From Bdellovibrionales bacterium (GTDB lineage Bacteria > Bdellovibrionota > Bdellovibrionia > Bdellovibrionales > JAGQZY01), in the NCBI GenBank assembly GCA_964230645.1, contig CAXRHT010000001.1, positions 619,194 through 683,193 of the forward strand: a stretch of 64,000 nucleotides of DNA, given 5' to 3'. The position numbers were made by a program, and so were the translations under genes. Under the pieces are notes generated by a model that had not been told where the DNA came from, made no database searches, and saw only the letters and a program-made list of their open reading frames with translations. Shown here in pieces: positions 1-64,000 of the stretch. Position 1 is the stretch's first letter; the number at the start of each line of letters is the position of its first letter.

Positions 1-2057
1 AACTCTCCCCCTTCACGTCGCCCGTAACCAATGGCCACAGCCACAGCCCCAGGATTTTGACCAGGAGAAATATAAACCGGAAGCTTCATGCTATGGGACG
101 AAGTTTTTACTTCAACCATGCTACCGTCACGCAGACCTTTTTTGTCCGCAAGAACGGGAGAGATCACTAGGTAGTTGTCCCAACAAATTTTTGAAACGGG
201 ATCTGGTAACTCTTGCAACCAAGAGACGTTGGCCATTGAACCATCGTGCAAACCCACTTTGGTGTAGAGTGCTAATTCTAAGTCTGATCCTTCAAGGGTC
301 ACCTTCACTTTATTTAAAGCCGAAGGGTTGAAACCAAGAGTTCTTTCAACTCCTCCGTAGGTGTCTCCTTGGAAACCGGTTTGTAGAAGACTGTACCAGG
401 CTTTTTCACTCCCCACCTGCTTCATCCAAGAGGCTTTCAAATAGTCATAGAAAGTTTCTTCGCTAGTCACAGGCTTTTCTAAACCTTTTGACCAAGCCAT
501 TAAACTGTCTCCTAGAGAGCGAGTGTTATGAAGAGGGCGAATGGTCGGCTGCTGAACAGTCACAAGACCTGGTTCGAATTCGTTGTCACCCCAATTTTCC
601 ATTTGATGCCCACTCGGCGCAACAAGGTCGGCTAAGCTTGTCGTTTCATCCATCCAATTGTTGGTAGAAATGACGAGTTTTACATTTCCAAGCGCCTTTT
701 TAAACTCATCGCTGTTAGGCAAGTTGTACATGGGGTTGGCGTCATTAATGATCAAAGTCTTAACTTCACCAGCGTTCATCTTCTCAATTAACTGAGTGAG
801 GTCGGTGTCTCGACCTTGATAAGTCAATAAACCGTGAGACCAGTGAATGGTGGAACCATTATTATTTAAGAGATCATTGAGGTAATTGACCGCGATTTGA
901 AGAGAGACAGAGTCTTTCGTTTTAGCCTGAAGACCACCAGCAATAACGATACTTGAACCGCCATTGGACCAAAGGTTCTCAACAACTCTAGCAAAGTCTT
1001 CGTGGCTCATGCCAATTTCTTCATAGGTTGAGGCGTATTTTTTAACAAGAGATCCAAAAGAGCCTGAAACAGAACCGTGACCTTGAACAGCGGTCAACTC
1101 ATGAATCATGGCCAGCACAAGTGGCAACTGTTGAGACGGCTTAATCGGATAATTGTCATCGGAGTTAAGCGAGGTCAAACTCGGTACCGACTGAAAGGAT
1201 ACCAGCTTTGACATATTCCCTTGAGGATCACGTGCCTTTTGGAAAAGCCTTGAGGATTCCATAGGGTTGAGGTGAGTTCCTAAAAAGTCTGCGTCAATCG
1301 AAACGATCATTTGAGCTAATTCGTAACGATACTTAGGAACACTGGCTTTTCCAAAGCTTTCCTTGGATGCCTGTAGAATATCTTCCTGGTTAACAGGCGA
1401 CCAACGATGCAAAGTCGCACCCGTGTTTTCCACGAAACGATCGATAATATTGTTGAGACTGGGGGACGGCGTTTCACCGGTTAGAAAGTGAACACCACCC
1501 TCTTTGAGACCTTCCACCGCTTTTTTATCTAAACTTTCCCAGTCTCTAGGAATAGAGAGTTTGTTTCCTCTTTTCTTAGGGTCTTGGGAGTTGATCGTTG
1601 GATTTCTTAGACGATCTGGATCGTAAAGACTAAGTAGTTGAGAGGTTCCACGAACACTCATCCCCGGGCCGTTGGCTGGGTAGTCGCTATTGCCTTTTAC
1701 AAAAAGAGGACGCCCTTCACGAGTCTTGACCGTGATACCAAAACCCTCGCGCCCATCAAAGAAGCTTGAAGCGTAAAAGTTATCAAGTCCCGGAATAACC
1801 TCTGAGGGTCTCTTGTTATAAGGAATGATTTTTTGAACCGGCCTTCTGACACAGGCGGCACCGGAAAGAGCAATACTGGCTCCCATTAGTTTCATAAATT
1901 GTCTTCGGGCCAGTCCGCTTTTATCATCTTCGGCTTGAAGAGGAGAGGACTGGAATTCTTTTTCGGCCTGCTGGAGGAACTCATCGGTTTGGTACTTTTC
2001 GTCCAAGCTTTTCCAGTAATTGCGAGTCGACTTCATTTCTTGCTGCTGTTTATCCAT
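1..2057 (-). CDS. actB: Alternative complex III ActB-like molybdopterin/Fe-S oxidoreductase subunit (N-terminal part; gene runs off the window at position 1)
   Basis: Own minus-strand translation from ATG at 2057 gives MDKQQQEMKSTRNYWKSLDEKYQTDEFLQQAEKEFQSSPLQAEDDKSGLARRQFMKLMGASIALSGAAC, with a twin-arginine (RRQFMK) signal. The track shows no competing ORF in 1-1898, consistent with one long frame that has no stop in the window. It starts 17 nt after the pentahaem actA stop, with purine-rich SD gagagagagg upstream. Confidence 0.7.
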   Translation of the reverse strand, partial: MDKQQQEMKSTRNYWKSLDEKYQTDEFLQQAEKEFQSSPLQAEDDKSGLARRQFMKLMGASIALSGAACVRRPVQKIIPYNKRPSEVIPGLDNFYASSFFDGREGFGITVKTREGRPLFVKGNSDYPANGPGMSVRGTSQLLSLYDPDRLRNPTINSQDPKKRGNKLSIPRDWESLDKKAVEGLKEGGVHFLTGETPSPSLNNIIDRFVENTGATLHRWSPVNQEDILQASKESFGKASVPKYRYELAQMIVSIDADFLGTHLNPMESSRLFQKARDPQGNMSKLVSFQSVPSLTSLNSDDNYPIKPSQQLPLVLAMIHELTAVQGHGSVSGSFGSLVKKYASTYEEIGMSHEDFARVVENLWSNGGSSIVIAGGLQAKTKDSVSLQIAVNYLNDLLNNNGSTIHWSHGLLTYQGRDTDLTQLIEKMNAGEVKTLIINDANPMYNLPNSDEFKKALGNVKLVISTNNWMDETTSLADLVAPSGHQMENWGDNEFEPGLVTVQQPTIRPLHNTRSLGDSLMAWSKGLEKPVTSEETFYDYLKASWMKQVGSEKAWYSLLQTGFQGDTYGGVERTLGFNPSALNKVKVTLEGSDLELALYTKVGLHDGSMANVSWLQELPDPVSKICWDNYLVISPVLADKKGLRDGSMVEVKTSSHSMKLPVYISPGQNPGAVAVAIGYGRREGGE

Positions 2058-2073
2058 ACTCACTACCTCTCTC

Positions 2074-2616
2074 TCAATTATGACAGGTTGAACAGTTTAA
2101 AGGGCCTTGAGGATCTTGTTCTCTGTGGCAATTCACACACCAACCCATGGAGAGGCTGCTATGTTGCTCAACCACATCCATCTTTTTAATATCACCATGA
2201 CAGGTGTTACAGGCTGGATAGCGATCATCAGGGGTGCTAAAACGATGAACGTGACGTTTGTGATTAAACTTCACGTGGTCTGGTAACATATGAACTTTCA
2301 CCCAGTTCACCGTCTCCCCATCGAAGTACTTCTTTCTTAGTTTTTGAATTTCTGGTTTGTCGATCGCAACAACCTGGTGGCAATTCATACAAATATTAAG
2401 ACTGGGAACAGCAGAGTGCTTCGCCACTTCCACTTGTGTGTGACAGTACACACAAGCCATCTTGTATTTTCCCGCGTGAAGTTTGTGAGAAAACTTGATG
2501 GGTTGTTCTGGTTTATACCCTTTGTTGTATCCTATGCTTCCCCACTCACATTGACTGCAGAAAAGCATAATTAATAACAAGGGAAAGAATTTTATCGATC
2601 GCTGAATCAAGAACAT
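2074..2616 (-). CDS. actA: Pentahaem c-type cytochrome, ActA-like subunit of alternative complex III
   Basis: Five CxxCH motifs (CVYCH, CMNCH, CNTCH, CVNCH, CSTCH) and an N-terminal hydrophobic anchor. Start trimmed to ATG 2616 (MFLIQRS...), which has GAAGGAG just upstream. Track ORF is 2074..2655. Confidence 0.75.
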   Translation of the reverse strand: MFLIQRSIKFFPLLLIMLFCSQCEWGSIGYNKGYKPEQPIKFSHKLHAGKYKMACVYCHTQVEVAKHSAVPSLNICMNCHQVVAIDKPEIQKLRKKYFDGETVNWVKVHMLPDHVKFNHKRHVHRFSTPDDRYPACNTCHGDIKKMDVVEQHSSLSMGWCVNCHREQDPQGPLNCSTCHN

Positions 2617-2888
2617 CGACTCTCCTTCAACTGCACCGTTCACCGGTGCGACCAACTCAGTAGACCCAAGAGTACGCGAAAATCGTACTGATCAAGGGCG
2701 CGATTTAATTTTCAAAAGCCTTTCACTTGTAAAAGAAATACCCGTGCTTGTTAAGGATTTTACGAATCTGCATTAAGATTGTGCAGGCTATGCCGCGCAC
2801 TATCAATCTGAGGGCTGTTGTGAAAAAGAGACGATTTTGTCTTTTTTTGCAAAAATCACTCAACACTCTCCAAGCCGAAGGAAGCAAA

Positions 2889-2920
2889 ATAAAAAAAAGC
2901 ATCGTGTGGGGCACGATGCT
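2889..2920 (-). terminator. Rho-independent terminator-like hairpin downstream of the S8 protease gene
   Basis: 9 bp stem agcatcgtg / cacgatgct (2898-2906 / 2912-2920) with a 5 nt loop. The A9 run on the plus strand gives a U-tract after the hairpin on the minus strand. Confidence 0.6.
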
Positions 2921-3108
2921 TTCGGGGTATGGGATATGGGGATTTGGGATCTATGAAGGCCTTCGACACTGTCTCCAACCTTCTGACTTTATATATATTC
3001 ATTTTTAGTGCCAATTTTGAATGCTCATCTCAAATTAACAGCTCTCCCATTTGGCTCTCACTCGAAAATTTAGCAAGACGCTCTAAAACGGCACCCCCCT
3101 GCCAAGAC

Positions 3109-4821
3109 TTAAAACAATTGAGCCTGACTCCAAAAGTTCTCTAACTTTGCAAAATATGTTTCATCCTGAGACTCTCCAACCAGAGGCGCACCTTCTTGAC
3201 GAACTTGCAGAGCCGCCTCTTTGAAACTAAGGCCTTTGATTTTGAGTTCTAAAACCTCTCTCATCCGTTTCTCGTAAACAACGCCTCCACTCACACAGGG
3301 CAGAGGGTTTTCGATATCTGGTATATACGCACTTATTAGTAGAGCTGTTTTTAAATCTTTGCCGCTAACCCCTGGAAAGCTCTCAGCCACGCGAGCCACA
3401 ACATTGAGTGCCTTGGGTGTTGCCATGGATGTTCCAGAAAGCGGGCCGTAACTTCCACCTAAAAAGGCCGCCATCACATCCGTTCCTGGAGCGAAAATAT
3501 CGGCTGACTGTTTTCCGTAACTGGAAAAATCGGCTTTTATGGCATATTCAGGATCCGGAGTCTCCTGCCACTCCGCCGCCGCAAGGGCCCCCACCACGAC
3601 CATATTATCGTGCTGCCATCCTGCTGGAAATTTGGGGAACTCGTCCAAATCGCTAACGGAGTTACCAGCGGCAATAAAGAAAAGAGCGTCGGATTGGGAT
3701 TCAATCAACTCTTCTAGAGCAATAAAGGATTCCCGTGGTGGCGCCATCCCTCCGGGAGTTTCAAAGGAAAAACTCATGTTCACAAAGCGGGCTTTATGAG
3801 TTTTGATAAATTCTCCTATGCGCGCAAGTTGAGCGGGGTTGGTGTAATTTCCAGCAAAACCGGCCAGCGACCATCTTTCAATTCCGTCCATTGCCAAACT
3901 GGCCACATGGGTTCCATGGGAAATAATGGGGCGGAGTTTATCGTTAAAGAGAAAGGATTCTCTTAAATCGTTTATGGGCTCTCCCCCTTGAACCTGATTC
4001 ACCCCATAAACGTCATCCACAAGACCGTTACCATCGTTATCAAAACCGTCGAATGTCTCTTTGGGGTTTTGATACCAGTGAGAAACTAAATCCGGGTGAT
4101 CGGTTTCAAAACCAGAATCAATAACCACGACACCTAGGGGTTTAGGGGCAGGCCATGAATTCTCCTCATACAGCTCATCAAATCTTACTGGTCCCTGGCT
4201 GGAATAATCACTGATGACTTGTTGATCTCGGTTAAGTCTTCGCACACCCACCACCCGTACATCCAAAACAACCTGCGCGCTGGGATCATTGACAGTGTAC
4301 TCTTCATAAAACTCCACCTCTTCGTTATCGTCATAGAAAATTTTGAAAAGAGGGATGTCGGTCCCTTCTACATACTCCAGGTAAAGAACCAAGCGAGAGT
4401 CCGTTTTATTTTCATTTTCTTCGTATATCCATTCGGCAAGTTTGAGTGGAAGGACTTGCCCTGGAATATCACGCACATGGGTTTTCTTTTTAATATAGGC
4501 TCGAAAGGGCTCAACAGAATAAGAGGTCTTTATATAGCTACCATCGGAAAGCTCCTCAATATCCCCCTCATAGGTCTGCTCTTGATCGATATTATAAATC
4601 TTTACACTAACCCTCTGACCATTTTCGTAGAAAACAGATTTAGAAAGCTTTGATGGGTCAGAAAACAATCGGTCGACACGAACCAATTCACCAGACTCGT
4701 TACAGTAGTTGCGATATCTATCCTCTTCATTACCGAGAGGATGATCCGGACAGAGAATTTCCATAGACATAGCCTGAAAACTCATGAGCAAACTCAAGAT
4801 GAGAAATAAACCCCTATTCAT
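3109..4821 (-). CDS. Secreted subtilisin-like serine protease (peptidase S8)
   Basis: Asp/His/Ser triad motifs VVVIDSGFETDHPDL, SHGTHVASLA and GTSMATPKA. Signal peptide MNRGLFLILSLLMSFQAMS from ATG 4821. Track ORF extends to 4887. Confidence 0.8.
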   Translation of the reverse strand: MNRGLFLILSLLMSFQAMSMEILCPDHPLGNEEDRYRNYCNESGELVRVDRLFSDPSKLSKSVFYENGQRVSVKIYNIDQEQTYEGDIEELSDGSYIKTSYSVEPFRAYIKKKTHVRDIPGQVLPLKLAEWIYEENENKTDSRLVLYLEYVEGTDIPLFKIFYDDNEEVEFYEEYTVNDPSAQVVLDVRVVGVRRLNRDQQVISDYSSQGPVRFDELYEENSWPAPKPLGVVVIDSGFETDHPDLVSHWYQNPKETFDGFDNDGNGLVDDVYGVNQVQGGEPINDLRESFLFNDKLRPIISHGTHVASLAMDGIERWSLAGFAGNYTNPAQLARIGEFIKTHKARFVNMSFSFETPGGMAPPRESFIALEELIESQSDALFFIAAGNSVSDLDEFPKFPAGWQHDNMVVVGALAAAEWQETPDPEYAIKADFSSYGKQSADIFAPGTDVMAAFLGGSYGPLSGTSMATPKALNVVARVAESFPGVSGKDLKTALLISAYIPDIENPLPCVSGGVVYEKRMREVLELKIKGLSFKEAALQVRQEGAPLVGESQDETYFAKLENFWSQAQLF

Positions 4822-4938
4822 TTTTGACCCCTTGTTAAACAGTGGAAAACCTAGCACAAGCCCTAGAGAACATCTCTTAGGAGTCATGAAATGAATTTTT
4901 TTCTGTTTTTTTTACAGGCTGTCAGTTAGGTAATAGGT

Positions 4939-5454
4939 ATGACAGTAGAAAATCCCGGAACTCACCCTCCCATTGGAATCTTGAGTGTGCTGATGGATGA
5001 AAAGACTCAGCAATACCTAAATCAGTGGCGTGAGCAATATTTTCCTGAATCGATTAATTATTTACAGGCCCATATCACTTTGTTTCATAAATTAGATTTG
5101 GAAAAATTTGAATCGATGGATGAGTTGCCGGCTCAACCCAAAAACAATTTGGAATTAAATTTCGACAAAGTGTATTTTCTCGGCAAAGGTTTTGCTATTG
5201 AAGCTCTCTGCCCTCCCCTTTTAGAATTTCACCATAGATTTCAAAAACTCTATTTTTCAGAGCTCTCAAAGCAGGATCAGCAAAAAAAGAAGTTACACGT
5301 CACTCTTCAAAACAAAGTCTCTCCCGACAAAGCTAAAAAAGACTTCGAAGATTTTAAGGTTAAGTTCCAAGGATTTAGAGGAGAGGCCATAGGCTTAAGC
5401 CTTCATCACTACCAAGGAGGTCCTTGGCAGAAAGTGAAAGACTTTATGTTCTGA
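4939..5454 (+). CDS. 2H phosphoesterase superfamily protein (LigT / 2'-5' RNA ligase-like)
   Basis: Two HxT motifs at the expected spacing (AHITLF and LHVTLQ); 171 aa. Confidence 0.6.
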   Translation: MTVENPGTHPPIGILSVLMDEKTQQYLNQWREQYFPESINYLQAHITLFHKLDLEKFESMDELPAQPKNNLELNFDKVYFLGKGFAIEALCPPLLEFHHRFQKLYFSELSKQDQQKKKLHVTLQNKVSPDKAKKDFEDFKVKFQGFRGEAIGLSLHHYQGGPWQKVKDFMF

Positions 5455-5499
5455 TATTCATAAAATTGCATCCGATAGGATCGATATGAAAGAACGAAT

Positions 5500-7122
5500 T
5501 TACTTAGCCTCATTCAACGAAGCTTTTTCTACAAAGTAAGCATAGCCAACATAGAGCACATGCAGGATCACAAACCCAGACACATACTGAATGCCTCCCG
5601 CTCCAAAACCATAGGAATGGAGTCCCGCACCTAATACGAAGTTTACTCCGTACCAGGCCATGATCACTAAACTAAATGAGATAATGCTTCCGGCGAGCAT
5701 TCCGAAATCTTTCACCCATCCCACAAGGCGCGCATGTAAAATGGCGAGATAACCCATCAAAGCAATAAAGGCCCACGTCTCCTTAGGGTCCCATCCCCAA
5801 AAACGTCCCCATGAGTAGTCAGCCCACACACCGCCGAGAATCGTACCCGCAGTCAATAAAACCACTCCCACCTGAATGAGGTTATAGCAAACCTGAGCGA
5901 GCTCTCGGATTTTAGCCCGGTGTTTTTTCTTGTCCTTAACATGAAGAAAAATTCCATAATCACCAATTCCAAAAGCCAAGAAAAAAGCGGCGTAACTCAA
6001 AGTGATAGTCATTACGTGAATGGTGAGCCACAGATTACTTCTTAGGACAGGTTCTAAGGGTTGAAGAGTGCTATCAAGAATAACAGGAGCAAAATCCGCT
6101 ACAATCATACATAAAGTCGCTACAATGGCACCAACTAAAACAATCCATTTTTTCTTTTTAAGAAAACTAAAAATCGCAGCAAAGAGAAAAACACCCCATC
6201 CCACCCAAACAACAGTTTCATACATATTAGAAACAGGCGGCCTTGAAGTGATAATACACCTTAATGCAAATCCATAAGTGTGAAAGATAAAGGCCAGCGC
6301 CATTACACCGATTCCAAGCTTTGCTAGTAAACCGGGAAGAGCAATGAAAGAGAAGGCCATCAGGAGGCTTCCTAAAAGATACAGAATCCAAGTCCAAAGA
6401 AATGGTTTTAACTTCTGATAATGAACCTCTGTGGCCATATCACTAGCTGTGGGATAAATATCTCCGCCTTGCTCTCTTGCTTGAGCTGTAAACTTATCAA
6501 TTTCCTCTTGGAGTTTCGCTTTAGACCCCTCTCCTGAATCAGGCTTTACGAAGGTTTCACTATAGAGACTTAAAATTTTAAAAAAGCTCTCACTTTTTTC
6601 CGAATCTAGATCTCTGAGTGGAATCCAGAAAGTGGACTCTCCGCCTTTTTCTGGGGGAAAAACTTTAATCCCACCTTGTGTGATACCGTGAAAGGTCATC
6701 AACTGACTCTGCAAGCGTTGGATGGCTTGATAATAGGCATTGAGCTTTTCTTTGCGCCCTAAACGGACCTGCAAATCACTAAACAAAATATTGAGACGAT
6801 TATGAGTGCCAATGGTGTTTGGGGAAAAATACTTTTTGTCTTTAGGAAACTTTAGCGCCTCTTTTAGACCATGGTGGTCTATCTTGATAAAATCTTTATC
6901 CATCCAGGGCTCAGGAACAAGCATCCAAGTGGTGAAGATATCTAGAGCTGGCTTACCTTCAAATTTCGATTTCCCATGAATGAGTTGTAAAGATTCTTGA
7001 GCCACTGTGATGAGTGGCTTCACTCGGCCAGCATCTTGAACCGGCAAACTTTCAAAACTGTGTCCTTGGGCCCAGAGGGAGGGCGAAAAGAACATAGCAA
7101 AAATTAAGAGAATATTTTTCAT
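5500..7122 (-). CDS. ccsA: Cytochrome c biogenesis protein CcsA/ResC (System II haem handling)
   Basis: Trp-rich WWD-type motif WGRFWGWDPKETWAFI and multiple TM helices. A long N-terminal periplasmic domain carries a signal peptide. Overlaps the upstream ccsB stop by 4 nt. Confidence 0.8.
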   Translation of the reverse strand: MKNILLIFAMFFSPSLWAQGHSFESLPVQDAGRVKPLITVAQESLQLIHGKSKFEGKPALDIFTTWMLVPEPWMDKDFIKIDHHGLKEALKFPKDKKYFSPNTIGTHNRLNILFSDLQVRLGRKEKLNAYYQAIQRLQSQLMTFHGITQGGIKVFPPEKGGESTFWIPLRDLDSEKSESFFKILSLYSETFVKPDSGEGSKAKLQEEIDKFTAQAREQGGDIYPTASDMATEVHYQKLKPFLWTWILYLLGSLLMAFSFIALPGLLAKLGIGVMALAFIFHTYGFALRCIITSRPPVSNMYETVVWVGWGVFLFAAIFSFLKKKKWIVLVGAIVATLCMIVADFAPVILDSTLQPLEPVLRSNLWLTIHVMTITLSYAAFFLAFGIGDYGIFLHVKDKKKHRAKIRELAQVCYNLIQVGVVLLTAGTILGGVWADYSWGRFWGWDPKETWAFIALMGYLAILHARLVGWVKDFGMLAGSIISFSLVIMAWYGVNFVLGAGLHSYGFGAGGIQYVSGFVILHVLYVGYAYFVEKASLNEAK

Positions 7123-8516
7123 GATACTTTCTTCCTTTTTTTAAAATAAAAAAGATGAATGATCCCAAAGACAATGAGAAGGCTTCCTAAATACTTCCAG
7201 GGTCGACCTGGGTCTTGATTCACTGAAAGGATCGACATCGTTGGTCGCCCCATTTCATCTTCCTGAAAACTTGACTGGTAAAAAGTGATTCCATTGTAAT
7301 AAAGGGGTTCATTCATTGAAATTGTGGTGTCAGAGGTCGTTTGCTTTTCTTTATCGAGAACAGTGACGTCACTCTCGTAGGTGGCTGCACGCATAGTCCC
7401 TTGGTAACGACCCACTCGAAAATCATCCAAGCGAAGAGCAAAGTTTAGACTAATTTGTCGATTGGCAAATATAAATACATGGAAAGCATCGTCGGAAAAA
7501 AGTCGGACCGATGAGTTAAGTCCTGTCCAATACTCTTTGCCATTAAACTGAAAGCGAATGGCCTGAATGGCTCCTTCTACAGACGTTTCTATGGGTTCAT
7601 AGGTCCAAACGTCTTTTGCGTGAGGCAAGTATTTTAAAATCCTAAAGGTTAAACCCATCCATCCTGTTTCAATGGAGTCTCCTGATGAGGCTTTTCCCTC
7701 TTTGGTGAGTCCACTTTTACTAGCTGTAAAAACCTTGTAAGTGAGCTCTTCGTTTTCTCGATCAGACTCAAGGAGAAGAACATTGCCCCCCTGGTATTTA
7801 AAAGCCCCTTTTTTTGAAAGAACGATTTTAGCAGGCCCCATGTTTTTAACTTCAAAGGGACTCTTTCCTAGCAGTAACCAATCGGACTCACTGACACGCT
7901 CGTTGGCAATTTGAAAACGTAGACCCGCTCCATCCGTCTTTTTTTCGGAAGCTTCCACTTTAAACTGAGGAATGGCGTAAGGGCGAAATTTATCCACCAC
8001 AATTTTATCTTTACCAAGGTTAACGATATAGGGGTCTTCTTCAGTGGGTGGGTTACTGATAAAGTTAACCTCTTCTTCAAAGACAGGGCGGGCCCCTCCC
8101 GTTAAAAGGCCACTGTATGCAATAATGTCAGTGGCACCCACAGTTACCTTATTTTTTGACTCCCCCATATTGAAAGCCATGGACCCATCAATACCTGTAT
8201 AGCGGGTCAAAAGAGAACCGCCTATAAGAATGAGAATTCCCACATGCGCACTAATAAAACCAATATGATGTTTTTTCCAAGGATAACGATCAATGATTAC
8301 GGCGATAAGATTGATCGCAAGAAGCGCAAAGATCGTATAGGAATACCAGGAATGATAAACGGTTTCTTGAGCTCGCTTTGCATCATTATACATCGATTCA
8401 ACAATCGTACCCCATGCGGACATAGTCCCAATAGCCAAAATTACGAAAACGGCTAATCTTAGAGAGGCAAAAGGTTTTACAAACTTTTTAAACTTTGATT
8501 TCTTTTTGGAACTCAC
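7119..8516 (-). CDS. ccsB: Cytochrome c biogenesis protein CcsB/ResB
   Basis: Lys-rich N-terminus followed by TM helices, then a large periplasmic loop and a C-terminal TM. Immediately upstream of and overlapping ccsA, the classic resB-resC pair. Confidence 0.7.
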   Translation of the reverse strand: MSSKKKSKFKKFVKPFASLRLAVFVILAIGTMSAWGTIVESMYNDAKRAQETVYHSWYSYTIFALLAINLIAVIIDRYPWKKHHIGFISAHVGILILIGGSLLTRYTGIDGSMAFNMGESKNKVTVGATDIIAYSGLLTGGARPVFEEEVNFISNPPTEEDPYIVNLGKDKIVVDKFRPYAIPQFKVEASEKKTDGAGLRFQIANERVSESDWLLLGKSPFEVKNMGPAKIVLSKKGAFKYQGGNVLLLESDRENEELTYKVFTASKSGLTKEGKASSGDSIETGWMGLTFRILKYLPHAKDVWTYEPIETSVEGAIQAIRFQFNGKEYWTGLNSSVRLFSDDAFHVFIFANRQISLNFALRLDDFRVGRYQGTMRAATYESDVTVLDKEKQTTSDTTISMNEPLYYNGITFYQSSFQEDEMGRPTMSILSVNQDPGRPWKYLGSLLIVFGIIHLFYFKKRKKVS

Positions 8517-9377
8517 TTAACTCAGACTCCCGACCTGCTTTTGAATTTCAAGAATAGCACGGCAAAGTCGGTTCTGCATGCCTTCAAGTTTATCTTTATC
8601 TAACTTTTTTGAGTCTTCATCCATGTAGAGATGACGATTCATTTCTATTTGTATCGTATGTTTATTTTCCTCTGGACACCCATACATTTGGGTGATTCCA
8701 CCCCCTACATAAGGCCAGTTGTACGCCACCTGAAAACCCGCTTTCTGAAGAGAGGTCATAACTAAATCCTTGAACTCTCCCCTCGCGCTTTTACCGTGAA
8801 AATCACTGACAACGATCTCAGCCCGAGTTTCTCCCGGATCAGGATGTAGTTCAGTTCCCTTTGAGGGCATAGAATGAAGATCCAGATGATAAACCACCCC
8901 CCATTTTTCAATGATCTTTTTTTGCAACTCTTTGAGCTGATCGTGAAAGGGTTGATAATACTTTTCGACAAGATCTTGATGCAGCCTCTGGCTCATGGGT
9001 TTTTCGATCAAAGGCTCGTCAAAAGTGGTCACACTCCAGTGAAGTCCTTTAGGCTCCTTTCCGGCCGGTTGCTCGGCCTCTTCAACAGCTGCTCCATCGT
9101 ACTGATCAGGCCAGCGATTAAGATCCACAACATAGCGATGCCATGGAGTGATCAGTGCGGGAAGCTCGGATTCCTTGATGGCTTTTTCATAGAGCTTATC
9201 AACATAGCGATCCACATCTCGCATCAAAGTGGGCTCAGAAAGGCCCGCCAACCAAGTGACCTCAGGAGGTATCATTTCGCCAGAATGGGGGATGGAGAGA
9301 AATAAGGGTGCATCAGGATGTATTTTCATACCCGTTGAATAGATTGAATCACTAATAAAAACAATAGCTTTTGCCAA
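8517..9377 (-). CDS. hutG: N-formylglutamate amidohydrolase family protein
   Basis: Family-like motifs SIPHSGE near the N-terminus and HLDLHSMPS. An alternative start at ATG 9329 (MKIHPDAP...) is equally possible, since the 9377 start is TTG. Confidence 0.55.
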   Translation of the reverse strand: MAKAIVFISDSIYSTGMKIHPDAPLFLSIPHSGEMIPPEVTWLAGLSEPTLMRDVDRYVDKLYEKAIKESELPALITPWHRYVVDLNRWPDQYDGAAVEEAEQPAGKEPKGLHWSVTTFDEPLIEKPMSQRLHQDLVEKYYQPFHDQLKELQKKIIEKWGVVYHLDLHSMPSKGTELHPDPGETRAEIVVSDFHGKSARGEFKDLVMTSLQKAGFQVAYNWPYVGGGITQMYGCPEENKHTIQIEMNRHLYMDEDSKKLDKDKLEGMQNRLCRAILEIQKQVGSLS

Positions 9378-9435
9378 ATTGACCCTGATTTTCGCATGGG
9401 ATAAATTGAAGCTTTAGCGAATCAAGGAGTCCTCA

Positions 9436-9993
9436 ATGAAAATTTACACAAAACAGGGTGATAAGGGAGAAACCTCACTGGTTGACGGTTCAAAAGTCAA
9501 AAAATCCACCCTCCGCATTGAAACCTATGGGACTGTGGACGAGCTCAACTCTCATCTGGGTATCCTCTCCTCACTTTTAGAGGGTGATGAACAATTGAGC
9601 ATCGCACGTTATGACGTCATGCACCTGCAAACCTATCTTTTCCAACTGGGAAGCCAGCTGGCATGTATCGATGAAAAAATGGCAGAAAAACTCCCCCAGT
9701 TTGATGAGTCTCTCGTATCAGAAATCGAAGAAAAAATTGATAAAATGGATGAAAAACTTCCGGAGCTTAAAAACTTTATTTTACCCGGCGGACATCAAGG
9801 CGCTAGCCAGGCCCATGTTTGTCGAACCATCTGTCGTCGCGCCGAGCGTCTTAGTGTCAAACTCGATGAAGAAGAAAAGCTCCGCTTTCCTGCCATTGTC
9901 TTCTTAAATCGTTTGAGTGACTATTTCTTTGTCCTGGCTCGACATATTAATCACCAAAAGGGCATCCCTTCGCATGAGTGGAAACCCGAATGA
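9436..9993 (+). CDS. ATP:cob(I)alamin adenosyltransferase, PduO/MMAB type
   Basis: N-terminus MKIYTKQGDKGETSL...YGTVDELNSHLG matches the PduO-type signature; 185 aa. Confidence 0.8.
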   Translation: MKIYTKQGDKGETSLVDGSKVKKSTLRIETYGTVDELNSHLGILSSLLEGDEQLSIARYDVMHLQTYLFQLGSQLACIDEKMAEKLPQFDESLVSEIEEKIDKMDEKLPELKNFILPGGHQGASQAHVCRTICRRAERLSVKLDEEEKLRFPAIVFLNRLSDYFFVLARHINHQKGIPSHEWKPE

Positions 9994-11102
9994 AACTAAT
10001 GTTGGCCACTGAGCAAGACAATGAAGACCTGAAAAGTTTTTTTAACAAACAGGTCTTAGAGGGCGTTTACGATTATCGCCTGGTACGCTCAAACTCTTTT
10101 TTTGATCAGTACAAAATCTCGACTGATGATTATCAGACCTATATTTTAAAGGACCGTAGCGGGGAAATCCAAGCCATGGCCTCTATGCTATTTAAAAAAG
10201 GCTATATTCACGATCAAGAGCAAACCATTGGTTATGTCACTGATCTTCGTGTTTCAAAATCTCGAGCCGCAACCCTGACATGGACCAAGGAGTTTGTTCC
10301 TGCCTTTGAAGCCGAAAGGGAAAAGAGAAATTGCCAATTTATTTTTTCAGAACTGGAGCAATTCGAGAACATCGCCTACAACACTTTGTTGCGTCGACGC
10401 AGCCGTACGACCTATATGCCGCGCTATCATCTTTTCCGGAAATTCTATTTGGTCGCTATTTACGGTAAACATTTTTTTGCAGACTATCCGCTTTCAACTA
10501 TTAAGATTGAAAACGGTAGAACCGAAGACATCGAACCTCTTTGCCAGTACTTGCAGAGCAAGTCCGTTCGACGCCCCTTACGCTACAACACCAATGTTGA
10601 AGAGCTTGAAAGAAGACTTAGAATCTGGCCCAACTTTTCCATTCAGAATTTTTTAGTGGCTCGCAATAGGCAGGGTCAAATTATTGGGTGCATGGCTCCT
10701 TGGAACAATCGCGATGTTCAACAAGTTATTGCCCATAAGTACAAACGTCAAAGTTTTCAAGTTTTCTCCACAAGTCAAACGCTTGGACTTTTGGGGTTAG
10801 CAAGACCTCTTCCTAAGCCAGGCCAGGCGTTTCAGTTTAAATACATCACTCATGGAGCTTACGATAACCCTGATATTTTTTATTCCCTTCTTAATCGGGC
10901 TTACTATGACTGCCAAAACAAAGAGCTCTTAGTTTATCAAAATTATTTTGGAGATTTCCCCACTCGCCCGCCTCGCTCTTTTATGCACATAAAAATTCCT
11001 TATGGTTTTTACTCGGTTCTTGATCACGAAGCCAAACTGCCTCACTTTTTACACCCCAATCCTTTTATCCCAGCACCAGACTTTCAAGTTTATGCATTCT
11101 AA
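9990..11102 (+). CDS. Hypothetical protein (possible GNAT-like acyltransferase fold; function unknown)
   Basis: Long ORF. ATG 9990 overlaps the upstream TGA (ATGA coupling). No catalytic motif recognised. Confidence 0.5.
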   Translation: MKLMLATEQDNEDLKSFFNKQVLEGVYDYRLVRSNSFFDQYKISTDDYQTYILKDRSGEIQAMASMLFKKGYIHDQEQTIGYVTDLRVSKSRAATLTWTKEFVPAFEAEREKRNCQFIFSELEQFENIAYNTLLRRRSRTTYMPRYHLFRKFYLVAIYGKHFFADYPLSTIKIENGRTEDIEPLCQYLQSKSVRRPLRYNTNVEELERRLRIWPNFSIQNFLVARNRQGQIIGCMAPWNNRDVQQVIAHKYKRQSFQVFSTSQTLGLLGLARPLPKPGQAFQFKYITHGAYDNPDIFYSLLNRAYYDCQNKELLVYQNYFGDFPTRPPRSFMHIKIPYGFYSVLDHEAKLPHFLHPNPFIPAPDFQVYAF

Positions 11103-11386
11103 ATGAACAGCTTCAAAACCAACGAAGGTGGCTTTAAACCCTTGATCTCTCAGGCTTTTGCCGTTGCGCGCAATTTTATAGGAACTCTAATAAATTTTAA
11201 TACTTGTTTGCAAAGTCTTATATTTCGCTAGCTTGCAGCTTTATTTATAGATCTTTTGTAATTTCTCTACTCTCCCTGAAATCTTTTTCGTATTCAACTT
11301 CCTTATTCTTTGGTTGTGTGTGGGCGGGACTAAACAAACAAAATCAAACTTTTTAAAGTTTGAGGGCACATTAAAAAGGGGCATCC

Positions 11387-12070
11387 ATGCAATCCATCTG
11401 TTTGCTTTTTGCGGGACAAAAAGGCTTAGACGACGTGAACTTTCGACAATCGGTACTAAGGATTCCGGAGGTTTCAAGACGACTCAAAGAAGCTCAGAGG
11501 ATTTTAGATCAGGCGATTGACTCAGACATTTATGTCGACCTCTTTTCTTTCGTCAATTCTCTAGACAACGAATTTGAAAGCCACTCTAATTTAAAATCTC
11601 TTGCAGCCACCTGTGTTCAAGTAGGTCTTTTCGATCGTTTAATTAAATATCGCAGTCGCCCTCAGTTTCTAGTTGGACGAGTCAACGGGCTTTCCGCAAT
11701 GAAAGTTTCCGCCGGCATGCAGTCTTTTCAAGATCTCGTTGTGACAAGCCCCTTCTGTCAGGAAAATACGCTTATGGGCCGATTCGCCAATCAGAAGAAC
11801 TCTAAACTTTTTGGGACAGAGCTTGAAGAGTATGGGGTGCTTGCATGGAACCATGATGGTTACTACGAAGAGGTGCAAATGGAGCAAAAAGAAGCGGTCG
11901 CCATTCTTAGTGAACTTTCAAAAACTCATATCCTCACTCAGTGCATTCACGTTGGCCCCACTTACGAATTTTGGCTGAGTGAATTTGAGAAAAAAGATAT
12001 GAACACTTTAGCTTCCATGAGCTCTATTGATCTCGACCCAATTCTCAATTCTTTTTGGAAGTCAGCTTAA
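11387..12070 (+). CDS. FabD-like (malonyl-CoA:ACP transacylase-like) protein lacking the GHSxG serine
   Basis: N-terminus ICLLFAGQ resembles the FabD FVFPGQGSQ. VGRVNGLSAMKVSAGMQSFQDLV aligns by eye to GHSLGEYSALVCAGVxxFxDxV but reads GRVNG. Only 227 aa. Confidence 0.4.
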   Translation: MQSICLLFAGQKGLDDVNFRQSVLRIPEVSRRLKEAQRILDQAIDSDIYVDLFSFVNSLDNEFESHSNLKSLAATCVQVGLFDRLIKYRSRPQFLVGRVNGLSAMKVSAGMQSFQDLVVTSPFCQENTLMGRFANQKNSKLFGTELEEYGVLAWNHDGYYEEVQMEQKEAVAILSELSKTHILTQCIHVGPTYEFWLSEFEKKDMNTLASMSSIDLDPILNSFWKSA

Positions 12071-12151
12071 TAGGGCAAGCTCAGTGAGGCACTCAGCCTT
12101 TTTAAAGTGCCTGCCGCCCGGCTGAAATTTATCGATTTATTTTTTTAATAA

Positions 12152-13846
12152 CTACAGATCTTCTTGAGTATTGGAGAGAAGCTCTTCTATTGTTGTAATC
12201 CCTTGGATGACTTTTTGAATCCCGTGATCACGGAAAGTTTTCATCCCCTGTTCAATGGCTTTTTTCTTAATCAACCCTGAGTCTTGTCTCTGCATGACGA
12301 GAGTTCTTACCTCTTCGGTAACCACCAAGAGTTCTTGGATCAAAGTTCGACCAATATAACCCTTGTTATTACATTTGTTACAACCTACAGCTTTGTGAAT
12401 TTTTGCATCAGCAAGGTCGGCCTGGGTCATTCCAAGATTTTTCATCTCAAGGTCGGAAGGCTCATGGGGGGCCTTGCAATGAGGACAAAGCACACGAACC
12501 AGTCGTTGAGAAATAACTCCTAAAAGTGAGGTCGCAATTAAAAAAGGCTCACACCCCATATCGATCAAACGTGGGAAAGCCCCCGCCGCATCGTTGGTGT
12601 GAATTGTGGAGAGAACCAAGTGACCTGTTAGTGAGGAGTTAATGGCAATTTCTGCTGTTTCAAGGTCACGAATCTCCCCGATCATAATGATGTCTGGATC
12701 CTGACGAAGAATCGCTCGAAGACCTCCCGCAAAAGTGAGACCGATCTTTGAATTCACCTGAATCTGGCCAATACCCTGGATTCGTTGCTCGACAGGATCT
12801 TCAACAGTAATGATATTGGTATCTATGGCGTTGAGCCTCTGTAGAGAAGCGTAAAGGGTTGTCGATTTACCACTTCCCGTCGGTCCGGTGACAAGAAGAA
12901 TACCGTAGGTTCTTGTAAGTAAATTAGTTAGGTTGGAGAGATTCTCCTCAGAAAAACCAAGCTGCTCAAGACTTAACACCACATTGGAGCGATCCTGTAA
13001 ACGCATCACTGCTCGCTCCCCGTGCGCTGTGGGAACCGTGCTCAAACGAACATCAATATCTTTACCCCCAATTTTTAAGGGGATACGACCATCTTGGGGA
13101 AGTCTTTTTTCGGCGATGTTGAGATTTCCCATTACCTTAATACGAGAGGTGATCGAATTCTGTAATCGTTTGGGTGGCTTAAATACATCATATAAAACAC
13201 CATCCACACGAAAACGCACCACCATATCTTTTTCGTAAGGTTCGATATGAATATCTGAGGCCTTTTCTTTGACGGCTCGTGAAAGAAGAGTGTTCACTAA
13301 TCGAATCACAGGAGCATCATCGTCAGCGGCTTCGAGCAAATCTATGATCGGTTCATCAAGATCATAGTCATCCTCTTCAATTTCATCGAGCCCCTCAAGA
13401 GCAGCCGTACCCTTTTCGTACACCCTGTTGATGGCATCAAGAAGCTTAACCTTCGTAGTTAAGACAGGAACAATTTGTTTTTTAAACAAAAGCCTTAAGT
13501 CATCAAGGACTGTGATATTAAGGGGGTTGGTCGTTAACACCAAAACTTGCCTATTGTCTTCTTTGTAGGGAAGAATCTCAAAGTTTTTTGCGTAATTTAT
13601 GGGAATGCCTCGAATCATGTCCATTGCGATATCGTTAATAATGATATCTTTTGCAAACTGAATTCCGATTCTTTCAGAGAGCTTCTCCATCACACGATCC
13701 GTGGTGGGATCACTGATCTCTTCCAAACTTTTCCTAACCGTTTTGGAGCCACCAAAATCGGAATCGAGCAATATTTGCAGTTGCTCGTCGGTGAGGCTTG
13801 TTGATTTCTGAATGATATTTTCAATCACTTGATTGGAAGCTGCCAT
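12152..13846 (-). CDS. gspE: Type II secretion system ATPase GspE
   Basis: Walker A VTGPTGSGKSTTLY, the Asp/His boxes of secretion ATPases, and a tetracysteine motif CPHCK...CNKCNNKGY. Last gene of the gspC-D-E run. Confidence 0.85.
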   Translation of the reverse strand: MAASNQVIENIIQKSTSLTDEQLQILLDSDFGGSKTVRKSLEEISDPTTDRVMEKLSERIGIQFAKDIIINDIAMDMIRGIPINYAKNFEILPYKEDNRQVLVLTTNPLNITVLDDLRLLFKKQIVPVLTTKVKLLDAINRVYEKGTAALEGLDEIEEDDYDLDEPIIDLLEAADDDAPVIRLVNTLLSRAVKEKASDIHIEPYEKDMVVRFRVDGVLYDVFKPPKRLQNSITSRIKVMGNLNIAEKRLPQDGRIPLKIGGKDIDVRLSTVPTAHGERAVMRLQDRSNVVLSLEQLGFSEENLSNLTNLLTRTYGILLVTGPTGSGKSTTLYASLQRLNAIDTNIITVEDPVEQRIQGIGQIQVNSKIGLTFAGGLRAILRQDPDIIMIGEIRDLETAEIAINSSLTGHLVLSTIHTNDAAGAFPRLIDMGCEPFLIATSLLGVISQRLVRVLCPHCKAPHEPSDLEMKNLGMTQADLADAKIHKAVGCNKCNNKGYIGRTLIQELLVVTEEVRTLVMQRQDSGLIKKKAIEQGMKTFRDHGIQKVIQGITTIEELLSNTQEDL

Positions 13847-13855
13847 ATGTCCTTA

Positions 13856-16477
13856 TTAAAATCCTTCAAATTCACTTTCAAACTCATCGGCTGTATTGTC
13901 AAAGCTTGAGTCATCAAAGCTCTCTGTCGGCGCGGGCTCTTCTCCCACTGGGATAGCCTCTTCCAAATCCAATTCGATTTCTTCGGTATTTGGAACAAAA
14001 GTTTTTGAAGAAGCTTCTGCGTCTTGGATCAAACTATTAAAACGCTCGCCGTAAGGATCTCGCCCTCCAGAGTTCTTTTTAATCCAGTCGATCCGCTCAG
14101 TCATTTTCTGCTTAAGAATGTCTTTGTGACCCTGAGAATTTCTAATAATTTTTGGAGTTAAAAACACAACCAAGTTCTTTTTAATTTTTCTCACTGTGCT
14201 GTTTTTAAACAACCACCCAAGAATCGGAATGTCGCCAAGAAGTGGAATCTTCGATTCAGTAATGGAATCTTCGTCTTCCATCAATCCACCAAGGACCGCA
14301 GTCTGCCCTGACTCAAGAACAATATTTGTTTTCAAAGACTTCTTGGTCAAGGCCTGAGCATTATCGGCCAGGTTTTGTGCTTGAATGGCCTTTGTCGAAA
14401 CTTTTTGAATTTTCTGCTCTACATTAAGGCGCACGATATCAGAGTCTGGACTGATAAAGGGTTTGATCTTAAGTAAGATCGTGGCGTCTTTAAACTGTGG
14501 AGTAAAAGTAGAAAGTCCAGCATTGGAAGCACTTTGTGTTGCTCCGACAGGCACCTCATCTCCAACCTCAATTTCCGACTCTTCATTGTCCATAGCTAAA
14601 ATGTTTGGAGTTGAGAGAATGTTGGCGTTGGTCTTTTCTTTAAGAAAACTAATCAATGCAATAAGACTTGGGATCTCAATGACCTGTCCTCCCGCATTGA
14701 TCTGAATGGTTTCACTAGGATCCCCAAGGTTGAGAATAGCCCCTTTTCCTCCGACAGGATTGACTAGATCAGCCAAAGAGGAAGAACCACCAGAGAATCC
14801 AACACGCGCCACACCTTCTCCATTGGTGGTCTGGTTATTAGGATCTTCGCTTTTGAAGAATCTCATATAGTTCATATTCCAAACATTCGAGTTGTTGGCT
14901 TCCATTTCCATAATGATGGCTTCAACAAAAACTTGATCTTTAGGAATATCAATCTTGGCTAAAAGATTTTTAACCACTTTGTAGTCCTGTCTTCCCGCGG
15001 TAACAATAAGGGAGTTGGTATTTTCGTCGGCTTTAATGACAACATTTCCACCAAAGATCGGTTTTTGCACCTTAGGCGCTTGAAAAGATTTGTCATCTTT
15101 ACTTTTATTAGACTGCTCGGCCGCTTTTTCTGATTCTTCGGCAATTCCTGAGAGCGTTTCAGCGATTTTAACAGCCTCACCATGTTTCACGTAGTATACA
15201 TACACCCCACCAGCATCCGCAGGATCAAGGGGATAATCCAGACGCTTTACAAGTTCTTGGATTCGGTCAATACCCTGAGAATTACCAACCACAATAATGG
15301 AGTTGGTACGGTCATCAGGAGCCACAATTTTAAGGTTTTCTGTTTTACCTTCATCACCTTTACTAAAGCGAGAACGGCGAAACCGACTCTTACTGTCACT
15401 TTCCTCTTCACCTTCATTTATGATTTTCTGAATAAGCTCAGAAATATCTTTTGCTTTGGCATGTCTAATAGGAATTACTTCAAGACGCTCTTCAAATCCA
15501 GGCTTATCGAGCTCCTCAATGATGCGAGAAATTCTTTCCACACTGGAACCGTAGCCGGAAATAATCAGTGAATTGGTTTTTTCATAGGACTCAACATCCC
15601 CTGCTTTTTTCGAAACGAATTTTTCTAAACTCTTTTTCAAAGTTTCAGCATTGATATATTTCAGTTGCACAATTCGGGTGATCAACTGATCGGAGGTTGG
15701 AAAATAAGCACCGGCATAAGTTTCAATGGAATCGTTCTTGGCGTTTGTCTCTTTTCTAATTTTTAAGTAGCCATCGCCTGTTGGTACAATGGTGTAGTTG
15801 TTCATGGCAAGGGCTGAGAGAAACATCTTCCAAGCTTGAGCCACTGTCACCGGTGTTGGAGCTACGATGGTGATTTTTCCATTCACCCCTGGTTCCATAA
15901 TGAAGTTCTTTTTGGTGAGTTTCCCAATTGCGTTGGCCACGTCCATAATATTGGCATTGGGGTAGTTAAAACTCTCGATGATATCTGGGAAATTTTCATC
16001 GGTGATGTCTTCCGGTTGTGCTTCAGCAAAAGTCATTTTGCCTTTTTTATTGGAATCACTTTTAGCCACTTTTTTAACCTTGATATCACCCACAGGCGTG
16101 GTCGGACGATTGTTAACAGGTGGCCTTGAATTGCTTCGCCCAAACGAGGGACGATTGTTGTTATTGTTGGTGTTGTTATTGGTATTGTCATTCCCACCAC
16201 CACGACGAAAACGGCTACGTCGGAACCTTGAAGTGGGAGGAGGAGGTGGTTCTTCTTCGAATTCTTCTACGGGAATTTCTTCTTCGATATCGACTTCATC
16301 GATAATTTCACCATCGATGGGTTCGTTATCAAAAAACTCTTCTTCGGGGGCTTGGGCGATCGTCCAAAGGGGATCGTTTAACTTTATATCTGATGACTGG
16401 TTGTTCTCCATAGCCTGTGAAAAGGGAGAACTCACGAGTGTGAGAAGTGCTATCATCATGATTCGCAATATCTTCAT
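13856..16477 (-). CDS. gspD: Type II secretion system secretin GspD, with an unusual disordered N-terminal insert and an acidic C-terminal tail
   Basis: Secretin C-domain motifs (VLGGLMED...IPLLGDIPILGWLFK) and repeated N-domains. Signal peptide MKILRIMMIALLTLVSSPFSQA from ATG 16477. Track ORF extends to 16591. Confidence 0.85.
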   Translation of the reverse strand: MKILRIMMIALLTLVSSPFSQAMENNQSSDIKLNDPLWTIAQAPEEEFFDNEPIDGEIIDEVDIEEEIPVEEFEEEPPPPPTSRFRRSRFRRGGGNDNTNNNTNNNNNRPSFGRSNSRPPVNNRPTTPVGDIKVKKVAKSDSNKKGKMTFAEAQPEDITDENFPDIIESFNYPNANIMDVANAIGKLTKKNFIMEPGVNGKITIVAPTPVTVAQAWKMFLSALAMNNYTIVPTGDGYLKIRKETNAKNDSIETYAGAYFPTSDQLITRIVQLKYINAETLKKSLEKFVSKKAGDVESYEKTNSLIISGYGSSVERISRIIEELDKPGFEERLEVIPIRHAKAKDISELIQKIINEGEEESDSKSRFRRSRFSKGDEGKTENLKIVAPDDRTNSIIVVGNSQGIDRIQELVKRLDYPLDPADAGGVYVYYVKHGEAVKIAETLSGIAEESEKAAEQSNKSKDDKSFQAPKVQKPIFGGNVVIKADENTNSLIVTAGRQDYKVVKNLLAKIDIPKDQVFVEAIIMEMEANNSNVWNMNYMRFFKSEDPNNQTTNGEGVARVGFSGGSSSLADLVNPVGGKGAILNLGDPSETIQINAGGQVIEIPSLIALISFLKEKTNANILSTPNILAMDNEESEIEVGDEVPVGATQSASNAGLSTFTPQFKDATILLKIKPFISPDSDIVRLNVEQKIQKVSTKAIQAQNLADNAQALTKKSLKTNIVLESGQTAVLGGLMEDEDSITESKIPLLGDIPILGWLFKNSTVRKIKKNLVVFLTPKIIRNSQGHKDILKQKMTERIDWIKKNSGGRDPYGERFNSLIQDAEASSKTFVPNTEEIELDLEEAIPVGEEPAPTESFDDSSFDNTADEFESEFEGF

Positions 16478-16871
16478 TATGACCTTCCTATGGTGCAACA
16501 TATCTATTAAAACCCATAAATATTCAGAACTTAAAGCTTTTCCCAAATCCTTGGCCCGGATCGCGCCAAAGGTCGAGAGCGATCTTGGCACCCTTAAAGA
16601 TCGCAGTGCATTATTGACTCAAGTGATGAAAATCAAAAGAAGACTCTTAAAGTTCTCCCTTCTTATTTTACTCTGATAAAAAACGGGGAAAAACCCCATC
16701 CTCCCCAGACAGCCGATACTAAAAGGTGCCTGGCAACCTTCACAAAAAAATTCCGACTTTGAGAAAATTTGAGTTTCTTGAAAGTTTTACGCTCTTTTTC
16801 AATGAAGAAAAGCTTTCCCAAGGTGAACCGATGATTAGTCTCACCGGTCAGCTTTCAAGGTATCTCTGATT

Positions 16872-17825
16872 CTACTCTAGGCTGTAGTTAAGGGTTGTTG
16901 GCGAACCGCCACGAGTGATCTCTAATTGGATATCGTCTGCACTTTTCAAAGCTTGGTACAATTCCATGGCTTTTTGAGGAGTGTCGACAGCTTCACCGTT
17001 GACTCCTTTAATAATGTCTCCACGCTTTAAGCCAAGCTTTTCATAAATACTTCCCGATTTCAAAGCCACCAATTTAAAACCACTGACCTCACCTCCAGAG
17101 CCCGGCTCCACATAAGGAACAGCTTTGGCGTCTTGTAAGACTCGTGGGAGATTTTCCAAGTACTTATTAATCTCTGCCCTTTTGAAGCTGAAGTTTGTTT
17201 GCTCAGGCTGAGGCTGCTGCACCCCTCCAGTGTTTGGGCTCGCAAGCCCCATCTTAAGGGCATTCTCTTCTTTGATTTCAATGTACTCAAGCTTACGATT
17301 TCGAAGGTTGCGAAAGATGACTTTAAACCTTTGAATTTCTCTGATACGAGCCATGTCTTCAACTTCGTCCTCAATAACAACAGCCTGAATGTCTTTGCCA
17401 TTCACCTCAACAGTCGCTACAGACAACTGGGGAGCGCCGTGAATAATGGTTCCAACAAGCTTTAATGGAAGACTTGTTGGGACCGGATCGGTATTTTCCT
17501 CTCCAGACTCTTCCGTGTTTTTTTCTCCCAGTGAATCGGGAATGAAGTGATCGGAGTTAAAGATGTTTTTGTCTTTTACACTGGTGAAAATAGAAGCTTG
17601 CCTGCCCCGACGCTGAAAACGATTGTTTCCAGGGCGCACGCGGGTGACTCCCCCAACAGGAAGCATCTTCGCTCGAATAAATGTCGTTCCGAAATCCGCA
17701 ATCAGAACACCAATAAAGAAGAGCAAAATATAAATGTAGGCCCCTTCAAAAGGAGGCCGTGGGTTTTTCAACCCTAGCTTATCTCCAAGTTTAGAGAGTT
17801 TAGAAAAGTTAAATCGACCAGCCAT
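16872..17825 (-). CDS. gspC: Type II secretion system protein GspC (N-terminal TM plus C-terminal PDZ domain)
   Basis: TM helix YIYILLFFIGVLIADF and a PDZ-like C-terminus GFKLVALKSGSIYEKLGLKRGDIIKGVNGEAV. Position is upstream of gspD. Start is ambiguous (ATG 17825 or TTG 17855). Confidence 0.65.
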   Translation of the reverse strand: MAGRFNFSKLSKLGDKLGLKNPRPPFEGAYIYILLFFIGVLIADFGTTFIRAKMLPVGGVTRVRPGNNRFQRRGRQASIFTSVKDKNIFNSDHFIPDSLGEKNTEESGEENTDPVPTSLPLKLVGTIIHGAPQLSVATVEVNGKDIQAVVIEDEVEDMARIREIQRFKVIFRNLRNRKLEYIEIKEENALKMGLASPNTGGVQQPQPEQTNFSFKRAEINKYLENLPRVLQDAKAVPYVEPGSGGEVSGFKLVALKSGSIYEKLGLKRGDIIKGVNGEAVDTPQKAMELYQALKSADDIQLEITRGGSPTTLNYSLE

Positions 17826-17926
17826 AGATAAAAGTCTATCAAAAACTAAAAACAAATATTAGGAAAAACTCTCTGGACTGTAGGATAGTTTTTACCTTAC
17901 CGCCAGAGGGCTCCCTTTTTCAGGAC

Positions 17927-18559
17927 CTAGCCGCGATAAAGATTAATAAGAAAACTCACCATAGGAGTGAAAATCGTGTGGCTTGAGCTAGCATCCCCTG
18001 AAACATTGGTCAGAGCATCAACCCCTTCCCCGTATTGAATATTTTTGTAAACAAAATGGGGACCAATGGAGAAATGCCGGTTGAGACGGAAAAAATAACC
18101 CGCTTCAAGCTGAAAACCTAAGCCTTCCGAGTAGCGACTAATATCAGCAGTATTCTCTAATTCTTGCTTCGAATAGGGAAAGAAGGTTCCCACAAAGGAC
18201 CACCCTCTATGAATGTAGCCAAAACTGACTCCCACAGACTCTCGAGTGGTTTTGGGTGCCGATTCATTGATATCTTGAGACTCTCCTGCGTACAAAATTC
18301 CAAAGTAAAAGCCTTTGCGAAAAATGTAGCCAAACTTCACATCGTAGAGAAAAACATCTCTTTTACGGTTATTAACCGAATTACCGGTGACATCATTACT
18401 CTCATCCATAGAAAGATACATAAGCGAGGGAGAGAAAACGAGACCATAATCTCTCTGATCGCGGTCAAGATCAGTGAAGGTTTGGTAGGACTCATACTCT
18501 TCGTACTGACCCCAGGCGAGCGTTGGAATAAAAAGAAAAAACAATAAGGCGCGAATCAC
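17927..18559 (-). CDS. Outer-membrane beta-barrel protein (porin-family-like), function unknown
   Basis: Signal peptide MIRALLFFLFIPTLAWGQ, alternating aromatic/Gly beta-strand pattern, and a C-terminal ...INLYRG. Confidence 0.5.
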   Translation of the reverse strand: MIRALLFFLFIPTLAWGQYEEYESYQTFTDLDRDQRDYGLVFSPSLMYLSMDESNDVTGNSVNNRKRDVFLYDVKFGYIFRKGFYFGILYAGESQDINESAPKTTRESVGVSFGYIHRGWSFVGTFFPYSKQELENTADISRYSEGLGFQLEAGYFFRLNRHFSIGPHFVYKNIQYGEGVDALTNVSGDASSSHTIFTPMVSFLINLYRG

Positions 18560-18728
18560 AACCTATTATTGATAACCCAAGTCCAATAATCAAGACTACA
18601 CCCGACCTTAAGATTGGGAGGCCCCCGACCACCTGCCCATGATTCCACCCCACAGGGGGATTGGAATTTGAACTCCCCGAAGTTTAGGATTAAACTTGAG
18701 CATTGAGAATAGGAAAGGGACACATCGA

Positions 18729-19946
18729 ATGCCTATCTATGAATATAAGGGCCTTAGCCGATCAGGAAAGAACATCAAAGGAACTGTTGATGCTGATAAT
18801 TTACGCTCGGCCCGTGTAAAATTAAAAAAAGATGGGATTTATGTCGTCGATCTGGCTGACAAAACTAAAAAACAACGTAAGAAAAATAAATCCAAAACAA
18901 GCACGACCTCTGGCGTAAACATTAACGATATGTCGAATATGACGCGGCAGTTGGCATCTTTAATTAAAGCCAATATCCCCCTCGTTGATGCCCTTGGCGC
19001 TTGTTCGGATCAAATGGAAAACCCGGTGCTCAAAGAGGTTCTGGCCGATTGTAAAAACAACGTGAATGAAGGAAGCACTTTTCATAAGTCGATTCGAAAA
19101 TACCCTAAAATATTTGATAAAATTTTTATTTCCATGGTCGAGGCCGGTGAAATGTCGGGAACACTGGATGTGATCCTCCTTCGATTGGCCGAATTCAAAG
19201 AGGACCAGGCCGAGCTTAATTCCAAGGTGAAGTCGGCCATGCTCTACCCGATCATCATGTTCTTGTTCATGATTTTGATTCTCGCGGTGATGTTCATTTT
19301 CGTCATTCCGCAAATGATGAGTATTTTTGACGACGCCGAGATGCAACTGCCCTGGTACACCATGCTCGTTATCAACATTAGTGGGACCTTAGTGAACTAT
19401 TGGTGGGTGATTCTCCTAGGCATAGGTGTGGTTGTTTTTGGGTTTATACAATGGACTCAATCAGAATCGGGACGCCCGAAATGGGATTATATGAAGCTAC
19501 ATCTGCCCGTTTCTGGAAAATTAACTCGAATGATTGCGGTTTCTCGCTTCACCCGAACTCTATCAACCCTACTGGCTGGAGGAGTTCCCATGCTGAATGC
19601 TATGGATATTGTTAAGAATGTAGTTAATAATGAAGTTCTGGCTAAAGCCATTCGCGAGGCCCGAGATAATATCAGTGAAGGGGAGTCCATAGCAGGCCCC
19701 TTGAAGAAGTCTCAGCAATTTCCTCCCATCGTGATTCATATGGTTGGAATTGGTGAAAAAACAGGCGATCTTGAAAATATGTTGAATCAGGTGAGTGATA
19801 CCTACGATTTTCAGGTCAAAAACAAGGTGGAAGGACTCACTTCGATCCTGGAACCCATTATGATTATTGTAATGGGTGGCGTCATTGGTACGATTGTGTT
19901 CTCACTCATGGTGCCAATGTTTGAACTCGCCAATATCGCGGAGTAA
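18729..19946 (+). CDS. gspF: Type II secretion system inner-membrane platform protein GspF
   Basis: Duplicated GspF/PilC cytoplasmic domains with 3 TM helices. N-terminus MPIYEYKGLSRSGKNIKG is typical. AGGAAAGGGA SD lies before ATG 18729. Confidence 0.85.
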   Translation: MPIYEYKGLSRSGKNIKGTVDADNLRSARVKLKKDGIYVVDLADKTKKQRKKNKSKTSTTSGVNINDMSNMTRQLASLIKANIPLVDALGACSDQMENPVLKEVLADCKNNVNEGSTFHKSIRKYPKIFDKIFISMVEAGEMSGTLDVILLRLAEFKEDQAELNSKVKSAMLYPIIMFLFMILILAVMFIFVIPQMMSIFDDAEMQLPWYTMLVINISGTLVNYWWVILLGIGVVVFGFIQWTQSESGRPKWDYMKLHLPVSGKLTRMIAVSRFTRTLSTLLAGGVPMLNAMDIVKNVVNNEVLAKAIREARDNISEGESIAGPLKKSQQFPPIVIHMVGIGEKTGDLENMLNQVSDTYDFQVKNKVEGLTSILEPIMIIVMGGVIGTIVFSLMVPMFELANIAE

Positions 19947-19979
19947 TATAAAGAATCAAAAATTTTGAGGAGTTTTCTT

Positions 19980-20402
19980 ATGCTTTTAAATAATAGACGC
20001 GGTTTCTCACTTGTCGAGATTATGATTGTTGTTGTGATTATCGGAATTATTGCGGCGACCATGGGTAACCGCTTATTCGGTGGACTGGATAAAGCGAAAG
20101 TGAAAAATGCAAAAATCATGATGCAGAAATTCGCGGACGCTTTGGAAATGTACAATGTGGACTGCAACACTTATCCCACATCAGAACAAGGACTCGATGC
20201 CCTCATGCAAGAGCCTCAGGGTGAGCCTAGCTGTGACAACTGGGGTCCCGTTTCCTATTTGAAAAAGGTACCTAAAGATCCTTGGGGCCGAGAGTATATA
20301 TACGATTCCGATGGAGTGGAGTTTAACATCATTTCCCTTGGAAAAGACAAACGTGAAGGTGGTTCAGAGTTTGGCGAGGACATTAGTTACAAAGATCTGT
20401 AA
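19980..20402 (+). CDS. gspG: Type II secretion major pseudopilin GspG
   Basis: Prepilin motif RRGFSLVEIMIVVVIIGIIAA and the GspG-type C-terminus (DPWGREYIY...ISLGKD). GAGGA SD lies 8 nt before ATG 19980. Confidence 0.85.
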   Translation: MLLNNRRGFSLVEIMIVVVIIGIIAATMGNRLFGGLDKAKVKNAKIMMQKFADALEMYNVDCNTYPTSEQGLDALMQEPQGEPSCDNWGPVSYLKKVPKDPWGREYIYDSDGVEFNIISLGKDKREGGSEFGEDISYKDL

Positions 20403-20425
20403 TTTTTTATTCGATCAGTACAAAG

Positions 20426-20458
20426 AAGGGTCTCCATGGTGTGAGATCCTTTTTTTTA
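20426..20458 (+). terminator. Hairpin plus T8 after gspG (probable partial terminator or attenuator setting major/minor pseudopilin ratio)
   Basis: aagggtctc ... gagatcctt stem with one mismatch, followed by tttttttt, 24 nt after the gspG stop. Confidence 0.55.
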
Positions 20459-20548
20459 AAACAAAACAGCAAGTCCCCACCCACTCTTTGCATTTTCGCC
20501 TGAGCCCGCTCAACCTTCGAGCTTTTATACTGATTTCAAAGGACGAAA

Positions 20549-21214
20549 ATGAATAATCTTTTCCAGACATTTAGAAAATCTAACAAAAACGAAGCTGGCT
20601 TCTCCTTAATGGAGCTTATGATCGTTCTGATTATCGTGGGAATGTTTATTACATTCAGTGCAAGAAAGCTGGTCAATAGAAGCACCCAAATGAAAGCGGC
20701 CGTTCGCGATTTTTCAGCGATTACTAAAAAACTACGCAACCGTGCAAGGCTTGATAATAAAACCTATCGGCTGGTTTTTGACCTACCCGTGGACAAATCA
20801 AAAGCTCAAAGCTACTGGGTAGAATCAACGAGCAAACCCGCCCTTCTCCTCTCAAGCGAAGAACGGGAGGAATTAGAAGAAGACCTTGAAACTGTAGAAG
20901 ATGAAGAAGGTAACGAGCAGAAACCAGACCCACAAGGTTTTGTCACAGACAATGGAGTCATTAAAAAAGCTCCGGCTACCCTGCCCGATGGACTTTTTTT
21001 CCAGTCTATCGAAATCGATGGTGACCCTATAGAAAAAGTCGAAACAGGCCGCGTTTATATCTACTTTTTCCCCCAAGGCTATGTTCAGAAAAGTGCGATT
21101 CACCTGACAAACCGTGATACCCTGAACTGGACTCTTGTTATTTCAGGACTCACAGGACGGGTCGATATTTTTAACAAGGAAAGAGAACTCAAGGAATTCA
21201 AGGTGGAAGACTGA
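20549..21214 (+). CDS. gspH: Minor pseudopilin, GspH-like
   Basis: Prepilin motif EAGFSLMELMIVLIIVGM; position after gspG. Confidence 0.6.
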   Translation: MNNLFQTFRKSNKNEAGFSLMELMIVLIIVGMFITFSARKLVNRSTQMKAAVRDFSAITKKLRNRARLDNKTYRLVFDLPVDKSKAQSYWVESTSKPALLLSSEEREELEEDLETVEDEEGNEQKPDPQGFVTDNGVIKKAPATLPDGLFFQSIEIDGDPIEKVETGRVYIYFFPQGYVQKSAIHLTNRDTLNWTLVISGLTGRVDIFNKERELKEFKVED

Positions 21215-21741
21215 TGAGATTGAAACTGGGTGAAAAAGGATTCTCACTTTTTGAAGTACTGATTGCCATGTCGATCATGTCGTCGGCCGCCATCCTTATG
21301 TATATGTCTTGGCACGGTAACCAGGTTCGAGTGCAAAAAATGGCCATAAACAATAAAGCGGCTCTTCTATTAGACCAAATCATGTCACGCCTTGAAATCG
21401 AATACTCTGAGAGAATCACGCAGCTTCCTGAAAATGATGGTGGAGAATTCGAAGGCAATCCCCGTTACAGCTGGAAAATGGAATCTCGCGATTTTGAAAT
21501 GCCGGATTTAAGGTCGGTCTTGATTTCAGGAGATCAAGGGAATGAAGCCATGCTTCTCGTGGTGGATAAACTCACTGAATATCTGAATCAAAGTGTTAAA
21601 GAAATGAAAGTCACAGTCTTTTACAAGCGCGGTAAACAAACAACCTCCTATACGGCCACCACTTTTCTTGTCGATTACAATCAAAGCATTCCTATTGGAG
21701 GAGGCATCCCTGGGGGAGCCGGGGGAGGTTTTGGGCAATGA
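21214..21741 (+). CDS. gspI: Minor pseudopilin, GspI-like
   Basis: Prepilin motif EKGFSLFEVLIAMSIM. Start overlaps the gspH stop (TGATG). Confidence 0.6.
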   Translation: MRLKLGEKGFSLFEVLIAMSIMSSAAILMYMSWHGNQVRVQKMAINNKAALLLDQIMSRLEIEYSERITQLPENDGGEFEGNPRYSWKMESRDFEMPDLRSVLISGDQGNEAMLLVVDKLTEYLNQSVKEMKVTVFYKRGKQTTSYTATTFLVDYNQSIPIGGGIPGGAGGGFGQ

Positions 21742-22823
21742 CCGGACTTCCTCGTTTGCTTTCGGGGGCCTGTCCAAGAGCCCTCAGCAATAAAATTCGC
21801 GAAGCTTTTCAAAGAGGCACGCACTCGGGTGCACTTCGTCTCCCGGATTGCACCACTTCGTGGCGCAACCCGAGATACGCAGCGCTCGCTGCTCGAGCCT
21901 CTTTGAAAAGCTTCGCGAATTTTATTGCTGAGATCTCCTGGCCAGTTTTTCAAGAGAAATACCGTAAGGGCTTTACCCTTATTGAAGTTATGATTTCTAT
22001 GTTTATTATGGCTATGTTGACCATTTTGGTTTCAACTTCCATTCGTACGGCTGTGCAAAACAAGAAGAAAATTGAGGATCGAGTTAAAACCGAGACTATT
22101 CTTTATGATACTCTTCGAGTCTTGAAGCTTGATATTGAGCGGGCCTTTCATTACCAAGATGTTTTTTGGGAAATTGAGAATTTGGCCATACAACAACTTG
22201 AAAATGAGCAGCAGAATCCCGGAGGACAAGGTCAAGGGCAAGTACAGGGTGGTTTTCAGAGAACGCAGCAGCCGGCTTTTGGAGCCAATCCTAATGTGCA
22301 GCAACGCCAGCCTCCGGTTCAACTCACACAGTTTTTAGGGGAGAAAAACAGTCTGCATTTTACTTCTCTTAATAACTTTCGCACCAAGTACAATGCGCCT
22401 GAGAGTGATCAAATGGAGGTGGGCTTTTACTTAGAGTCTTGTGAAAGACGAGACGGTAAAGGAAACACGCAATGTTTATGGAGACGGTCTTCTCCGCAAA
22501 TTGATGATGAAGTGGATAAAGGTGGTACAAAAGTTGTTGTGGCCGAGCACGTCCAAAAGTTTCAGCTTCGTTACCGTGATAAAAGAGAAGATGGCGAATG
22601 GGTGGATCAGTGGCGCTCGGACAACAAGGGACGCTCTGATCATCGCAATAAATTTCCCCACTTTGTGGAAGTCGAAATTGAAATTGAAGATGAGGACGAT
22701 AAAAGGTCCAGAAAAGTAAGCCAAACTATGGTGGTCTCTTTAGCTTTCCCCAATAATCAAACTCACATTCAACAGCAGCAGCAACAACAACAACTTCAAC
22801 AGAACTCGGGGGCCTTTCAATGA
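21738..22823 (+). CDS. gspJ: Minor pseudopilin, GspJ-like, with a roughly 72 aa leader containing a palindromic insertion and Q-rich inserts
   Basis: Prepilin motif RKGFTLIEVMISMFIMAML lies about 73 codons after the ATG. That ATG is coupled to the gspI stop (ATGA). The only other in-frame start before the motif is TTG 21903, inside the repeat arm. Confidence 0.65.
   Translation: MTGLPRLLSGACPRALSNKIREAFQRGTHSGALRLPDCTTSWRNPRYAALAARASLKSFANFIAEISWPVFQEKYRKGFTLIEVMISMFIMAMLTILVSTSIRTAVQNKKKIEDRVKTETILYDTLRVLKLDIERAFHYQDVFWEIENLAIQQLENEQQNPGGQGQGQVQGGFQRTQQPAFGANPNVQQRQPPVQLTQFLGEKNSLHFTSLNNFRTKYNAPESDQMEVGFYLESCERRDGKGNTQCLWRRSSPQIDDEVDKGGTKVVVAEHVQKFQLRYRDKREDGEWVDQWRSDNKGRSDHRNKFPHFVEVEIEIEDEDDKRSRKVSQTMVVSLAFPNNQTHIQQQQQQQQLQQNSGAFQ
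21783..21932. repeat. 150 bp palindromic element (perfect 36 bp arms, GC-rich 78 bp core) inside the gspJ 5' coding region
   Basis: Arm 21783-21818 ctcagcaataaaattcgcgaagcttttcaaagaggc is the exact reverse complement of 21897-21932. Weaker complementarity continues outward to about 21769/21946. Confidence 0.9.
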
Positions 22824-24133
22824 AGCTTATTGCCCTTTTAAGAAAAAAAACGGGTTCAGCCATTATGCTCGCTATTTTCACTGTGACCTTTGTTATTTTT
22901 TTGGCCACAGAAATCTCTAAGCAAACGATTATGGAGTACCTCACCTCCTCAACTGAGGTCAAAAAAGTGCAAGCTCATTATATGGCTGAAGCTTGTTTGC
23001 GGCTTAATCTTTTGAGAATCAAAGGCTATCAACAAGCCACAAGAGCTCTTGGAGACGCCATCCCCGATATGACGATGCTTGATATGATCTGGCAGTTTCC
23101 TCTGTCGTGGCCACCACAAGTACCCCAAGAGCTCAGTAATTTTGACAGCTCCACCATTAAGAAAACTGTGGGTGGATCGATTTTAAAAGGACAATTTGTT
23201 TCTTCCATTACTTCTGAAGGTGGAAAGATTGATATCAATGACTTGGGCTCTTTGTCAGAAGCGCTTCGTGAGAAAACTAAGATTCAACTTCTCCAAAGAT
23301 TCCAAGCGCGCATTCTCAATGGCGAGGATATCTTCTCGGAAAGATACGCCAATTTTAACTTTCAAGAGCTCATTAACAATATTGCCGACTGGGTCGATGG
23401 TGACCAAGAAAGTCTCAACGGAGGCAGTGAACAGGCCTATTATACTGACTATCGCAATGAGTTTATTCCTCCCAACCGACCTTTTAAAACCATGGAAGAG
23501 ATTCATATGGTTGCGGGCATGACCGATGAAATTTATGAGGAGCTCACAAAACACATCACTCTTTATGGGGTTAAAGGGATTAATGTGAACCAAGCCGAAC
23601 GGGATGTTCTTCTTAGTCTTTTTAATAACTATTCTCCTGAAGTGGCTGATGAACTGGTGACAGAGATTTTGAAACGTCGTAGTGATCCGGACCTCGGAGG
23701 CCCCTTTCGTGATGAAAAGGAATTCGTTGGCTTTTTGGGTGGATACATTGATCCGCAATCATTCAACAATGAAGAAAATAAAGTGCCCTTGTTTTTTGGC
23801 GCCGAACTCAATTTCCGTATCAATTGTATCGGAGTGATGGGCAATATGACCCGAGAGATTGATGCCGTTGTTTACGATGCCACCACCGTCAAAACTCGCT
23901 TGCAAGAAGCCCTTATGAAAGAACAAGAGGACGTGAACCAAAATCCTCAATGCCAAAATGAAACGGGCGAAGCTCTTTACGAATGTCTTTGTGAGAACGA
24001 AGAGAGTGAGGCCAAAAGGCAGCAGTGTATTACCAATAAAAAGAAAGCCGCCCAACAGAAAGAACAACAAACGAACCAACCCACTCCCCTACCCCCTGGC
24101 CCGCCTCGTATGATCATAAAAAGAGTGCGCTGA
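22820..24133 (+). CDS. gspK: Minor pseudopilin GspK-like
   Basis: N-terminal hydrophobic segment GSAIMLAIFTVTFVIFLA without the conserved Glu5, as in GspK; size and position fit. Start overlaps the gspJ stop (ATGA). Confidence 0.6.
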   Translation: MKLIALLRKKTGSAIMLAIFTVTFVIFLATEISKQTIMEYLTSSTEVKKVQAHYMAEACLRLNLLRIKGYQQATRALGDAIPDMTMLDMIWQFPLSWPPQVPQELSNFDSSTIKKTVGGSILKGQFVSSITSEGGKIDINDLGSLSEALREKTKIQLLQRFQARILNGEDIFSERYANFNFQELINNIADWVDGDQESLNGGSEQAYYTDYRNEFIPPNRPFKTMEEIHMVAGMTDEIYEELTKHITLYGVKGINVNQAERDVLLSLFNNYSPEVADELVTEILKRRSDPDLGGPFRDEKEFVGFLGGYIDPQSFNNEENKVPLFFGAELNFRINCIGVMGNMTREIDAVVYDATTVKTRLQEALMKEQEDVNQNPQCQNETGEALYECLCENEESEAKRQQCITNKKKAAQQKEQQTNQPTPLPPGPPRMIIKRVR

Positions 24134-24321
24134 TTTAGACCTTAGTCGGTGCTCGCTTCCTTGTTTGGCATAGACTGCCCTCTCTCACCTACGAGTGATT
24201 GATTTCTTCAGTATAGAAAGGCTTATATGGACAGCAAACTATTGATATCATAGAATGATTAAGCGGCAGAGCTTCAGTTTAAAAGCTAAAATTAGCTTTT
24301 GGTTTTTAAAAAAGGATTTTT

Positions 24322-25959
24322 ATGAGAAGTGTTGGAATTGATATTGGAAGAAACAGTATTAAGGTTGTGGAAGTTCTTGCCAGCAATCGCACCTACGAAA
24401 TCACAAAAGCTAAAGAATACAAAATTCTCAATATGGAAAGCAGTGATCAAGAAATAGATATCCTGCAAACACTTCACACTATTTCCAAAGAATTTGATAC
24501 TGAGTCTGCCAAAACAATTTGCTCGATCCGCCAACAGTATATTAGCTCTCGAAAGGTCTTTTTCCCTTTCAAAGAGCGCATGAAAATCCATAAAAGTTTA
24601 GCTTTCGAACTTGAAGACGACATCCCTCTGACGATTGATAAAGCCATCTACGATTCTAAAATTATTAAATTTCACGAAAAGTCAGCAGAAGTCGTTGCTA
24701 TGGCCTGTGTGCGCGAGGAAATCGAAAAGACTTTAGATATCATGGAGAGAGGTCATATTGATCCTGATGTGATCACACCTGAGTTTTGTGCGATCGCTAA
24801 TCTTTATGAAAAATGGTACAAAGCGCCTGACGCTGTTACTGAGGAAACCAACGAATCCACAGAGCCTGATAAACTTGTCGTTCACATTGGGCATTCAAAG
24901 ACTTTTGCAGGAGTTGTGAGTCGAGGCTATCTTGTTTGGGGGCGTAGTATTATGTGGGGGGCTGAAAAAGTGGCCGCCGCTATTTCCAATAGCTTTCAAG
25001 TCCCCTTTACCACCGCCCACGACATGATGCCAGACAAGGCCTTTGTACTTCTCAGCACAACTGACGCCAGTAAAGAGCATATCAAAATGTCGGAAGCCGT
25101 AACTAAAGCATTCGAACCATTGATTCAATCGTTAAGGCTTACGATCATGTTGGCAAATACTGACTACGGCACCAACGTTTCTGAAGTGGAGCTGATTGGC
25201 TCACCTAGTAAGATCAAAAATATTGCGCCCTATTTTACCCAAGAACTTGAGAAGTCTACCAACATCTCAAATCCCGCCCATCACTTTAGTGATCGTCACA
25301 TTAAAAATCATGAGCGCTTGGGGGACGCCTTTTTAATGGCCCTTGGTTTATGTATTGAAGGTTTAAGACGTCCCTTCAATCCTCCAGTCAACTTTCGACA
25401 AATGGAGTACGCTAAGAAGAACCTATCCTTTGAAAAATTTTGGGAAAAATGGGGGTATACGGCAAAGCTCATGGCCGCTGGTTATTTCTGCTATGTGGTC
25501 TACGCCGTCGCGATTGATACCGTCAGCACCCAGCTTGAACAGGCCTCTTATGATGTCATGATGAATCAAGCCAGTAAAATAGCGAAACTTAAGGGACGAA
25601 GTGCGACGCCTGGTAAAATAAAGGCTTTTATTCGAGATAAAAATAAAGAGGCGGATTTGGTAAAAGTCTATGACCAACTTGATGAGATCAACTCGCCCAT
25701 GAAATTCATTAATGAAATTAGCCAAATTTTACCTCCAAATAAAAACAATGAGTCTTTTGATGTTAGGCGCATGATGATCAAAGATCGCCAAATCACTCTT
25801 CAAGGGGTGGCAAAATCCGATGAGATAATAAAATCCATCGACAAGGCTCTAAAGGGTGTCGCTCTCAATGGCAAGGTCTCAAAAGCGCCCGCTACGATTC
25901 CTGATGAGGCTGGCAAGAAAAAGTTTGGCTTTAAGTTTAATGTGAAGAGAAAGAATTGA
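24322..25959 (+). CDS. gspL: GspL-like assembly protein (PilM-like actin-fold N-domain, TM, periplasmic domain)
   Basis: N-terminus MRSVGIDIGRNSIKVVEV is PilM/GspL-like. One central TM (LMAAGYFCYVVYAVAI). Positioned between gspK and gspM. Confidence 0.6.
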   Translation: MRSVGIDIGRNSIKVVEVLASNRTYEITKAKEYKILNMESSDQEIDILQTLHTISKEFDTESAKTICSIRQQYISSRKVFFPFKERMKIHKSLAFELEDDIPLTIDKAIYDSKIIKFHEKSAEVVAMACVREEIEKTLDIMERGHIDPDVITPEFCAIANLYEKWYKAPDAVTEETNESTEPDKLVVHIGHSKTFAGVVSRGYLVWGRSIMWGAEKVAAAISNSFQVPFTTAHDMMPDKAFVLLSTTDASKEHIKMSEAVTKAFEPLIQSLRLTIMLANTDYGTNVSEVELIGSPSKIKNIAPYFTQELEKSTNISNPAHHFSDRHIKNHERLGDAFLMALGLCIEGLRRPFNPPVNFRQMEYAKKNLSFEKFWEKWGYTAKLMAAGYFCYVVYAVAIDTVSTQLEQASYDVMMNQASKIAKLKGRSATPGKIKAFIRDKNKEADLVKVYDQLDEINSPMKFINEISQILPPNKNNESFDVRRMMIKDRQITLQGVAKSDEIIKSIDKALKGVALNGKVSKAPATIPDEAGKKKFGFKFNVKRKN

Positions 25960-25960
25960 T

Positions 25961-26638
25961 ATGGATATTGAATCACTCAAAGAACAGTTTATTGAGCAAT
26001 TTAAGAGTTATAAAAATCAAATTGAGGACTCTGAGTCCTATATTAAGCTCAAAGAGGGTTATGATAAACTCACACCCAATATTCAAGCTTTACTAAAGGC
26101 TTTCGGAGTTTTCTTAGTGCTCTACTTTTTTTACAGCATCCCGGCCTCTTACACTTCTTCGGCTGAGGAAAAGATGTCTCTGTTTGAAGAAAATCGAGAA
26201 ATCACTAGAGACCTTATCCGAGCTGGAAGAATTGCTAAGACAACACAACTTCCACCGCCCGCGCCGAGCCCTCAGCAACTCACCTCCAACATTGAGAGAA
26301 ACCTAAAGTCCCAACAGGTGCTTCCGGAACAAAAGCTTGGCATTACACCGATGCAAAATGTGGCTTCAAAATCTATTGTTCCAAAAAGTATCGAGCAATC
26401 GGGAATCAAAGCCAGTCTCAAAAAACTTAATTTAAGACAGGTTATAAAACTGGGCGAAGACATGAATGAAATCAATAGCTCACAACTCATGAATATGGTG
26501 ATTCAAGCCGACAGTAAAGATCCTCATTACTATAATGTCGATTACGAAATCGCTTCATTCTCAGTTCCAAGGGACACGAAACCTGTTGGCAAGGATAAGA
26601 AAAGTCGTTCAAGATTTGGCAAAAAAAAGAAAAAGTAA
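25961..26638 (+). CDS. gspM: GspM-like bitopic membrane protein
   Basis: Single TM (AFGVFLVLYFFYSI); the call rests on size and position after gspL. Confidence 0.45.
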   Translation: MDIESLKEQFIEQFKSYKNQIEDSESYIKLKEGYDKLTPNIQALLKAFGVFLVLYFFYSIPASYTSSAEEKMSLFEENREITRDLIRAGRIAKTTQLPPPAPSPQQLTSNIERNLKSQQVLPEQKLGITPMQNVASKSIVPKSIEQSGIKASLKKLNLRQVIKLGEDMNEINSSQLMNMVIQADSKDPHYYNVDYEIASFSVPRDTKPVGKDKKSRSRFGKKKKK

Positions 26639-26649
26639 GTTAGGATAAA

Positions 26650-27654
26650 ATGAACTCAAAACAAGTTTTACAATCCCTATTGAATGTTTTTAAGTACCAC
26701 AAAAAAAAGATTTTCTTCTTTTTTGGCTCTGTTGTTTTCGGAATCATTGTTTTGTTTCCCTACGATGATTTGAGCGACTTCATTACTCAACAGGTGACCC
26801 AAGAAACTCAAAGCAATGTCTATTTGCAATTTGACGGGCTTTCTTTTGGTCTCATGCCTCAGTTGGGTATTAAAATGGAAAACGTTTTAATCGAGACCGT
26901 TTACGCCCCGACTATGTCGGTCAAGACTCTTGGCTTTGCTCCCAAAATTTCCTCTCTACTCGGTTCGGCAGCAGGAAAGCTCGTTGCCTATGGTCTCTTT
27001 GACGGCGAAGCCTCTGTTGATTTTGGCCCAAGTAATGAACTCGACATTGAAGGCGAAGAGATGGGACTTGAGGTTGAGCTAGAAAATGTCGATCTCAAGG
27101 AACTGACCAAATTTATCAATGAATCCAAGAAACTTCCTGTCACCATGAATGGAACCACGCAATTGGATTCTAGTTTTTATGTGGACCCAAGCTTTAAAGA
27201 ACAGCCAAAGGGCACAGTCATTTTAGCTGTGAAAAACTTAGACATTCCATCCTCTACTCTCCCTATCAATATGAATGGGGTTCAAATGAGCCTTTCTCTT
27301 CCCGCTTTAAAACTCTCGGAGCTAAAGCTTGAAGGCAACCTCGATGATGGAAAGTTCTTTATTCGCGAGGGAAAAATTGGCGAAACTAAAAATGACCTTT
27401 ACGGAACTATTACTGGTGATGTCTTCTTCCAAATGGCCCCTGGGGGCCGCTTCCTTCCCGGTGGTTACGACTTAAAAGTGAACCTGAACATCAGTGAGAA
27501 TTTGCAAAGACAGCTCAAACTTTTTCTGAGTGTTCTCGATATGCATGAAGGCATTGGTGATAAATACAAATTTAAAAGTCTTCGAGGCGTGCGCTATTCC
27601 ATGCGCATCTCTGCCCGCAACTTCAGCTCAGCCCCCCAAGTCAAATCCTACTAA
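26650..27654 (+). CDS. gspN: GspN-like protein
   Basis: N-terminal TM (IFFFFGSVVFGIIVLF). Last gene of the gsp run. Assignment is by position and architecture only. Confidence 0.45.
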   Translation: MNSKQVLQSLLNVFKYHKKKIFFFFGSVVFGIIVLFPYDDLSDFITQQVTQETQSNVYLQFDGLSFGLMPQLGIKMENVLIETVYAPTMSVKTLGFAPKISSLLGSAAGKLVAYGLFDGEASVDFGPSNELDIEGEEMGLEVELENVDLKELTKFINESKKLPVTMNGTTQLDSSFYVDPSFKEQPKGTVILAVKNLDIPSSTLPINMNGVQMSLSLPALKLSELKLEGNLDDGKFFIREGKIGETKNDLYGTITGDVFFQMAPGGRFLPGGYDLKVNLNISENLQRQLKLFLSVLDMHEGIGDKYKFKSLRGVRYSMRISARNFSSAPQVKSY

Positions 27655-27772
27655 AAGGTACCAGGTTCTTTTTTCGGAAGCACAGTGACAATCTGTAGCT
27701 ACTATCTACTTAAAAGAGACCCGATACTTTAAAATTGGCGCTGCGCTTCCGAAAATAGAACCTGGTACCTTT
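27654..27772. repeat. MITE-like palindromic element, family copy 1
   Basis: TIRs are aaaggtaccaggttcttttttcggaagc (27654-27681) and gcttccgaaaatagaacctggtaccttt (27745-27772), matching 27/28. It begins at the last base of the gspN stop codon. Confidence 0.8.
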
Positions 27773-27911
27773 CATGGTGCGGTCCGGCAAATCCGGGATT
27801 CCTTTGCGACCTCTGGATAAAATCGGGTAATTTTCAAAGTTCTTCGGCTAGATCTATGGCCAGGGGGATGCATTTCGCGTACAACAGAAACTCGAGAAGG
27901 GAGCTTGATTT

Positions 27912-28343
27912 ATGTCAGGAGTTAACAAAGCAATTATTGTCGGACGCTTGGGTGCCGATCCAGAAGTGAAAACAGTTTCATCTGGGCAAACCGTTTGTCG
28001 TTTGAGTGTCGCCACAAGCGAAAACTGGACGGATCGTGATGGTCAAAAGCAAGAGCGCACCGAATGGCACCGAGTGGTTGTCTGGGGCCGAATGGCTGAG
28101 GTTTGCGGTCAGCACCTTGCCAAAGGACGCCAAGTCTATCTTGAAGGCCGTTTACAGACGCGTTCTTGGGAAGATCAACAAGGTGTTAAAAAGTACACAA
28201 CGGAAATCGTAGCAACGACCGTTCAGTTTCTTGGTTCCAATGATAGCCGTGGTCAATCCCAGAGTAGTAGCGGCGGAGGATCAGATTACCAAGATTTTGG
28301 TCCAGAACCCTCTTTTGATAGTAATGAGGAAATTCCGTTCTAA
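27912..28343 (+). CDS. ssb: Single-stranded DNA-binding protein
   Basis: OB-fold N-terminus [20 protein letters not shown], a Gly/Ser/Gln-rich linker, and an acidic tip ...NEEIPF. Confidence 0.9.
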
Positions 28344-28486
28344 ACCCTCTTTTACGCCACCAATGTCCTTTTGGTGGCTTAAGTTCTTGTAATAGCTAAT
28401 CAATCGTCCACTTAGGACTTGGCCCATACTCGCAATTTCCTTATCATGAGAGAAGTATCAAAAAGGATGCTCATCAAGGAGTGAAA

Positions 28487-29365
28487 ATGCAGCCTCGAAT
28501 TAGCTTTATCAAATTTCTTTCACTTATAGCGGTCGCTCTTTTCGCCTTTCCCCAACAGTCTGAAGCCGGGAGAGTTGTGAAAACTAAGGGAAGAAAAGTC
28601 TTTATCAAATTGGATGCTGCCGAAGCCGGTGACATGGCCGAAGGCGACTATCTTTATATGACTTCAAAGTCCGGAAAAAAATACGGGATCGTAATAATCA
28701 GGAAAAAGAAGGGCCGCTTAGTTATCGCGAAACTGGGAAAAGGAAATGCCAAAAAAGGCATGTACACTCAACTGCGTAAATCTAATAAAAGTCGAAGCAA
28801 AAGCCGTCCGATGGAAACTGCTAGTGACGTAGCTCTCACCGAAAGTGTTGAAAAACGTTCAGACACAATGATCGGACTTCTTGGAAGTTTTGGAACGGCC
28901 ACTCAAAACGTCACCGGTGTGGCAGATATGTCTGGGTCTACGACAGGTTTTAAAGGTATTTTTGATTATGAACTTTTTAGCGACTTCGGAGTTCGTGCAA
29001 GATTAGGTCTTGATATGTTGTCGGTGGAAGGTTCAAGTGATAACGGAGATTTCGCAACCTCTATTTCCTACCTCACCATTGATTTATTATTACGATACTA
29101 CCTCTACCGAGACGACAGTTTCGGGTTTTTCTTAAATGGAGGAATGGGAATCTATTCACCAATGTCGACAGATTTGGGAACCAACCAAGCCTTACAAGAG
29201 GACTCGATTTCTACAACAAGTCTTCTTATTTTTGGGGGTGGTGTCGCTATTCCTTTTGGAGGTTGGCAGATCTTTCTCGGGGGTGATTACCTCTATTTCC
29301 CTCCTTCAGAAGATGTGGATACTAGTGTGATCTCCGGTAAACTTGGCTTAATTTTTGAAATTTAA
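28487..29365 (+). CDS. Outer-membrane beta-barrel protein, function unknown
   Basis: Signal peptide ...ALFAFPQQSEA, a Lys-rich linker, and beta-strand-rich C-terminal half ending ...KLGLIFEI. AAGGAG lies 5 nt before ATG 28487. Confidence 0.5.
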   Translation: MQPRISFIKFLSLIAVALFAFPQQSEAGRVVKTKGRKVFIKLDAAEAGDMAEGDYLYMTSKSGKKYGIVIIRKKKGRLVIAKLGKGNAKKGMYTQLRKSNKSRSKSRPMETASDVALTESVEKRSDTMIGLLGSFGTATQNVTGVADMSGSTTGFKGIFDYELFSDFGVRARLGLDMLSVEGSSDNGDFATSISYLTIDLLLRYYLYRDDSFGFFLNGGMGIYSPMSTDLGTNQALQEDSISTTSLLIFGGGVAIPFGGWQIFLGGDYLYFPPSEDVDTSVISGKLGLIFEI

Positions 29366-29375
29366 GGAGAAACTT

Positions 29376-29939
29376 GTGGCAAAGAGTTCAACAAAAGGTT
29401 TTTCGCTAATGGAGCTCATGGTCGCTGTAGCGATCATTGCCATCTTATCTCTGATGGCTGTCCCCGCCTATCAAGGGTTCCAAGCCCGAGCGAGACAAAA
29501 AGAAGGTTTCCATTTGGCAAATACCTTTTACACTGCGGCCCAAGCGACCCATACCGAGTTTGGTTTTTATCCAGGAGACTTCGTACAAACAGGTTTCCAA
29601 CCCCAAGGAAGATTGGGCTACCGGCTTCGCACACAGAACGGAACTCTTATTCCATCTTTGCCGAATGATGATGGCTGCCTGAATACAGACCAGCCTTGCG
29701 ACTGCGGGGGAGATTGCCCTAATTATAGAGAGTGGGAGGAAATTCCAGGAAACGTCGGCACCGAGACCCTCGGAGCAGTTGGATGTGATTGGGGAGCCTC
29801 CTGCGGCCCTCCTTTTGTCACTGACGATACTTTTCAAATTCTCGTTTGTGGATACGTAAACACTCGTTCTGCGTTGAGAGATCAATACGGCATGAATGAA
29901 AACAAACAACTCACCATGTGTTTAGATGGATTGAAGTAA
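29376..29939 (+). CDS. Type IV pilin / pseudopilin with a Cys-rich C-terminal domain
   Basis: Class III signal KGFSLMELMVAVAIIAILSLMAVPAYQGF. GTG 29376 is preceded by GGAG. There are nine Cys in the globular domain. Confidence 0.75.
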   Translation: MAKSSTKGFSLMELMVAVAIIAILSLMAVPAYQGFQARARQKEGFHLANTFYTAAQATHTEFGFYPGDFVQTGFQPQGRLGYRLRTQNGTLIPSLPNDDGCLNTDQPCDCGGDCPNYREWEEIPGNVGTETLGAVGCDWGASCGPPFVTDDTFQILVCGYVNTRSALRDQYGMNENKQLTMCLDGLK

Positions 29940-29940
29940 A

Positions 29941-29975
29941 AAAAAACGACCTGGTTTTGGGGAGCCAGGTCGAAA
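29941..29975. terminator. Hairpin between convergent pilin and desaturase genes
   Basis: Stem cgacctgg / ccaggtcg (29947-29954 / 29965-29972). The A-run on the 5' side gives a T9 tract on the minus strand. Confidence 0.55.
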
Positions 29976-30140
29976 AAGGGGGATATGGGATCGTACCCCT
30001 ATATGAAGCAATCCCTATGCCCAAAAAAATCTTAGCCCCCTGAACCAAGTATCTAATAATATTAGTGACTTATCCAACCTCACGCGACTCTACTTGTGAC
30101 AATTTTGGGCCCAGTAACAATTTTCCGCGCCCCAATTTTG

Positions 30141-31217
30141 TCACTGCGACCTTGGTAAAGGCCGTTTTCCCATCGCGATAAGATGGTGTTGATGGGCCTT
30201 TACAGCAGAAAATAGACTTGGAAATTCATGGTAATGGAAGTTGTGACTCTGACAGGCTCTTTTTAATATTGGACGAATCTGAGGGTAATGAGTGTGACTG
30301 TAATTGGGAAAGATATGGTGCTCAATTTGATGATTAAGACCTCCCAGGTACCAGGACAGGAATCTATTTTTGGTAGCGAAGTTCGCTGTTGTGGCTAATT
30401 GAAACTCCGCCCAATCACTAGAGGTCCCCTTTTTTGAGAATTGTTGAACGTTGCTGACATGGGCCAATTGAAACACCACTACCATAATAAATCCCATCAA
30501 TCCGAAGCTCACAAGGTAGCCAGTCAATACTAGAAGTGGATCACCGATGGTCCAAAGAGGAAGGAGCAAGAACAAAGAAACGTGCCAGAGTTTAACGAAC
30601 AAGGTTTCCCAAATTACTTTTTTTAGAACCTTTGGTTTTAGGCTATAAGTGTTGCCTTTGATGTCGCGAAAATCACCCCACCACACCCAGCTTAAAATAA
30701 ATAGCGGATAGAGAAACCAAGCATAGATATGTTGAAAGCGGTGATTGGAGTGGAAGTTCTGCTGTTCGCAAAGCCTCAACAAACCGTTGGTATTTATATC
30801 ATGATCTTTTCCAGGCACGTTAGTGAAACTGTGGTGGGCCACGCAGTGCTGATGAACCCACAAGGTTGGGCTACCACCTAAAAAAGAAATAACGTTTAAG
30901 AAAAGATTGTTGATTGAACTATTGTCACTTGTCGCTTTATGACTGGCATCATGCATGACGGACATTTGAATGGAAACCATAATCAGAGCCCAAGGCAAGG
31001 CCAACAAAATGTTTGCCCACAAACTCTCTCCTCCGAAAGTTAAATAAACACCATAACTACCCAGCCATAAAACAAAGAGGATTAGGGCTTTAGCCACAAG
31101 TCTTTTGACATCTTTTTGGGGACGTTTCGAAGTTTTAAGAAGGTCATTCACTTCTCCTTTCATAAACTTATGAAAGCTTTTTTTATTTTTTGACACTATT
31201 GCTGATTGAGAACTCAT
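30141..31217 (-). CDS. Membrane fatty-acid desaturase, front-end type (no cytochrome b5 fusion)
   Basis: Three His boxes: HDASH, HQHCVAHH and QIEHH (Gln in box 3 is typical of front-end desaturases). Four or more TM helices. Confidence 0.75.
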   Translation of the reverse strand: MSSQSAIVSKNKKSFHKFMKGEVNDLLKTSKRPQKDVKRLVAKALILFVLWLGSYGVYLTFGGESLWANILLALPWALIMVSIQMSVMHDASHKATSDNSSINNLFLNVISFLGGSPTLWVHQHCVAHHSFTNVPGKDHDINTNGLLRLCEQQNFHSNHRFQHIYAWFLYPLFILSWVWWGDFRDIKGNTYSLKPKVLKKVIWETLFVKLWHVSLFLLLPLWTIGDPLLVLTGYLVSFGLMGFIMVVVFQLAHVSNVQQFSKKGTSSDWAEFQLATTANFATKNRFLSWYLGGLNHQIEHHIFPNYSHTHYPQIRPILKRACQSHNFHYHEFPSLFSAVKAHQHHLIAMGKRPLPRSQ

Positions 31218-31723
31218 TTGACCACCTTCAAGACAACTCAGTTACATGCTTATTCATATACGAAGAGTCAGACTCATCTTAACAGGAAGCGGGACGGTTT
31301 AGAGTAAAATAAAACAAAACTTAGACCATTTGGTCTTTTTAGTACTAAACGGAGATTATATTTTCTCATCTGCTTCACACGCGTTCTAGCAGAAGTAATT
31401 AAATAGGAGAGAAGCTTAAGCTGTGTTACACTGAGGCTGGTTTTCTTGTTTTATGAGACTGGAATAGTATTCAACTGTCAATAGATTCTCTCTTTATTAA
31501 ACAACAAAAATAATCAGCAGCCTTTAGGGTAAGTGCTATTCATTTCTTTTTACAGTTATGACTTAGCCATTGTGATTTTTTAATTGTTTCCAAAGACTCA
31601 AGGACCAAGAGATCGAAGGATTTTTAAATTATGTCATCGGGATCAAATCCGAAATGACATTTAAAAATCAATGAGAATATCTAGAAAAAATTTGATATTC
31701 CCTTTCAACAAAAGGAGTACCTA

Positions 31724-32038
31724 TTGAAAAATCGAATTCGATTTAACAACCTTGTCGTATCCGCTGAAGAATTACCTGCCATTAAGAGAATTGTGCGACA
31801 TCTATCAGAATGTGCCCCCTCTGATGCTTTTATCTCTGTAGACTTTCACAAAGCCAATCTTGGTTTTCAAGGAAGACTACAATTAAACTCTCCTAGTGAG
31901 AACTTTTCAGAGGAAGCTAATGGAGAATTATTGCTTTCTCTTATGCATAGCTTAGAAGATTTAACCATGCGTAGAATTGTTGAATGGCGTGAGAAAAGAT
32001 TCTCCGTCATAGAGGAAGAAGAAAAGCTGACCTCTTAA
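31724..32038 (+). CDS. Small hypothetical protein (possibly HPF/RaiA-like fold)
   Basis: TTG start is preceded by AAGGAG at 7 nt. The alternating beta-alpha pattern resembles ribosome hibernation factors, but no firm motif was seen. Confidence 0.4.
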   Translation: MKNRIRFNNLVVSAEELPAIKRIVRHLSECAPSDAFISVDFHKANLGFQGRLQLNSPSENFSEEANGELLLSLMHSLEDLTMRRIVEWREKRFSVIEEEEKLTS

Positions 32039-32226
32039 ATGCTGCCACCAATATCGGGCCTTATCCAATCCTTCAATTGAATCGTTTAGGATTGGATTCG
32101 GATCCCTGGTCTTAGAGAGGTTTACGCCCCCGCAATCTTTAGGACCTCTTAATTAGACTAGTGTCCCCTCTGCGTAAGTCTGGAAGTAGCGCCCCTCTCT
32201 CAAAGCCTATTCTGATTTATAGTAAA

Positions 32227-32994
32227 ATGATTCTGATGAAACTCGTAATATTTTTTGTCTTTAACCTTGTTATATTAAGCCCGTGTTATGCTTTCAAAGT
32301 GAGTATCGATCCTGGTCATGGAGGAGGTGATGACTCAGGGGCTATCTACGCTGGCATCAAGGAGTCTCATCTTGTTCTAAAAATATCTAAAAAACTATAC
32401 ACCCGTTTGAGGAAGGATCCTTTTTTCGATGTGCAACTCCTAAGACAAAGCGATGAGTCCTTGGCTCTGGAAGATAGAGTTAAAAATACAAAAAAGTTTT
32501 CTCCCGATTTATTTTTATCGATCCACGCCAATGCCAATCCAAACAAAAGAGCCAGAGGGACTGAGTTCTATATTCAAAACCAGCTTCCTGTTGATGAAGA
32601 GGCTTTGTTTTTGGCTCACAATGAATTTTCTGGAGATCCACTCGAAGGACCAAAAAAGGCAGGAGACATTGAGAGTATCGTCTACGATCTTGAAAAATCT
32701 CACCGTATTACTAAAAGTTATCAGATAAGCACGTACCTAAGGGAACACTGGAGCAGCAAAAAAAGAAAAATGATCCGCCAAGGACCCTTTTTTGTCCTTA
32801 GTCACAATGACGTCCCCTCCATCCTTTTAGAAGTGGGCTATTTAAGTCACTCTAAAGAGAGACAAAAGCTTTTAAATCCTGCCTATCAAGATCGCATGGT
32901 CAAAAAAATCCATAAAGCACTAAAGGACTATGCGACAAACATGGACAAACTTCCGCCCGGCATTCTAAAACCTCAGAATGCAAAGACACGATAA
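32227..32994 (+). CDS. N-acetylmuramoyl-L-alanine amidase (Amidase_3 family)
   Basis: Motifs SIDPGHGGGDDSGA, LSIHANA and LLEVGYLSH. Signal peptide from ATG 32227. Confidence 0.8.
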   Translation: MILMKLVIFFVFNLVILSPCYAFKVSIDPGHGGGDDSGAIYAGIKESHLVLKISKKLYTRLRKDPFFDVQLLRQSDESLALEDRVKNTKKFSPDLFLSIHANANPNKRARGTEFYIQNQLPVDEEALFLAHNEFSGDPLEGPKKAGDIESIVYDLEKSHRITKSYQISTYLREHWSSKKRKMIRQGPFFVLSHNDVPSILLEVGYLSHSKERQKLLNPAYQDRMVKKIHKALKDYATNMDKLPPGILKPQNAKTR

Positions 32995-33697
32995 TAGAAA
33001 AAACGATCAGTTAAGAGAAGTGATCATCACTCCCCGCTTTAATCGCTATGCCGAGGGAAGTGCTTTGATTGAATTTGGACATACCAAAGTGGCCTGCACG
33101 GCCAGTGTGGAGACCTCCATTCCCAAATGGCTTCAAGGCCAAGAGCAGGGTTGGGTGACCGCTGAATATGGCATGCTCCCTCGCAGTACTCATGACCGCA
33201 TGAGGCGAGATAAAACCAGTCAGTCGGGGCGCTCGCAAGAGATCTCAAGACTCATCGCCCGGTCCCTTCGAAGCTGCGTTGATTTAAAAAAACTCAAAGA
33301 TATTCAGATTTCTGTGGATTGCGATGTTCTCCAAGCCGATGGAGGCACTCGCACAGCCGCTATCACAGGTGGTTTTGTAGCCCTAGCTTTGGCTGTCGAA
33401 TACCTGATGGAGAAGAAACTGGTTTTAGAAAATCCTATTCTTAATCAAGTTTCAGCTATCAGTGTGGGTATTCTTGAAAACCAACCCTTACTCGATCTCT
33501 GTTACATCGAAGACAGCCAAGCCGAAACGGATTGCAACTTTGTTATAAACAACAAAGGCGGATTGGTGGAGATCCAAGGAACAGCTGAAGAAAACCAATT
33601 TACCAGAGATCAATTCAACCAAATGTTAGATTACGCTCTTGTTGGTTGTGAAAACCTTCATCAAATACAAGAGCAGTGTTTGTCTCAAAAAATATAG
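32978..33697 (+). CDS. rph: Ribonuclease PH
   Basis: AEGSALIEFGHTKVACTASVE...GWVTAEYGMLPRSTHDR is near-identical in pattern to known RNase PH. Confidence 0.9.
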   Translation: MQRHDNRKNDQLREVIITPRFNRYAEGSALIEFGHTKVACTASVETSIPKWLQGQEQGWVTAEYGMLPRSTHDRMRRDKTSQSGRSQEISRLIARSLRSCVDLKKLKDIQISVDCDVLQADGGTRTAAITGGFVALALAVEYLMEKKLVLENPILNQVSAISVGILENQPLLDLCYIEDSQAETDCNFVINNKGGLVEIQGTAEENQFTRDQFNQMLDYALVGCENLHQIQEQCLSQKI

Positions 33698-33709
33698 AGG
33701 AGCTTTTTA

Positions 33710-34303
33710 ATGGAATTATGGTTAGCCACGGGCAACCCCGGAAAGGTCAATGAAATTGAAAAGCTTCTTGGAGATCTCGATCTTGAAGTTCACACCCAAA
33801 AGGAGTTGAGCTTTTTTTCTCAACCTCCAGAAGATGGGGATAGCTTTGAAGCCAATGCCAGAATCAAAGCTAAAGCACTGCACGCCATGAAGTCTGATTC
33901 TTGGGTTCTTGCCGACGACTCGGGCCTTGTGGTCGAGGGCCTTGGCGGTCTCCCTGGAATTCACTCCGCTCGATACGCCGGCCCCAAAGCTCAGCCCTCT
34001 GAAAACAACGCCAAGCTTTTAAAAATGATGCAACTTCGAAGTGCAGCTAACCGCAAGGCGCATTTCCATTGCACACTTGTCGCCATTTCTCCGCAAGGAG
34101 AAGAGAAGGTTTTCACTGGTGACCTGCAAGGTGAGATTGCCAAATCAGCCCGGGGAGCAGGTGGCTTTGGCTACGATCCTGTCTTTGTTCCTGAGGGAGA
34201 GGAGAAAACTCTGGGAGAGCTTCCGGCAAGCCACAAAAACCAAATTTCTCACCGCTCAAAAGCACTGAAGGCTTTTGTTGAATTTCTCAAGACGAGCCTA
34301 TAA
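33710..34303 (+). CDS. rdgB: dITP/XTP pyrophosphatase (RdgB/HAM1 family)
   Basis: LATGNPGKVNEI...GFGYDPVF...SHRSKAL motifs. Follows rph as in many bacteria. Confidence 0.85.
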   Translation: MELWLATGNPGKVNEIEKLLGDLDLEVHTQKELSFFSQPPEDGDSFEANARIKAKALHAMKSDSWVLADDSGLVVEGLGGLPGIHSARYAGPKAQPSENNAKLLKMMQLRSAANRKAHFHCTLVAISPQGEEKVFTGDLQGEIAKSARGAGGFGYDPVFVPEGEEKTLGELPASHKNQISHRSKALKAFVEFLKTSL

Positions 34304-34371
34304 AAGAATTACAAAAGAAAAAAGGACACAGTTGTTTACAACCCCTACCAACAGTGATAACAAGGTGAGTC

Positions 34372-35319
34372 ATGGCCCAAATAAAAATATTTTCAGGAAC
34401 TTCCAATCTCAACTTTGCCAAGAGTGTGGCGAAATCCGCTGGGGTCAAACTCGGTAGCTGTGAAATTACCAGATTTGCGGATGGAGAGGTTCAAGCCGAG
34501 ATCCACGAAAGTGTTCGTGGCGACTCTGTTTTTGTCATCCAGAGCTGCTGTCCGCCTGTTAATGAAAATTACATGGAGCTTTTTATCATGCTGGATGCTT
34601 TGAAAAGAGCCTCAGCAAAAGAAGTCACGGCCGTTCTCCCCTACTATGGCTACGCTAGGCAAGACCGCAAAGTGGCTCCTAGAGCTCCTATTTCTGCAAA
34701 ATGTATGGCCGATCTTCTGACGGCCGCCGGAGCTTCAAGAGTTGTTTGTGTGGATTTACATGCCGCTCAGATCCAGGGATTTTTTAACTGTCCTGTGGAT
34801 CACCTTTTCGCCACCCCAACTTTGGCTCAACAATGGCGCGAGCGTTACGGCACAGGCCCTGAATTCGTGGTTGTGAGCCCTGATGCGGGAGGGGTAGAAA
34901 GAGCCCGCGCTTTTGCTAAGAAAATTGATTGTTCTATGGCCATTATTGATAAAAGACGATCCGGCCCCAATGAAGCCCGTGCTCTCCACCTTATCGGTGA
35001 TGTGAAGGAAAAAACGGCGATCATTGTAGACGATATGTGTGATACTGCAGGAACTTTAACACAAGCTGTTGACAGTCTCCTTGATAATGGGGCAAAAAGG
35101 GTGTTCGCCGTAGCCACTCATGCGCTGTTTTCTGGTCCCGCTGTGGGCCGATTAAAGGAATCAGGTGTGGAAAAAGTCCTTGTGACAGACACCATCCCAT
35201 TGAGTGAAGAAGCTGCGGCTTGTGGAAAAATGGAAGTCATTAGTATGGCTCCCGTTGTGGCTGAAGCCCTTCTTAGAATTTACGGAAATGCTTCAGTTTC
35301 ATCACTTTTTGATGATTAA
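34372..35319 (+). CDS. prs: Ribose-phosphate pyrophosphokinase
   Basis: KIFSGTSN...RFADGE...YYGYARQDRK...VVVSPDAGGVERA...IIVDDMCDTAGTL motifs. Confidence 0.9.
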   Translation: MAQIKIFSGTSNLNFAKSVAKSAGVKLGSCEITRFADGEVQAEIHESVRGDSVFVIQSCCPPVNENYMELFIMLDALKRASAKEVTAVLPYYGYARQDRKVAPRAPISAKCMADLLTAAGASRVVCVDLHAAQIQGFFNCPVDHLFATPTLAQQWRERYGTGPEFVVVSPDAGGVERARAFAKKIDCSMAIIDKRRSGPNEARALHLIGDVKEKTAIIVDDMCDTAGTLTQAVDSLLDNGAKRVFAVATHALFSGPAVGRLKESGVEKVLVTDTIPLSEEAAACGKMEVISMAPVVAEALLRIYGNASVSSLFDD

Positions 35320-35343
35320 AAAGGAATAAATAAGAGGTAGACG

Positions 35344-36045
35344 ATGGCTGGTAAACATACAGTATTTGAAGTTGAAGAAAGACAACCTGGAAAAGGTTTA
35401 TCTGGAAAGTTTCGTAAAGAAAGAAAGATTCCTGCCGTTGTTTACGGTCCAAAAATGGAAAACCACAATTGCTTGATTGATGAAGTGTTTGTTCTTAAGC
35501 ACAGCGGCTCCCGCCATGAGAGTTCGATCTTTCAAACAAAAAGTGATTCCAAGCCACTTAACTCTCTTAAAGTGATGCTTAAAAAGATCGATGTTCATCC
35601 TGTTTCTAAAAACCCAATCCACGTTGATCTTTACGCTCTTGATATGACATCAAAAATTAAAGTGAATGTGACAATCGAATTTGAAGGTGAGCCCGCTGTA
35701 GTGACTGATGGAGAAGCCATCCTATCTGTGATCATGCGTGATATCGAAATTGAGTGTAACCCATCGGATATCCCAGATTCTGTTAAAGTTGACGTTTCCG
35801 GTCTTGAGCTCAATGATTCCGTTCACGTTTCTGATATGACTTTCCCTGAAGGGATCGTACCTGTTACAGCTCCTGAAAGAACGGTTTGTAACGTCACGAT
35901 TCCCAAAGAAGAGCCGGCTGAACCTGCTGAAGGTGAAGAAATGGAAGCCGCTGCTACTGAAGGTGAAGAAGGAGCCGAGGGCGCTGACGGAGCGGCTGAA
36001 GGTGAAGCCGCAGAGGGCGAGAAAAAAGAAGGGGAAGAGTCCTAA
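35344..36045 (+). CDS. rplY: 50S ribosomal protein L25 / general stress protein Ctc, with an acidic Glu/Ala/Gly tail
   Basis: KFRKERKIPAVVYG N-domain, long Ctc-type C-domain, and position between prs and pth. Confidence 0.85.
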   Translation: MAGKHTVFEVEERQPGKGLSGKFRKERKIPAVVYGPKMENHNCLIDEVFVLKHSGSRHESSIFQTKSDSKPLNSLKVMLKKIDVHPVSKNPIHVDLYALDMTSKIKVNVTIEFEGEPAVVTDGEAILSVIMRDIEIECNPSDIPDSVKVDVSGLELNDSVHVSDMTFPEGIVPVTAPERTVCNVTIPKEEPAEPAEGEEMEAAATEGEEGAEGADGAAEGEAAEGEKKEGEES

Positions 36046-36120
36046 GGACTTAACCCCAGAACTTTTTAGTTCTTCCTTTTTCAATTTGCATTCATTTTAC
36101 GCCATAGAGGACTCTAAAAA

Positions 36121-36687
36121 ATGTGGTTAATCGCTGGCCTAGGAAATCCTGGAAAAAAATATCTTTTAACCAGGCACAACGTAGGATTCATGGCGATTGA
36201 CTACTACCTCAATAACATTGGCAATCCTCCCGAAAAAAAAGAACACAAATCACTGACCTACTCCTTCAGTATCGAGAGCGAAAAAGTCATTATGGCTAAA
36301 CCACAAACTTATATGAATGACTCAGGTGAGGCCATTCAAGCACTCTGCCATTATTACAAAGTGAAACCACAAAATGTATTAATTCTCCATGATGAAATCG
36401 AGCAACCTTTCGGACAAATGAAAATGCAATTTGCCCGTGGCCATGGTGGACAAAATGGTATTCGCGACATTCATCAAAAGTTGGGAAGCAACGAATACTA
36501 TCGCCTACGTATCGGTGTGGGACGCCCTGAGGGAAAGAAAGATGTCTCCGCCCATGTGCTTAGCCCCTTTTCGAAACAAGAGCAAAAAGATCTCCCCGAT
36601 GTTCTCGAAAAAGTGAGCGATGGAATGGAAACACTCCTTTGTGAAGGCTTCCAAAAAGCAGCCACTCTCGTCAATCGTAAAGCTTGA
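36121..36687 (+). CDS. pth: Peptidyl-tRNA hydrolase
   Basis: MWLIAGLGNPGKKYLLTRHNVGF...GHGGQNGIRDI motifs. Confidence 0.9.
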   Translation: MWLIAGLGNPGKKYLLTRHNVGFMAIDYYLNNIGNPPEKKEHKSLTYSFSIESEKVIMAKPQTYMNDSGEAIQALCHYYKVKPQNVLILHDEIEQPFGQMKMQFARGHGGQNGIRDIHQKLGSNEYYRLRIGVGRPEGKKDVSAHVLSPFSKQEQKDLPDVLEKVSDGMETLLCEGFQKAATLVNRKA

Positions 36688-36847
36688 TTGAGCCCCCCCA
36701 AAAAAAGCACGACCGTTTCTCTTATTTCCGATTATTAATGTCTCAAATAAATATATTGAGTCTTTTCTTTTGAGAATGTCTTAGGTTCACAGCCAATCTG
36801 CCGATAAAGATCATGGAGTGTTTGTTAACTTGAAAGGTTAACTAGGG

Positions 36848-38719
36848 ATGAATTGTTTCAGAATTTTTATTTTAATAGCAGTGACGTTGGTTTTAGGAGC
36901 TTGTTCGAAAAAAGACAGCTCTCATTCAAAGGTATCTATCCAGTTTGACGAGTCAATCTTTGCCAGCAAAGCTCATCAACTTTCATTGAAGCCTGACGGG
37001 AAAACTGTAAGGAAATCGGGACCTGATTGGGGTGTGCAGAACCCGACCCAAATCACTCAAATTGGCTGTTATGCTGTTTTTGTGGGTGGTCCTGAAGACA
37101 GTCTAAAACAATCTTTTTGTGAGTTGGGCTCCGGTCAACGTTTTGCTTTTGGCCCGCGCGCCGGTTTTTTCAACATTCGCTCAAAGGGTTCCATTCAAGT
37201 CCCCGCAGGAGAAAATCGTCAAATTTATCTTTTCGGAATGGCCTCTGCCGATGGAACTTGTGAATCCGACTTCGCCGTCAACGCTGACATTGAGGCGAAA
37301 AATTACTCAGCCCCCTTTCTTCTGGGTAAAGCAAGAGCCAACTTGGCTAAATCTGAAGAAGTGGTAGAGATTAGACTGCAAGGAGATTTCTCGGAATCTA
37401 ACCGAATTACTACCTGTAATTTTATGGAAGATAAGAAGCTTGATATCATAGGTTACGATTCCGATCGAAAGTATTGGTTAGCCAGCAATGAAGTTCCTCG
37501 TACTATACGAATTGAGCACGAAGGCCAAGAGGTTCGCTGTTCAAGGGATGGGGGCTCCACCTTTGAAAATTGCGACACTCCTAGTACCTTGATTTGGAGA
37601 CAAGAAGACTACAATCAACAGCATGTTGTCCAAACACGAATGCAAGATGGCAAATCCTATTTTAAAACCTTTACTCCTTCGGAAGTTTATCCAGATATCG
37701 AGTGGATTACAGCTGGCTGTGACCATACAATATCAGCTGACGACTCGATCAACGATGTACAATCTTATTTTAGTTCTTCTAGCGCCACTCTCTGTATTGA
37801 TCCCAAGGTCACAATTTCAGGGATATTGAACGCTGCGATTAACTTGGGCGGTGATCTTGTCGTCATCTCACCCCAGGCTGACGACCACTCTCGAGCTAGG
37901 ATAGATGTCACGCCAATGTCAACAAGCTCCCTGTTTTACTTTGATCCCAACTTTGCAAATGCGTATTTTAAAATGATTGGTGTCGATGTGGAATATAGTT
38001 CCTCTGGTGAAGTTCTTTTTTACCTTTACAATGCCAGTGGAGCTCACGACTACTACGTTTACTTTGATGATTCTATTTTAACTAACAGAACCGGGGCTGA
38101 AGTACTAAGGGCCCGGAGCTCGGGAGGAACTAACATAACACACCTCAAAACTTTCCACTCTCGCTTTGTTTCGGATGATAGCTCTGACCCCGCCATCGAT
38201 ATTGAGCAGCAGCAATTTGATTTCACTTTAATAGACTCTTTTATTGAATCGGACTCCGAAGCGCTCACATCAAGAGCTGGATGGTTTACAATGGACGGCA
38301 GTGAAGTTTTTGGCTCAGGAGATAATGGTAATGATCCAACAATGAGTTTTTATGGCGGAGGGTCTGCAGAAATCAGAAATTCAAGAATCCAAGGCGCAAA
38401 CAGTTCAGCCCTTCAAATGGATTGTCTCGGCTCAGGGAACTTTCTAAATTTTAACCTTTTCAATACTGAGATCATTAGGGAAGACGACGGGACAAATGGC
38501 AATGGAGCTGCGATTACAATAAACGAGCCCGGGTGCTCTATTTCGGTGAACTCGAATGAAGATTTCGCTGACAACCTAAGCCTGGCGCATAATAATCGAA
38601 TTTGTGCAATCGATGGCTCAACAGCAACCTACAACTCTATTTTCGATACAGCTCCTAGTGGAGCGGGCACTTTCGATCCAGACCAGCTGAGTATTGGGAT
38701 CTGTGATTTTAGTGATTAA
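36848..38719 (+). CDS. Large lipoprotein, function unknown
   Basis: Lipobox LVLGAC after the signal peptide. 623 aa and Ser/Asn/Asp-rich. No catalytic motif recognised. Confidence 0.6.
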   Translation: MNCFRIFILIAVTLVLGACSKKDSSHSKVSIQFDESIFASKAHQLSLKPDGKTVRKSGPDWGVQNPTQITQIGCYAVFVGGPEDSLKQSFCELGSGQRFAFGPRAGFFNIRSKGSIQVPAGENRQIYLFGMASADGTCESDFAVNADIEAKNYSAPFLLGKARANLAKSEEVVEIRLQGDFSESNRITTCNFMEDKKLDIIGYDSDRKYWLASNEVPRTIRIEHEGQEVRCSRDGGSTFENCDTPSTLIWRQEDYNQQHVVQTRMQDGKSYFKTFTPSEVYPDIEWITAGCDHTISADDSINDVQSYFSSSSATLCIDPKVTISGILNAAINLGGDLVVISPQADDHSRARIDVTPMSTSSLFYFDPNFANAYFKMIGVDVEYSSSGEVLFYLYNASGAHDYYVYFDDSILTNRTGAEVLRARSSGGTNITHLKTFHSRFVSDDSSDPAIDIEQQQFDFTLIDSFIESDSEALTSRAGWFTMDGSEVFGSGDNGNDPTMSFYGGGSAEIRNSRIQGANSSALQMDCLGSGNFLNFNLFNTEIIREDDGTNGNGAAITINEPGCSISVNSNEDFADNLSLAHNNRICAIDGSTATYNSIFDTAPSGAGTFDPDQLSIGICDFSD

Positions 38720-38890
38720 ACTCCTCTTTTCTAAGTATGACTGGCTCTTGCAAGGCCAGTCCTTATCATTTCAACCAAAAAAAGCTTTTGTACGGCTCAA
38801 TTTCGAGCCAGACAGGAGTTTCTCTTATCCAAAAAATATCGTATAGTCGGACTCTCAATTTTGACAAGACATGGCTCTAGGAGAATGATC

Positions 38891-39991
38891 ATGGCGTTGC
38901 AGTGTGGAATCGTTGGACTTCCTAACGTTGGAAAAAGTACCCTTTTTAATGCCCTTACGGCCGCCAAAGCCGAAGCAGCAAACTACCCTTTTTGTACGAT
39001 TGACCCGAATGTCGGCGTGGTCACCGTGCCTGATCCCAGGCTCAAAAAAATTGTGGAACTCGTAAAGCCCCAAAAAGAAATCCCCACAGCGATGGAGTTT
39101 GTCGATATTGCAGGGCTCGTGGCTGGAGCCAGTAAAGGTGAAGGGCTCGGAAACCAGTTTTTAGCTAACATTCGAGAAACCGATGCGATCATTCAAGTGG
39201 TTCGCTGTTTTGACGACTCCGATGTGGTGCATGTTTCTGGCTCTGTCGATCCTTTAAGAGACATTGATGTGATCAATACGGAGTTAATGCTGGCCGACCT
39301 TGAATCCATTGAAAAAAGAAAACAGAAACTCGATAAGCAAGCACGTGCCACTAAAGATAAAAAGCTTCTCGGAGAGCTCGAAATTATTGAAAAAATCCAT
39401 AAGGCCCTCTCCGATGGAAAAGCGGCTAGAACTGTGGAAGTTCCTAAAGAAGACAAAAAGTTTGTTAAAGAACTTCAGCTGCTTACTACGAAACCGACTC
39501 TTTATGTTTGCAACGTCAGTGAAGACGACTTTCTCAATGGCGGTAACGACTGGAGCAAACAGGTTGAAGAGTTCGCAAAGTCTGAAGGCAATAATTCTCT
39601 CCTCATTTGTAGTGCCATGGAAGCTGAGATCGCCCTTCTTGATAAAGAAGAACAGAGTGAATTTTTAGAGTCCATGGGAGTGAGTGAGCCAGGACTTCAC
39701 CGTCTTATCCAAGAGGCCTACAATCTTTTAGAACTTCAAACCTACTTCACTGCCGGTGAAAAAGAAGTCAGAGCCTGGACAATCAAAAAAGGCATGACGG
39801 CCCCGCAGGCGGCCGGTGTGATTCACTCGGATTTTGAAAAAGGCTTTATTCGCGCTGAGACCTATAACTGTGAGGATTTATTTAATCTCAAATCAGAACA
39901 GGCCGTGAAAGAGTCTGGTAAATATCGCCTGGAAGGTAAAGAGTATGTCGTCAAAGATGGTGATGTTCTTTTCTTTCGCTTTAACGTTTAA
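38891..39991 (+). CDS. ychF: Ribosome-binding ATPase YchF
   Basis: [24 protein letters not shown]-loop and a TGS-like C-terminus. AGGAGA lies 7 nt before ATG 38891. Confidence 0.9.
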
Positions 39992-40098
39992 TAGACTCTC
40001 CTAACCCTCCATCTTATTATGGTCCTCTTTATAAAGGTGGGCCTAAAAAATGGGGCCTCTTTCTCGTCTCAATTCGAGAAATTTGCAATCATTGCTAT

Positions 40099-40118
40099 GG
40101 TTCTTACCCGTTCTTACC
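40099..40118 (+). promoter_or_regulatory. Tandem 10 bp direct repeat (GTTCTTACC x2) immediately upstream of 40130 CDS
   Basis: ggttcttacc cgttcttacc sits head to tail, 12-31 nt before the ATG. Confidence 0.3.
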
Positions 40119-40129
40119 GATAATGAGGT

Positions 40130-40573
40130 ATGAGATTTTTTAAAGGTTTTTTCAAATTCGTTATTAATTCCCTATTCTTCTCCGCTGTTTTTTCTCTATC
40201 AGTGCAAGTCTTTGCTGAAGAGCTCTCCAAAGTGGACTCAGAAGCCCTACAAAAAACTGTGGACTTGATGAACAATCGCTCCCAGCGAAATGAAATGATT
40301 GAAAATAATCCAGGAGCTAAAAAAGCCGATGATATGACAAGAAAACTTTTTGGAGATGGAGCCGAGCTTGATGCTGCTTACAAAGCGGCTGCACAAATTT
40401 TTCGAAAACTGGCTGCGGAAAATAACGGTGATATCCAGAAGATGATGGAGCAGATCAATAATGGACAGAAAAATCCTGAAGCTTTTTACAAAAATTTAGG
40501 GCCCCAAGAAAGGCAGTTGATCAAGAACCTTTCCAAGGGGGTTGAAGATCGCACTAAAAACTCCAATCCCTAA
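40130..40573 (+). CDS. Small secreted helical protein, function unknown
   Basis: Signal peptide ...LSVQVFAEE; 147 aa; followed by a strong terminator. Confidence 0.55.
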   Translation: MRFFKGFFKFVINSLFFSAVFSLSVQVFAEELSKVDSEALQKTVDLMNNRSQRNEMIENNPGAKKADDMTRKLFGDGAELDAAYKAAAQIFRKLAAENNGDIQKMMEQINNGQKNPEAFYKNLGPQERQLIKNLSKGVEDRTKNSNP

Positions 40574-40593
40574 TTTTTAAATGCAAATATAAA

Positions 40594-40627
40594 TAAAAAA
40601 AGGACTCTCATCTGGAGTCCTTTTTTA
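40594..40627. terminator. Bidirectional rho-independent terminator between convergent genes
   Basis: A7 run, stem aggactc / gagtcct (40601-40607 / 40615-40621), then T6. Confidence 0.8.
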
Positions 40628-40648
40628 GTTTCTAAAAGCTCGACTATT

Positions 40649-42814
40649 TTATAGATCGTAGTCTTCAAAGAGCTGCTCGATAAGAGACTTCTCTGTACTG
40701 TTGAGCTCCCTTGGATCCTCGTTATAAAGATTTCTGATCCACCACGGAGCCTCTAAGCGATAGTAGTTGCCATTGTATTCACTGGAGCTTCTTTCTGACT
40801 TGGCCTCACCTCTTTGAGCAAGGTCTCCTGTGGTCCCCATCCACCAGCGGCTTGAGTAAGGCAGATCTTTACGAGGTATCACAAACATCGCTTCAAGATC
40901 TTCTGGATTGAGTTTCACACCCATCACACTCGCCACACCGATCCAATTGGAAACATGGTCAAACTCTTTTGTCGGTTGATCCATTTCAATGACTTCTAAA
41001 ATGTTGCCCCCTTCGGTTGACTTAAGCTCACTCGCCAAAGCTTGGGAAACCGGCCCCATAGCAAGAAGGGTTTTATCTCCCTTAAGTTGCTTTAATACAG
41101 CCTTAAGAGTTTTAACAGCACTCCTACCCTGGCTGTCTTCTGTTTTGGCCAAGGCTATTTTTTGCTCAGTTTCAATCCCTATAGTATCGACAGGTAGGGG
41201 TCTAAGAATCAGGTAGGAATCGGCAGTCTCTAAGCCCACCTTCTGCAACCAGGTTTGTAAAGTTTGACCAGCCTCGCCTGTTAAAGCCCGAGTGGAAAAC
41301 ATATCTGTGTGACTCATTTGATCAGCAAGTATCACCACTTCAGGGTTCTCAAGATTTCCACGGTAGCTCGCGCCAAATCCAAAAGATTCATGATTAACGT
41401 AAGCTTCTGTATCGATCTCTTGAAAGTTAGGCCAACTCATAAGAGCCTCCGCCATCTTGGGATTGGTCGGTCCGGGATCAAATTGCTGCACATGCTCGAG
41501 ATCCCCTTCTTCTTCGCCAAACTCCGAGTATCGAGGAGGCTCGTAGGGAACTTCGTTTTCTTTCATTCCGTACACTCGGCCCTCAGCCATATCTAAAAGT
41601 TGGGCTCGAGTCGCCTCTGGCGCGAAATAATCATTAAAGTCCATCACTCTTAAAGCATTGCTCGTCTTTGACTCTTCGTAATCGCCTTGCTCACTAAAAA
41701 TTAAAATCTGATCTTGGCCGTTTCGATTCGATGTTGTTCCTGCATGTCCCATTCTCCAATTGGTGGCAAAAGCAAAGTCGCGAAAGGGAACGGGAGCATA
41801 GCCGTACTCGAAATAGCCAGTATTTAGCCTCTCCATTCTAGGACCACCGTAACATTGTGCAAACTTCTCTTCCTGAGGATCGGCTTTGAGCCAACCTGGA
41901 TTATTTTCTATGTATTGAGCCACCGTTTTAGCCGCTCTCCCGAAAGAGGAGCGAACCATTTGAGCGCCCCCATCAAATTTTGCAGAGCCAGGATGAACAA
42001 CTCCAAACACAAGAATAGTTTCGTCTCCATCGAGCACACCTTGATCAGCAAAGTGTTTTACAAGTTTATCGGTTTTGCAATCTTCAAGAGCGTCTTTGTC
42101 ACAAGCCATATCTCCACTTCGAGAGTTGATCCAAGTGGCCAGTGAGTCTTTAGCTCCCCCACCCACGGCCATTATCAAAGCCAGAGATTCTGGGTTCTGC
42201 TTAACCACATTATCAAAAAGTTGATGGCGGTACTGCACGATTGGACTATTGTAACCTTGCTCCATGGCAACGTAGTTGTCGTACTGTTCATCACTTCTCT
42301 CTGTCACACGTTGACCAAAGATTGTGTAAACAAAAGTGTTAAGAAACAAATAGCTCTCATAGATTCCCATGTGATTGAGAAACTTTTGCACATTAGTTCC
42401 TGTTGAGCCAGTGAACGCACGATTGGTAACATTTTCGTCTTGCGCTCCCTCTTGTCCAACCACAAATACTTTAACTTCGTTTTTTCCAAGTCGACCGCGA
42501 TACCACATCGGTCCCATCTGCCAACGAAACTTTTCATCCTCTCCGCCCATGATTTCTTTACCCACTTCACGGTAATTGGGAACTTGTCCAAAAAGTTTCA
42601 ACCAAGATTCACTTTCTTCCTGATAGGGGCCCGGATCAAATTCCGCAGGACTTCCTCTTCTCTCATCGTAAGCGAAACCATCAACCCAAGCGGCAGATAG
42701 AGTGCTTCCTCGGTAATAATAATCGTGACAAGATCTTTCCCCAAAATCGGCTTGCGAGATAGAGCTCACCAGCATAATCAAACCAATTAGGCAGATATTT
42801 AGAAACTGAATCAT
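40649..42814 (-). CDS. Secreted protein with two tandem uracil-DNA-glycosylase-superfamily-like domains
   Basis: Signal peptide MIQFLNICLIGLIMLVSSISQA. Domain 1: VFVVGQEGAQDENVTNRAFTGSTGTNVQKFLNHMGI...YLFLNTFV...FGVVHPGS parallels family-4 UDG motifs (VGEGPGxxEDxxGRPFVGxAGxxL...Y.TN.VKC...FHP). Domain 2: VVILADQMSHTDMFSTRALTGEAGQTLQTWLQKVGL is a degenerate copy. Confidence 0.5.
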   Translation of the reverse strand: MIQFLNICLIGLIMLVSSISQADFGERSCHDYYYRGSTLSAAWVDGFAYDERRGSPAEFDPGPYQEESESWLKLFGQVPNYREVGKEIMGGEDEKFRWQMGPMWYRGRLGKNEVKVFVVGQEGAQDENVTNRAFTGSTGTNVQKFLNHMGIYESYLFLNTFVYTIFGQRVTERSDEQYDNYVAMEQGYNSPIVQYRHQLFDNVVKQNPESLALIMAVGGGAKDSLATWINSRSGDMACDKDALEDCKTDKLVKHFADQGVLDGDETILVFGVVHPGSAKFDGGAQMVRSSFGRAAKTVAQYIENNPGWLKADPQEEKFAQCYGGPRMERLNTGYFEYGYAPVPFRDFAFATNWRMGHAGTTSNRNGQDQILIFSEQGDYEESKTSNALRVMDFNDYFAPEATRAQLLDMAEGRVYGMKENEVPYEPPRYSEFGEEEGDLEHVQQFDPGPTNPKMAEALMSWPNFQEIDTEAYVNHESFGFGASYRGNLENPEVVILADQMSHTDMFSTRALTGEAGQTLQTWLQKVGLETADSYLILRPLPVDTIGIETEQKIALAKTEDSQGRSAVKTLKAVLKQLKGDKTLLAMGPVSQALASELKSTEGGNILEVIEMDQPTKEFDHVSNWIGVASVMGVKLNPEDLEAMFVIPRKDLPYSSRWWMGTTGDLAQRGEAKSERSSSEYNGNYYRLEAPWWIRNLYNEDPRELNSTEKSLIEQLFEDYDL

Positions 42815-43216
42815 TTTATATTCTCCCGGGCTTGTTTTAAATTCGCCCTTATGTACTGCTGTCCGGTAGCTTGCCCAATGTCCTCCTGCGCAGCAAAGGA
42901 TTCAATGTCCTCCTGAGCGTAGCGAAGGATCTTAGGTCTTTCGCTTCGCTCAAGACGACACGGCTCAAGACGACATCTTTAAAGATCCACCGTATGGCAG
43001 TTGGCCTAAATTAGATAAGTTGAGGAATTACAGCAAGTTATCTACTCGTTTCTGAAAAGTTTATAAGAACTTAGTGAGTGGATTGTTCGCTAGTGCTTAA
43101 GTTTACCTGTGTTCAAGGGTTTAGAGAGCTTTCAACCTTAGGATTTGGTTTTAATTGTTAAGAATAACAAAAAAAGAATGGAACGTTCTTTTTTTTAGCA
43201 GAGAACTCACAGGCTA

Positions 43217-44095
43217 CTAAAGTTTCATTTTTGGATCGAAGGCATCTCTTAAACCATCACCCAGGAGCTGGAATGCCATGAGTGTAAAAAAGAGGGCTGC
43301 TCCTGGGAAGAGAATAAGATGAGGGTAGCTCTCCAGTAAATCGGCTCCATCTGAGGCTAAAACACCCCACGAGGAGTAAGGAGGTTGTAAGCCAAGACCA
43401 ATAAAACTCAGAAAACTTTCAAAGAGAATATTACCTGGAATTCTAAAGGTGAGCATAACGATAATGGGACCCAGAATGTTTGGAAACACATGACGCCACA
43501 ACAGTTGAACATGACCAAATCCAAGAGCTTTTCCAGCCTCGATATAAGCCATTTGTCTGACTTGCAGAACCTGCCCTCGCACAAGACGGGCCAAACTCAC
43601 CCAACCCACAATACTAAGGGCAATTAAAGTTCCGGTAAGAGCTTTCAATTCTGGGTGAGAGAATAGATCAAGACTATCAAAAATAACCTTGATTAAAATC
43701 ATAATAACTAACGAAGGAATGGAATAAGCAATATCCACAGCCCTCATCATAAAACTATCAACCCAGCCACCAAACCAGCCGGAAAGTGCACCGTAGATCG
43801 CGCCAAATATCAGAGAAATTACCGCTGTTATAATTCCAACGGCCATAGACATTCTCGCTCCATAAATAATGCGACTAAACAGGTCGCGGCCTAATTTATC
43901 CGTCCCTAACCAAAACTGTGAATTGGGAGATTCTAGTAGATGATCGATATGTTGTTCGTCGAAAGGATAGGGAGTGATCCATTTGGCGACCAAGGCTACA
44001 AAACAAAGAAAAACAATAAAGATCAGACAAACAAAGGCCACTTTATTTTTCTTTAAATTATAAAATCCTTCCACCAACCAATTGTCTGACTTCAT
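43217..44095 (-). CDS. oppC: Peptide ABC transporter permease (OppC/DppC-like)
   Basis: Six-TM BPD-transport permease with an EAA-loop-like region (YIEAGKALGFGHVQLLWRHVFPN). Confidence 0.8.
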   Translation of the reverse strand: MKSDNWLVEGFYNLKKNKVAFVCLIFIVFLCFVALVAKWITPYPFDEQHIDHLLESPNSQFWLGTDKLGRDLFSRIIYGARMSMAVGIITAVISLIFGAIYGALSGWFGGWVDSFMMRAVDIAYSIPSLVIMILIKVIFDSLDLFSHPELKALTGTLIALSIVGWVSLARLVRGQVLQVRQMAYIEAGKALGFGHVQLLWRHVFPNILGPIIVMLTFRIPGNILFESFLSFIGLGLQPPYSSWGVLASDGADLLESYPHLILFPGAALFFTLMAFQLLGDGLRDAFDPKMKL

Positions 44096-45219
44096 GACAC
44101 CTCAATCCTTGGGTCGACCACTTTATAGAGAATATCGACCACCATATTGGCGAAAATCAGCATTAATGAAAAAAGGAGTGTGAGAGCCATAATCAAAGGA
44201 TAGTCTCGATTGAACACACTCTGTACGAAATATTTAGCGATACCTGGAATAGCAAAAATAATTTCTACGATGAAAGAGCCTGAGAGAATTCCCGCCACCA
44301 AAGGACCGGCGTAGGTCAACACTGGTACCAGAGAGTTTCTTAGGACATGATGATAAAGAACCACCTTTTCACTCAATCCTTTCGAGCGAGCCGTGCGAAC
44401 AAAATCCGAATGGATCACATCAAGAACACTGGTTCTTGTGAGTCGAGCAATAAAGGCCGCCGGCCGCACTCCCAGAGTCACCACCGGCAAAATATAATGC
44501 CTCGGTGAGTGCCAGAGAGCGGCTGGCAGTAGAATATCGTTTTCAAAAAGCCATTGGTAAAGACTTGGGAAAAGGACATTAATAGGCCAACCAAAACTAA
44601 AGATATAAATTAGAATAGGTGCGACCAAAAAACTAGGAAGGGAAATTCCACTAATGGCCACAATCATGGCGCCACTGTCCCATTTGGTACCATGATTGGC
44701 CGCCGCCAGAAGGCCTAAGGGAACCCCAATCACAAAAGAAAGGATTAAGGCGTAAAATCCTAACTTAAAGGATACTGGAAAAGCATCTTTAATTATACTT
44801 ACAACCTCTCTCCCCTCATATTTATAAGAATACCCGAGGTGTCCAGTGGCAATGCCAATCATATGATCGGCGTATTGCTCAATAAGAGGCTTATCAAGAC
44901 CATACTTTTTCTCAATATTAGCTTTCACATGCTGAGGTAGAGCTTTTTCTTCATCAAAGGGGCCACCCGGTAGCAAACGCAAAAGAAGGAAAGTCATACT
45001 TGCAATGACAAAGATGACAAACAAAGAGGAGAAAAGCCTTTTGATAAAGAACAAAGTCAGATCTTGCATAAAAATGCCGTAGAAAAGAGAAACGGCAAAA
45101 AGAAACCAAAAAGGGTAAAGTAAAAAATTGGGAACGTACATCATGCTAAGATCACAGAGCACTAAGCTTATTCCAAGAAGACTGGTAAACCAGAATAAAA
45201 TGGGCCCGACAAGCTTCAT
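44092..45219 (-). CDS. oppB: Peptide ABC transporter permease (OppB/DppB-like), with an extra N-terminal TM segment
   Basis: Permease core containing FVRTARSKGLSEKVVLYHHVLRNSL. 4 nt overlaps with both neighbours. Confidence 0.8.
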   Translation of the reverse strand: MKLVGPILFWFTSLLGISLVLCDLSMMYVPNFLLYPFWFLFAVSLFYGIFMQDLTLFFIKRLFSSLFVIFVIASMTFLLLRLLPGGPFDEEKALPQHVKANIEKKYGLDKPLIEQYADHMIGIATGHLGYSYKYEGREVVSIIKDAFPVSFKLGFYALILSFVIGVPLGLLAAANHGTKWDSGAMIVAISGISLPSFLVAPILIYIFSFGWPINVLFPSLYQWLFENDILLPAALWHSPRHYILPVVTLGVRPAAFIARLTRTSVLDVIHSDFVRTARSKGLSEKVVLYHHVLRNSLVPVLTYAGPLVAGILSGSFIVEIIFAIPGIAKYFVQSVFNRDYPLIMALTLLFSLMLIFANMVVDILYKVVDPRIEVS

Positions 45220-46826
45220 TTCTGAGCCTCCAAATCAAACAGAAAAAAATGATAAAGATCTAAAACGTTATTACTGAAATTCTTTATTCTCTGACTCACA
45301 AGCAGTTGGTTAACGTCAGTCATAAGAGGGATAACAGGAACTTCGTCTTCTACCAAAAGCTTTTGCGCTTTTCGATAGATCTCTAATCGTTTCTGCGCCT
45401 CGACTTCTTTAACCCCTTGTTCAACTAGCTTATCGTATTGCTTGTTTTCCCAGCCTGTACGGTTGTTCTCAGAGAAACTTGTCATGATCGCCATAAAATT
45501 ATGGGGATCCGCGTAGTCGGCCACCCAACCCAAGCGAAAAATAGAATAAGCCGAAGCACTTCTTAGACCGTTTAAAAAAGTTTTCCATTCCTCATTTTTT
45601 ATTTCGACTTTCACATCCAAATTTCTTTTCAATTGGGCCTGAATGTTTTCAGCCACACGTTTGTGTTTTTCCTCGGTGTTGAAACCAAGAACCAGTGTTG
45701 GAAAAGTGCTTCTATTTTTAAATCCAGCCTGATCTAAAAGTTCTCGGGCTTTTTGAGGATCAAAAGAAAGACCAATATCATCCTCGTGCCCGAACATCCC
45801 CTGAGGCACCCAACTTGTCAGTGGCTTCTGCCCTCCTCCAAGAATTTTTACCACTTCTTTGCGATTAATTGCGTAGGAAAGGGCTCTTCGAACCAACTTA
45901 TTACCAAGAGGCTTTTTACCAACTTTAATTCCATAGTAATAAAGTCGTAGACCGGGATGAGTTCGAAATTCCTCCCATTTACGAAGTCTGGGGATCTCTG
46001 AGCTGGGAAGATCGCGAATAAAATCTATTTTCCCCTGTTGAAACATTCTCAATGCGGTCGAGGGTTTTCCAATCATATAATAAACGATGAACTCAATGGA
46101 GGGCTTTTTACCCCAGTAATTTTCGTTTCTTCTTAGTACTATGCGGCTGTCATGGTGCCAATACACCAATTTGTAAGGTCCAAGAGTCACAATATTTTGA
46201 GGCTCGGTCCAAAGTGGGCCATGCTTTTTAATAACGTCTCGTCTTACAGGAAAGGTGGTGTGATGAGTGAGAAGCATCGGAAAAAAGGCCATGGGCTGTT
46301 TTAGGGTAAACTCCACTTGATAAGGGCCAAGGGCTTTGACTCCCACTTGGCTGAAGTCATTGAGTTTGCCTGAGTTGAAGGCACGCGCATTTTTAATGGG
46401 AAAAATATTGTCGACGGCGATGGCGGCCGACTCTGGAGTCAGAATGTACTCAAAAGAATCAAGAACATGCTTAGAAGTAAATTCCACTCCGTCAGTCCAA
46501 CGAACATTTTCTCTTAACTGAAATACCCACTTCTGCCCCCCGTCTTTTTCCTGCCAACTTGTTGCAAGAGCGGGTTTTAATTCCAGTCCCGGTTTTGAAA
46601 GATCAAAACGGACGAGTCCTTCCATTATGTTTTCTTGAATCCAGCTGGAGTCCGTATCAGAGGAAAGTAGCCAATCGAGTTTTGGAGGCTCAGAGGTGAT
46701 AACCGTGGCTAGGGTTTTGTCATCTTGTAGTTTTACCCTTTCTCCACTGGGTAAAACAATGGAGGGAGTCCCTCCCCAGGTGCAGCCTGCTAGTATAAAA
46801 ACCAATACAATTATCCTAAAACTCAC
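45216..46826 (-). CDS. oppA: Peptide ABC transporter substrate-binding lipoprotein (family 5, OppA/DppA-like)
   Basis: Lipobox ILAGC, 536 aa, typical SBP_bac_5 pattern. First gene of the operon. Confidence 0.75.
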   Translation of the reverse strand: MSFRIIVLVFILAGCTWGGTPSIVLPSGERVKLQDDKTLATVITSEPPKLDWLLSSDTDSSWIQENIMEGLVRFDLSKPGLELKPALATSWQEKDGGQKWVFQLRENVRWTDGVEFTSKHVLDSFEYILTPESAAIAVDNIFPIKNARAFNSGKLNDFSQVGVKALGPYQVEFTLKQPMAFFPMLLTHHTTFPVRRDVIKKHGPLWTEPQNIVTLGPYKLVYWHHDSRIVLRRNENYWGKKPSIEFIVYYMIGKPSTALRMFQQGKIDFIRDLPSSEIPRLRKWEEFRTHPGLRLYYYGIKVGKKPLGNKLVRRALSYAINRKEVVKILGGGQKPLTSWVPQGMFGHEDDIGLSFDPQKARELLDQAGFKNRSTFPTLVLGFNTEEKHKRVAENIQAQLKRNLDVKVEIKNEEWKTFLNGLRSASAYSIFRLGWVADYADPHNFMAIMTSFSENNRTGWENKQYDKLVEQGVKEVEAQKRLEIYRKAQKLLVEDEVPVIPLMTDVNQLLVSQRIKNFSNNVLDLYHFFLFDLEAQK

Positions 46827-46987
46827 ACTCTCAAGAGTGCTTCAAGCTCTCTTGTTAGGCAAGGATTTATTAAAATCTCTCCTTATTTTAGGTATTTACC
46901 TTTAAGGCAGGAGCACACTTTAGATGATTAATAAATATTATGAGAGTCTAATATAATGAATAATTTTCATTAATGTTAGGAAATCTG

Positions 46988-47008
46988 TATAACAACTCTA
47001 TAACAACT
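46988..47008 (+). promoter_or_regulatory. Tandem direct repeat TATAACAACT x2 (11 bp period) upstream of 47028 CDS
   Basis: tataacaact c tataacaact sits 20-40 nt before the ATG, just 5' of GGGGGAGAG SD. Confidence 0.3.
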
Positions 47009-47027
47009 TCTTCCAAAGGGGGAGAGA

Positions 47028-47318
47028 ATGAAAGCACTTATTTTTACATTGATTATCGGACTTAGCTCACTGGCCCAAGCTCGTGAGGGCATTAATCCTG
47101 AGTTTATGACGGCCCAGCAACAAATTCAGCTCCTCCAGGTACTTAATCAGTTGGAACCCGAAGTTCTTTCAAGCATGCTTTCTGATGAAGGCCTGGACTG
47201 GTACATTGCTCAATACAACCGCATGGCTGATGAGGGTGAAATCATCGTTGAGGAAGCTCATAGTCGTATCGACTTAGGAAGCAACCCCTACGACGATCCT
47301 AACGCTCCAAGCTTCTAA
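47028..47318 (+). CDS. Small secreted protein, function unknown
   Basis: Signal peptide MKALIFTLIIGLSSLAQA, strong SD, and a terminator downstream. Confidence 0.55.
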   Translation: MKALIFTLIIGLSSLAQAREGINPEFMTAQQQIQLLQVLNQLEPEVLSSMLSDEGLDWYIAQYNRMADEGEIIVEEAHSRIDLGSNPYDDPNAPSF

Positions 47319-47344
47319 GCCTGAGATCAAAAAAATTTAATTTC

Positions 47345-47378
47345 TAAAAAAGCCTTTCATTAAGAAAGGCTTTTTTTA
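47345..47378 (+). terminator. Rho-independent terminator
   Basis: aaaaa, stem agcctttc / gaaaggct (47351-47358 / 47363-47370), then T7. Confidence 0.8.
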
Positions 47379-47421
47379 TTTGCTTCTTCACAAGCCTTCA
47401 TTCCTCCGCTACCCTTTTTAT

Positions 47422-48426
47422 ATGAACGACATCTACGCACGCACCAATAATATTTGCTTGGTTTTTTTAACAATCGTCACAGGGACTGTGGCTCTGGTCT
47501 ATATGAGACCTATGCTGATCCCCTTAATCTTCGCCATTTTTGTCTATGCTATTCTCACTCCCCTTGTGCGCTGGATTCGAGTTAAGACAAGGCTACCTAA
47601 ATCTTTAGCTGTACTTATCTCAATGGGGCTCTTCACTTTGGGTTTAACCATGATTGTATTTATCATCATTCAATCTGTTGAAAACTTTGTGGAAGGTGTG
47701 CCGAAGTATAAAGAAAGTTTGAATACCGCAATTTACTTTGTTCAAACTCAGTTGGACCGCTTTGATGTGGATATCAATCTACAAAAAATCCAAGAACTCG
47801 TTAGAGGCTTACCCCTTTTTAATTATGCGCAAAGGTTGACCACACAACTCTTCTCCTTTTTAGGAAATCTTTTTCTCGTGTTTATTTTCACGGTTTTTAT
47901 GATGACCGGAGAATCCCGAAGCACTCAGAAAGGTCCCTTTTTAAAAGAAGTGCTTCACAAAGTCTCCTCTTATGTGGTCTCCAAATTTTTTCTGTCATTG
48001 GCAACCGGTCTACTCGTAGGGATTGTTCTTTTAATTTTTCAAGTTGAGCTTGCTTTTATCTTTGCCTTACTCACTATTCTTCTCAACTTTATACCGAACA
48101 TTGGATCCATTGTGGCCGTTCTTCTCCCCTTACCCATAGTATTTTTACAATACCAGTTTGGTTGGGTCTTCTGGGTGGTCTTAGCACTCTCAGGCCTAAT
48201 TCAGTTTACTGTTGGAAATGTGATTGAGCCCAAAATGATGGGTGATTCCATGGATCTTCACCCCATCACAGTTTTAATTTGTTTAATTTTTTGGGGAATG
48301 GTTTGGGGGATTGCCGGTATGTTTTTAGCTGTTCCCATTACAGCCGTTTTAAAAATTATCTTTACAAAGATTGAGGCCACACAAACCTTGGCTGAAATTT
48401 TAGCGGGCCGTTTACCTGAACGATAA
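47422..48426 (+). CDS. AI-2E family (PerM/YhhT-like) transporter
   Basis: Seven to eight TM helices with the typical C-terminal GMFLAVPITAVLKIIF. The track TTG start at 47380 abuts the upstream terminator T-tract, so ATG 47422 is preferred. Confidence 0.7.
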   Translation: MNDIYARTNNICLVFLTIVTGTVALVYMRPMLIPLIFAIFVYAILTPLVRWIRVKTRLPKSLAVLISMGLFTLGLTMIVFIIIQSVENFVEGVPKYKESLNTAIYFVQTQLDRFDVDINLQKIQELVRGLPLFNYAQRLTTQLFSFLGNLFLVFIFTVFMMTGESRSTQKGPFLKEVLHKVSSYVVSKFFLSLATGLLVGIVLLIFQVELAFIFALLTILLNFIPNIGSIVAVLLPLPIVFLQYQFGWVFWVVLALSGLIQFTVGNVIEPKMMGDSMDLHPITVLICLIFWGMVWGIAGMFLAVPITAVLKIIFTKIEATQTLAEILAGRLPER

Positions 48427-48450
48427 AAAAACCGCAGTGGTCACTGCGGT
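48425..48450. terminator. Hairpin between convergent genes (A6 on plus strand gives T6 on minus)
   Basis: accgcagtg / cactgcggt (48431-48439 / 48442-48450). This forms a canonical terminator for the minus-strand gene ending at 48476. Confidence 0.65.
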
Positions 48451-48475
48451 CCTTTCAAAAATTCAACGAATAGCC

Positions 48476-49174
48476 TTAGGCTTCACACTCACTAGGAAAG
48501 TCGACAAAGCCATTGCGATAGTAATGCTGTTTAGATTCTCCTTTTGGAATCATCACCCACATTGCTCCAGAGTAGGCATCGTAGCTTTTAAAAAGTTCAA
48601 ACTCCCGGACCATTCCCTCAACCTCAACGGAAACAATAATTACATGGGACTCGATGGTGACTTGAAAACTCCCTTCTACTTTATGCCACTGCCAATAAGG
48701 CTCAGAGTCTAGCAACTCAAGCCATTGGTATTCGACCTTGTTTCCCTCTTTAAAACGGTAAAAGGTTGTATTTCCATAAACACCAGGAGCGGGTCCCCAC
48801 ATTACTACACGATTAAGAGCGTGCTCAAAGCTTGAAGGATCTCTTGGATCGAGCATATTCATAACGTCTTTAAGGAAAAGCGTATCCGCCAGAGTTTTCG
48901 TAACACTTGAGGGCAGAGTAAAAAGTCTTCCAACTTCATTGTTCCATTCTCTGTTGCTATCAAATGCGTAGCGAGCCTGTTGAACGAGTTTGGCGATCTC
49001 AGGGGTGTAAACTTCCACCACTCCTCCACAGGGGCCATCGGTTTGATGAATATCAGAAAGGTCTTCAGCCAACTGCAAGTAGGACTGTTCAATCTCAAGG
49101 ACTTTGCTGTTTTTCTCGGACGCTTGAGCCTGGGTCATTACAAGTGAAGCTATTAAAATTATTAAAGTTTTCAT
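48476..49174 (-). CDS. Secreted hypothetical protein
   Basis: Signal peptide MKTLIILIASLVMTQAQA; 232 aa; no motif recognised. Confidence 0.55.
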   Translation of the reverse strand: MKTLIILIASLVMTQAQASEKNSKVLEIEQSYLQLAEDLSDIHQTDGPCGGVVEVYTPEIAKLVQQARYAFDSNREWNNEVGRLFTLPSSVTKTLADTLFLKDVMNMLDPRDPSSFEHALNRVVMWGPAPGVYGNTTFYRFKEGNKVEYQWLELLDSEPYWQWHKVEGSFQVTIESHVIIVSVEVEGMVREFELFKSYDAYSGAMWVMIPKGESKQHYYRNGFVDFPSECEA

Positions 49175-49351
49175 GATTTCTCCTTTGTTAAGTTCAGGAT
49201 TAATTTACCTCTATTTTCCGATAAAAATAGATTTTTGAACTTAATTTCGGAGGTGTAAATTAATTATTTAGTTAATTAAACACTCTAAATTACTGAAATT
49301 AAAAAAACGACACCCCCGCGCCCATGATATAAAGGAGGGCCAAACAATGTA

Positions 49352-50206
49352 TTAATTTAAAGAGTGCACATAGCGGGTGAGCACATCAAGACTGAAGATC
49401 TCCACGAACTCTTCACCAAATGTGAAAGGAGCGCGAAAGCGAATATCAGTGCCTCGAGTGTATTCAAAGGGAGCCGATAGGATTTGGTTAGGATTATTGG
49501 GATCACTAAAAATAATTTTTTGTTTTTCTAAGTCAAAACCCAGTAGCACCATGGCGTGATAGTTTTCTCTTGAGAGACTTCCCCCCTCCACTGGATGCAC
49601 CACCATAATGCCGATGGAATCACCCCGAAGGTATCTCTGAATTCGATAAGGATAAAACTCAGAAGTGTAGCGGGCCACACTCAGACTTATTTCCTCAAAG
49701 GGATTATTGAAAAAAAAGATATTTTTTAATTCTTGCCAACGCTGAGACACGATATCGGTGAGAATTGGAACATTGGCTCCAAGCCTTGCATCACGCCCTG
49801 TTGCAGCCTCATACCAATCGACCAACTGTTCTGTGGCATAGGGGGCACCGTGATAAATTTCCAAAAAATTTTCCTCTGTGGCCATCATGGCACCAAGGAC
49901 ATTGGTAATAGAAGCTGAGGCGCACAGCCCGCCGTTGGGCACAAGGAGTCCCAGGTGACCGAGCCCCTCCTCGGATTGTTGCAGGAGCTTATCTCTGACA
50001 GCGTACTCCACAAAAACCCTTGAAGTGGTGTTTTCCGGAAAATCGTCCAAAGACAGCCCAAGTGGAAGAGCGGCCACGGAGGCCCGTTGTGGCATCGATG
50101 CTTCTGGAAAAGTTCTAAACACTTCACGACAAAGATTGGCTGAGCTCACACTTGAAATCAGCCATAATGCAAGAAGAAGGCCTAGAGGTCGGAAATTTGA
50201 TAACAT
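49352..50206 (-). CDS. Secreted putative papain-fold cysteine peptidase (C39-like)
   Basis: Signal peptide, then Cys-His-Asp in C39-like context and order: GGLCASASITNVL ... NYHAMVLLGFD ... IIFSDPN. Confidence 0.4.
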   Translation of the reverse strand: MLSNFRPLGLLLALWLISSVSSANLCREVFRTFPEASMPQRASVAALPLGLSLDDFPENTTSRVFVEYAVRDKLLQQSEEGLGHLGLLVPNGGLCASASITNVLGAMMATEENFLEIYHGAPYATEQLVDWYEAATGRDARLGANVPILTDIVSQRWQELKNIFFFNNPFEEISLSVARYTSEFYPYRIQRYLRGDSIGIMVVHPVEGGSLSRENYHAMVLLGFDLEKQKIIFSDPNNPNQILSAPFEYTRGTDIRFRAPFTFGEEFVEIFSLDVLTRYVHSLN

Positions 50207-50282
50207 AGTTATTTTTTGTGCAATATAAGTGCCCGCTCCTTCTCACCTTGCCAATTTTCTTATTCAGAGAGAGAATCTCTCC

Positions 50283-51206
50283 ATGTCAGCCATCTTAGAA
50301 ATCAAAAATGTATCCAAGGTCTACCAGGGTGGGTTTCAAGCTCTTAAGGACATCAATTTGGAAATCAAAAAAGGGGAGATTTTTGCCCTTCTTGGCCCTA
50401 ATGGCGCTGGGAAAACCACCCTGATCAACTCTATCTGTGGTTTGGTCAATCCTACAACAGGCACAATTAAAGTGGATGGATTCGATCATCAAAAAGATTT
50501 TAGGAAAGCCAGAAATTTAATCGGTCTTGTGCCACAGGAGCTCACTACCGATGCCTTTGAAAAAGTGCACGATACTGTCAGTTTTAGCCGTGGACTATTT
50601 GGCTATAAAAAAAATAAAGCCTATATCGATGAAATTCTGGATAAGCTTTCTCTAGGGGACAAGAAAAACAACAAATTATTTACTCTTTCTGGTGGTATGA
50701 AAAGGCGAGTGATGATTGCCAAAGCTCTAAGCCACGAACCTCAAATTCTCTTTCTTGATGAGCCCACCGCAGGTGTCGATGTGCAACTCAGAGAATCCAT
50801 GTGGGAACAAGTGAGTGAACTCAAAAATATGGGGGTCACTATTATATTAACCACTCATTATATTGAAGAGGCCGAGACAATGGCCGACCGGATCGGCATC
50901 ATCAACAAAGGATCCCTTGTGCAAGTTGATGAAAAATCCTCTTTGATCGAAAAACTGGGGAAAAGAAAACTAGTGCTTACTCTTGAGACTGACCTCTCGT
51001 CAGAAAATAAAAAAGACTTCGAAAATCAATTTGATGTTCACTGGGGAGACAAACAAATGATTTACGAATACAGCAGTCACTCTAAAAAACCCCAGATACC
51101 TAATCTTTTCAAAATGCTGGTCAAAAAAGACATCCCCTTTAAAGAAGTAGAAACTCAACAGAGCAGTCTACAAGATATTTTCGTGGATATTGTGAGGGAA
51201 AAATGA
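50283..51206 (+). CDS. ABC transporter ATP-binding protein (ABC-2 / drug-exporter type)
   Basis: Walker [12 protein letters not shown], signature LSGGMKRRV, Walker [13 protein letters not shown]. Confidence 0.85.
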
Positions 51207-51964
51207 ATTACCGAGGTGCTTTAGCAATTTACAAGTTTGAAATGGCACGAATGTGGAGAACCCTTGGACAAAGTATCGCCTCCCCTGTTATTTCCACTTG
51301 CCTTTACTTTGTGGTTTTTGGTTCAGCCCTTGGCTCAAGGATTAACGAAGTTGAGGGTATTGAATATGGATCTTTTATCGTTCCAGGGCTTGTTATGCTG
51401 ACTGTGCTCACTCAGTGTATCTCCAACGCCTCGTTTGGAATTTATTTTCCAAAGTTTACCGGCACAATTTATGAAATCCTCTCAGCCCCCATTTCGGTGT
51501 TTGAAATCGTTTTTGGTTACGTGGGAGCCGCGGCTTCAAAGTCCATTATCATTGCCACTGTGATCATGATCACCGCGACTTTTTTTGTAAAGCTTCAAAT
51601 ACTTCATCCCTTGTGGATGCTCTTTTTTCTTTTTCTGACAGCTTTTACTTTTAGTCTTTTTGGATTCTTAATAGGAATATGGGCGGACGGATTTGAAAAG
51701 TTACAAATATTTCCTTTGCTTGTTATTACACCGCTCACATTTTTGGGAGGCGCTTTTTATTCTATCCATATGCTCCCTCCCTTTTGGTACCAAGTTTCTC
51801 TCTTTAACCCCATGGTTTATTTAATCAGTGGATTTCGCTGGTCTTTCTACGGACAGAGTGATGTCTCGGTTGGAATAAGCTTAGGTGTTATTGGAGTGGT
51901 TCTAAGTATAACGGTCAGCCTGGTTTATTGGGTTTTCAAAACTGGTTACAAGCTTAAATCATAA
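51203..51964 (+). CDS. ABC-2 type transporter permease
   Basis: Six TM helices and a 4 nt overlap with the ATPase gene. Confidence 0.75.
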
Positions 51965-52801
51965 GAAATTGACAATTTCTTCTAGAAACACCTTGTATGA
52001 TTCCTCCCCGAGTGTGGTTGGGTCAAAACACAAGTGATTGTAACGCCTAAAAGGTGCTTTTCTGTTATCAAGACTTTTAAACTTCCATTTTGTCTTTTTT
52101 AAAACCCAACGCTTAAGCTTCCAAAAACTTACCAATTCATCTCTGGGGTGAACTAAAACCAAAGCTTCAGAGTTCTTTGCAAGACTTTTATCTTTGAATT
52201 TATTTTGGGAGTAAATAGTAAAGAAGCTTGTGTAAATTTCTGCTGGCACCCCCATTTCATGATAGCGATACCTGGCTTCAAACTCTGGATTTCGGAGTGA
52301 AATAGACGCCAAACGGTTGATGTGCGGTAAAAAGGGTTTAATAAGGGAGGTGTAACCGTGAAGTTTTAAGGCTGGGGCAATCAGTACCATTTTTTCAAAG
52401 GGGCATTCTTCAAAGTGATGCACTCCGATCAAGCCACCAAAGGAATAGCCCACAAAGAATATTTCGTCTCCGTACTTTTTTTTCAAATAATCATAGGCTT
52501 TCTTGTGAGCTTCAAGGTAGGATTCCGCACTCAGACTCCTATAATTTTCGTTACCGAAGTGTCCCGGTAAATGGAACAAGAAACAGCGAAAGCCCTCATC
52601 GTTGAGATCTTTGAGCAAATACTTTAGAGCTTCTGGTTTTTGATTAAGACCATGAGCACATAATAGCACTTTCGAATTCTCAGTATGACTAGGAAGCTCC
52701 TCAAGAAAGGAGGGTTTGTTTAACTTGCTCTTTAAGGTCTCCAGACTCACTCCATTGGGGCCAATTGATATTTCCAACAAATAGACGAAGTATTTCTTCA
52801 T
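51959..52801 (-). CDS. Alpha/beta hydrolase (lipase/esterase-like)
   Basis: HG oxyanion motif LLCAHG and nucleophile elbow GYSFGG. Start uncertain (ATG 52801 or 52828, or GTG near 52750). All options overlap the upstream gene. Confidence 0.65.
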
Positions 52802-54344
52802 CACGACTCTTCTTAGTGTGCATGGCAAACTCGAATAAGAGTAGTCCAGCTAAACCATCGGCAAGGGCAAAGGAAAGAGTTCGAGCCCCTTTTTGAAGAA
52901 TGTCTTGGTTCTGCCTATTTTTACTCAACCAAGCTTGAATTTCCCCAAAGAGTTTCTTAATTTTCCCAGCTTCTGGGCTCTCGTTAAGCGACCTCATTCT
53001 TTTTTCCAGATAGGTAAAACAATCCTTAGCATTGTCGCCCTGAGACAAGGCTCTTAACGTATCAAGGCTCATGATATTCGTTGTGCCCTCCCAAATAGAG
53101 AAGACCTGGGCGTCTCTTAAAAAACGAGGTATTTGAGTGTCTTCAATATACCCCGCTCCGCCAAAGCCCTCCACTAACTCACTGGTCGTATTCACCGATT
53201 TTTTGGCCGTCCACAGCTTGGCGACAGGAGTATAGACTCTCAGAAAAGCCAATTCTTCCTGATCGGCCTCGCCCACCTCTGAGCGCCCTAAGGCCTTTCC
53301 AAGTTGTGCGATGAAGTGAACGCAAGCTTTCGTATCCGCCTGAGCTTTCATAAGTGTTTGTTGGTGCAGAGGATGATCAATGAGCTTTTTACCAAAAGCC
53401 TCTCTCTTTTGAGAATAGTCTAAGAGCAAAGAATGGAGTCTATAAATCGTTCCGGTCGCACACACCGAATTATAAAGTCTTGAAATATTCAAAACTGTAG
53501 CAATATTTTTGACGCCGCTGCCAAGCTCTCCGATCAGTTCCCCCTCCACACCTTTCAGTTCTAATTCGGCGGTGGGCATGGCCTTTGTTCCCAATTTGTC
53601 TTTCAACCTTAAGACTTCAATGTTGTTAAGGTCTCCGTTCTCATCTCGAATTTTTACCATAAATAAACTCAGACGCTTTTTACCATCGACTTCAGTTTGC
53701 GCTAATGTCATCGCTAATTGAGCCGTAATCGCTGAGGTGAACCACTTGGTTCCATACAAATAGTAGCGCCCGTCTTTTCGTTCGGCATAGGTTTCGGAGC
53801 GGGATACATCAGAGCCCCCTGCTTTTTCCGTCATCCACTGACCGGCTGTCCAAAACTCCTCAGGGTCCCGGTGAGTGAGATGTTTGAAAGCCGCTTTCCT
53901 TGAGTCTGTCATGTTGGTTTCTAGCACTCTCGCCGCTCCATCGGTCATCGCAAGAGGACAGCTATAAAATGCTGAAGAGGGGTGAAAGAGCATCAGTTTT
54001 AAAAACTGATGAAGACGAGAATCAGAACCGGACTCACGCTCATAGCCAATAGCCACAATCCCCTCGCGAGCAGCCACCTCATGCAATTGATCCCAGGCTG
54101 GATGCATAACAATTTCATCCACTCTCTTGCCCCAGTGATCAAAAGCTTTATGAGTGGGTGGTTGCCCTTCGGCCTGCCACATCAATTCAAGAATCTCTCC
54201 CTTAGCGCGCTGGGAAAATTTTTTAAGATCTGTTTCAATTTTACCTGTGTGCTTCTTATCGCAATAAGCTTTTAGAACATCTGATAAATAAGTATTTTCC
54301 GAATAAAGATCTTTGTATTCGAAGTCCTCTTGTAGAAATTCCAA
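52701..54344 (-). CDS. Acyl-CoA dehydrogenase family protein (AidB-like, long form)
   Basis: 547 aa with ACAD middle and C-domain patterns (GGSDVS..., FGGAGYIEDTQIPRFLRDAQVFSIWEGTTNI). Confidence 0.75.
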   Translation of the reverse strand: MEFLQEDFEYKDLYSENTYLSDVLKAYCDKKHTGKIETDLKKFSQRAKGEILELMWQAEGQPPTHKAFDHWGKRVDEIVMHPAWDQLHEVAAREGIVAIGYERESGSDSRLHQFLKLMLFHPSSAFYSCPLAMTDGAARVLETNMTDSRKAAFKHLTHRDPEEFWTAGQWMTEKAGGSDVSRSETYAERKDGRYYLYGTKWFTSAITAQLAMTLAQTEVDGKKRLSLFMVKIRDENGDLNNIEVLRLKDKLGTKAMPTAELELKGVEGELIGELGSGVKNIATVLNISRLYNSVCATGTIYRLHSLLLDYSQKREAFGKKLIDHPLHQQTLMKAQADTKACVHFIAQLGKALGRSEVGEADQEELAFLRVYTPVAKLWTAKKSVNTTSELVEGFGGAGYIEDTQIPRFLRDAQVFSIWEGTTNIMSLDTLRALSQGDNAKDCFTYLEKRMRSLNESPEAGKIKKLFGEIQAWLSKNRQNQDILQKGARTLSFALADGLAGLLLFEFAMHTKKSRDEEILRLFVGNINWPQWSESGDLKEQVKQTLLS

Positions 54345-54450
54345 AACACGCCTCCACCTATCTTCTCATTTTGAGTCATCAGATTCCCTCAGCAGAGCCA
54401 AAAAGTCCAGGAATTTAGTCTCTTTGGTTTTTGGCCGATAAGGCTCATGT

Positions 54451-54603
54451 ATGGGAAGTCAGAAACTCAAAGAAATAAAATTTTCGGTGGAACGCAAAGC
54501 CAAAAACACCCGCCGTGTGGATGTGTACTTATTCGTCCTGGCCGGCAGCTTTATACTGACTTTTCTCCTTTCCCAAATTCTATTGGGCGTCTATTACATC
54601 TAA
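54451..54603 (+). CDS. Possible 50 aa single-TM small protein
   Basis: Own translation gives MGSQKLKEIKFSVERKAKNTRRVDVYLFVLAGSFILTFLLSQILLGVYYI, a basic N-terminus plus one clean TM helix. It is below the track size cutoff and has a weak SD (taagg). Confidence 0.25.
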   Translation: MGSQKLKEIKFSVERKAKNTRRVDVYLFVLAGSFILTFLLSQILLGVYYI

Positions 54604-54723
54604 TTTTCTTTAAATTTAAGCCTCTTTCAAATGACCATTTTCATGAATCTAATGTGTAAATAAGTAAACTTTAAAATACTAATTCTCTGCTTTAGAATCC
54701 CCCACACAACAAGGGAGAAATCT

Positions 54724-55251
54724 ATGATGAGACCAAATTCAAAAGCGCCAGAGCTTAAGATTAAAACAACGGAATCGGATCAATGGAATTTAGCCGATCA
54801 ATCGCCAGAAAAGTACACCATGGTGGTTTTTTACAGAGGGCTTCATTGCCCAGTTTGCAAGAGCTACTTACAGTCTCTAAACCAAAATTTCGAAAAATTT
54901 AAAGATCAGGGTGTCACCTCAATGATCGCCATCAGTGGAGACACAGAGGAAAAGGCACGTGAAGCTAAAAAAGGCTGGGAACTCACTAACCTAGAAATTG
55001 GCTTTGAGCAAACGACCGATCAAATGAAGGACTGGGGTCTTTTTATTTCCTCAGGAATCAAAGAAAGTGAACCGAAGTATTTTGGCGAGCCGGGACTTTT
55101 CCTGATCAACAGTAAAAATGAACTCTTTTATTGTGCAACCAACAGTATGCCCTTTGGTCGCCCACAATTTGACGATATGTTAAGTGCGTTGAAATTTATC
55201 AATAAAGAAAACTATCCTAGTCGCGGACAAGTTTCTTACGATGATGTCTAA
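54724..55251 (+). CDS. Peroxiredoxin-like thiol peroxidase (AhpC/TSA-redoxin fold)
   Basis: Motif VVFYRGLHCPVCKSYL; 175 aa; GGGAGAAA SD. Confidence 0.65.
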   Translation: MMRPNSKAPELKIKTTESDQWNLADQSPEKYTMVVFYRGLHCPVCKSYLQSLNQNFEKFKDQGVTSMIAISGDTEEKAREAKKGWELTNLEIGFEQTTDQMKDWGLFISSGIKESEPKYFGEPGLFLINSKNELFYCATNSMPFGRPQFDDMLSALKFINKENYPSRGQVSYDDV

Positions 55252-55258
55252 AAGCAAT

Positions 55259-55282
55259 AAAGGGAGCTTAAAAGCTCCCTTT
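55259..55282. terminator. Bidirectional hairpin between prx-like and csp genes
   Basis: Perfect palindrome aagggagctt/aagctccctt, abutting the csp stop codon. Confidence 0.6.
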
Positions 55283-55490
55283 AGTTTCCTTTACTAACAA
55301 CCCGGACCTCTGTGGCCACGGGCCCCTTCTTACCTTCTTTTATCACAAATTCAACTTCATCGCCTGGTTCTACTGGCTCTGAGAGTTGACTGACATGAAC
55401 AAAGACATCATCACCATTTAGAATTTCTATGAAACCAAACCCCTTGTCCTCTCGAAACCACTTCACCTTGCCTTTTTGAACTCCACTCAT
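55281..55490 (-). CDS. csp: Cold-shock protein (CspA family)
   Basis: GKVKWFREDKGFGFI (RNP1) and DVFVHVS (RNP2). ATG 55490 overlaps the slt TGA (ATGA). Confidence 0.85.
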   Translation of the reverse strand: MSGVQKGKVKWFREDKGFGFIEILNGDDVFVHVSQLSEPVEPGDEVEFVIKEGKKGPVATEVRVVSKGN

Positions 55491-57892
55491 AAAACTTCCC
55501 AAGTTTCCTTAGTCGGCGGAGTTCCTTCCAGATACACATTGACGTTTTCAGCAAGCCAAGAGGAAGCATTGGCGTCTTTATTATAAAGAAGGTTGTAAAG
55601 CGTATAGTAGCGAGTCACTTTTTTCACATATTTCCGAGTTTCACTGAAGGGAATATGCTCGATAAACTCGTCCATATCAAGTCTTCCAAATTGATAAAGC
55701 CATTTATGCACTCTATGGGGACCGCCATTGTAAGCGGCGGCGGCCAAAGGAATTTTTCCTTTAAACTTTTTCAAGTTCCTTTGCAAATAGCGCGCTCCAA
55801 TCTCTACACTTACCGGAGGCTCAAAAAGATCGGGTCCCTCTATTTTTTTTCCGATCATAGCAGCCACTTTTCTTCCTGTATGAGTCATGACCTGCATAAG
55901 GCCTCGAGCACCAACAGGAGACATGGCGTCGGGCCTAAAATTAGTTTCCGCCTTCATGATGCTCCAAATGAATTCAGCAGGAACATTGTATTTTCTCGCG
56001 TTGGCTAAAACTTCACTTTCAAAAGCTCTTGGGTAAACGTACTGCCAAAGAGCCGCTCCAATATGAAGACCCAGATGAGTCCGGTCGCCTGCAAAGTGAC
56101 GGGTGCCAATGTAGGCGGAGCGATGATAGATATCATTTCTGAAATATTCAAACATTAGGGTTTTCAAATAATCTTCGTTACGTGTTCTTCCCTCAATACT
56201 GTAGAGCTCCCACTTGGCAAGCTCCTTCATTCCCATAAGTGCTAAGTCTTTGGCTCGCGCAATGTGACGACGGAACTCCGGCTCGCTCACGGTGGCGTAT
56301 ATTTCTGTGGGTTTACCAAGGTTCACGTACTCTCTCATATAGGGAAGTTTTTCCCATTCCGCGTGAAAAACATCATTGGTCTTTTCCACTGTTGAAACTT
56401 CGGCTTGCTCGAGATGGCCCGGTGAGACCTGACCATCGGTAAAATGAGGAAGCCAGTTTTCGTGAAGGGTGATGGCATCATTATGTTGAACACTCGCAAG
56501 GGCTCTTGAGCCGATCATACCTTTGAGTCTTTGAACAGAAGCAATGGAATAATAATCAATGTACTCGTCTTGAGAGAGTTCTAAAAAGATATCTTTAGCA
56601 GCTTCTCTATTGCCAAGTCTCTTGAGGCTCATTGCCATCCAGTATTTAATTTTTTCTTTTGAAACTGAACGGTGAAGCTTACGACGTCTATTTTTTAGAG
56701 CCCACTTCCATTTGTCGTAGGCCTTTTGATAATGCCCTTTTAAATAATAAACCCATGGAATATACCAGTTAGACTGTTTTCCATAATAGGTAAAAGAATA
56801 CTTTTTTGCTAAAATTTCAAACTGTCTTAGAGCACTGTCGTAATCCTGATTTTGATAACTTAAGAACCCAGCTCTAAAAAGATAGCTTCTACCTTTATGC
56901 CCTGGGAATGTTTCGCTGGCTTTTAGAAAAATTCCGGCGGCCGTCTGATACTCTCCAGCTCTCGCTGCAGCCTTTCCAAAAAGGCTAATGTAGTCATCGT
57001 CTTTTAGCTTCTTATGATCTTTATAATAAACCTTGAGGCGATCGAATGCTTCTTGAACCATCCCTTCGTTCACTAAATACTCAGCCATGGTCATATCTTT
57101 TGTGAACTGATCCTCTTTAGACTTTTGAAACTCCTGCAACTCAGTGTAGGCTTTTTCGCTGGCACCCATCCACTGTAAGCGCTTAATTCGGTCTTGTTGG
57201 TCATCAAGAGTGTCTTTGCAAGCTAGAGCCTTACCATCCACCAGATTTCCCTGCCAGCGCAGTCCCCAGTGAGAGATTGGTTCATAGATTGGATATTTTT
57301 TATAAAGCTTTCTTGCCCAGTAGCAAGCATCCAACCTTCTTTTCTTGATATGATTGATTTTTAGAAGAGACCAAAGAATATCGGGATAAACTTCCGTATT
57401 GCGCATTTTGCGCTCAAGTTTTTTGTAGAGATCCTTTGCTTCATTATACTTTTGAGTCTCAAACAAGATTTCGGCAATTTTAAAATCTGTTTTTTCCTCG
57501 AGAATCTGTGAGGGATCTTTCTTATGCACTTTTTTGAAGGCACTTAAGGCTTCCTCAGAATTGTTCAATTCTAAATAGGAAAGGCCGCGATAATACTGGG
57601 CCACGTCTTCAAGCCTGGTTCCAATTTTGAGGGACTTATCCAGGTGACGAATGGCAAAATTAAAGTTTTTTTGTTCAAAGAAAATAATCCCTCGAAAAAA
57701 TTCAATCAAAGACAGACGATTGGGGTCAAGCTGGTCCAGAGGGATATTATTAAGCTGGGCGTGAGCCTCTTTGTACTTTTGCTGATTAAAGAACTTTTTT
57801 GCCTCATCCAGATTGGAGGTATTTGCCACCGCTCCTTGAGTAAAAATTAATAGGAATGAAAAAAGCGCTGAGCATATCAGCGCTTTTTTCAT
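55487..57892 (-). CDS. slt: Soluble lytic murein transglycosylase (Slt70-like: TPR/superhelical N-domain plus SLT domain)
   Basis: SLT motifs IMKAETNFRPDAMSPVGARGLMQVM and AAAAYNGGP. Signal peptide MKKALICSALFSFLLIFTQGAVA from ATG 57892. Track ORF extends to 57940. Confidence 0.8.
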   Translation of the reverse strand: MKKALICSALFSFLLIFTQGAVANTSNLDEAKKFFNQQKYKEAHAQLNNIPLDQLDPNRLSLIEFFRGIIFFEQKNFNFAIRHLDKSLKIGTRLEDVAQYYRGLSYLELNNSEEALSAFKKVHKKDPSQILEEKTDFKIAEILFETQKYNEAKDLYKKLERKMRNTEVYPDILWSLLKINHIKKRRLDACYWARKLYKKYPIYEPISHWGLRWQGNLVDGKALACKDTLDDQQDRIKRLQWMGASEKAYTELQEFQKSKEDQFTKDMTMAEYLVNEGMVQEAFDRLKVYYKDHKKLKDDDYISLFGKAAARAGEYQTAAGIFLKASETFPGHKGRSYLFRAGFLSYQNQDYDSALRQFEILAKKYSFTYYGKQSNWYIPWVYYLKGHYQKAYDKWKWALKNRRRKLHRSVSKEKIKYWMAMSLKRLGNREAAKDIFLELSQDEYIDYYSIASVQRLKGMIGSRALASVQHNDAITLHENWLPHFTDGQVSPGHLEQAEVSTVEKTNDVFHAEWEKLPYMREYVNLGKPTEIYATVSEPEFRRHIARAKDLALMGMKELAKWELYSIEGRTRNEDYLKTLMFEYFRNDIYHRSAYIGTRHFAGDRTHLGLHIGAALWQYVYPRAFESEVLANARKYNVPAEFIWSIMKAETNFRPDAMSPVGARGLMQVMTHTGRKVAAMIGKKIEGPDLFEPPVSVEIGARYLQRNLKKFKGKIPLAAAAYNGGPHRVHKWLYQFGRLDMDEFIEHIPFSETRKYVKKVTRYYTLYNLLYNKDANASSWLAENVNVYLEGTPPTKETWEVL
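57858..57890. terminator. Canonical bidirectional terminator-like hairpin lying on slt codons 1-12
   Basis: Perfect 14 bp arms gaaaaaagcgctga / tcagcgcttttttc with a 5 nt loop. The core is a GC stem flanked by A6 and T6. The last base of the arm is the G of the slt ATG. Confidence 0.6.
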
Positions 57893-58039
57893 CAGTCTTT
57901 CATCGGAATTTTTCAGGTAAAGTCTCATCCTTTCAATCATAACGATTCTCAGGGCAAACGCTAAGGCCAGATCGCAATTGCTCTCTTAAAGTTGTGCTTG
58001 CTGCTTAAAAGCCTTGCTGGCACTAGACTTTAGTCTACA

Positions 58040-59551
58040 TTACCTTACAGACTGATAGTAAGCCTGCATGCTGTCTACCGCTTTGTGCCAGCGTTTAAGC
58101 CTTTTCGCTCTTTCAGTGGCCGATGAGCGGTGCTTAAAAGGTTTATCCACCTGGTCCATTTTTTTAAGATCTTTTTTGTCGGACCAAACACCTTCGGCGA
58201 GTCCTGCCATGAGGGCCGCTCCAAGAGAGGTGGTTTCTACATTTTTAGGGCGCACGACCCCCACCCCGAGGTAATCGGCCTGCAGCTGCATAAGAAGATT
58301 ATTAGCGGCCGCTCCCCCGTCGACACGAACTGTTTTTAATTTTACTTTCGATTCACCCACCATTGTGTTCATTATGTCCACATTCTGTAGCGCCATGGCC
58401 TCGAGTGTGGCTCTGGCAATGTGCTCGTTGGTCGTTCCACGTGTTAAACCGAACATGGTTCCTCTCACCAAAGGATCCCAGTGAGGGGCTCCAAGCCCTG
58501 AAAAGGCTGGGACAAATTCCACGCCGCCTGAGTCCTCGACTTTTTTGGCGAGCTTTTCAATATCGGGACTGTTATGAATGAGATGCATATTGTCTCTGAG
58601 CCACTGCACGGCGGCTCCACAAATAAATGCTCCCCCCTCAAGGGCGTAGCTAGCTTCTTTAGCTCCCGGCCACTGCCAACCCACAGTGGTGAGAAGTCCT
58701 TTTTGACTCATCACTTTTTTGCTGCCGGTATTCATCAACAAAAAACTACCCGTTCCGAAGGTAATCTTAGCCTCACCTTTTTCAAAGCAGTACTGACCAA
58801 ATAAGGCACTCTGCTGATCTCCTAGAACACCTGTTATGGGAATGCCACTGGGAAGACCGGCCACACGGACGGTTTTTCCAAAGTGACCACCAGAGGCCTT
58901 GATCTGAGGGAGCATGTTTTCTTTTAGAGAGAAAAGTTTTAACAGGCCCGGATCGTAAGAAAGAGTGTCTAAAGACATGAGCTGTGTTCTGGAAGCGTTG
59001 GTGACGTCAGTCATAAAACTTTTCCCGCCAGTGAGCTTCCAAATCAAATAGGCGTCTATGGTTCCAAGGGCGAGCTGATTTTTCTTAGCCAAAGCTTTGG
59101 CCTCCGGATTGTTTTTTAAAATCCAGTGCATTTTTGTCCCCGAAAAGTAAGGATCAAGAACAAGCCCTGTGGTTTTTTGTAAGCTTTTTTCCACACCTTT
59201 CTTTTTTAGCTTTTCACAAAACTCAGTGGTTCTACGACACTGCCAAACAATGGCGTTTCCAACGGTCTCCCCTGTTTTTTTATCCCAGGCGACTACGGTT
59301 TCTCTTTGATTGGTGATTCCTATTGCAATCACACTCTTAGGATCTACTTTAGATTTTTCAAAGACCTCTTTGATGGAAAGACGCAGAGATTTCCAGATAT
59401 CTTTAGGATCATGCTCCACCCAACCCGGTTTTGGAAAAATTTGCCGAAACTCCCGGTTTCCCTTTACTTTTAACTGCCCCTTCGTGTTGATTAGAGAGAC
59501 TGTGGTTCCCGTGGTACCCTGGTCGATGGATAATAAGTATTGTTGCTTCAT
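58040..59551 (-). CDS. glpK: Glycerol kinase
   Basis: N-terminus LSIDQGTTGTT; FGGY-family pattern throughout; 503 aa. Confidence 0.9.
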   Translation of the reverse strand: MKQQYLLSIDQGTTGTTVSLINTKGQLKVKGNREFRQIFPKPGWVEHDPKDIWKSLRLSIKEVFEKSKVDPKSVIAIGITNQRETVVAWDKKTGETVGNAIVWQCRRTTEFCEKLKKKGVEKSLQKTTGLVLDPYFSGTKMHWILKNNPEAKALAKKNQLALGTIDAYLIWKLTGGKSFMTDVTNASRTQLMSLDTLSYDPGLLKLFSLKENMLPQIKASGGHFGKTVRVAGLPSGIPITGVLGDQQSALFGQYCFEKGEAKITFGTGSFLLMNTGSKKVMSQKGLLTTVGWQWPGAKEASYALEGGAFICGAAVQWLRDNMHLIHNSPDIEKLAKKVEDSGGVEFVPAFSGLGAPHWDPLVRGTMFGLTRGTTNEHIARATLEAMALQNVDIMNTMVGESKVKLKTVRVDGGAAANNLLMQLQADYLGVGVVRPKNVETTSLGAALMAGLAEGVWSDKKDLKKMDQVDKPFKHRSSATERAKRLKRWHKAVDSMQAYYQSVR

Positions 59552-59574
59552 GTTTTTTCCTCAAAGGATGATCT

Positions 59575-60342
59575 ATGGGTTGGTTTTTCAAAGATAACCA
59601 AAAAACATTCAACCTTAAAGAACTTGACCCACAAAGGTTAATGTATCGAGTCATGCCTCATTGGCTCGGTGAGATCATGACCAAGTATTTTCGTATCACT
59701 ATCGAGGGAGAAGAGAATATCCCACGAAAAGGCCCAGCCCTCATCACGCCCAATCATTCTGGCTATATGGGTTTTGATGCTTTTTTATTGGGGCACCATA
59801 TTCATCAGGCCACCCAAAGAAAAGCCCGCATTCTCACCCATAAGCTCTGGTTTATTAACCCCACAACGGCGATACCTATGAAGCGCCTAGGCTTTATTGA
59901 AGCTACCAAAACCAATGGCACGAAAGCTCTCGGTAAAAATAAACTTGTGGTTTTGTTTCCTGAAGGAGAGTACGGCAATTTTAAGCCATCTAGTAAAGCC
60001 TATCATTTGCAAGAGTTTCGTCGTGGATTTATTCGAATGGCCATCACTCAACAGGCCCCTATTGTTCCTACACTTATATTAGGAGCAGAAGAGACTCATA
60101 TAAATCTCGCTCGCCTCAAATTTAGTAAATATCTTCGGGGGACCGTTTTGCCCCTACCACTCAATATTCTTCCACTGCCTGCTAAGTGGCATATTATTTT
60201 TATGGAACCCATCCATCTGCCCTACACACCGTCGCAAGTGAGCGACCGGGAGCTAATAAAAGATTTGGCTCAAGACATTAGAGAGCGAATGCAAAAGCGC
60301 CTGAGTCATGAAGTGAATAAAAGAAAGAATTTATACTTTTAA
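59575..60342 (+). CDS. Lysophospholipid (1-acyl-glycerol-3-phosphate) acyltransferase family protein
   Basis: PNHSGYMGFD (variant HX4D block) and VLFPEGE block. Confidence 0.6.
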   Translation: MGWFFKDNQKTFNLKELDPQRLMYRVMPHWLGEIMTKYFRITIEGEENIPRKGPALITPNHSGYMGFDAFLLGHHIHQATQRKARILTHKLWFINPTTAIPMKRLGFIEATKTNGTKALGKNKLVVLFPEGEYGNFKPSSKAYHLQEFRRGFIRMAITQQAPIVPTLILGAEETHINLARLKFSKYLRGTVLPLPLNILPLPAKWHIIFMEPIHLPYTPSQVSDRELIKDLAQDIRERMQKRLSHEVNKRKNLYF

Positions 60343-60343
60343 A

Positions 60344-60583
60344 TTAGTCGCCAAGGTCGTTACCGACCAGCTGTAAAAGCTGAGACCATTTGGTGATAAC
60401 AACACCATTGTTCCCTTCACCCCGACCTACCAAACCTTTGGTAAGGAGCGCACAGGCCGATACAGCCACAAACATTAAGAGGATATACTCCACCACAAGC
60501 TGGCCTTTATTTTGACGCAAACTCGACTTTACTGTAGGCTTTTCTTGTGTCTCAAAATGATACTGATCCCGGTGATCTTTCAT
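60344..60583 (-). CDS. Flp/Fap-type (type IVb) pilin-like small protein
   Basis: G/XXXXEY processing motif NKG-QLVVEY followed by a hydrophobic helix ILLMFVAVSACALL. AAGGAAGG SD lies before ATG 60583. Confidence 0.4.
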   Translation of the reverse strand: MKDHRDQYHFETQEKPTVKSSLRQNKGQLVVEYILLMFVAVSACALLTKGLVGRGEGNNGVVITKWSQLLQLVGNDLGD

Positions 60584-61098
60584 CTCAACGCCTTCCTTTA
60601 TGGGCCCAACTGAGCCTTGGTCTTGCTTTCCTCGTTCTCGTTTATATTACAGCTGTGACCTCTACCACCTATATATCGGCATGGGACAGAGAGGACTCAA
60701 ATTATTATACCAATGCTTTAGAGGGACTGAAAGTAAAAGGAATCAACCCCTCAGCTCCTACCCTCATTGCGTTTTGGGAACAGGGCTGTGAGGACTGCCG
60801 TAAAAACATCCGTTTCTTCTCAAAACTGCCTAGCTCCATTCGGCCTTACGCCATCCACCTTTATGATAAGAATCTCAAAGAGAGTGACCTTCGACAGCAG
60901 TGGGTTAGCTTAAACCCAGGTGTTGCTCAGCTTGTTTATGATGAAACAGAACTTCTTCAGACAAGTTTTAGAGTAAGGGGTGGTGCTATGGTGTTTTTGA
61001 TCTTACCAAAAGATAAAGCGCTTTATAGCTATTGGGGAGAAATTGAAGACAATTACGAAAGACTCTCTGAAATCATCAAAGAGTCTTATCACAGATAA
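60547..61098 (+). CDS. Membrane-anchored thioredoxin-fold thiol:disulfide oxidoreductase (TlpA-like)
   Basis: TM anchor, then FWEQGCEDCRKN (FWxxxCxxC). The only in-frame start before the TM is GTG 60547. Confidence 0.55.
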   Translation: MSQNDTDPGDLSSQRLPLWAQLSLGLAFLVLVYITAVTSTTYISAWDREDSNYYTNALEGLKVKGINPSAPTLIAFWEQGCEDCRKNIRFFSKLPSSIRPYAIHLYDKNLKESDLRQQWVSLNPGVAQLVYDETELLQTSFRVRGGAMVFLILPKDKALYSYWGEIEDNYERLSEIIKESYHR

Positions 61099-61104
61099 AA
61101 AATT

Positions 61105-61491
61105 TTAGGCTTGAGCGATCGGCTCTTCATCAAAACCGATTTGCTTATCGATATCAGCAAAAAAGTGATCGACGGTTTCTGGAGTCATAGGCCCCTGGAT
61201 TCCAAAGATTAAATCCTCACCCATTTCACCTGGAGCAAAAGTGTTGGCCTCACTTGCGAAGCGTGACTGGAACTCATCTGAGTTATTGTAGAGCATTATA
61301 TAGCAGTAATTATCCGTGCCCTTTTTTCTCAAAAACTGCTCCCACTGATTTTTGCGGCTTTGAATTTTAAAATAAATCTCAAGAGCTTGTGATTCCTGTT
61401 CGTTTGAAAAGTAAATACGAATTGGGTCAGAAAAAATAGCTGTGTTAAAATCAGAAGAGAAGTATTTAGTTTTGGTTATGTAACGATCCAT
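61105..61491 (-). CDS. Hypothetical protein
   Basis: ORF with GGGGG SD 9 nt before ATG 61491. The track's longer TTG start at 61569 lacks an SD. Confidence 0.45.
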   Translation of the reverse strand: MDRYITKTKYFSSDFNTAIFSDPIRIYFSNEQESQALEIYFKIQSRKNQWEQFLRKKGTDNYCYIMLYNNSDEFQSRFASEANTFAPGEMGEDLIFGIQGPMTPETVDHFFADIDKQIGFDEEPIAQA

Positions 61492-61849
61492 GTTTATAAC
61501 CCCCGTTTGTGAGTTCAAGGCTAGAACTGTTAAAAACACTAAGTCTATTATTTTTTGCCTTTTAAACAAGGCGTTAACAAAAAGCCAGACCTTTCAGTAA
61601 ACAATCGAAAATATTGCTATTTTCCTTTGCGCGTTCGGATTTTTTTGTGGTTAAATCTTGGGTCTTTTCATACCCACGACAGGCTTGGTTTTTTTCTTCA
61701 TTCCACCTCTTTTATAAATTTATACTACAAAAAAGTAGGTCTTGAATTGACCCCAAAAAGAATGTGCAATTGTAGACAAGAAATCTTCTCGATTGCTCCA
61801 TGCTCAAAATTAAAGTGCGATGTAGAGTGAAGACTTTATGAGGGGCAAA

Positions 61850-62488
61850 ATGAAATTTACGACCGTGGTTTTAATCATGAGTTTATCCATTATTTTTTTA
61901 GGCTGCTCGGTCTTTGGTGTTCGCTCAGCCCCCACACCTGATTACCAAGTACTCGTTGAAGATAAAGATAAGCAAATCAGAGAATACGACGAATATATTG
62001 TAGCCAAAACAACCGTCTCAGAATCTAATTACGATGATGCCCAGAACAAAGCCTTTAGACGTCTGGCGGATTATATTTTTGGAAAAAATAAAACGAATAC
62101 CGAAATGAAAATGACAACTCCTGTGACACAAAAAAATAATTCCAGTGAAACATTAGAAATGACAGCTCCCGTTTTGCAGTCTGAGGGTGAAAACTCTCGG
62201 ACCATGAGCTTCATTATGCCAAAAGAATATACGATGGAGTCTTTACCTGCACCCAAAGACTCTCGAATCGAATTTGAAAAGGTCCCAAAAAGAACCATGG
62301 CCGCTATCCGCTACACTTGGTCAGAAAATAAAGAGCGCAATCAAAAAAAAGCTCAAGAACTTTTAGATTGGCTTAAAAAGCAACCTAAATACAAACAAGT
62401 CGCGTCCCCAGTGTATGCCGGCTACGATCCCCCTTGGACTCTCCCCTTTTTACGTAGAAATGAAATGCTTATTGAAGTTAAAAAGTAA
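61850..62488 (+). CDS. SOUL haem-binding-family lipoprotein
   Basis: Lipobox IFLGCS. Duplicated MTTPV / MTAPV motifs and SOUL-type length. Confidence 0.6.
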   Translation: MKFTTVVLIMSLSIIFLGCSVFGVRSAPTPDYQVLVEDKDKQIREYDEYIVAKTTVSESNYDDAQNKAFRRLADYIFGKNKTNTEMKMTTPVTQKNNSSETLEMTAPVLQSEGENSRTMSFIMPKEYTMESLPAPKDSRIEFEKVPKRTMAAIRYTWSENKERNQKKAQELLDWLKKQPKYKQVASPVYAGYDPPWTLPFLRRNEMLIEVKK

Positions 62489-62504
62489 ATTGAAAGTACC
62501 TTGA

Positions 62505-62693
62505 AAGTACCTGGTTCTTTTTTCGTATGCGTGGTGTTAATGCCGACGAGTCCTCACTGAAAATTCAAGTCTGGTGTTGGTTCTCCCTAATAGCCAGGCT
62601 TCGGAAACAGAAATGGCAATCCAAATTCACTACCGGGACAATGATGTTAAAAGCAATCTTGACGTTGTGCTTCCGAAAAAAGAACCTGGTACC
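62505..62693. repeat. MITE-like palindromic element, family copy 2
   Basis: The reverse complement of the right end (62666-62693) is gggtaccaggttcttttttcggaagcac, matching the copy-1 left TIR. The left end gtacctggttcttttttcgtatgc is degenerate. It fills the gap between convergent SOUL and hutI genes. Confidence 0.75.
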
Positions 62694-62695
62694 CT

Positions 62696-63925
62696 CTAGG
62701 GTTTTACTGCTTTTCCTTTTATATAGGTTTTTTCGGCCTGATGATTTTCCATCGAGTAGAAGAAGTTTTGCCAGGGTTTTTCTGTGATGAAGAAGTCGGC
62801 TTGTTTTCCTAGGGTGAGTGATCCTCTTTGGTTTTCTAGACCGAGAGCGCAGGCGCCATTGTAGGTGAGTGCTGCGAAGACTTCGGGTAGAGACATTTTC
62901 ATTTTTAATCTTGCAAGAAGACCGACAAAGCTTATGTTCTGAGTGGGACTAGAGCCTGGGTTATGGTCAGTGGCTAGAGCCACTCTTCCGCCTTGATCAA
63001 TGAGAGCTCTGGCATCAGGGTAATCGCATTGAAGGTAAAAGTCGGCGGCTGGAAGAAGGACGGCTACTGTTTGAGACTGAGCGAGAGTTTTTTTGCCTTT
63101 TTTATCAAGGCAGATCACATGGTCAGCCGATTGCGCCTTTAACTCGACAGCCAAATCACTACCACCGGTGAGATTGAGTTGATCGGCGTGAATGGTGACC
63201 TTAAAGCCCATTTCTATGGCTGTGTTCAGATAGTCTTTGGCTTTTTCTTTTGAGAAATAATTCTTTTCAACGAAGATATCCACTCGGTCGGCAAGCTTGT
63301 TTTTCTTTATTATTTTTAAGTCTTCTTTGAGAGTTTCAAGGTAGCTTTCCTCATTCATTTCTTTGGGAATGGCGTGCGCCCCTAGGTAAGTGGTAACCAC
63401 TTGGATACCTTTCAGGGCTCTGGCGGCTTTGAGCATTTTTTTTTCGGTCTTTAAATTGAGGCCGTAGCCACTTTTTATTTCAACTGTTGTAACACCTTGT
63501 TTGAGATGCTCCTTCACCCTTTGTTGAGCGAGTTCGGTGAGCTTTTTCTCACTGGCCTTGCGAGTGGACTCGACTGTAAATAAAATCCCTCCGCCTTTAT
63601 TGGCGATTTCTTGATAGCTGGTTCCCTGATTTCGAAGTTCAAACTCGTGCTTTCTATCGCCAGCGAAAACAAAATGGGTATGGCAATCGATAAATCCCGG
63701 AAAGACGTTTTTCTTTTTTAAGTCTACCTCTTTCAAAGCTTTGTAAGCTTTAGGGATTTTATCATTGTTTCCAATCCAAGAGATTTTACCGTCCTCTACA
63801 GCGAAAGCTTTTTTCTTCACAACACCGAGATCCTCTTTTAAAGGCTTTCGGCCCTGCTTTTGGAGGACTCCTGAGAGAGTCATCAACTCCCCTGCATTTC
63901 GAAAGATGGTTCCCTTTTTAGCCAA
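62696..63925 (-). CDS. hutI: Imidazolonepropionase
   Basis: GFIDCHTHFVFAGDR, GGGI and HADQL motifs of the amidohydrolase HutI family; 409 aa. Confidence 0.85.
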   Translation of the reverse strand: MAKKGTIFRNAGELMTLSGVLQKQGRKPLKEDLGVVKKKAFAVEDGKISWIGNNDKIPKAYKALKEVDLKKKNVFPGFIDCHTHFVFAGDRKHEFELRNQGTSYQEIANKGGGILFTVESTRKASEKKLTELAQQRVKEHLKQGVTTVEIKSGYGLNLKTEKKMLKAARALKGIQVVTTYLGAHAIPKEMNEESYLETLKEDLKIIKKNKLADRVDIFVEKNYFSKEKAKDYLNTAIEMGFKVTIHADQLNLTGGSDLAVELKAQSADHVICLDKKGKKTLAQSQTVAVLLPAADFYLQCDYPDARALIDQGGRVALATDHNPGSSPTQNISFVGLLARLKMKMSLPEVFAALTYNGACALGLENQRGSLTLGKQADFFITEKPWQNFFYSMENHQAEKTYIKGKAVKP

Positions 63926-64000
63926 TGCGCCTCCCCCATTTGTGTACGATCTTTAAAATTTAATCGGATGAGGCCTTTTTAATTACTTTAAATGATTCAT

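Follow-up and report, generated by a model that had tools for sequence, protein, structure and literature searches.

A palindrome in the leader-encoding region of gspJ, within the 64,000-nucleotide stretch of Bdellovibrionales DNA analysed here (the window), is part of an inserted element of about 216 nt, whose 78-nt core recurs between different arms at a second locus. We give roughly even credence to the reading that this palindrome belongs to a small family of directional hairpin elements, each ~216 nt long and without a match in the libraries searched, and that it is translated through and acts as a sense-RNA hairpin. An element of this family would consist of a short G-rich 5' extension, an arm of ~50 nt, a conserved 78-nt core, a complementary arm of ~50 nt and a T-run.

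An inserted palindrome in the gspJ leader region

We confirmed the geometry and placement given in the preliminary description of this DNA: perfect 36-nt arms surround a 78-nt GC-rich core, and the palindrome lies in frame between the gspJ ATG and the prepilin cleavage site G/FTLIEV. Within the 64 kb of the window, the 36-nt arm (CTCAGCAATAAAATTCGCGAAGCTTTTCAAAGAGGC) has two exact occurrences, one on the + strand (21783-21818) and one on the - strand (21897-21932), a match reached in 0 of 100 shuffles. The weaker outer complementarity that had been noticed extends the arms to 52 nt (21770-21821 and 21894-21945, 90% complementary). The predicted fold is a single long hairpin centred near 21858, at -108 kcal/mol for the + strand (z = -10.7) and, more stable, -124 kcal/mol for the - strand (z = -14.6); the GC content of the palindrome is 55-62%, against ~40% in the flanks. 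The open frame claimed for it also held, with 0 stops in the gene frame and in its - strand mirror frame and 1-2 stops in the other frames.

Read on the + strand, the element begins with a 5' extension (21741-21769) closed by a G-run (21764-21768). This extension is fast-evolving among strains, with 4 differences from the allele of a hydrothermal-vent lineage (the vent allele). The left arm (21770-21818) is perfect from 21783 and the right arm (21897-21945) is perfect to 21932, the outer 13 nt of each being imperfect. Between them lies the core (21819-21896), an imperfect hairpin apex and the family-conserved part. The 3' extension (21946-21956) starts with a T-run (TTTTTC). An assembly artefact was ruled out, as the insert is present in an NCBI assembly and in two ENA assemblies of the hydrothermal-vent metagenome run SRR1217452, with allelic differences. 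We also rejected a - strand gene (a 90-aa ORF, 21681-21953), which has no homologues and finishes antisense to the upstream gene's glycine-rich end, and a guide-and-target role for the arms, which have no match of at least 14 nt elsewhere in 92 kb.

Alignment of the gspI-gspJ junctions of relatives uncovered insert-free sites in three related genomes (L004, L006 and L008), reading ...CAATGAAAAACCG-GGNTTYAC; other orthologues have short leaders (3-18 aa among the aligned GspJ), and the expected lineage-specific insertion into the gspJ leader region is thereby borne out. Among the 83 GspJ homologues found, the N-terminal extension was present only in the window protein's own cluster. The insert proved larger than the 150-nt palindrome first taken for it: the extra DNA relative to orthologues is ~201-219 nt (roughly 21741-21956), and the size of ~216 nt for the whole element (21741-21956, +, boundaries approximate) presumes an ancestral leader of MKYRKG. 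By these alignments, the insertion lies directly after the ATGA overlap, in the only stop-free frame, and predates the split of the two sampled lineages. No target-site duplication was recognised by eye at the inferred, approximate boundaries; CAAGAG occurs at 21775 and 21950 and is not kept in the vent allele. The possibility that the arms are inverted copies of a target site was ruled out, since no similarity to the gspJ arms is present in the empty sites of the relatives.

gspJ appears functional behind a predicted 78-residue leader

The gene that carries the insert sits in an operon ordered T2SSF, T2SSG, two N_methyl genes, gspJ, T2SSK and a PilM-like gene. gspJ (21738-22823, +) encodes 361 aa, a 78-aa leader followed by mature GspJ, and its product is identical to P0001 (Pfam PF11612 T2SSJ, PF07963 N_methyl); the T2SSJ domain, the N-terminal methylation/prepilin motif and the gsp operon identify it as GspJ, and its closest named homologues are labelled Bdellovibrionales. 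Aligned with 15 orthologues, it retains the prepilin cleavage and assembly motif G78/FTLIEVM (21969-21992, +; Gly-1, Phe+1, Glu+5), with G78, F79, T80, L81, E83 and V84 invariant across the 16 sequences. The leader, first put at ~72 aa, is corrected to a predicted 78 aa (M1-G78), the F79 codon starting at 21969. It is hydrophilic and basic (13 K/R against 4 D/E, net +9) and ends in Gly.

Immediately upstream is a minor pseudopilin gene (21214-21741, +; gspI by position), an ORF for which the identical locus L003 has a called gene with a faint N_methyl match. Its TGA stop overlaps the gspJ ATG, in agreement with the ATGA coupling described earlier; the overlap is kept in 3 relatives, and GGAGG with ATGA coupling to the upstream gene is kept in all relatives compared. 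The gspJ ORF is open in both alleles (361 and 363 aa), and mature GspJ from the two insert-bearing lineages differs at 3.2% of amino acids, against 31% at four-fold sites. These rates indicate that mature GspJ is under purifying selection and that gspJ still functions, which implies that the gene is expressed somehow. The suggestion that the insertion is tolerated because prepilin peptidase removes the leader is sound as an inference, since prepilin leaders, usually 6-26 aa long, are cytoplasmic and cleaved after Gly-1 (PMC4471445). Translation would run from the coupled ATG through the hairpin to give a basic 78-aa cytoplasmic leader, and prepilin peptidase would cut after Gly78.

A stem of at least 36 bp is a strong obstacle to translation and a likely RNase III substrate, and this general property favours an account in which gspJ translation bypasses the hairpin, restarting at TTG 21903 or another downstream codon, or in which gspJ is decapitated and non-functional. 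Initiation at this in-frame TTG would leave a leader of 23 aa. However, the codon is preceded by no Shine-Dalgarno-like sequence (read by eye) and lies within the duplex, and no ATG, GTG or TTG occurs from 21933 to the cleavage site in either allele. The retained GGAGG and ATGA coupling, the full frame open in both alleles and the purifying selection on mature GspJ also speak against a bypass, which we regard as very improbable; the restart at 21903 proposed in the preliminary description is accordingly not upheld.

A second copy shares the core and has different arms

We found a second copy ~52 kb away on the same contig (L014 9779-9956), where it precedes a cupin gene. Its layout, 50+78+50 nt, matches that of the gspJ copy, with 50-nt arms that are 98% complementary around a 78-nt spacer. 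The cores of the two copies are identical at 67-69 of 78 positions (88%; 69/78 when the gspJ core is set against L014 9829-9906), whereas the arms, compared without gaps, agree at 19-23 of 50 (~40-46%). Searching for the 36-bp arm, as had been suggested for obtaining the copy number, fails because the arms are copy-specific: what recurs at the second locus is the 78-nt core, between different arms. In the 91.7 kb sampled of GCA_041252335.1, no perfect hairpin with arms of 20 nt or longer occurs apart from these two copies.

The cupin copy is non-coding, with 2 stops in the frame equivalent to the gspJ frame. Both copies point in the direction of the gene downstream, with TTTT(T)C behind them (TTTTC at the cupin locus), and their flanks outside the arms are asymmetric, with a G-run on one side and a T-run on the other. 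The 5' extension shows a weak likeness to the stretch before the cupin copy (ATGACC..TTCC.CG..GCTT..GGGG), which is not significant (78/500 shuffles were as good). ATGACC precedes both copies, and with n = 2 copies this carries no weight. In a natural allele of the cupin locus (L016), the left arm and the core are missing together with part of the right arm, so at least one population can do without the element at this site. A cupin homologue in a more distant relative (L018) is not syntenic, and the element is absent from it.

Searches for further copies used several probes. The arm word CGCGAAGCTTTTCAAAGAGG had 0 matches in an exact-word scan of 185,579 species genomes, a collection that apparently is without this lineage or masks it, and 2 matches in JGI metagenomes, both chance and without a palindrome. 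This word is a poor probe, as the arms are copy-specific and it includes the T/C position at which the vent allele differs; that the scanned collections lack or mask the lineage is apparent from the gspJ locus having been missed by a peptide-seeded scan and from JGI GspJ matches being at most 59% identical. Sensitive searches for the arms in the window and in the fetched loci returned only the gspJ site and its alleles, and peptide-seeded scans of viral and genome collections yielded nothing confirmed. Six-frame translation against 5.8 billion proteins returned only gspJ itself, an exhaustive search of protein representatives only 2 unrelated repeat proteins, blastn against plasmids and phages no match, and the core word 0 matches in viral contigs. 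Rfam covariance models hit both copies only as microRNA precursors and other unrelated families, all far below gathering scores, and ARAGORN found no tRNA or tmRNA.

The core is conserved at both loci

Between the window and the vent lineage, 39% of four-fold sites differ (285/727). Across the same divergence the gspJ palindrome shows 3/176 differences (core, 0/78; third codon positions, 1/59), making it the most conserved 176-nt stretch in 6.9 kb, and the cupin core shows 1-2/78. Set against the four-fold rate, these values indicate strong purifying selection on the core at two separate loci, as judged by comparing sequences. The constraint cannot be at the protein level, because the core is equally conserved in the non-coding cupin copy, which has a stop in that frame. 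The differences between the gspJ and cupin cores are the same in both lineages, indicating that there is no concerted evolution and that selection acts per locus. Recent recombination was rejected as the source of the conservation: the tract would have to match the palindrome at gspJ but only the 78-nt core, between diverged arms, at the cupin locus.

These rates bear on the simplest alternative, that the element is purely selfish mobile DNA, MITE- or RPE-like and without host function, which landed where extra gspJ codons were harmless. It is an insertion with empty sites in relatives, it is repeated in the genome, it has a deletion allele at the cupin locus, and in-frame insertion into genes is well known for Rickettsia palindromic elements (RPEs) and other MITEs (PMC10969869, PMC3184786). 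Static orthologous copies of such DNA should drift, however, and the cores do not approach the neutral 39%; the inter-copy differences retained in both lineages rule out homogenisation among copies as an explanation. It is also the centre, not the termini, that is conserved, a target-site duplication was not recognised by eye, and no transposase, integrase or reverse transcriptase family was found among the called genes of L003, L012, L014 and L019 (~72 of 92 kb; window 32.8-52.7 kb lies outside). We consider purely selfish DNA unlikely, if the strongest of the alternatives.

The arms behave differently at the two loci. For the same lineage pair, the cupin arms differ at 17/50 and 16/50 positions, each change being mirrored in the opposite arm, and 48-49 of 50 positions pair. 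At gspJ only 2/50 arm positions have changed, including a compensatory pair. Conservation is therefore much stronger in the gspJ arms (2/50) than in the cupin arms (17/50; Fisher p = 2e-4), a difference that is not significant (p = 0.10) if an 18-nt hypervariable block in the cupin arm is counted as one event. The contrast, arising in the same lineages between coding and non-coding arms, would be expected if the arm-encoded peptides (LSNKIREAFQRG, SLKSFANFIAE) mattered as protein, for leader solubility or for compatibility with membrane targeting and prepilin peptidase, so that the gspJ copy was partly constrained at the amino-acid level; the arms would then follow the non-synonymous rate of the neighbouring proteins, 1-3%. 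From the coordinates, the mirror geometry makes a third-position change in one arm force a first-position change in the other, so that nearly all paired substitutions are non-synonymous. Against a peptide role, leader residues outside the palindrome change freely between alleles (7 of ~17 codons, mostly radical), the rate contrast loses significance under the one-event count, and the core is just as conserved where it is non-coding and holds a stop codon. A peptide role is improbable on this balance, and the low rate of change in the gspJ arms is not explained by our preferred model of a translated sense-RNA hairpin on its own.

The arms stay paired whatever their sequence

Across copies and alleles, 98% of arm cells are paired, and 33-34 pairs have changed on both sides, a number reached by 0 of 500 shuffles. 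For example, 21806 and 21909 are exact pairing partners that changed together from T-A to C-G in the vent allele, a change that is synonymous in one arm and Ser58Gly in the other. The arms remain Watson-Crick paired (98% of positions) whatever their sequence is. Among 200 arm positions we found no G.U (G.T) pair, which fits DNA-level copying, not RNA-level selection.

The strictly Watson-Crick arms, as arm-to-arm correction predicts, are one reason to ask whether the element works as DNA, as a cruciform, a protein-binding palindrome or an invertible segment, with its RNA structure incidental. The core also contains a 12-nt palindrome (GCACCCGGGTGC in the cupin copy, GCACTCGGGTGC in the gspJ copy), and contig L017 has the left half of the core inverted beside the right flank. 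L017 could equally be a de Bruijn mis-walk, however: the assembler used words shorter than the arms, and the contig stops 30 nt inside the core. The asymmetric flanks and the orientation of both copies with the downstream gene argue against a role as DNA, and no recombinase gene was seen nearby. In addition, one-sided core substitutions avoid + strand pairs: when mapped manually onto the predicted folds, 6 of 7 fall at unpaired positions in the + strand fold and 3 in the - strand fold. This strand argument rests on 7 substitutions because two loci and about two lineages were available. We judge a DNA-level role to be somewhat less probable than selfish DNA.

A candidate sense-RNA hairpin

In the model we prefer, the sense transcript of the element would form a highly stable hairpin through which it acts, and the conserved apex would serve as a recognition feature. 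The long duplex and U-run would modulate processing, decay or read-through of the gspJKLM or cupin message, in the manner of Correia and ERIC hairpins targeted by RNase III or RNase E, and throttling of the gspJ mRNA by the stem is putative. The perfect arms might be upheld by DNA-level arm-to-arm correction, by selection for pairing, or by both. The predicted stabilities count against a sense-RNA reading, the - strand RNA being more stable than the + strand (-122.6 against -105.1 kcal/mol). A terminator consensus scan called none at the two copies; it accepts loops of 3-8 nt only, and so passes over long-loop hairpins such as these. Intrinsic terminators are defined by a GC-rich stem with a U-run directly behind it; TTTT(T)C comes after both copies, and the downstream genes depend on read-through.

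If the operon mRNA is indeed its target, the element would offer an economical means of setting the ratio of gspF-I to gspJ-M in an operon without intergenic space. A bolder reading is that the copies represent a new class of host-selected structured element, a sequence-constrained ~78-nt apex on a sequence-free, always-perfect 50-bp duplex, with one copy domesticated in a cleaved translated leader. We think this rather unlikely; if true, such a layout could yield either a protein-recognised RNA hairpin cut by RNase III into defined products or a regulated switch 5' of genes for envelope or secreted proteins.

Comparison with known systems

The gspJ leader resembles a class III signal peptide in its Gly-1, Phe+1, Glu+5 and intact hydrophobic helix behind a hydrophilic, basic leader. 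It differs in length, with 78 aa against 6-26 aa (PMC4471445) and 3-18 aa in orthologues. With a natural prepilin leader three times the longest usually quoted, one can test directly how much leader length prepilin peptidase and membrane targeting tolerate.

Among palindromic repeats, the Rickettsia palindromic elements (Ogata et al. 2000, as reviewed) are hairpin repeats of ~100-150 bp that lie in frame in genes and are translated (PMC10969869, PMC3184786). The gspJ copy is likewise a palindromic hairpin repeat in frame within a gene that it does not destroy. RPE copies, however, share sequence and encoded peptide along their length, whereas only the central 78 nt are shared here; the host is a Bdellovibrionales relative, not Rickettsia, with no sequence similarity found; and the gspJ insert affects a part of the precursor that is removed by cleavage, leaving the mature protein free of it.

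Correia elements of Neisseria and ERIC elements of Enterobacteria are co-transcribed hairpins cleaved by RNase III or RNase E, altering the level of the flanking message (PMC10969869). As short non-autonomous repeats that form long hairpins, they serve as our working model. These MITEs have conserved terminal inverted repeats and target-site duplications, whereas in the gspJ and cupin copies the terminal repeats diverge (19-23/50, ~40-46%) and the centre is kept (67-69/78, 88%). REPs and REPINs, mobilised by RAYT transposases, are hairpin repeats within operons and between genes; a REPIN consists of two inverted REPs in a ~100-nt hairpin, with roles in mRNA stabilisation and termination (PMC3116915, PMC2817692, PMC3733652). 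REPs are 20-40 nt long, carry GTAG or CGTC tags and exceed 100 copies, with the arms as the conserved unit, whereas the gspJ and cupin arms are 50 nt long, copy-specific and untagged.

The pattern of conservation is thus reversed relative to known bacterial palindromic repeats: the centre is selected, and the arms of the non-coding copy drift at the neutral rate yet stay complementary. Two questions that tend to be confounded can thereby be told apart: whether a sequence module is under selection, and how a duplex is maintained, be it through selection for pairing or through arm-to-arm correction of the DNA.

An in-frame palindrome in the gspJ leader

The ORF at 21738-22823 encodes GspJ, with T2SSJ and N_methyl domains; its operon runs T2SSF, T2SSG, two pseudopilin genes, then J, K and a PilM-like gspL, and its closest named homologues are labelled Bdellovibrionales. 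On rechecking arm coordinates, fold and frames, we found the preliminary description of an in-frame palindrome with 36-nt arms and a 78-nt core to be accurate. The arm CTCAGCAATAAAATTCGCGAAGCTTTTCAAAGAGGC lies at 21783-21818 on the + strand and 21897-21932 on the - strand, has no further match in the window with up to 3 mismatches allowed, and extends outward to 52 nt (21770-21821 and 21894-21945) at 90% complementarity. Because the 78-nt centre is a degenerate palindrome sharing the axis of the arms, the whole stretch folds as one hairpin, predicted at -108 kcal/mol (z = -10.7) on the + strand and -124 kcal/mol (z = -14.6) on the - strand. GC content is 55-62% in this region versus ~40% around it, and across the palindrome stop codons are missing only from the gene frame and its mirror.

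Among 83 homologues, an N-terminal extension occurs only in the window protein's cluster, and 15 aligned orthologues start M-x(2-17)-G↓FTL(I/V/M)EV. Empty sites, which the preliminary description had proposed seeking in relatives, are present at the gspI-gspJ junction of three related genomes, where a conserved GGAGG...ATGA stop/start overlap is followed by 9-30 nt and then GGNTTYAC, leaving the window a surplus of ~201-219 nt at the same point. Assuming MKYRKG as the ancestral leader, the insert would be 216 nt, roughly 21741-21956, and so exceeds the palindrome. The closest relative without the insert (L004) has an additional called 49-aa ORF between gspJ and gspK (10867-11016), with no window counterpart. 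GspJ also carries a low-complexity insert rich in Gly and Gln, whose length varies between orthologues (22180-22330), and a poly-Gln C-terminal tail, QQQQQQQQLQQ (22770-22820), and the pseudopilin upstream ends in a Gly-rich tail, GGGIPGGAGGGFGQ (21690-21738).

The leader measures 78 aa, correcting the ~72 aa first claimed. A restart of gspJ translation downstream of the coupled start is an unlikely rival reading. The coupled start is preserved here and in relatives, both alleles keep the frame open, and the stretch from the palindrome to the cleavage site contains no canonical start codon. Prepilin-type leaders are cytoplasmic and cut after Gly-1 (PMC4471445), and the basic gspJ leader (13 K/R versus 4 D/E) is consistent with such a segment. 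Sequence comparison indicates that mature GspJ is under purifying selection, and gspJ is still functional despite the insert, which would be harmless to the mature protein because it sits in the leader.

A second copy upstream of a cupin gene

Searches with the arms, the probe used for the public genome and metagenome scans, and with translations of the element returned no second copy. Walking 10 kb past the window's right end gave a truncated match to the core's right end at the edge of the fetched locus L012, and the neighbouring stretch, L014, holds a full second element at 9779-9956, ~52 kb away from gspJ and on its contig. This copy lies in the 376 nt that separate a cupin gene, whose product has a signal peptide, from a gene transcribed divergently. 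Both copies share a layout of 50 + 78 + 50 nt, with a G-run before and TTTT(T)C after, are oriented like the downstream gene, and lie between the expression start and the body of an exported-protein gene. Their cores are identical at 69/78 positions and their arms, ungapped, at 23/50; within either copy the arms are complementary at 45-49/50. The 36-bp arm, suggested earlier as a copy-number probe, thus found no copies, since the core is the repeated part; there was no third copy in 91.7 kb of the window genome (NCBI assembly GCA_041252335.1). The gspJ palindrome thus belongs to a repeated family of hairpins and was inserted in frame; the arms of these elements are kept complementary regardless of sequence.

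Conservation of the core between lineages

We compared the window genome with a sister lineage from a hydrothermal-vent metagenome (ANAN14-1) and two JGI samples, a comparison of two loci in essentially two lineages, which differ by 10.8% overall, 39% at four-fold degenerate sites and 1-3% in amino acids. No other 176-nt stretch of the 6.9-kb alignment is as conserved as the gspJ palindrome, which has 3/176 differences (0/78 in the core, 1/59 at third codon positions); the leader flanks outside it have 7/52, and all seven change an amino acid. Two of the three palindrome differences, 21806 T to C and 21909 A to G, are exact pairing partners; one of these changes is synonymous, and its partner in the opposite arm gives Ser58Gly. 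The remaining difference, 21777 A to G, replaces an A.C mismatch by a G-C pair on the + strand and a G.U pair by G-C on the - strand.

At the cupin locus the core differs at 1-2/78 positions and the left and right arms at 17/50 and 16/50, with all arm changes mirrored. One 18-nt arm block (L014 9802-9819 / 9916-9933) differs between lineages at 13/18 positions, again mirrored, and arm positions adjoining the core are identical, a pattern suggesting that the block was replaced as a unit and not by point substitutions. Our model leaves unexplained the greater conservation of the gspJ arms (2/50 versus 17/50) and has no account of the near-total divergence of this block. A peptide-level role of the arms, an unlikely rival reading, would have selection keep the encoded residues at gspJ. 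The equivalent frame of the cupin copy contains TGA (CTTGAG, versus CTCGAG in gspJ), which agrees with open-frame selection at gspJ only.

The nine core differences between gspJ and cupin copies are the same in both lineages, so the copies have not been homogenised. Each core was conserved independently while neutral sites moved 39%, which on sequence grounds places the core under purifying selection at each locus. Purely selfish DNA is a less likely rival reading. The cupin locus provides a natural deletion allele: L016 556-888 (JGI 3300048631), compared with L015 and L014, has lost the left arm and the core together with 23 nt of the right arm, with breakpoints in a short direct repeat, CATTCC / CATTTCC. 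At this locus, then, the palindrome is either unstable or dispensable.

Two further spacers are conserved. That left of the cupin copy (L014 9587-9770) has 3 differences in 184 nt, while the adjoining genes differ by ~10%; by eye it contains a putative promoter, TTGAAA-17-TATGAC, which would start transcription at the copy's 5' end, and a promoter scan of this spacer called only a - strand site (9700-9673), not the TTGAAA site. The gspK / PilM-like gspL spacer (24215-24390) has 4 differences and ranks second in conservation among 176-nt stretches; it probably contains signals for regulation or for translation initiation.

RNA or DNA constraint on the hairpin

In a four-sequence alignment, 98% of cells were paired, with 33-34 two-sided pair changes (reached in 0/500 shuffles); shifting the 3' partners by 1-3 columns left pairing at only 31-45%. 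As the DNA is palindromic, these statistics apply to both strands, and pairing alone does not distinguish constraint on an RNA from correction between the arms at the DNA level. Arms and core point in opposite directions here. In the arms, the absence of G.T pairs (0/200 positions) favours DNA-level inter-arm copying. An element that works as DNA or is invertible is an unlikely rival reading. A contig from Logan SRR35531640 (L017 1-60) opens with the core's left half inverted and joined to the right flank via the arm, reflecting either a genuine inversion of the core between its perfect arms or an assembly path that went astray in the palindrome. In the core, 6-7/7 one-sided substitutions are unpaired in the + strand fold, whereas in the - strand fold only 3/7 are unpaired and pairs are broken, by our own mapping onto predicted folds; two more changes in the core are compensatory, pairing alignment columns 81/99 and 88/92. 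This pattern favours a sense-strand RNA. We infer a role in the sense transcript, where the element would form a stable hairpin module that alters processing, decay or read-through, much as Correia and ERIC hairpins do (PMC10969869).

Comparison with known elements

The element matched no Rfam family. A second, unrelated palindromic repeat family in the window (27651-27772 and 62499-62700) has arms of ~40 nt (AAAGGTACCAGGTTCTTTTTTCGGAAGCAC...), 88% complementary between the two loci, and centres of 41 versus 138 nt, with both copies intergenic at gene ends; its classical conserved arms and variable centre are the opposite of the gspJ element. Conserved terminal repeats, which define MITE and REP elements, are absent from the gspJ/cupin element, and it does not share the conserved peptide of Rickettsia palindromic elements (RPE). 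In behaviour its nearest known parallel is RPE, which are inserted in frame and translated; in mechanism it is MITE-type hairpins affecting mRNA fate.

Follow-up and report, generated by a model that had tools for sequence, protein, structure and literature searches.

The 64-kb window, by which we mean the whole stretch of DNA that was analysed, contains two loci at which copies of a short repeat stand close to gene ends. At the first of these, referred to as element 1 (E1), two inverted copies follow a GspN-like gene, the homologues of which carry the JGI name type II secretion system protein N. At the second, element 2 (E2), one copy lies behind a SOUL-family gene and another at the end of an amidohydrolase gene encoded on the opposite strand. 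The features of both loci, in order of position, are as follows:

26650..27654, + strand: GspN-like gene, taken from the ORF list
about 27652-27691, + strand: left unit of E1 including its tail, containing the imperfect palindrome AAAGGTACC-A-GGTTCTTTT
27654..27681, + strand: REP unit, left arm of E1, with the 28-mer core AAAGGTACCAGGTTCTTTTTTCGGAAGC; exact match to the consensus, nhmmer E = 3e-13
27682..27744, no strand: spacer of E1, 63 bp, conserved in no other copy
27745..27772, - strand: REP unit, right arm of E1; 27/28, nhmmer E = 1.7e-13, coincides with no gene end
61838..62488, + strand: SOUL-family gene (Pfam SOUL)
62490..62511, + strand: tandem 11-nt duplication, TTGAAAGTACC twice, of flank and 5' arm of the left unit of E2
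62503..62530, + strand: degenerate REP singlet, left unit of E2, GAAAGTACCTGGTTCTTTTTTCGTATGC; 23/28, nhmmer E = 6e-9
62669..62696, - strand: REP singlet, right unit of E2; 26/28, nhmmer E = 6e-12
62696..63925, - strand: amidohydrolase gene (Pfam Amidohydro_1)

REP-type units in the window

According to our analysis, the repeat is a REP-type unit of about 36 nt. It is made up of a 9+1+9 palindrome that is imperfect, AAAGGTACC-W-GGTTCTTTT, of the linker TTCGGAAGC and of a tail resembling GCnnnGCG. The 64-kb window has four occurrences of the 28-mer AAAGGTACCAGGTTCTTTTTTCGGAAGC, where 0 are expected, and a 20-mer taken from the initial annotation of this DNA gave four matches with up to 3 mismatches in the window vs 0 in 100 shuffles. 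A profile built from all copies (nhmmer) recovered four units in the window and no others.

E1 measures 119 bp in total (27654-27772), and its arms at 27654-27681 (+) and 27745-27772 (-) match at 27 of 28 positions around a core of 63 bp, just as had been described from the sequence at the outset. The inverted repeat reaches 39 nt at 90% complementarity, and as RNA the region folds with -64.9 kcal/mol (z = -8.8 vs shuffles). The 5' ends of the two units point outward, which is the same arrangement as around the transposase gene described below. E1 is a REPIN-like doublet of two inverted units, for which a long hairpin is possible in single-stranded DNA or RNA.

The terminus had also been reported to recur at a second locus. 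This recurrence is real (26/28, minus strand), but the unit is found at 62669-62696 and the coordinates 62666-62693 given for it were 3 nt off; the degenerate left arm at 62503-62530 (23/28) had not been listed. The core of this locus, which had been described as different and longer, is indeed unlike that of E1, but it is an ordinary spacer between two independent units. E2 is accordingly no single element: it is two independent REP singlets that mark the 3' ends of two convergent genes, one singlet per gene. Because the E1 and E2 loci have the unit in common and nothing else, they are not a segmental duplication of one another, a possibility that the initial annotation had raised against itself and that is hereby ruled out. 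The spacer of E1 is dissimilar to that of E2 and to those of two doublets in a related genome (L002 and L060).

The Rfam scan of the whole window returned no family at gathering score, and the sigma-70 scan found no site at the E1 or E2 locus. Readings of the repeat as a sigma-54, sigma-28 or ECF promoter were set aside, as the spacing does not fit (judged by eye). The intrinsic-terminator scan left the E1 and E2 pairs unflagged, their long stems and loops exceeding the limits of the tool, and recorded a small separate hairpin at 27783-27797 after E1. A GspN-like protein of identical sequence is also encoded on JBESVY010000008.1 (GCA_041252335.1), and metagenome contigs scanned with an exact 23-mer gave 0 matches.

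Copies in related genomes and their position at stop codons

When 185,579 representative genomes (GTDB) were scanned with a pattern, 61 DNA stretches were obtained, the window's own sites not being among them, and 31 of these stretches came from one MAG, CAYVRZ01 (uncultured Pseudobdellovibrionaceae bacterium). Single copies in L011, L019 and probably L053 derive from other Bdellovibrionales MAGs, and the remaining pattern matches, all from outside the Bdellovibrionales, were rejected as chance or conserved coding sequence. Further copies beyond the two loci, on which the initial annotation had made its repeat family depend, do exist: besides the four units of the window there are 37 in CAYVRZ01, a number that is a lower bound set by the exact 19-mer pattern used (one position free, one A/T). 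Of the 37, 30 are identical to the 28-mer save for position 10 (A or T), and the consensus of all 37 is the one that is matched exactly by the left arm of E1. The DNA shared between CAYVRZ01 (GC 53%) and the window (GC 43%) is the unit alone, and the flanks of the CAYVRZ01 copies are mutually unrelated. The conserved region is longer than 28 nt, with C (64%) and T (76%) just before it and with three variable bases and then GCG, at 79-90%, behind it.

In CAYVRZ01, 33 of the 37 units have no partner within 400 bp, also when searched with the profile, and there are two tight inverted doublets (L002 and L060). As 33 of the 37 copies stand alone, we regard the unit of about 36 nt as the repeat itself and not as the end of a larger element; the DNA between two units is ordinary local sequence. 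The singlets are near-identical to the consensus and no more decayed than the doublets, and the start-to-start spacing of doublets varies (79, 90 and 93 nt). Three further apparent pairs in this MAG, L049, L057 and L055, are 600-820 bp apart. The units of L049 and L057 are independent, since each stands at the end of a different gene, and the third pair, L055 2574(+)/3395(-), brackets a transposase gene. Nine copies, eight of them in CAYVRZ01 and the ninth being the left unit of E2, carry a tandem duplication of 11-19 nt made up of flank and the 5' part of the unit, and in L058 the junction duplication amounts to about 30 nt.

That the copies of the window sit at stop codons, as first noted from the sequence, was borne out. 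The left arm of E1 shares its first base with the TAA (27652-27654) that closes the GspN-like ORF, this base being the final A. The right arm of E2 overlaps the TAG of the amidohydrolase ORF 62696..63925 on the minus strand, again by its first base alone, here the G, and the left arm of E2 begins 15 nt past the TAA of ORF 61838..62488. For all evaluable copies, placement was scored as a same-strand ORF of at least 100 codons ending anywhere from 20 nt upstream of the unit to its third base. By this measure 30 of 41 copies stand in sense orientation on a stop codon or up to 20 nt after it, vs 4 of 39 in antisense and 2.9% of random positions in the same loci. In about 20 of the 30, the stop codon (T+AA, T+AG or the like) shares bases with the beginning of the unit. 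Units define or extend annotated gene ends in this way, which has a practical consequence for annotation.

Eleven of the 41 copies are located away from gene ends. Units lie within coding sequence in L007, L021 and L050; in the latter two, where the genes overlap as ATGA, the unit is found 5-7 nt past the upstream stop and within the first signal-peptide codons of the next gene. One copy lies in frame within an ORF of 1094 residues that is IcmF-like, and terminator-like hairpins follow several copies. Some ORFs read through units. Since copies differ in the frame that the unit takes with respect to the stop, a role in readthrough or frameshifting was rejected.

The candidate partner enzyme and its repeats across lineages

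The ORF bracketed by the units L055 2574(+) and 3395(-), 2712..3356, encodes 214 aa. Its protein scores 29.3 bits against Pfam Y1_Tnp (cutoff 23), and the best NCBIfam model is "REP-associated tyrosine transposase" with 75.8 bits (E = 3e-21), 4 bits under the cutoff of 80; the IS200 model gives 21.8 bits at a cutoff of 55. The sole PDB relative is 4ER8, E. coli TnpAREP, to which the HUH motif and the catalytic Tyr region could be aligned, at low similarity (E = 8e-8 over about 100 residues). Across an alignment of 10 homologues, HFH and YKY..NP are invariant. A total of 747 homologues were obtained at E <= 1e-10; the few that are named by organism are Bdellovibrio or Bdellovibrionales, and several are named RayT by JGI. 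Judged by these matches, the L055 protein is a predicted Y1/HUH transposase of the RAYT clade and not an IS200 transposase.

No RAYT homologue is encoded within the 64-kb window, and the closest NCBI homologue, P0046, sits in another MAG with a GC content of 55%. What putatively links the window (GC 43%) to a RAYT is that the identical 28-mer is present in a lineage of another genus-level group (GC 53%). Mobilisation by a transposase encoded elsewhere, one of the options that had been named for these repeats, seems essentially right, the likely partner being a Y1/HUH RAYT that is absent from the window.

In order to relate repeat and enzyme, seven named loci, including Bdellovibrio reynosensis CP093442 (3.58 Mb) and strain BCCA (3.80-Mb contig), and 80 metagenomic loci encoding homologues were examined, of which 78 had enough flank on both sides. 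An inverted repeat (score >= 14) flanks the transposase gene in 70 of the 78 loci; by our own estimate, an exact 14-mer common to two 400-nt stretches would arise by chance in fewer than 1 per thousand loci. Bracketing of the RAYT gene by inverted units was also seen in L072-L076 and L159. An over-represented repeat that brackets the gene is a hallmark of REP/RAYT systems (PMC5581495; PMC3116915). Most arms, while differing in sequence from one lineage to the next, follow the pattern AAAGGT-NNN-N-NNN-ACCTTTT and carry a GCnnnGCG tail. One contig, represented by L085 and L088, carries two RAYTs, so that a single genome holds two enzymes with a repeat of their own each. Examples of lineage arms are:

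GGTACCTGGTTCTTTTTTCGGAAGC; GGTACCYGGTTCTTTTTMCAGAAGC; GGTACCTGCTTCCCTTTGCATAAAC
GGTGCCTGCTTCTTTTTTGGGTCTAC; AAAGGTGCCTGGCACCTTTT; AAGGTCGTCCCGACCTTTT

The first 19 nt of the unit read AAAGGT-NNN-N-NNN-ACCTTT across lineages. Among 59 units from different loci, 71.9% of the cells are paired, vs 66.4 +/- 0.9 after shuffling (reached in 0/500) and 44-59% with the partner slid, figures that, given the relatedness of the sequences, cannot be read as probabilities. Pairing is preserved by compensatory changes from A-T to G-C at pair 7-13 and from C-G to G-C at 8-12 and 9-11, and pair 6-14 is mismatched in 41 of the 59 units. Since 8 of 9 positions pair in the window's unit, with a T x T mismatch and with the variable position 10 at the apex, the sequence points to an imperfect, A/T-rich palindrome. 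The DNA fold of a single unit is no better than shuffles (z about 0) despite the palindrome at family level, a result which may, in the light of the family comparison of sequences, be misleading. Classical REPs are defined by a GTAG or CGTC tag (PMC3479197; PMC3733652). On neither strand did such a tag occupy a conserved position; the motif that comes closest, GTAC (GTGC in other lineages), lies within the stem.

Changes at the DNA level could be followed at several loci. In a relative with 78% GspN identity no unit follows gspN and a different stretch of about 115 nt is found there, with the ssb-proximal half of the spacer still aligning. A relative with 99% GspN identity has E1, with five substitutions in the 63-bp spacer, an identical left arm and a right arm that differs at two positions, at one of which it has moved closer to the consensus. 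A pair of MAGs with 64% identity between their RAYTs shares the same neighbourhood (SDR, RlpA-like, CPBP), in which a 1.8-kb block of SDR and RAYT is inverted, and the breakpoints of this inversion coincide with inverted units. The sequences compared held no clean filled-versus-empty site, transposition event or excision product. At E1 the element is missing from the 78% relative, whose intergenic DNA has diverged too far for exact boundaries to be drawn; at E2 there was no close orthologue of the SOUL gene (next best 56%), and other contigs of the same species were identical.

Origin of the repeats and comparison with known systems

We posit that the repeats of the window very probably belong to a REP/RAYT family of Bdellovibrio-like bacteria, with a REP-associated Y1/HUH transposase as the cognate enzyme. 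If this enzyme works like TnpAREP of E. coli, it would bind the unit in single-stranded DNA, cleave at a dinucleotide close by and join the strands again, and in this way copies of the unit would be spread and recombined with one another. We take the RAYT to be the likely mover of the units. In E. coli, TnpAREP cuts at a CT dinucleotide (C^T) near the REP (PMC3479197), and the CT that precedes most of our copies fits this model, suggesting that the cut may be made at the C^T before the unit. The transferred strand would then begin with T-AAAGG, that is, with its own TAA, and insertion at a C^T made by a C and a stop codon would regenerate the stop and leave the protein unchanged. Being harmless, such insertions could explain the oriented pile-up on stop codons, unless the units are selected for a function in the 3' UTR, which is the alternative.

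Taken further, the mobile entity might be the single unit of about 36 nt and not the doublet, placed by the RAYT at C^T and carrying its own TAA, in other words a stop-codon-homing REP. We put this forward tentatively and consider it rather unlikely; if true, the unit could be co-opted for translation termination or for mRNA 3' ends in dozens of genes. REPs can affect mRNA 3' ends, and in E. coli those located up to about 15 nt from a stop codon reportedly lower the translation of the upstream gene. The units described here may have an effect on mRNA 3' ends as well, and terminator or protein-binding action may be a secondary effect.

One argument for seeing in the unit primarily a host 3'-end signal (mRNA-stabilising, ribosome-pausing or protein-binding), which is maintained by selection and to which the RAYT is incidental, is its placement: 30 of 41 copies lie in sense orientation at a stop or up to 20 nt after it, vs 4 of 39 in antisense and 3% at random. 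The identity of the 28-mer in genomes of 43% and 53% GC and the terminator-like hairpins after several copies point in the same direction. We nevertheless hold this explanation to be improbable. About 40 identical 28-mers cannot arise independently and therefore demand copying, for which the RAYT and its bracketing repeats (70 of 78 loci) supply one mechanism. Units are moreover present inside coding sequence (L007, L021 and L050) and, in 11 of 41 cases, away from gene ends, and the 78% relative is without a unit after gspN. As a secondary role, a host 3'-end signal is compatible with the REP/RAYT explanation.

An autonomous insertion sequence of the IS200/IS605 type, with the units as its ends and the dispersed copies as its debris, is very unlikely, even though the enzyme falls into the IS200-like Y1 superfamily and its gene is bracketed by units. 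The equivalog model for IS200 is matched with 21.8 (cutoff 55) vs 75.8 for the RAYT model, and the dispersed copies are intact and near-identical instead of debris. In the two MAGs the gene has the same neighbours at 64% protein identity, and this constancy suggests vertical inheritance and not a roaming insertion sequence. The exact protein is likewise recorded at one place in each of two chromosome-scale records (3.6-3.8 Mb). The ends of IS200/IS605 elements are two different hairpins and not an inverted pair, which also counts against this origin.

E1 taken by itself, with its 119 bp, its inverted ends matching at 27/28 and its intergenic position, looks the part of a classical MITE, that is, of a deletion derivative of a DDE insertion sequence which has 28-bp terminal inverted repeats and moves by cut-and-paste, leaving target-site duplications. 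The initial annotation had proposed a MITE-like family with conserved termini and variable cargo, a proposal that we have abandoned, as a MITE origin is extremely unlikely in view of the other copies. The 33 of 37 units without a partner within 400 bp in CAYVRZ01 would be single ends, and the spacers are unrelated between copies. No target-site duplication was seen, with no flanking direct repeat at E1, L002 or L060, nor was any DDE insertion sequence that has such ends; the single gene found between bracketing units codes for an enzyme of the Y1/HUH and not of the DDE type.

The notion that inverted pairs are recombination sites for phase variation and that E1 is an invertible segment is scarcely credible: an inversion bounded by inverted units does separate two MAGs, but the 63-bp spacer of E1 has no sigma-70-like promoter match, most units are single and spread over many contigs, and no recombinase gene was noticed beside E1 or E2. 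A dif/Xer-like site, an integron attC and a shufflon were rejected, there being no 11-6-11 symmetry and no array, with the copies dispersed.

Within the REP/RAYT explanation, there is a close likeness with the REP/BIME sequences and TnpAREP of E. coli (4ER8; PMC3479197). Both systems have short and mostly extragenic repeats at the 3' ends of genes and a single Y1/HUH transposase gene flanked by inverted repeats, and in both a CT dinucleotide adjoins the unit. The E. coli unit is an imperfect palindrome that keeps a mismatch, and the units described here, when compared across the family, read in the same way. The mismatch in the REP is needed for binding by the E. coli enzyme (PMC3479197). The repeats described here differ in that there is no 5' GTAG tag, with GGTAC or GGTGC in that region and within the stem, in that the stem is A/T-rich and thermodynamically weak, and in their conserved 3' tail, GCnnnGCG(TYA).

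E1 further resembles the REPINs of Pseudomonas fluorescens SBW25 (PMC3116915), being composed of inverted REPs around a less conserved spacer with the potential for a long hairpin. As in SBW25, the repeat sequence differs between RAYT lineages, and two RAYTs with their own repeats can be present in one genome. In SBW25, 61% of the REPs are in doublets and singlets are more decayed; according to the REPIN model, singlets are dead remnants, the singlet:doublet ratio is under 2 and there is a preferred spacing (PMC3116915). CAYVRZ01, by contrast, holds 33 singlets and 2 doublets that are equally conserved, and the spacing is not fixed. This dominance of singlets without additional decay contradicts the model of singlets as dead remnants and challenges the view that doublets alone replicate.

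Systems of the REP/RAYT kind are already known, and it is the lineage and its repeat that appear to be undescribed: in the literature searched we found no relevant record of the repeat sequence, nor of a Bdellovibrio with REP or RAYT. The departures from the textbook REP or REPIN are the dominance of singlets, the lack of a GTAG tag and the placement at stop codons. The REP/RAYT partnership would hereby be extended to Bdellovibrio-like predators. With 747 homologues, and with a flanking repeat of its own at most of the 78 loci, the family should be useful for studying how a RAYT reads its repeat, and the oriented placement at stop codons bears on the target choice of RAYTs and on the tuning of termination or transcript stability by REPs.

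Two other groups of bacterial repeats show partial similarities. The MIRUs of mycobacteria are short intergenic repeats that are oriented like the flanking genes and that, in operons, reach with their ends into the stop and start codons of adjacent genes. They form tandem arrays and have, to our knowledge, no dedicated transposase, whereas the units described here are single or inverted and tied to a RAYT. The Correia or NEMIS elements of Neisseria are MITEs of about 100-150 bp with terminal inverted repeats, situated near gene ends and forming hairpins in transcripts. Their interior is conserved, and they show TA target duplications. The repeats described here, in contrast, are mostly half-elements, and from copy to copy the interior shows no relationship.

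Position of element 1 and junction duplications

Directly after element 1, the REPIN-like doublet at the gspN stop, lies a small terminator-like hairpin (window 27783-27797; TCCGGCAAATCCGGG, followed by a T-rich tail). The sequence flanking this hairpin is partly conserved in the relative with 78% GspN identity, which does not carry element 1 after gspN. On this comparison, the element lies downstream of the gspN stop and ahead of a signal that was already present upstream of ssb.

Short duplications, comprising the last flank bases together with the 5' arm of the unit, were observed in approximately one fifth of the unit copies. They are 11-19 nt long and mostly tandem, the two copies in L058 being separated by about 30 nt. 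The loci concerned, designated by L-numbers for fetched DNA, are as follows.

Sites with duplication of flank and 5' arm
Window 62490-62511, reaching into a degenerate singlet
L004
L023
L031
L036
L056
L057 (-)
L058
L060 (+)
L073, upstream arm (locus encoding a RAYT homologue)

Such duplications might have been left behind by cleavage and rejoining, or have arisen through slippage at the palindrome.

Repeat units within coding sequence

Some units are part of reading frames. The unit at L007 3569-3602 lies in frame within an ORF of 1094 residues (2134..5418), to which it contributes QRYQVLFSEASQ at around residue 479, and which, judged by eye, looks like a fused IcmF-type mutase. The case recalls the palindromic elements that occur in frame in Rickettsia. 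Three further units (L021 6919, L050 4007 and L051 7999) fall within the initial codons of predicted signal peptides, where they are read in differing frames, as K-G-T-W-F-F-F-R-K or K-V-P-G-S-F-F-G-S; in L021 and L050 an ATGA stop/start overlap directly precedes the unit. An RlpA-like (DPBB) ORF runs across the adjacent unit in both MAGs with the RAYT loci L055 (3353..3808, -) and L159 (682..1140, +), and in L055 its final 13 codons are encoded by the repeat (...EVPGSFFGSVAEN).

RAYT loci and their rearrangement

According to tblastx, a block of about 1.8 kb that carries the RAYT gene together with a gene for a short-chain dehydrogenase has opposite orientations in L055 (1567-3395) and L159 (1091-2887). 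Inverted REP units are present at both breakpoints, and outside the block the neighbouring genes are common to both MAGs.

Two RAYT homologues (L085 and L088) are encoded on a single 707-kb metagenomic contig, JACXTT010000001.1, and each gene lies between copies of a repeat variant of its own (GGTGCCTGCCATC... and GGTACCTGCTTCC...). This agrees with descriptions of Pseudomonas genomes that contain several RAYT/REP pairs. In Bdellovibrio reynosensis CP093442 (L074) and strain BCCA, two flagellin genes flank the RAYT gene. In L074, the two REP units that closely follow this gene downstream enclose a heptanucleotide microsatellite, (TCACTCA)n, with about 17 repeats (~10730-10850).
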